A DNA stretch of 20,273 nt from an uncultured virus (IMG/VR IMGVR_UViG_2061766007_000307) (IMGVR_UViG_2061766007_000307); one strand, 5' to 3'. Numbered from the stretch's first letter, positions 1 to 20,273 are shown. Notes: generated by a model not told the origin, from the letters alone. Program-made: numbers and translations.

Positions 1-2
1 GG

Positions 3-2618
3 AACATATATACAATAGACTGTGATGAAAGCATAGATTACCCTACGCTGGTATCTATTATGACATTCCAGGAAGACATACCTCATTGGCATCTTTCTGA
101 TCAGGTGTTCGAAGGAATTAGTAATATAGGGAAGCTTGTCAGAAGGATATTTGATCTTACAGGATCCCTTCCTCATATTGTGTATAACTCTGAGTCATCG
201 CACTTCCAGCTGCAGTATCTGATGGACAAGCCTATATATGTCACTGAAGATGTATCAGTAGCACTATATAAGAACACATCAGCTGCCAGCAGGGATACTG
301 CGTATATGAATGAACATAAGAAAGACTGGAGATCTGTATTTGACAGAAGCTTCAATTCTATATATACAGATAGCCCATATAAAGTAAGGGATCTATATAC
401 CATTATAGATGAAGAGTATAAGACAAAGAAGAAGATCATTATAGCATTATTATCTGCTGATGGTGATCTGAAATATGTAGACCAGATAGATTCAAGTATC
501 AAGAAAGGAGGCCTCAAGCACCGTCTGCTAGACAAGATAGCTTCTGGAAAATTTGTCCGTGCTGTCGATCTCGGAATAAAGATGTTCGAGCTTGCGAAGA
601 ATTCTAAGCTGCTAGTCTATACTCCTGAATACTACCTATATGGCAATGCACATAGGAACCTTGAATATATAAATACAGGAGACTATAAGTTCGTTGACGC
701 TAATTACAATTATTGTGCCAACAAGTCTTTATGTATAGGTACTGATTATTCTGAAGTGTTCGATACTGACAGACATGATACTGTATTGAGTCGGTATCAG
801 ATAGTATATGATAAAGAAAGAAAGTCTTTCAGCATCCAGCCTTTCAATCTTTTGAAGCAGTCTGCATGGCAGTATGCCGAAGAATATGCTATAAATACTA
901 AATTTGTATCCTTTATAGGTAGCCTTGAAAGTGCTTCGCAGCTTTTCGAAGACGACATTACAGATAAATTCAAATCGTTTGTCTCTACACATACATTCGT
1001 GATGGATAAGAATGTAAGTATAGCAGAATGCAATAAAGCTTTCCAAGACAAGAACAAATATCCTTCAAAAGCACATGTATCACAAGATACAGATGACGAC
1101 GATATGTATGACAAGAATATGGAAGACATATCTAACAAATGTTCTCAATGTATCAGCCAATGTGATATAGCATGCAACAATACTCCAGATAATATAGACG
1201 CTATAAGCATCAAATATACTGGAATGCCTTATAAGGATATATTTATACATCATGTCAGAAAAATTGAAGAAGATGCTCTGAACTGCAGATCTGTTTCAAG
1301 ACATACATTCGACCATACATCAGGATTGTCTTTATTCTATAAGGCGATATCATATAATACAGAATTCTGTACGATGTGCAAGAAGTATAACAAGACACTT
1401 GCTACGTCAGAAAGCACAGAAAATTCTATATACGAAATGAACGCGCTGATATCGTATCTTTTCAATGATATTGTCAATAACGTCTATGGTAATGTTCTTC
1501 CAGGCACGACTCATACAGACAAATACGAACATAAATTCGATATCCGCAGACAGATTGTACGAGTAGACCCTAAATGCTTCGACATATATGCTACAAAGCA
1601 TGCTGAAGATACTAGAGGTGTTATCAATGGATCATTCGCCACTTCATTGTGGTCTGGATCTACCAAGCTTGAAATCATCCCTAATATGTTCAGTGTCCTG
1701 CCTGCATATATCTATAGCGAACGTAAATTACAGGAAAGGATAGATGCTGAAGAAGGAGGCCCTTCTAACAAATATTATAAGAGAAGCGATAAGACACTAT
1801 ATAGAAAAGCATGGATCTCACTGCTCGAAGATGCTTTCAACCCTAAAACACCAACAGAGACAGCTCTTATGAAGATATCTACTTTATATAAGAATGTATC
1901 TTATGTAAAGAAAGGAAAAACATGCAATGGTGTCAAACATATCACTCGAAGAGAGCTTGAAGAGTCTGGCGTGTCATATTACATGAAGAAAGACAAGCAT
2001 ATAGTAGAGTACTGCCTAGAAACAACATCGCACTTCAGAGTCAAAGGTGATAAATATGGAAATATCAACAGATATATATCGTCACTGGAGTATTTCAATG
2101 ATTTCCTTAAAGATATGCTCAGTAGTGACAGATGGAGCGCTGTCATCAAAGATGATAGTATTGAACCTTCACTAGAAGAGGATATCAAATCTAGCTGTCT
2201 TGGCGATACTGGAAAGAAATGTAAAGTCAAGGATAAAGATATTATATTGTCTCAGGTCAAGACTTACAGATATTTCACTAAGATGTATACGCATATCAAA
2301 GCTACTCTTAAAGCTGTAGATTCACCAAGCGAAGAAGAACATATCGTGAGACTGCAGGAAATCACTCATGAACTATATGCGACATTAAGAACATTCCTGA
2401 CAGGACTGTATAATATTCTGCAGTCTTATAATAACACCGAATATTTGCCTGTATGTAAAAATATTGACGATATTGTTGAGATCACAGAAGTCAACGTTGA
2501 AGAAGCTATTGAAAGCATGATCAATAGTATCGAAACCTTTTACAATACTGCAGACCTTTTTAGTGATATATGCAGCATTAGAGATTTCATATCCAGTATA
2601 GAACAGGGAGACAGTTAG
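3..2618 (+). CDS. Large phage protein, 5'-truncated by the window edge; N-terminal region has AEP/replicase-like motifs
   Basis: The frame of ORF 60..2618 is open back to position 3 (NIYTIDCDESIDYPTLVSI-M). IDCD and LPHIVYNSESSHFQLQYLMDKPIY resemble the DxD and His motifs of the replicase/primase-polymerase family. The function call is weak. Confidence 0.55.
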   Translation, partial: NIYTIDCDESIDYPTLVSIMTFQEDIPHWHLSDQVFEGISNIGKLVRRIFDLTGSLPHIVYNSESSHFQLQYLMDKPIYVTEDVSVALYKNTSAASRDTAYMNEHKKDWRSVFDRSFNSIYTDSPYKVRDLYTIIDEEYKTKKKIIIALLSADGDLKYVDQIDSSIKKGGLKHRLLDKIASGKFVRAVDLGIKMFELAKNSKLLVYTPEYYLYGNAHRNLEYINTGDYKFVDANYNYCANKSLCIGTDYSEVFDTDRHDTVLSRYQIVYDKERKSFSIQPFNLLKQSAWQYAEEYAINTKFVSFIGSLESASQLFEDDITDKFKSFVSTHTFVMDKNVSIAECNKAFQDKNKYPSKAHVSQDTDDDDMYDKNMEDISNKCSQCISQCDIACNNTPDNIDAISIKYTGMPYKDIFIHHVRKIEEDALNCRSVSRHTFDHTSGLSLFYKAISYNTEFCTMCKKYNKTLATSESTENSIYEMNALISYLFNDIVNNVYGNVLPGTTHTDKYEHKFDIRRQIVRVDPKCFDIYATKHAEDTRGVINGSFATSLWSGSTKLEIIPNMFSVLPAYIYSERKLQERIDAEEGGPSNKYYKRSDKTLYRKAWISLLEDAFNPKTPTETALMKISTLYKNVSYVKKGKTCNGVKHITRRELEESGVSYYMKKDKHIVEYCLETTSHFRVKGDKYGNINRYISSLEYFNDFLKDMLSSDRWSAVIKDDSIEPSLEEDIKSSCLGDTGKKCKVKDKDIILSQVKTYRYFTKMYTHIKATLKAVDSPSEEEHIVRLQEITHELYATLRTFLTGLYNILQSYNNTEYLPVCKNIDDIVEITEVNVEEAIESMINSIETFYNTADLFSDICSIRDFISSIEQGDS

Positions 2619-2650
2619 CTCGAATGAATCAGTATCATGGGGATTTTTTA

Positions 2651-2676
2651 CAATGAGGCTACATATAGCTTCATTG
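2651..2676. terminator. Intergenic hairpin, possible terminator
   Basis: CAATGAGGCTA-CATA-TAGCTTCATTG, an 11-bp stem with one G-U, just after the ORF1 stop. No clean U-tract on +. Confidence 0.45.
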
Positions 2677-2677
2677 C

Positions 2678-2691
2678 TGTGATTATAAATA
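2678..2691 (+). promoter_or_regulatory. TGTGATTATA promoter motif containing TATAAATA
   Basis: TGTGATTATAAATA 40 nt before the ATG at 2732. It shares 10 nt with the motifs at 12298 and 16394 and includes an exact T4 late-promoter octamer. Confidence 0.55.
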
Positions 2692-2731
2692 CGATAATAG
2701 CACCATTACTTATACATAAAACAAGAAGACT

Positions 2732-4018
2732 ATGTTTACATTAAAAGAACTACAAGGATTTGCAGATGTTGGGGAACACTGCGGATCAGTATCTGGAAAG
2801 CCCTTTGTGGTCAATCTGGATCCTAGCGACGAGCTGATATTAGCTAATACATTAGCTGCATGTGATATAGCATCAATAGAATCTGTTGATGTTATAGATA
2901 ATGTCTATGAATTTATGTTGCACGGTGATTCGCCTTTTAATGTACACTACAGTGATGATGATGACAATGAATTGGTGCAGCATTATGACATTAAAGATTC
3001 TATATGGCTTGTTTCGATCGGAGAATGCTTTATAGATAACGGTATTTATAGATACTGCCGTATCACATGTGCGTCTAAGAATGTAATGTTCCGTCCTGAT
3101 CTTATATTAAGGACTGCGATAGATGATCAGCGGGATGCATATTCTAGCTATACTATGGATGTCAAAGCTACAGGCATCTTGCATCAGGTGTCATTGAAAA
3201 TAAAAAATATCGTACACCGCGCAGATAACATCAAGATATATAATGACAGTCTTGACTCTATCATCCCAGCAGATCAATTCACATATTATGCGCCGAGATC
3301 TATATTCAGCGAATATAAAGTTCTTCCAGAGTCCTCTGAAAGTGACGTTGCGAATATAAAGAATATTCTAACATCTCATGTGGAAGATGACATATGGAAA
3401 GGTCCTTATGGAAAGGTGGAAATATCTCCTTATGAATATGTCCGTGCTTGGGTTGTAGCTCATTCGAGAAAGCCATTAGATGGACTTTCTGATGATGATA
3501 TAACATCGTATTTTTTACACAATAATTGCAAAGGCTATGCACTGCTTGATCGTCTGCATACTCCAGAAGACTGGCAGAATATATCTATCCTTGATTCATG
3601 GATAAATGAGAACTCTTGTTTCCATTGCACTGATGTGATCTATGCAAGGACTATATTATCTGTATACGGAACGACGTTAGTATATTCTAATAATGTAGGA
3701 TATTATACTGACGAGTTTTTAACATCAATCCTTGCGCTCGATAAACACTGCAGCAAAAATGCTCTTGTTATACGCGATGTCAAGAGATACCTTGATATGA
3801 TAGATGGTAAAGATTATATCAAGCTCGTCCCTGCATGGCCTGACAAGTATTTCAGAAATTACAAAACTCCTAACGGAGCGCCATGCTATATGGAATATTG
3901 CTATGAGTCTGAAAACATATCTCTCATGAAGGGCAACCCTAGCGTGATCAGATCTAATGAGTTCTGTAGTCCAATCAAGACTCACAAAGATGTGATGAAG
4001 AAACGTATAAATGATTAA
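2732..4018 (+). CDS. Hypothetical phage protein (428 aa)
   Basis: Long ORF with an A-rich start context and no recognisable motif. Confidence 0.8.
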   Translation: MFTLKELQGFADVGEHCGSVSGKPFVVNLDPSDELILANTLAACDIASIESVDVIDNVYEFMLHGDSPFNVHYSDDDDNELVQHYDIKDSIWLVSIGECFIDNGIYRYCRITCASKNVMFRPDLILRTAIDDQRDAYSSYTMDVKATGILHQVSLKIKNIVHRADNIKIYNDSLDSIIPADQFTYYAPRSIFSEYKVLPESSESDVANIKNILTSHVEDDIWKGPYGKVEISPYEYVRAWVVAHSRKPLDGLSDDDITSYFLHNNCKGYALLDRLHTPEDWQNISILDSWINENSCFHCTDVIYARTILSVYGTTLVYSNNVGYYTDEFLTSILALDKHCSKNALVIRDVKRYLDMIDGKDYIKLVPAWPDKYFRNYKTPNGAPCYMEYCYESENISLMKGNPSVIRSNEFCSPIKTHKDVMKKRIND

Positions 4019-4454
4019 AAATGAACGATATATGATAAGAAATGATTCTGAACGATTGACGCTTGAGGATATGTGTGCAAGACTACCATACAAACCGGTT
4101 GTCAGCTTTTACTTGTTTACGATAGGAAAGTCTAAGCAGACTATACTGAGGAGCATCAATCCTACAGAAGGAACTTATCGTATAGGAAACCAGGACTATG
4201 ATGATTTTTCAAGAATCAAGCTGTATCTGAGACCATTATCTAATATGACTGCTGATGAGAAGAAGACATGGAGTCGTATATTGAACGGAGCTGATTCAGG
4301 AGATATATTCGATCATATCATGCTATCACATATAAGTATAGAATCTATAGGTGAGGCTATAGATTTTCTAAATTCTCACTATTTCGATTATAGAGGACTG
4401 ATCGGAAAAGGGTTGGCAATGGAAGCCCCTGAAGGTATGTATCTATTGCAATGA
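4011..4454 (+). CDS. Conserved hypothetical phage protein, paralog of 6633..7070 (start may be 4032)
   Basis: The motifs CARLPY, LYLRPLSNMT and AIDFLNSHYFDYRGLIGKGLA are shared with 6633..7070. Confidence 0.85.
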   Translation: MIKNERYMIRNDSERLTLEDMCARLPYKPVVSFYLFTIGKSKQTILRSINPTEGTYRIGNQDYDDFSRIKLYLRPLSNMTADEKKTWSRILNGADSGDIFDHIMLSHISIESIGEAIDFLNSHYFDYRGLIGKGLAMEAPEGMYLLQ

Positions 4455-4513
4455 GAATACTTTTGTGTATGAGATGAATAGAAAATTTGGTATGTTTTAA
4501 TATGTAAAGACAA

Positions 4514-5356
4514 ATGTTGATATTATTGACTGACAAATGTAATCTGAGCTGCAAGCATTGTATGCACGCAGCATCACCTGAAGGTTCAAGGTTTATGGAT
4601 TATGATCTTTTTGCTTTGTGTATATCACGGGCGAAAGAGTTAGGGTCTAGGGTAATTAATATAGCAGGAGGTGAACCTACGTTATTGAACCCTGAAGAAC
4701 TTAATAAATTCTTGAGTCTTCCACTAGAAGAAGGTTTTGCAGTAGTTCTGGAAACTAATGGATTTTTTCTGTATAATGACAAATCTACAGAATATTTGTC
4801 TGTATTGACAGGACTCATGCGCAAGTATAACAATCTCTGGATTCAAGTATCTTCTTTCAGCGAGTACTATGCTAATCACCAAAAGGTCAAGTCTGTACTT
4901 ATGGACGGTCATAACATGCATGTTAAAGAGCTGGTCAGCAAAGCGAACAGTAGATTTATAGTATCAGGTGATGATAATTCAGGACCTATACAGTTAATAG
5001 CTCTAGGTCGGTGCTCTGAAGGAAATATGCTGGAACGTGCGAAAGTATTCAACAGATTCCCTGGATGTATAAATTCAGCACTTATAGCCAAACAGTGCGA
5101 TCTTAGAGCGCATGCATGCAGAGTACTGGAAGATAACAGAAGGTTCTGTGTCCCTATGATAGACCCTGACGGTGGCATGCATATGGGTGAATCTGTTTTC
5201 TGCAAGACTATATGCAGTATCAAAGATGATATTGACATTATATGTGATTCTATGCAAAATTATAGGCATTGTGGAAAATGTGCCAATTATCATTGGCATT
5301 TCGATAATCCGCAGACTGACAAAGAGAAACAGGTAGCTGAATTGCTAAATTTGTAA
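4514..5356 (+). CDS. Radical SAM protein with Cys-rich C-terminus (SPASM/Twitch-like)
   Basis: CxxxCxxC (CNLSCKHC), GGEP and ETNG motifs, with several C-terminal Cys ending in CGKC. Confidence 0.92.
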   Translation: MLILLTDKCNLSCKHCMHAASPEGSRFMDYDLFALCISRAKELGSRVINIAGGEPTLLNPEELNKFLSLPLEEGFAVVLETNGFFLYNDKSTEYLSVLTGLMRKYNNLWIQVSSFSEYYANHQKVKSVLMDGHNMHVKELVSKANSRFIVSGDDNSGPIQLIALGRCSEGNMLERAKVFNRFPGCINSALIAKQCDLRAHACRVLEDNRRFCVPMIDPDGGMHMGESVFCKTICSIKDDIDIICDSMQNYRHCGKCANYHWHFDNPQTDKEKQVAELLNL

Positions 5357-5361
5357 AATAT

Positions 5362-5715
5362 TTGAAAATGAAGACGACGTTATTAAGAAAGATGCGCAAA
5401 CGAATGGTCAGTATAGACTATTCACAAGAAGGTGTTTTTATCAAGTATCTGGATCAAAATTGCAATATTGTATCAGAGTGGATACATACGGACAGATGTA
5501 GCGGTTTTTTAAGCGTGGAGCATTCGACTGCGTTATGTCCGATATGTTTGGTGCAGAATCTCGGTTCATGCGTACACTCATGTCCCAACATGAAAAGACT
5601 GTTAAAAACAGAAACATTTTACGAGTAAAAAATAAAAAGATCGAATATAAATTTAGCGCTACATCTCACAGATAAAGAGAAGCAGGTTATCAGACTGCTA
5701 TGTTTAGCAAGATAA
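5362..5715 (+). pseudogene. Small Cys-rich protein, apparently interrupted by an in-frame TAA at 5626-5628
   Basis: After the TAA the same frame continues KIKRSNINLALHLTDKEKQVIRLLCLAR* to 5715, filling the gap before the next gene. Confidence 0.5.
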
Positions 5716-5754
5716 CGATAGAAATTTGTATTCTGATCATTAAATAGAAGCAAC

Positions 5755-6558
5755 ATGAAAATCCAGTATTTATCTGATCTGCATCTAGGCAGAAACTATT
5801 CTAATGAAAAGGTGTTGGACTATATTCTCAACAATAAGCCTGATGCTGATGTTCTTGTCATTGCAGGTGATACTGCAAGTATAAGCTCTCTCTTGGGAAT
5901 AGAAAAACACAATGATTTTACACTCAGGACATTTATAACATGGTGTTCTGATAATTTCAAGAAGACCATTATAGTCCCTGGCAATCATGAGTTCTATGAC
6001 CGCACAGAGATGTCGCCATACCTGAACGGTGCGGATATAGAGATAGCTAAGAACGTCTATATCGTCAGCAACAGCATCATCAATGTGGATGATGTATATT
6101 TCGTATGTTCTACATTATGGAGCAATGTAACCAAAGAGAACGAGCCTTATGTAGATTCACGTATGAATGACTGCAGGCTGATTAGCTATTACAACAAGAG
6201 GTTCACTGCGTCTAAATTCCAATATGCGCATACTGAATGTAAAGATTTCCTGACAAATGCATTCACTATGCTCGACAGCAAGAAAGTGCCTTCATGCAAA
6301 ATTGTCGTTGTGACTCATCATTGCCCTCTATTGGCATGCGAAAACCCTGAACATGTTGGTGGCTGTCTTTCATCTGCATTTATTGCTGACGATATGGAAG
6401 ATCTTATCCATGCTTTCTCACCAGCGTATTGGGTATATGGACATACACATTATAATTGTGACGTATCATTCGGAGATACTTATGTAGTATCTAATCAGCT
6501 CGGTTATAGCGACAAAGAATCAGAAAGATTCGATTTTGATAAATTTTTCTATATTTGA
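5755..6558 (+). CDS. Calcineurin-like metallophosphoesterase
   Basis: SDLH, AGD, GNHE, THH and YGHTH motifs. Confidence 0.93.
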   Translation: MKIQYLSDLHLGRNYSNEKVLDYILNNKPDADVLVIAGDTASISSLLGIEKHNDFTLRTFITWCSDNFKKTIIVPGNHEFYDRTEMSPYLNGADIEIAKNVYIVSNSIINVDDVYFVCSTLWSNVTKENEPYVDSRMNDCRLISYYNKRFTASKFQYAHTECKDFLTNAFTMLDSKKVPSCKIVVVTHHCPLLACENPEHVGGCLSSAFIADDMEDLIHAFSPAYWVYGHTHYNCDVSFGDTYVVSNQLGYSDKESERFDFDKFFYI

Positions 6559-6565
6559 TGTTGAT

Positions 6566-6609
6566 ATCTGCTATATTTTTGTTAATTTCACAGCAAAGAT
6601 ATAGCAGAT
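6566..6609. terminator. Long intergenic hairpin (terminator or processing site)
   Basis: ATCTGCTATATTTTTGTT pairs with AGCAAAGATATAGCAGAT, about 18 bp including G-U pairs. Confidence 0.6.
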
Positions 6610-6632
6610 GTTTAATTTAATACTATATAGAC

Positions 6633-7070
6633 ATGGAAATGACCGCAGAAGACAAGGACATTATAATGAAAGAGCTTTGCACAAGGCTCCCTTATGGCGT
6701 CAAAGTCTATAGAGGGTGCCTTCTCAATGTAGTGTCCGTAAGGCCATGGGATGTATATCCTGTAAACGCTGTAGCTTTAGGTGCTGATGATTATATGCCT
6801 GGTAACTATCAGATCGATGATGTTGCTCTATGTCTCCGCCCTATAGCAAGTATGACTGAAATAGAAGAGAAAGAATTCTATGAAACATTAGAGGAAGTCT
6901 ATGATTTCACATTCAGGATGGAGGAATTGCTGGAAGAATTGAAAATGCAGAAAACAATTCCTTGCAGGGCGATTGACTGGCTGAACCAGCATGATTTCGA
7001 TTATAGAGGTCTGATAGAGAGAGGTCTTGCAGCAGATCTGAATTCTATTCAGGATAAGTCGAATTTGTAA
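6633..7070 (+). CDS. Conserved hypothetical phage protein, paralog of 4011..4454
   Basis: CTRLPYGVKV, LCLRPIASMT and AIDWLNQHDFDYRGLIERGLA motifs. Confidence 0.85.
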   Translation: MEMTAEDKDIIMKELCTRLPYGVKVYRGCLLNVVSVRPWDVYPVNAVALGADDYMPGNYQIDDVALCLRPIASMTEIEEKEFYETLEEVYDFTFRMEELLEELKMQKTIPCRAIDWLNQHDFDYRGLIERGLAADLNSIQDKSNL

Positions 7071-7113
7071 TCATTTGATTATCAATAGATTATTAATCTA
7101 AAACATCAGTATA

Positions 7114-7689
7114 ATGAAAGATTTTGAAGAATTTGAATTTGACCATGAAGGTCGCCATTTCGAGAAATGTATTGATAATGAATTCATTCTGGATGCATGC
7201 GATCGTGCGATGGAATGCATCAGAAGCCGCAGGTCGTTCACAAAGATTCTGTATGTGAGCCTTCTCAACGGCAGCCTTCCGTTTGAAGCTGACCTGAAAA
7301 GCAAAGCGTCTTGGAAGATGGATATCATGAGGATATCTTATCATTCGTATGCTGGAACCCAAAGCACAGGAAAGTTCAACATAACAGTCCCTATCAATGC
7401 AGAACGTGTTAAAGGCAGAGATTGTATCATTATTGAAGATATTGTTGATACTGGCAGGACTTTACAGAAGGTTATATCAGACCTTAAAGCTGCAGGTGCA
7501 AAGAGCGTGAAGGTTATATGTGTATTGGATAAAGTAGGCAAGCATCCGAAACTTCCTATATTATTCAGAGGGTTCAACATTGCAGATAAGTTTGTCATAG
7601 GCTATGGTATGGACTATGATGGTAAATTCAGAGATCTGAAGCACATATATGCAGCAGGTCTTGAAAAAGAAGAGGAATTAGTTCTATGA
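7114..7689 (+). CDS. hpt: Hypoxanthine(-guanine) phosphoribosyltransferase
   Basis: LLNGS, the SY flexible loop (HSYAGTQSTG), the PRPP-binding motif IIIEDIVDTGRTL, LDK, and FVIGYGMDY...RDL. Confidence 0.95.
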   Translation: MKDFEEFEFDHEGRHFEKCIDNEFILDACDRAMECIRSRRSFTKILYVSLLNGSLPFEADLKSKASWKMDIMRISYHSYAGTQSTGKFNITVPINAERVKGRDCIIIEDIVDTGRTLQKVISDLKAAGAKSVKVICVLDKVGKHPKLPILFRGFNIADKFVIGYGMDYDGKFRDLKHIYAAGLEKEEELVL

Positions 7690-8375
7690 AGAAAGTTATA
7701 GTTGTTCCAGATGTACACGGAAGGTTGTTCTGGAAAGATGCAATAGATAAAGCCAGAGAAGCCGATGAAATAGTATTCTTAGGCGATTATATAGACCCTT
7801 ATGAATATGAACAAGGTGCTCTATATACAAAGCTTGAATTGATTGACAATTTCAAAGAGATCATTCAGTTCGCTAAAGATAACAGTCCTAAAGTTACACT
7901 CCTACTAGGAAACCATGACGCTCATTATATATCAAATGATGAGGCCATAAGAGGTTCTCGTTATGATGGTGCTATTAAAGAATCATTCTTGAGATGTATA
8001 GATGATAATACTTATCTGTTCAAGAGATGCCATGTCATAGGCAACACTTTGTTCTCTCATGCCGGTGTCACTGCTGAATGGCTGCGCTATAATGGGTATC
8101 TTGGAAATATGGATGATATCAATGAAATAGCATCGTTTATAGAAATGTCGACTATAGAGGATTGTGCACAGGTAGGATATATGCGTGGTGGCTTTTTGAG
8201 ATCTGGTGGACCTTTATGGGCAGACTTAGAAGAACACATAAAGGAAGATAACACGTTGAATTTCAATCAAGTAGTCGGCCATACGCAATGTGTACATACA
8301 GGAGCTGTTAATCATGCAGGCAATGTATCATGCTATGATTCTAGAAGCATACATATCATAGAAGTACAAGCATAA
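7686..8375 (+). CDS. Calcineurin-like metallophosphoesterase (PPP-like)
   Basis: PDVHG, FLGDYID, LLGNHD, SHAG and VGHT motifs; ATGA overlap with hpt. Confidence 0.93.
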   Translation: MKKVIVVPDVHGRLFWKDAIDKAREADEIVFLGDYIDPYEYEQGALYTKLELIDNFKEIIQFAKDNSPKVTLLLGNHDAHYISNDEAIRGSRYDGAIKESFLRCIDDNTYLFKRCHVIGNTLFSHAGVTAEWLRYNGYLGNMDDINEIASFIEMSTIEDCAQVGYMRGGFLRSGGPLWADLEEHIKEDNTLNFNQVVGHTQCVHTGAVNHAGNVSCYDSRSIHIIEVQA

Positions 8376-8401
8376 GAAAGACCACGTGATAAGATAATAA
8401 G

Positions 8402-8449
8402 AAGTAGCACAGAAGGCTTCGTCACATGAGAACCTTTTGTGCTACTTTT
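8402..8449 (+). terminator. Intrinsic terminator closing the metabolic operon
   Basis: AAGTAGCACAGAAGG (8402-8416) pairs with CCTTTTGTGCTACTT (8433-8447), followed by a T-rich tail. Confidence 0.75.
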
Positions 8450-8601
8450 GTCTTATATTTATATTTTTGAGAATACGTGATATATTTTCTAATGAAATCC
8501 GTGTAAATATGAAAAATAAGCATTAACTTTACATTGCATTCAGAAACCGAAAGAGTGAATCTGAACTATGCGATTGATTTCTAATTATAAACAATTCATA
8601 T

Positions 8602-8712
8602 ATGAAAACAAAAAAAATCATTTCAGTAGAGTCTGTTGGAGAACGTGAAGTGTTCGATATCTGTACTGCTGAGAATGTGTACATTACCGCGAATGGTCTG
8701 ATCAACCATAAC
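8602..8712 (+). mobile_element. Naturally split intein, IntC part (37 aa)
   Basis: MKTKKIISVESVGEREVFDICTAENVYITANGLINHN followed by Ser+1. Length and pattern match known IntC fragments such as gp41-1 and DnaE-C. Confidence 0.92.
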
Positions 8713-9288
8713 TCTGGTATCGTGTATGGATCTTCCATCATTATGAACCTTGCTAAAGCCCAGCTGAAGGATTCGACTGAAGTGGTCGGACAGCGAGTGA
8801 TAGCAAAAGCACAGAAGAACCGTTTTTGCAAACCTACTCCTTGTGAGTTCGAGATTCGCTTCGATTCTCCTCTGAACCCTTATAAGGGACTGCAGGACTA
8901 TGTCAATTGGGATTCATGCGGTGTAGGCAGAGGTAAGTTCATCGAAGAAAAAGATTATCTCAAGCTCTCAGCAGCTGCTCAAGACACATGCCGTCTATGC
9001 AGTGCCAATAACAAGTACTACATGCCTAACAACGGACGTACAGTCTGTAAAGATGACGGAACCGAGCTTCCTATCGACGATTTCTTCACGTCAAAAGTTT
9101 TCACAAGAGATGTTCTTGAAAGACTCGACAAGGTCGTGTCACCTATGTACACATATGGTAAGAGTGAGGAAATGGGATTGGCTGAACTTGACAACGAAGT
9201 AGATGACTCTGTTGAGGCTCAAAATGAGATCAAGGCAGAAATGGACAATCTGTACAACGATTTCCCTTTAGATGAAACTGAGGATTGA
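8602..9288 (+). CDS. uvsX: Split-intein C-fragment fused to the RecA/UvsX recombinase C-terminal part
   Basis: Residues 1-37 are intein blocks F/G ending in HN. The extein SGIVYGSSIIMNLAKAQLKD...KAQKNRF...EIRFDSPLNPYKGL matches the UvsX region after the L2 GG motif. No Walker A or B. Confidence 0.88.
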   Translation: MKTKKIISVESVGEREVFDICTAENVYITANGLINHNSGIVYGSSIIMNLAKAQLKDSTEVVGQRVIAKAQKNRFCKPTPCEFEIRFDSPLNPYKGLQDYVNWDSCGVGRGKFIEEKDYLKLSAAAQDTCRLCSANNKYYMPNNGRTVCKDDGTELPIDDFFTSKVFTRDVLERLDKVVSPMYTYGKSEEMGLAELDNEVDDSVEAQNEIKAEMDNLYNDFPLDETED

Positions 9289-9303
9289 TCCTCTCGTGTA
9301 AAT

Positions 9304-9335
9304 ATAGTGTTGATCAAAAAGATCAACACTATTTT
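9304..9335 (+). terminator. Intrinsic terminator-like hairpin after IntC-uvsX
   Basis: Perfect 12-bp stem ATAGTGTTGATC-AAAAA-GATCAACACTAT followed by TTTG. Confidence 0.7.
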
Positions 9336-9360
9336 GTGTTTAATTTAATTATTTTCTTTA

Positions 9361-10392
9361 ATGAAACAGAAATTTTCAAATTTTGAGATCGAAGTCCCTA
9401 AAGGCGTCAAGATCCTCAACCCATGCAAGACAAAAGAAGCTACTCTTGCACTGATGAATATCTACATGCGTACAGCAAATGCTGAAGATATTGAAATCTA
9501 CAAAGCAGCAGAAGGTAATGGCAATGTTTTCCGTAATGAAGATGGAAATGTAGTATTGATCAGACAATCATCATTAGTCGAAAGCAATTATTCAGACATT
9601 GTGAAAGATGATTCTTTCAACGACGACTATTCTATCTGGGGCCACACTAAAGGCCAGAAAGGAGCACGCCAGAAAGTCATGCACAACACAATCTACACAA
9701 TCTTTTCAACACTCAAGAACAACACTCCTCTAAAAGCTGTAGTGACACGACAGGACATCGAGAACAACAGAGTGTACATTGATCTTCCTCAGTTCGAACT
9801 CCGCAACGTAATGCTATCTAAGCCTATGTTCGATTACAGAGATGATATGATGACTATGTATCCTGTAGGCCGCGAGATGTATGTATTCGCAGAAGGAGAT
9901 GCTTCGGGAATCATAATTTCAGATCGTAATTTCATCCCTGATATCTTCACATCAATGCCTCTTCATACAACAGTGAAGTTTACTGTATATAAGACATGCC
10001 CTCATGGATGTATTTGTGAAGCTGAATACGATGGCATCAAGTGCCGCGCTTATGCTAGCGACATGGACAACACATTCAAGGCAGGCAATGTATTCTATGC
10101 TCCTATTGCTTTCAACAAGTCTGGCTTGACAGCTGCGTTGGGTGCAGATATCTGGAACACATACACTAAAATAGTAGAAAAGAACCCTGTACGACAGCTT
10201 ACTGTATATGCTGTTGCGTCTAAGGGATATAAGGTATATGAGACTATTGATGTGAATGGCGAGAGCAAGCGTATCACATTGTTCGTTCCTCAGAGAGTCG
10301 TAGAACCTGCAGTCCTTGAGGTCGGACAGACTGTGTCATTAGAGATCGCTGAGGTACGACCAGAAAATGAATTAGTAATCTTCAAAATCTGA
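9361..10392 (+). CDS. Divergent ribosomal protein S1-like multi-OB-fold protein
   Basis: Three S1-like repeats (AVVTRQD...VYIDL...PVGREMYV...IIISDR; FTVYKTCPHGCICE...ASDM...FKAGNVF; LTVYAVASKGYKV...LFVP...LEVGQTVSLEIAEVRPENELVIF). The linker LGADIW resembles S1 LGEDPW. Confidence 0.65.
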   Translation: MKQKFSNFEIEVPKGVKILNPCKTKEATLALMNIYMRTANAEDIEIYKAAEGNGNVFRNEDGNVVLIRQSSLVESNYSDIVKDDSFNDDYSIWGHTKGQKGARQKVMHNTIYTIFSTLKNNTPLKAVVTRQDIENNRVYIDLPQFELRNVMLSKPMFDYRDDMMTMYPVGREMYVFAEGDASGIIISDRNFIPDIFTSMPLHTTVKFTVYKTCPHGCICEAEYDGIKCRAYASDMDNTFKAGNVFYAPIAFNKSGLTAALGADIWNTYTKIVEKNPVRQLTVYAVASKGYKVYETIDVNGESKRITLFVPQRVVEPAVLEVGQTVSLEIAEVRPENELVIFKI

Positions 10393-10397
10393 TATCA

Positions 10398-11297
10398 ATG
10401 GCAAAGAAACTTGGTGTAACAGAATCTGATGCACTGGCTGTATTACAGCAGCGAAACGCTATGGCGTCAGATACTGAGAACGAAGCTCCATCAGCTCCAA
10501 TAGTGAATGGATGGACTTTAGTAGATTCAGTGGATCTTCCTACCAAAGGGAAATTTTATGGCGAAGTCTGGGTGAAGCCTTTTGACGTTCAGACTGTCCG
10601 TGAAGCATCCTCTATAGACCCTAACAATGCACTAGCAACATTGAAAGGCATGTGCAATATATTATCTAAATGCTGTTATATCATTGATCTGAAAGGCAAT
10701 AAGGTTCCAGGATCTAAATTGAAGAGAGCAGATGCTCTTCCTGTCCTTATGATCATCAGAGCCTTGACATATGTAGATGACTTTACTCTACCTCTTGCAC
10801 AGTCTGTAAAATGTAGTGTATGCGGTAAAGAAATCGAAAGTATCCAATGTGATGGTGCAGCAGTTCTTGAATGGCCTTCTAAATTAGATGAGATAGCAAC
10901 TATCAATGAAGATGGAGAAATCTTGTACGATAAATTCACATTCCATCTTCCTACAATCGAAGAAGTGTCGACATTCATATCTGTATTGCTATCAGATGAT
11001 CCAGCATATAAGCTTGACGAGACTACACGTAATGATGCGTCTTCTTTGCTATATATATGCAAAGAATCACAAAAGGTTCCGCAGATGCACAAAGCACTTA
11101 TACAGGCAAGTTCATCTATGTACAGCATGGATCTTAAAGATATTGCAAAATTCCGCAAGTTCGTCCAGTTCTTGGATAGAAGCATAGGAACAGAGCCTAC
11201 TATAGATACTGAATGTCCTCACTGCCATGAAATGATAAAGATTCCCTTTTCAGTGGGAATCGCTGACATTTGTCTTGCGACTGTTGAGGATTTCTGA
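10398..11297 (+). CDS. T4 gp26-like baseplate hub assembly protein
   Basis: DLPTKGKFY...VKPF, LMIIRALTY, two CxxC motifs (CSVC, CPHC), FHLPT and a terminal DF. Confidence 0.75.
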   Translation: MAKKLGVTESDALAVLQQRNAMASDTENEAPSAPIVNGWTLVDSVDLPTKGKFYGEVWVKPFDVQTVREASSIDPNNALATLKGMCNILSKCCYIIDLKGNKVPGSKLKRADALPVLMIIRALTYVDDFTLPLAQSVKCSVCGKEIESIQCDGAAVLEWPSKLDEIATINEDGEILYDKFTFHLPTIEEVSTFISVLLSDDPAYKLDETTRNDASSLLYICKESQKVPQMHKALIQASSSMYSMDLKDIAKFRKFVQFLDRSIGTEPTIDTECPHCHEMIKIPFSVGIADICLATVEDF

Positions 11298-11598
11298 TAT
11301 CGACGGTCTTGACAGGCTTATAATCATATGCATGAAAGATCTTCATCAGAGCTTCAGTGATATATTGTTATGGCCATATCCTGAATTCATGATGGTTATA
11401 GATCAGTACACTGATCTGATGAAAGAAAGAGCCAAAGCTGAAGACGAACGGAGCAAAGATCACGAAGCAGAGATGCATTCTAAAATGTCTTCGATGCAGC
11501 GTCAATATACTCCTCCAGGCTTGTCCAAATTGGCAAACATGTCAAATTTTCCAAGCATGTCAAACCTTCCGAATTTTTCGAATTTCAAATTCAGATAA
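11275..11598 (+). CDS. T4 gp51-like baseplate hub assembly protein (start uncertain)
   Basis: MKDLHQSFSDILLWPYPEFMMVIDQY resembles the gp51 core (M..H..S..EI..M.PWE...Y). It lies directly after the gp26-like gene. Confidence 0.65.
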   Translation: MRLLRISDIDGLDRLIIICMKDLHQSFSDILLWPYPEFMMVIDQYTDLMKERAKAEDERSKDHEAEMHSKMSSMQRQYTPPGLSKLANMSNFPSMSNLPNFSNFKFR

Positions 11599-11640
11599 AA
11601 TAAAAGAGCAAGAGAATCAACCCTTGCTCTTTTATTTTAT
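11595..11640. terminator. Bidirectional intrinsic terminator between convergent genes
   Basis: Perfect 18-bp inverted repeat ATAAAATAAAAGAGCAAG / CTTGCTCTTTTATTTTAT. Confidence 0.88.
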
Positions 11641-11658
11641 ATAACATATTTAATTTCA

Positions 11659-12216
11659 TCAGATACCCATCTTTTCCTCGTCAGCTAAGTTAGCACTTAC
11701 ATTAAGGACTAATTTAGCAGGCTCTGTACTAGAGAAATCTGCATCAGGAAGACCTGATATCTTCAATGGGACTATATCGATCAAATCTATAACTCTCCAA
11801 GGCGTTCCATCACGGTCACACTGCTCCACATGAGCCTCAGCTGCATAATCCACCTTCAGTCCATACTCACCAGTATCACGATTATATGACATATCGAACC
11901 AGTGACGGATTGTATTGTAGATATAGTTTTCATGAGCGTTGTTCAAGTTCAGCGTAAGCTCTATAGTAAGATCAAGCGTCGTCTGATCAGGAACACCAGC
12001 ATATGTACGATCATGCAGACCAGCCTTCTGTGTGATCTTGTTGACGCCAGGATTGACGCCTTCGAGACCTGTTATCTTATCAATATGCTCCTGAAGAAGC
12101 TCAAGATTCTCGCCTGTAGGCAAGAAAAGACTAGCACTATAGTAAGCACCAATAACAGGTTCGAATTTCTTTATTGATGCTGTGTAGTTTCTGTAATGGT
12201 GTCTACGCATTGCCAT
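11659..12216 (-). CDS. T4 gp19-like tail tube protein
   Basis: 185 aa with FEP, RTYAG, LTIELT, IRHWFD, TG.YGLK.DY, VEQCDRDG and P..IS...DF: the tail-tube pattern. Confidence 0.8.
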   Translation of the reverse strand: MAMRRHHYRNYTASIKKFEPVIGAYYSASLFLPTGENLELLQEHIDKITGLEGVNPGVNKITQKAGLHDRTYAGVPDQTTLDLTIELTLNLNNAHENYIYNTIRHWFDMSYNRDTGEYGLKVDYAAEAHVEQCDRDGTPWRVIDLIDIVPLKISGLPDADFSSTEPAKLVLNVSANLADEEKMGI

Positions 12217-12243
12217 ATTGTTATTCTAATTTCTGTATATTAT

Positions 12244-12250
12244 TATTTAC
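12244..12250 (-). promoter_or_regulatory. GTAAATA late-promoter-like motif
   Basis: 27 nt upstream of the tail tube ATG; the same motif and spacing occur at other genes. Confidence 0.65.
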
Positions 12251-12297
12251 ACTTGAAATAGAAATCCATACAACATAGATATCCCTTTTGGACATCA

Positions 12298-12312
12298 TGT
12301 GATTATATATTT
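12298..12312 (+). promoter_or_regulatory. TGTGATTATATATTT promoter motif
   Basis: Exact 15-nt match to 16394-16408, 27 nt before the ATG at 12340. Confidence 0.65.
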
Positions 12313-12339
12313 AGAGTTCATCACTTAAATTGTACTAAT

Positions 12340-13314
12340 ATGATAAAGTTGAAAGTGACACAACAGTTCAAAGATTACATCGCCAATGCATGTTCTTTAT
12401 ATAAGCAAGGGTGGGCACATGTCCAGAAGTTTGGTCTTTTGGACAATGAACATTTCTTGCATCTTATAGAAGAAAATGACATGGGCCCTGCCAGATGTCA
12501 TGCTGCGAATGTTATTGGGGGTGTGACTTTTGATGGGTGTCCAGATTCATTATCTAAATGGAAGAATGTCTTGAATGTTATAAAGAAATTATCATCTATG
12601 CAGGAGAGCCATGCTGATGAATCATACGAGCAGCCTGATAAAACAGACAAACAATCGAACCAGAGTATCTCTGATGAATTATCATCAGAGATAGCAGAAT
12701 TAAGAGAGAAAGTAGCTAGATTAGAGAACGATCTTTCTAAATATATATTCGCACTGAATGAACTTAGGGATATTGTATCTAATATGCAGAACCCACATCA
12801 TACAGATGAAGCTGCAGAAACAGATGATTTTGATGATTTCATGGAAACTTTAGGGCTCAGTGAGAACAAGCATTCTGAAGATGAACTAGAGGCTATGCGC
12901 AATGCTAGCATGCAGGATTTTGAACATATGGTCAGATATGGGACACCTGAATCTAGAGCTAGCAGTAAAGGTATAGTCGAGACTCATGCTATACATAGTG
13001 CAGCTAATAGTATGACTAAGGGTAATGATATATCTGCGGATCTAGAAACAACCACTTCTGTTGTTTACGATACAGAAAATCCTTGTGCTACCCGCAGGGA
13101 GGTTGAATTGCGAGAAGCAAAGCAAGCGGTTGCTAATATCAGAAAAGAAAAGGGTGCTCTAAATGAGCACCCTGATTCTGATGACGAACGAAAGCGCAGG
13201 TGGCTAGATGCTGTCCATAAAAGCAGGATTCAGCGTGGGTTAGGTGTGGATATAGGTGTCTTACAAAAAGATGGGTTCGATTGTGACGACCCTAATAACT
13301 CTATATTCACATAA
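12340..13314 (+). CDS. Hypothetical acidic protein with coiled coil
   Basis: Heptad segment LSSEIAELREKVARLENDLSKY and acidic, probably disordered stretches. Confidence 0.8.
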   Translation: MIKLKVTQQFKDYIANACSLYKQGWAHVQKFGLLDNEHFLHLIEENDMGPARCHAANVIGGVTFDGCPDSLSKWKNVLNVIKKLSSMQESHADESYEQPDKTDKQSNQSISDELSSEIAELREKVARLENDLSKYIFALNELRDIVSNMQNPHHTDEAAETDDFDDFMETLGLSENKHSEDELEAMRNASMQDFEHMVRYGTPESRASSKGIVETHAIHSAANSMTKGNDISADLETTTSVVYDTENPCATRREVELREAKQAVANIRKEKGALNEHPDSDDERKRRWLDAVHKSRIQRGLGVDIGVLQKDGFDCDDPNNSIFT

Positions 13315-13320
13315 GGATAG

Positions 13321-13608
13321 CTATCCCTCTGCGTCTTCATCTCTAGCGTCACCATCAGCATTGGCTTTTGGTGACGTTTTGGTGTTTGATGCATCTGTGA
13401 ATCTACGCTCAGCAACACCAAGTCCCAACAGACCAGCTCCTGTAAACAATATGCATTCGAGCAAAGAGCTTATTGATGGGAAAGTTGGATCTGTCAGGGC
13501 AATTATGATGATAACTATAGTCACAGAGACTACACAGAATGCTCCTGTGATTCTCTTTGAGGAGAGCCTTTTATTAGCTCCCGACATAATTTCCCTAATT
13601 GCACCCAT
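13321..13608 (-). CDS. Small two-TM membrane protein, holin candidate
   Basis: SSKR followed by two hydrophobic helices and a charged C-terminal tail; co-oriented with the virion genes. Confidence 0.6.
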   Translation of the reverse strand: MGAIREIMSGANKRLSSKRITGAFCVVSVTIVIIIIALTDPTFPSISSLLECILFTGAGLLGLGVAERRFTDASNTKTSPKANADGDARDEDAEG

Positions 13609-13609
13609 A

Positions 13610-16357
13610 TTAAATCAAACTGTCTATATTATCACTATTTACTACAGTCTTTTTAATCTCAGAAGATATCTCTTCATTATCATCAAGATATACAATATTT
13701 TTGACAATATAATAATCATGTCCTGTACTGCCTGATGATCTCTGTACTGCAAGTGCATTGTACTTGTTACATATGATCCTCCATGAATCTACAGAAGGAC
13801 TAAGCGCAACAGCCTTGCTTGTACTATCAGTGATAACACAGCCATCCGAAACACTATCTATTATAGCTTTTCCTTTACGTGTACCGTCACCTGTATAATA
13901 ATTCAAGACAACTAACGCACATCCTGTAATCTCATTGACAGAAGATCCTATATGACTGTCTAATAGAACAGCAGTCACATTACGTAGAGATACATTCTCA
14001 GAATTATACACCCATGAATTGAAAGCATGGATCGCTGTAGAATGATAAGTTTTCCATAATCTTATATTGTCACAGCTTGATACATCTATACGGGTACATG
14101 ATTTAGCCATGATATCAGTAGTATTGTGTATCGCAGCATCGCTCACTCCATATAGCAGCATCTTATTGCAGTCATGTGTGCATACGTTACGGCAGCTTGA
14201 TATATGGATGATCGGAAGCCTGAACAATGCATTGTTATGAGATGATACACTGATGTTATCATTGTCATCAATATCTATAGCTGCATATTCACTAGATGTT
14301 AGATATACCGGATTGATAGCAGAAACATTATTTATCGAACACCTTGAACCTGTTATAGTACTGCTTGTGATCCAATCGTCATAGTCACCACCTTTCAATG
14401 ACTGAGCAAAGACACCTGTAGACTTTTCGAAATCTGTAGACGTAGCTGATTTCTTGACAGCGCAGTGGATAAAGTCAAAGTCAGCAGATATGGATTTATA
14501 TTCTAGCAATGTGATATAGCCTTTCTTCAATCTGCTACCTTTTTCAACCTCATTCTCATCACGTGTGAGATAATATTCACCCCACGTAGACACTCTTCCA
14601 TTATTTGGTGTATTGAAGCTCATGTATACTCTGCGGTCAAAATGAGTCCTGTCTGACGGCTTCATGAAGATGCTGATCAAGATATCATTATTGATAGAAG
14701 TGAAATCGCTATCCTCTTCAGGAACGAAAGCATAATCTGTCAGATAGTACACTTTGTTGAGCGACAACGCACCTTTATCTCTAAGGTCTATAGCTTCGTC
14801 GTATGTCACAGGAACAATACTGTCTTCACCGAAAGTACCTTCATATTTAGGGTTGATACATCTAGACCAGAATTCACTCTGTGAAAGATCACCACCTTCA
14901 TCACTGCCATTATTAGATGATGTACATATGATCTCAAAGATAGGTCTAGAGCACTGTATATCTTCTTTAGTGAATGTCCCTACTATGCGGTCACCGACTT
15001 TCAGTATACATCCCTTGCCATTCCAATTGATGTCTGAGATCACAGGAAACTGGAAGCTCTGTCCTTGATGGAATCTATAATCCCTGATATTAGACAGATC
15101 TATTGCCAATATTATATCATTAGAAAGAGGTGTCGTGCTCTTAGAATATACAGGGAAAATGTTGGAATATGTCGTAGGCGTGAATCTGGTGACAGCCTCT
15201 TTCTTTGTGAACGAGCTTCCATCAGTGATATGATATCTCTGATTAGCATTATTGATCACATATGCGTCTCCAGAGGTGTTTATGTATATGCCTTGTCCAG
15301 ACTGTACAGGTATCTTCACCTGCAGAGATGGACCAGCTTCTCCATTTATGATAGACTGGAGCTGCCTGTTCAGATTAGCTATCATATTCAGAAGAGAATC
15401 CTTGTCTTCAATAGCAAGCATGTAATTATCAACATACTCAGACAATTTATCTAATTTTGAAGATAGCTCTGCAATTGTAGTGCCTGTATCGCATAATGCT
15501 TTGAGATTCTCTATATCGTCATGCATAGTGCTGAATGATTCTGACAGGTCCTTGTTCTGCGACATCACCATCTGCATGCGGGCAAGAGCATCTGTGAACA
15601 TATGCAGAGCAAATGAATTGGTCTTCTCATCTACCACAGTCTGGATAGCAGATGCTGCACCATTATTATCTGCATCTTCTACAAGACGAAGGTTGATGCG
15701 GAATCCGAATGAGTTTCCTGAATGCACTATAGAGCTGTCTTCTGAATAAGAGTATTTCTGAATAGGCTCAGCATCTTTTGACGGAACATAGATACCATAT
15801 AATGAATTGTAAGAGTTCTTGCCGTCAGTGATATTCACATATATAGCAATAGCATTGAATTGGAAATCGCGGCCGTCATAGCAATATTCCTTGAAGCTCT
15901 GAGGCAATCCGCTGTAGTGTGTGATGTCAAGATCTATTTCATTATGGTCATTCATAATGAAAGGCTTTGGTGGTGTACACGCTTGAGGATTACCGAATCT
16001 GTTAGGAAGATGGATATATACTTCAGTGAAATCAGCTTTAGAAGTGATCACATGATTCGTCATGTCTATTTCTCCTATTGATGTGATGTTGGCTGGGTAT
16101 ACCAAACCGTCGAAAGCGTCTCTTTCGGTTCTTGTCTGCATCACAATGGATTTGTCGCTGCCGATATATTCTGTCTCAGACTCTGTCATATTAGCTATGA
16201 CCTGCTTCAATGACTCAGTATCTATATCCAATGTAGCGAAATATCTGAATGTACAGCTATATTCGCTGCTGGCTATGCATCTAGATAAGATACGGACACC
16301 TGTAGGTGCAACGTACATTATACCGTTAGATGCAAATGTTATATCATTTTTCTGCAT
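13610..16357 (-). CDS. Large virion structural or tail-fibre-like protein
   Basis: Beta-rich N-domain, coiled coil, a TYDEAIDLRDKGAL...YYLTDY motif and C-terminal short beta-helix-like repeats (ISSCRNV, AKSCTRI, VSSCDNI, VYNSENV). Confidence 0.65.
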   Translation of the reverse strand: MQKNDITFASNGIMYVAPTGVRILSRCIASSEYSCTFRYFATLDIDTESLKQVIANMTESETEYIGSDKSIVMQTRTERDAFDGLVYPANITSIGEIDMTNHVITSKADFTEVYIHLPNRFGNPQACTPPKPFIMNDHNEIDLDITHYSGLPQSFKEYCYDGRDFQFNAIAIYVNITDGKNSYNSLYGIYVPSKDAEPIQKYSYSEDSSIVHSGNSFGFRINLRLVEDADNNGAASAIQTVVDEKTNSFALHMFTDALARMQMVMSQNKDLSESFSTMHDDIENLKALCDTGTTIAELSSKLDKLSEYVDNYMLAIEDKDSLLNMIANLNRQLQSIINGEAGPSLQVKIPVQSGQGIYINTSGDAYVINNANQRYHITDGSSFTKKEAVTRFTPTTYSNIFPVYSKSTTPLSNDIILAIDLSNIRDYRFHQGQSFQFPVISDINWNGKGCILKVGDRIVGTFTKEDIQCSRPIFEIICTSSNNGSDEGGDLSQSEFWSRCINPKYEGTFGEDSIVPVTYDEAIDLRDKGALSLNKVYYLTDYAFVPEEDSDFTSINNDILISIFMKPSDRTHFDRRVYMSFNTPNNGRVSTWGEYYLTRDENEVEKGSRLKKGYITLLEYKSISADFDFIHCAVKKSATSTDFEKSTGVFAQSLKGGDYDDWITSSTITGSRCSINNVSAINPVYLTSSEYAAIDIDDNDNISVSSHNNALFRLPIIHISSCRNVCTHDCNKMLLYGVSDAAIHNTTDIMAKSCTRIDVSSCDNIRLWKTYHSTAIHAFNSWVYNSENVSLRNVTAVLLDSHIGSSVNEITGCALVVLNYYTGDGTRKGKAIIDSVSDGCVITDSTSKAVALSPSVDSWRIICNKYNALAVQRSSGSTGHDYYIVKNIVYLDDNEEISSEIKKTVVNSDNIDSLI
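13636..13642 (-). promoter_or_regulatory. GTAAATA motif inside the 3' end of the upstream gene
   Basis: 27 nt upstream of the holin-candidate ATG at 13608. Confidence 0.5.
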
Positions 16358-16383
16358 ATTATACGATATCTATAGTATTACAT

Positions 16384-16390
16384 TATTTAC
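16384..16390 (-). promoter_or_regulatory. GTAAATA late-promoter-like motif
   Basis: 26 nt upstream of the ATG at 16357. Confidence 0.65.
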
Positions 16391-16393
16391 TTG

Positions 16394-16408
16394 TGTGATT
16401 ATATATTT
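16394..16408 (+). promoter_or_regulatory. TGTGATTATATATTT promoter motif
   Basis: Exact match to 12298-12312, upstream of the mazG-like gene and back-to-back with the divergent GTAAATA. Confidence 0.65.
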
Positions 16409-16452
16409 CGAAACCTACGTTTCGATGACAGACTTAAATTAAATTTCAATAT

Positions 16453-17397
16453 ATGGCAAAACGCGTAAAAAACTTTATTCCCAATTCATCTGCGAATCAG
16501 GTGAAAGCTAAGGTCATGGGAAAGCTAAAGTCTAAGTCACCATTTCCTGAGATGACTAAAAAAGAGCTTGAAGCATCAATGCTCGAGGTATGCAACGTAC
16601 AGGAGAATTTCCCTAAGATCGAGAAGCTTCTGTTCAAACTTACAAACATTGCTCCTGCAGAGAACACTATCGATTCACGTTTGAGATGTGCTTTCACTAG
16701 TGCCAATGCAAAATCAATGACAAAAGTGACTCCGAGACAGATGAGCACAGTCAAAGAGCTTATCGAATGCAAGTTCAATCTTGTGATGTGCTATCCTATG
16801 GATCTGTTGGCTAAGAACATCAAGGAGCTTACAGATGAAGAGTTCGCTGAGATGTATAAGAAGCCAGATGCCAGCGATGCAGAAGAGATCATTAAAGCCA
16901 ACACAATAGCCAACCTTGATTCGTTCAGAGCATATGGCCGCTTCACTAGAGAAGGTAAGAAATGGCCTGATCACTATGACGCTGAATATACAATGTGCGG
17001 CATGGCAGATGAGCTTGTAGAGTTTGCACAGGCATCAGAAGAAGAGAAATCTCATGAATTGGGAGATGTTCTTTGGTACTTTATGGCAATATGCGAGTTC
17101 TGGGACGCAACTAACGACAATATCAAGGCTATTGTAGATGCTGCACAGTCAACGGACCTTTCGAAGGATTACGATTACACTAAAGCGTTCCATAAGTTTG
17201 TCAAGCTTATGCGTGACGAACCTTCTAAGGTAGGTGATTTCGACGTCATCACTCCTATGATGTCTGACGTATTCTGTACACTTGTAAAGTATGCTGGCAG
17301 CATAGACGCTCTTACAGAGGTCGCACTTGAGAACATTGCAAAGATCCGTGATCGTATTGCACGAGGTGTTGTTCGTGGAAGCGGCGACAATCGCTAA
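16453..17397 (+). CDS. mazG: MazG-like nucleotide pyrophosphohydrolase with unknown N-terminal domain
   Basis: GMADELVE, ELGDVLWY and the terminal N..K...R..RGV..GSGDNR typical of phage MazG-like proteins. Confidence 0.85.
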   Translation: MAKRVKNFIPNSSANQVKAKVMGKLKSKSPFPEMTKKELEASMLEVCNVQENFPKIEKLLFKLTNIAPAENTIDSRLRCAFTSANAKSMTKVTPRQMSTVKELIECKFNLVMCYPMDLLAKNIKELTDEEFAEMYKKPDASDAEEIIKANTIANLDSFRAYGRFTREGKKWPDHYDAEYTMCGMADELVEFAQASEEEKSHELGDVLWYFMAICEFWDATNDNIKAIVDAAQSTDLSKDYDYTKAFHKFVKLMRDEPSKVGDFDVITPMMSDVFCTLVKYAGSIDALTEVALENIAKIRDRIARGVVRGSGDNR

Positions 17398-17414
17398 CAT
17401 TTAATTCATTAAAA

Positions 17415-18365
17415 ATGAAAGAGTTACTAATAACAAAACATAAGCCTGAAGCGCTTACTGAATCATTTTGGCCAGATTCTGCCCTAAAGTCTCTGACAAG
17501 TACTTCTCATAATCTTGTGATAGGACCTCCAGGAACAGGAAAGTCTTCTACTATCCAGGCTTATTTGAAAGAGAATGGTTTCTCTTTCATTTATCTGAAT
17601 GGATCAGACGCTAGAGGATTGGATGCTGTCCGCAATACAATCCAGACATTTATAGATTACGATACAGTAGGCGGCAGCGAAAACAGAGCAGTGCTTATTG
17701 ACGAGATCGACGGCTTCACTCCTGCAGCGTTCAATGCCTTGCGAAGCGTAATGGAACATGCGAATGGTGTCAGATTCTTCGCTACAGCTAACAATGGAAG
17801 AGTTATTCCTGCGCCTATCAAGTCCAGATTCAATGTGACTGAGATAGATGTCAACAATAATGAATTCAAGCAGAAGTGGATTCTCCGTATCCAGAAGATT
17901 CTTGAAATGGAGGACATAGCTTTCAACAAAGACGATAAATTCGCGCTAGCTCTGAAAGCTATATACCCAGATTTCCGTAAAGCATGCACATTGGTCAGCC
18001 AAGCTATCACTAATGATAACGTATTGGATACTGCAGTGCTAAGCCAATTAGCCAACAAGAATGATGTAGTTACAGATGAGGAAGCTACATTCAAATGGCT
18101 TATGGGCAGCACTCCAGACAATATATATCACACATTGCGAAGCCTGAGTTCTTATAATGAGATCATGCAGACATTCGCATCTCCATTTATCAATTGGCTG
18201 CAGTCTAAATATGACGCACATAAATGGAGTGAGGTAGCTTTCAAGATAAGCGCATCATACAGCCAATATATGTCTCAGTTCCAGACATGTCCAGACCAGC
18301 TGCTTGTCACTTACGCATATCTTCTGAGCATCAGAGCTATCGCCCTCAATGCTGCATCTAAGTAG
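17415..18365 (+). CDS. Clamp loader ATPase subunit (T4 gp44/RFC small subunit-like)
   Basis: KHKP, Walker A GPPGTGKS, LNGSDARG, Walker B VLIDEID, NALRSVME, TAN and the arginine finger KSRF. Confidence 0.92.
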   Translation: MKELLITKHKPEALTESFWPDSALKSLTSTSHNLVIGPPGTGKSSTIQAYLKENGFSFIYLNGSDARGLDAVRNTIQTFIDYDTVGGSENRAVLIDEIDGFTPAAFNALRSVMEHANGVRFFATANNGRVIPAPIKSRFNVTEIDVNNNEFKQKWILRIQKILEMEDIAFNKDDKFALALKAIYPDFRKACTLVSQAITNDNVLDTAVLSQLANKNDVVTDEEATFKWLMGSTPDNIYHTLRSLSSYNEIMQTFASPFINWLQSKYDAHKWSEVAFKISASYSQYMSQFQTCPDQLLVTYAYLLSIRAIALNAASK

Positions 18366-18409
18366 AAATAGCTTTGATTGTTGCTATATATCTCTCGTAT
18401 AAGAGATCT

Positions 18410-18449
18410 TCAGCATAGGCTTGATATATTTTAAGTCTATGCTGATTTT
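18410..18449 (+). terminator. Intrinsic terminator
   Basis: TCAGCATAGGCTT pairs with AAGTCTATGCTGA, followed by TTTT. Confidence 0.75.
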
Positions 18450-18470
18450 CTTTGTTAAAAATAAGGTTTT

Positions 18471-18477
18471 GTAAATA
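18471..18477 (+). promoter_or_regulatory. GTAAATA motif
   Basis: 29 nt upstream of the ATG at 18507. Confidence 0.55.
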
Positions 18478-18506
18478 AGACATCTATTCAATTCAGAGTA
18501 TTCGAC

Positions 18507-18977
18507 ATGATTATTTTATGCATGAGAGGAATGCCTAAGAGCACTGCAGTTTCAGTAGAGAAAGGCATCATAGGCTATGATATGGAAGTCAGCCGCAGAA
18601 TGGTCAGGATCGCAAAAGATCCTTTATGGACATTGATGTATGTGGATTCTTTATTATCTATGGATCGACAAGGATTCATTGTCTTAGGAGATATCAACAC
18701 GCATGTCATTAAAGGAATGGATTCTGAATGGATCGATTATAAGATCATCATCCCTGATATCTCATTGAAGAAGACATGGTTTGAAATGATTGCTGCTGAA
18801 GTCAAGAAGAACCCTCGGGCGGCCGCGCTTGAGAGCATGATCACACTTAGCAAGGAATACGATGATATATTCAGAAGCCTCAAAGATAGAGACAATACAA
18901 TTATCATAAAGGATATGGATTTCTCTTTAGAAAACATCATTGAGGATATTAAGAAAGGATCATCTATAAGTAAATGA
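18507..18977 (+). CDS. Hypothetical protein, possibly a degenerate P-loop kinase fold
   Basis: N-terminal IILCMRGMPKST resembles an eroded Walker A; IIIPDISLK..W follows. Confidence 0.6.
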   Translation: MIILCMRGMPKSTAVSVEKGIIGYDMEVSRRMVRIAKDPLWTLMYVDSLLSMDRQGFIVLGDINTHVIKGMDSEWIDYKIIIPDISLKKTWFEMIAAEVKKNPRAAALESMITLSKEYDDIFRSLKDRDNTIIIKDMDFSLENIIEDIKKGSSISK

Positions 18978-18993
18978 CATATATGAAATCAGA

Positions 18994-19794
18994 ATGCGCA
19001 TGAGAAAACACAGGTTCATCATTATAGGGATAATCCTAATGTGTGTAATATTATTATGCGCGATTGCAGCTAAAGCCTCATGCAAGCCCATAGATGAAGC
19101 AAGTTCTGAAAGCATCTCATGCAGAGCTCATACAGGATGGGTGCCTCTTCCTATCATGGAATGTCGTGAAGACAATGAGATTGTCGAACATGAGTACTAT
19201 ACTTTGAGCTATAATGAGACACATGAACAACCTAATTGGGTATGGTATGTTGTCACAAGAGATATGGTGAATGGGCCTGCCCAAAGAGAAAGTGCATTCA
19301 TGGAAGACCCTTCAGTATCTACTGGAAGTGCTGTTCCTGCAGATTATAAGAAATCCGGTTTCGATAGAGGCCATCTGTGCCCAGCTGCTGATATGCGTTT
19401 GGATAACAAATGTATGAAAGAGACTTTCTATATGTCCAATATATCTCCGCAGCTCCATCAGTTCAATGCTGGCATTTGGCTTGATCTGGAGAATTATGTA
19501 AGAGAGCTTGCTGACAGATATGATTCTCTATATGTTGTGACTGGACCCGTCTTGAAAGATGGTCTGCCATACATCAAAGGAAAGTATAACAAAATATCGG
19601 TACCTGAAGAGTTCTACAAGATAGTGTATTCTGAAAAGTATGGATGGATGCAGGGATATATCATACCCCATGAGACAACGTACAAGAATAAGAAGGAACT
19701 GTTCATGTACAAAGTCCCAGTAGACTCTATAGAGTCGATCACTCATATAGATTTCTTCAGAGGAGTTGTTGACGAAGACTTTCTGGAACAATAA
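18994..19794 (+). CDS. DNA/RNA non-specific endonuclease (NucA/EndoG family) with N-terminal signal or anchor
   Basis: PNWV.Y, DRGHLCPAAD, TFYMSNISPQ..QFNAGIW..LE, VVTGP and VPEEFYK motifs; basic then hydrophobic N-terminus. Confidence 0.95.
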   Translation: MRMRKHRFIIIGIILMCVILLCAIAAKASCKPIDEASSESISCRAHTGWVPLPIMECREDNEIVEHEYYTLSYNETHEQPNWVWYVVTRDMVNGPAQRESAFMEDPSVSTGSAVPADYKKSGFDRGHLCPAADMRLDNKCMKETFYMSNISPQLHQFNAGIWLDLENYVRELADRYDSLYVVTGPVLKDGLPYIKGKYNKISVPEEFYKIVYSEKYGWMQGYIIPHETTYKNKKELFMYKVPVDSIESITHIDFFRGVVDEDFLEQ

Positions 19795-19924
19795 TGCATC
19801 TTTTTGCACTGTAGGCATTTGAAATTCTGTATGGATTGCATTTTATGTGCATGATTTTTGAAAAATATTGAAAATAATATGCATTTTTATGCTGTAAATC
19901 GCGCTTATAGTTTGTCTTGTGGTT

Positions 19925-19931
19925 GTAAATA
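19925..19931 (+). promoter_or_regulatory. GTAAATA motif
   Basis: 23 nt upstream of the small-ORF ATG at 19955. Confidence 0.5.
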
Positions 19932-19954
19932 CTACATAATTGATATATAAAACA

Positions 19955-20077
19955 ATGAAGAAGTTTTTTGCATACTTTATAAACACTGACGCGGAACATA
20001 ATTTGTTCCACGCGAATAATGATGCAAACTTCGCAGCACCGAGCAAATATATCACTCACAAGCGTTACTTTGGATAA
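19955..20077 (+). CDS. Unannotated 40-aa peptide, possible leader peptide
   Basis: MKKFFAYFINTDAEHNLFHANNDANFAAPSKYITHKRYFG*, with start context ATATAAAACA-ATG, a promoter motif upstream and a terminator downstream. Confidence 0.55.
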   Translation: MKKFFAYFINTDAEHNLFHANNDANFAAPSKYITHKRYFG

Positions 20078-20108
20078 TCAATGATGTTATATAATATGTA
20101 ATATATTG

Positions 20109-20136
20109 AGGTAACGCTAACAACGTTACCTTTTTT
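20109..20136 (+). terminator. Intrinsic terminator with a competing antiterminator
   Basis: AGGTAACG-CTAACAA-CGTTACCT followed by TTTTT. Confidence 0.75.
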
Positions 20137-20273
20137 ATTTATATGTGGTACACATAGAGGAATCCTGGTGATTATATTATTGTAAATATAAAATCATTAT
20201 TGTATATTTACAACGTTGATAATCAACATCGGCTGGAACGGTCGATTATACGGAGGGAGGGTCTAATAAGACG

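Follow-up and report, generated by a model that had tools for sequence, protein, structure and literature searches.

A UvsX recombinase half bearing a split-intein piece, probably completed by trans-splicing from a second locus of a gut jumbo phage

Inteins in recombinases and the fractured-gene model

The RecA inteins of mycobacteria reside in a RecA-family recombinase and are contiguous. VidaL, a split intein whose split lies near its N terminus, is derived from UvsX; our literature search found no paper joining VidaL and UvsX, save for an unrelated paper on T4 CRISPR escape that gave the single match to 'Vidal'. Likewise, no paper on a phage UvsX intein whose two halves lie apart, or on the particular element treated here, was found in the literature covered, which comprised few subscription journals. 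Among solved inteins, gp41-1 (PDB 6QAZ and 6RIZ) is the best match of the N-intein described below; it has a canonical class-1 layout, which occurs in replication and repair genes of phage type, and its host gene is that of the gp41 helicase.

In Dassa et al. 2009 (PMC2677866), all 26 loci are adjacent arrangements, and UvsX figures as a neighbouring ORF only, not as a fractured gene. The authors proposed that, after possible loss of the nuclease gene, the two parts of a fractured gene may come to lie at separate loci, with cyanobacterial dnaE as the separate-loci case. The DnaE intein is, like ours, a natural split intein with its halves at separate loci, but it belongs to a cellular genome, interrupts polymerase III alpha and represents another intein allele. 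The criterion used by Dassa et al. 2009 is that of adjacent halves around a free-standing homing-endonuclease gene, and at the locus described here we found neither an adjacent half nor such a gene. The layout would function as a fractured gene does, of which it is the dislocated derivative.

UvsX itself is split at the site studied here (GG/Cys1...HN/Ser+1 or Thr+1, slashes marking the splice junctions) in Yersinia phage vB_YenM_TG1 (KP202158), Klebsiella phage vB_KpnM_Lion_ER11 (PP738760) and Lak-B (MK250024). The intein pieces of these phages are similar in size to ours, about 95 plus 35-40 residues, and the C-intein is homologous over its whole length. TG1 and Lion_ER11 encode a 307-308-residue N-half (...GG, then Cys1), an annotated homing-endonuclease gene and a 215-residue C-half. 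In Lak-B5 (L007:1512-4645, with TAG read as Gln), the N-half has 324 residues and the C-half 245, with HN/SGIVY at the junction, and an ORF of 463 residues stands between them; the record (MK250024) is unannotated, and this ORF has no Pfam nuclease match. TG1, Lion_ER11 and Lak-B5 all have the halves side by side on the same strand with a gene between them, whereas in our case they lie at separate loci and there is no nuclease gene. The first-pass annotation had taken a split intein on a RecA-type recombinase to be new. This cannot be maintained, since cultured T4-like phages and Lak-B megaphages have uvsX split at this very site by the same intein. Split inteins are present, unannotated or half-annotated, in the uvsX genes of many sequenced phages.

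Other states of this site are found as well. Lak-C1 and LR756500 have an intein-less uvsX, and the Lak-C1 gene occupies the same place as that of Lak-B5. Three Lak-like proteins (P0053, P0084, and P0090, 561-567 aa) carry a whole mini-intein at the same UvsX site with an HN/SG junction; their intein is related to ours, but they are single polypeptides splicing in cis, while ours is split. Gene 204 of Salicola phage SCTP-2 (656 aa), which gave a tblastn match to query residues 1-100, is a candidate for a further whole intein at this site.

A second uvsX intein site lies about ten residues upstream of the GG/S site. On a 246-kb IMG/VR contig (L096:6913-8942), uvsX consists of two adjacent genes with two inteins: a split intein at the upstream site (NHTY/C), with no nuclease gene between the halves, and a whole mini-intein at GG/S 12 residues later. 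A second, unrelated-looking intein allele occupies the upstream site (NHxY/C) in other large phages (P0110, P0119, and L095:3492-6838), and in L095 the uvsX halves are separated by two ORFs, one of 125 and one of 425 residues.

The C-half, its conservation and its surroundings

We analyzed a stretch of 20,273 nucleotides from an uncultured virus, hereafter the window. The features at the C-half are the following.

7686-8375: metallophosphoesterase gene upstream of the C-half
8397..8456, plus strand: strong hairpin followed by a T-run, 3' of the phosphoesterase gene (-27.7 kcal/mol, z -7.2, 0/200 shuffles as stable)
8458..8486, plus strand: promoter-like site with the hexamers TTTATA and TATATT 17 nt apart, the latter preceded by TG (a consensus match only)
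8602-9288, plus strand: C-half ORF of 228 aa, UvsX/RecA C-half (ORF call and translation)
8602..8712, plus strand: IntC, the C-terminal split-intein piece, 37 codons including the start Met, with blocks F and G and ending in His36-Asn37
8713..9285, plus strand: UvsX C-extein of 191 residues, beginning with the Ser+1 nucleophile (SGIVYG...) and comprising the post-L2 core and the C-terminal domain
9286..9288, plus strand: stop codon TGA (ORF translation)
9304..9332, plus strand: intrinsic-terminator-like hairpin from the terminator scan, with a 12-pair stem, a 5-nt loop and a T-run (-15.7 kcal/mol, z -4.95, 0/200 shuffles)

IntC aligns residue for residue with the C-intein pieces of the split uvsX genes of T4-like phages and Lak-B5. 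Against Pfam Intein_splicing, its residues 4-37 align with the final 35 positions, a match that is weak alone (E 0.056, below the cut-off), and the matches to solved inteins are weak too (Spl DnaX, E 0.078; gp41-1, E 0.16; both to the C-ends). The junction codons, HN followed by Ser+1, are at 8710-8715. The C-extein matches the PHROG recombinase (2.9e-17) and UvsX (1.1e-3) families and has neither Walker A nor Walker B. When a profile of the C-half family was compared with solved structures, those of E. coli RecA and phage UvsX matched, starting just past the L2 loop, and by this match the intein site is the end of this DNA-binding loop. In the intein-less UvsX closest to the window C-extein (P0281), extein residue 1 corresponds to residue 232, right after ...AGG. 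The alignments and profile matches thus bear out the earlier description of a 37-aa IntC with blocks F and G and a Ser+1 on the C-terminal part of UvsX, and the ORF at 8602-9288 is confirmed as the C-half of a split-intein UvsX/RecA recombinase.

The C-half family has 19 members with 73-100% identity, every one 225-231 aa long, and all nine members aligned to the window C-half start at the intein piece. In an alignment of 11 C-halves extending down to 34% identity, V17, D19, Y27, T29, G32, N35, H36, and N37 are invariant, as is Gly+2, while the +1 residue is Ser in 10 (Ser38 in the window) and Thr in one. Compared with a relative on a 38,530-bp IMG/VR record (L004), dN/dS is 0.10 for IntC (37 codons, dS 0.95) and 0.05 for the whole C-half gene, with dS near saturation. 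Judged from these substitution rates, the intein piece is under purifying selection, with a dN/dS of about 0.1.

The two hairpins that the first-pass annotation had placed on either side of the ORF are real and strong when their folding energies are set against 200 shuffles each. The upstream one, which is missing from the listing of a simple terminator scan, is probably the terminator of the phosphoesterase gene, so that the C-half would likely form its own transcription unit. Relatives L003 and L004 keep the core of the promoter-like site 5' of their C-half genes.

The window also encodes two metallophosphoesterases, a phosphoribosyltransferase, a radical-SAM protein, a clamp loader, a non-specific nuclease and a protein with a weak baseplate-hub match. 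Just before the C-half come the two phosphoesterase genes, paralogous and calcineurin-like, at about 1 kb from each other (5755-6558 and 7686-8375). Two cassettes, at 4011-5628 and 6633-7689, one with the radical-SAM gene and the other with the phosphoribosyltransferase gene, have no counterpart at this place in L004, a sign that close strains have gained or lost cassettes.

The region 7000-10500, scored as present in a run when at least half of the sampled words were found, is present in 18 runs from 10 studies, mostly of cattle and pig gut; in RNA run X20, only about 1/20 of the sampled words were present. Among the runs with the region, X1 and X7 have longest contigs of 104 and 137 kb. A megablast search of 7000-11000 against phages gave no match. 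Contigs from 4/4 runs compared (four studies, one maybe the source) cover about 8376-8700 without a joint, and two contigs of 19,327 and 23,695 bp each span 6500-10500 unbroken, with 59-60 differences. Within the gap 5' of the C-half, the differences between runs fall at 8384-8475, in or just after the hairpin and in the promoter-like stretch, including a 3-nt deletion at 8461 in two runs, and there are none in 8476-8601. The order phosphoesterase, C-half, downstream genes is kept in the three records of the relative (L003, L004, and L090; 81% protein identity and about 70% DNA identity to the window), L090 being a 61,104-bp metagenome contig that carries the C-half of this 81% relative.

The first-pass annotation had seen no IntN, RecA N-terminal part or homing endonuclease over 8.6 kb upstream and 11 kb downstream, and the ORF scan, tblastn and profile searches all agree. 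PHROGs and Pfam searches of the 21 ORFs of the window revealed no N-half, N-intein or homing endonuclease, tblastn of the window with seven UvsX or N-half queries gave no N-half, and the best E value of a lineage-specific N-half profile over its six frames was 0.36. The window is thus without an N-half for 8.6 kb upstream and 11.0 kb downstream of the C-half. A weak N-intein-like match (E 0.23) 2.7 kb upstream of the C-half of the relatives was rejected as chance, because it sits in the orthologue of window ORF 2732-4018, which has no intein family match. Also spurious was a genome-contig match (L092), which comprises 28 residues in a high-GC bacterial stretch.

An N-half family and its linkage to the C-half

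Of the best 150 proteins that an N-half profile retrieved from 1.84 billion representatives, 40 are 280-340 residues long. The N-half clusters P0166 (56%) and P0177 (50%) come closest to the N part of the intein-less P0281, and a search with P0177 led to eight N-half clusters of 80-100% identity, all 324-325 aa long. Each consists of UvsX 1-230, which contains Walker A and B and has GG at its end, and of an N-intein of 95 residues with Cys1 as its first residue. In 17/17 N-halves, GG-Cys1, the Ser and His of block B, and the Gly, Lys, and Thr of Walker A are invariant; in the numbering of P0177, the invariant N-intein residues of these relatives of the window strain are C231, S291, and H294. 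The family matches RecA and UvsX structures, phrog_97 (1.1e-47) and Pfam RecA (3.6e-12), and its N-intein matches the N part of gp41-1 with an E value of 6.5e-10. The N-half with Walker A/B, GG and IntN for which the first-pass annotation had called was found in relatives, with an IntN of 95 residues, and the window strain is predicted to have one as well.

In IMG/VR, the general N-half alignment yielded no lone N-half of this lineage among the matches listed (at least 80 loci: 80 by tblastn, 27 of them also by ORF length); four of those listed are adjacent T4-like splits and the others look contiguous. Scanning with the N-intein only (five sequences) gave 11 loci, none of this lineage. One IMG/VR contig, L104, does carry such an N-half, followed by an unknown ORF, a MATCAP-like peptidase, a T4-type portal, a prohead protease and a RimK-like ATP-grasp protein. 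A walk from L104 via its last gene and a re-scan with P0443 returned L104 alone.

The evidence that both halves belong to one genome comes from these relatives. The C-half P0125 is exactly the protein of L004 and occurs on 45 contigs, the longest of 210,777 bp. The longest contig of the N-half P0450, which belongs to the 86% cluster of the P0177 search and is 98.8% identical to the N-half of L104, is also 210,777 bp; the N-half cluster is carried by contigs of 209,531 and 206,667 bp too. None of ten candidate N-half representatives has a 210,777-bp contig; the link is found only among the members of the P0326 cluster. GC content is 37.3% in L104 and 38.2-38.4% in L004 and the window, against 24.5-30.6% at the other UvsX loci compared, and the record names of L004 and L104 bear one dataset number. 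From the equal 210,777-bp contigs, the matching composition and the shared dataset number, we infer that both halves are encoded in one genome. For the window strain, the contigs of the C-half cluster (up to 60,872 bp) have no size in common with those of the N-half clusters, which fits separation and cannot prove a shared genome in that strain.

Reciprocal profile searches, each serving as the positive control of the other, place the halves apart. The N-half profile detected the L104 record (E 2.9e-176) and found no match in L004 (38,530 bp) or L003 (11 kb), and the C-half profile detected L004 (E 4.4e-135, 17,059-17,742, minus strand) and found no match in L104. Hence, the C-half of L004 has no N-half within 20.8 kb upstream or 17.1 kb downstream, and the N-half of L104 has no C-half within 7.7 kb downstream; these values, like the 8.6 and 11.0 kb of the window, are lower bounds on the distance between the halves.

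Both families comprise 7-8 sublineages at 68-88% identity plus more distant outliers, and this common pattern fits halves that evolve together. The most likely partner of the C-half of the window strain is the P0177 sublineage. P0177 1-230 aligns to residues 1-231 of P0281, and the window C-extein starts at residue 232, with no gap and no overlap. Since the exteins abut at P0281 231/232, splicing would neither leave out nor duplicate any residue, and the product would be a complete UvsX of about 421 residues. The proposal first made from the window, assembly by trans-splicing from two loci that are not adjacent, gains its support through the relatives: the N-half family, the 210,777-bp contigs, the location of the halves on separate contigs and the collinear exteins.

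A C-half (P0143, 228 aa) and an N-half (P0166 cluster, 325 aa) on separate short contigs are maybe a sister pair; they are 46% and about 49% identical, respectively, to the window family. The dislocated layout may be older than the clade of the window.

Trans-splicing, alternative explanations and significance

We consider it likely that the ORF is the functional C-half of a two-piece UvsX whose N-half lies at another locus of the same genome, the two being joined by trans-splicing. The carrier would be a T4-like jumbo phage, uncultured, about 210 kb in size and known mainly from the gut of cattle and pigs; its N-half, of about 324 residues, would be encoded directly upstream of the portal and prohead-protease genes. 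Each half would be translated separately, the 95- and 37-residue intein pieces would associate into a class-1 HINT fold of the gp41-1 type, and class-1 chemistry would splice the exteins at GG/SG into a UvsX of about 421 residues. The putative history runs from intein invasion to a split by a nuclease gene, loss of the nuclease gene and separation of the halves, and the phage lineage appears to stand at the last stage (stage IV) of the Dassa 2009 fractured-gene model.

Splicing itself is what we infer from the sequence, a point that also favors the reading in which the intein pieces serve as a dimerisation module of a non-covalent two-chain recombinase. Split intein pieces do bind tightly before they react. 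Association without splicing is nevertheless quite improbable, since the residues required for the chemistry are all kept, with Cys1 and the block B His in 17/17 N-halves and the His, the terminal Asn and Ser/Thr +1 in 11/11 C-halves, and about 130 extra residues at the end of the L2 loop would probably disturb the filament. If instead the N-half of a fractured uvsX had been lost and the C-half were an orphan remnant, decaying or reused, one would find no N-half in the window or in 38.5 kb of the relative, as is the case. Several observations make this highly improbable: the splicing residues are invariant in 11/11 C-halves down to 34% identity, IntC has the low dN/dS of 0.10, the C-half has its own promoter-like site and terminator, and there exists an N-half family with intact catalytic residues, one member of which has a 210,777-bp contig equal to that of the relative's C-half. 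A mis-join hiding an N-half or an intein just upstream of 8602, which the first-pass annotation had named as what would overturn its reading, has a negligible probability, and nothing was found in its favor. The joint-free contigs in 4/4 runs speak against it, and the two contigs spanning 6500-10500 and the gene order kept in three relative records agree with this.

Trans-splicing from two loci had also been proposed to gate the timing of recombination through separate regulation, and the promoter-like motif bears on this. The motif GTGAT(T)ATAT occurs eight times in the window versus 2.5 in shuffles; inside the promoter-like site of the C-half it takes the form GTGATATAT (8477-8485). Its copies are the following.

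Window, plus strand: 2563, 8477, 11357, 12299, 16395, 20168
Window, minus strand: 20055, 18131
Relatives: L004 7062, 9953, 17801; L104 6

Intergenic copies lie roughly 25-125 nt before gene starts, and the motif precedes the C-half both in the window (8477) and in L004 (9953), as it does several other genes. The N-half of L104 has GTGTTATAT 27 nt before its start codon. GTGAT(T)ATAT may represent a phage promoter class with an extended -10, and both halves have a similar sequence pattern, GTG(A)T(T)ATAT, upstream of their start codons by 23-115 nt, which suggests one promoter class. A Bacteroidetes-type promoter pattern was found once in the window versus 0.54 expected, which is not significant.

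A timing gate, with the halves in differently timed modules and UvsX active only when both are expressed, could be added to trans-splicing from two loci. The location of the N-half directly upstream of the portal and prohead-protease genes and that of the C-half among nucleotide-metabolism and replication genes, bracketed by terminators, speak in its favor, but we regard it as unlikely given the similar promoter-like motif shared by both halves and several other genes, and separate regulation of the two loci as a gate is unsupported. It is equally doubtful that the separation of the halves is a recurrent, selected trait of gut jumbo phages in which a head-module N-half and a replication-module C-half act as a post-translational AND gate. 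If this were true, the gate would complete an essential enzyme only with both modules expressed, and the separation could also guard against recombinational loss of either module.

For two-locus trans-splicing itself, the unusual feature is the dislocation of the halves, foreseen earlier but seldom observed, and not the split intein, and the novelty is narrower than earlier claimed. The locus adds a predicted split pair of the gp41-1 type, with Cys1, Ser+1 and natural GG/SG junctions, to a class of pairs that are no longer rare. With respect to annotation, lone 'recombinase' fragments in phage contigs are not necessarily pseudogenes.

If borne out, the final step of the fractured-gene pathway, previously proposed from cyanobacterial dnaE, would have a natural example in a phage, with the halves at separate loci and the nuclease gene gone. 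At one site of one protein, intein-less genes, whole inteins, genes fractured around an intervening gene and dislocated halves are all seen, and a fifth form, adjacent halves without a nuclease gene, occurs at the neighbouring site (L096). With every stage seen at one uvsX site, the pathway is open to comparative study. Finally, dislocation of the halves persists throughout 7-8 sublineages that turn up repeatedly in the gut samples of ten studies, which suggests that a phage can live stably with an essential recombinase that would be ligated post-translationally.
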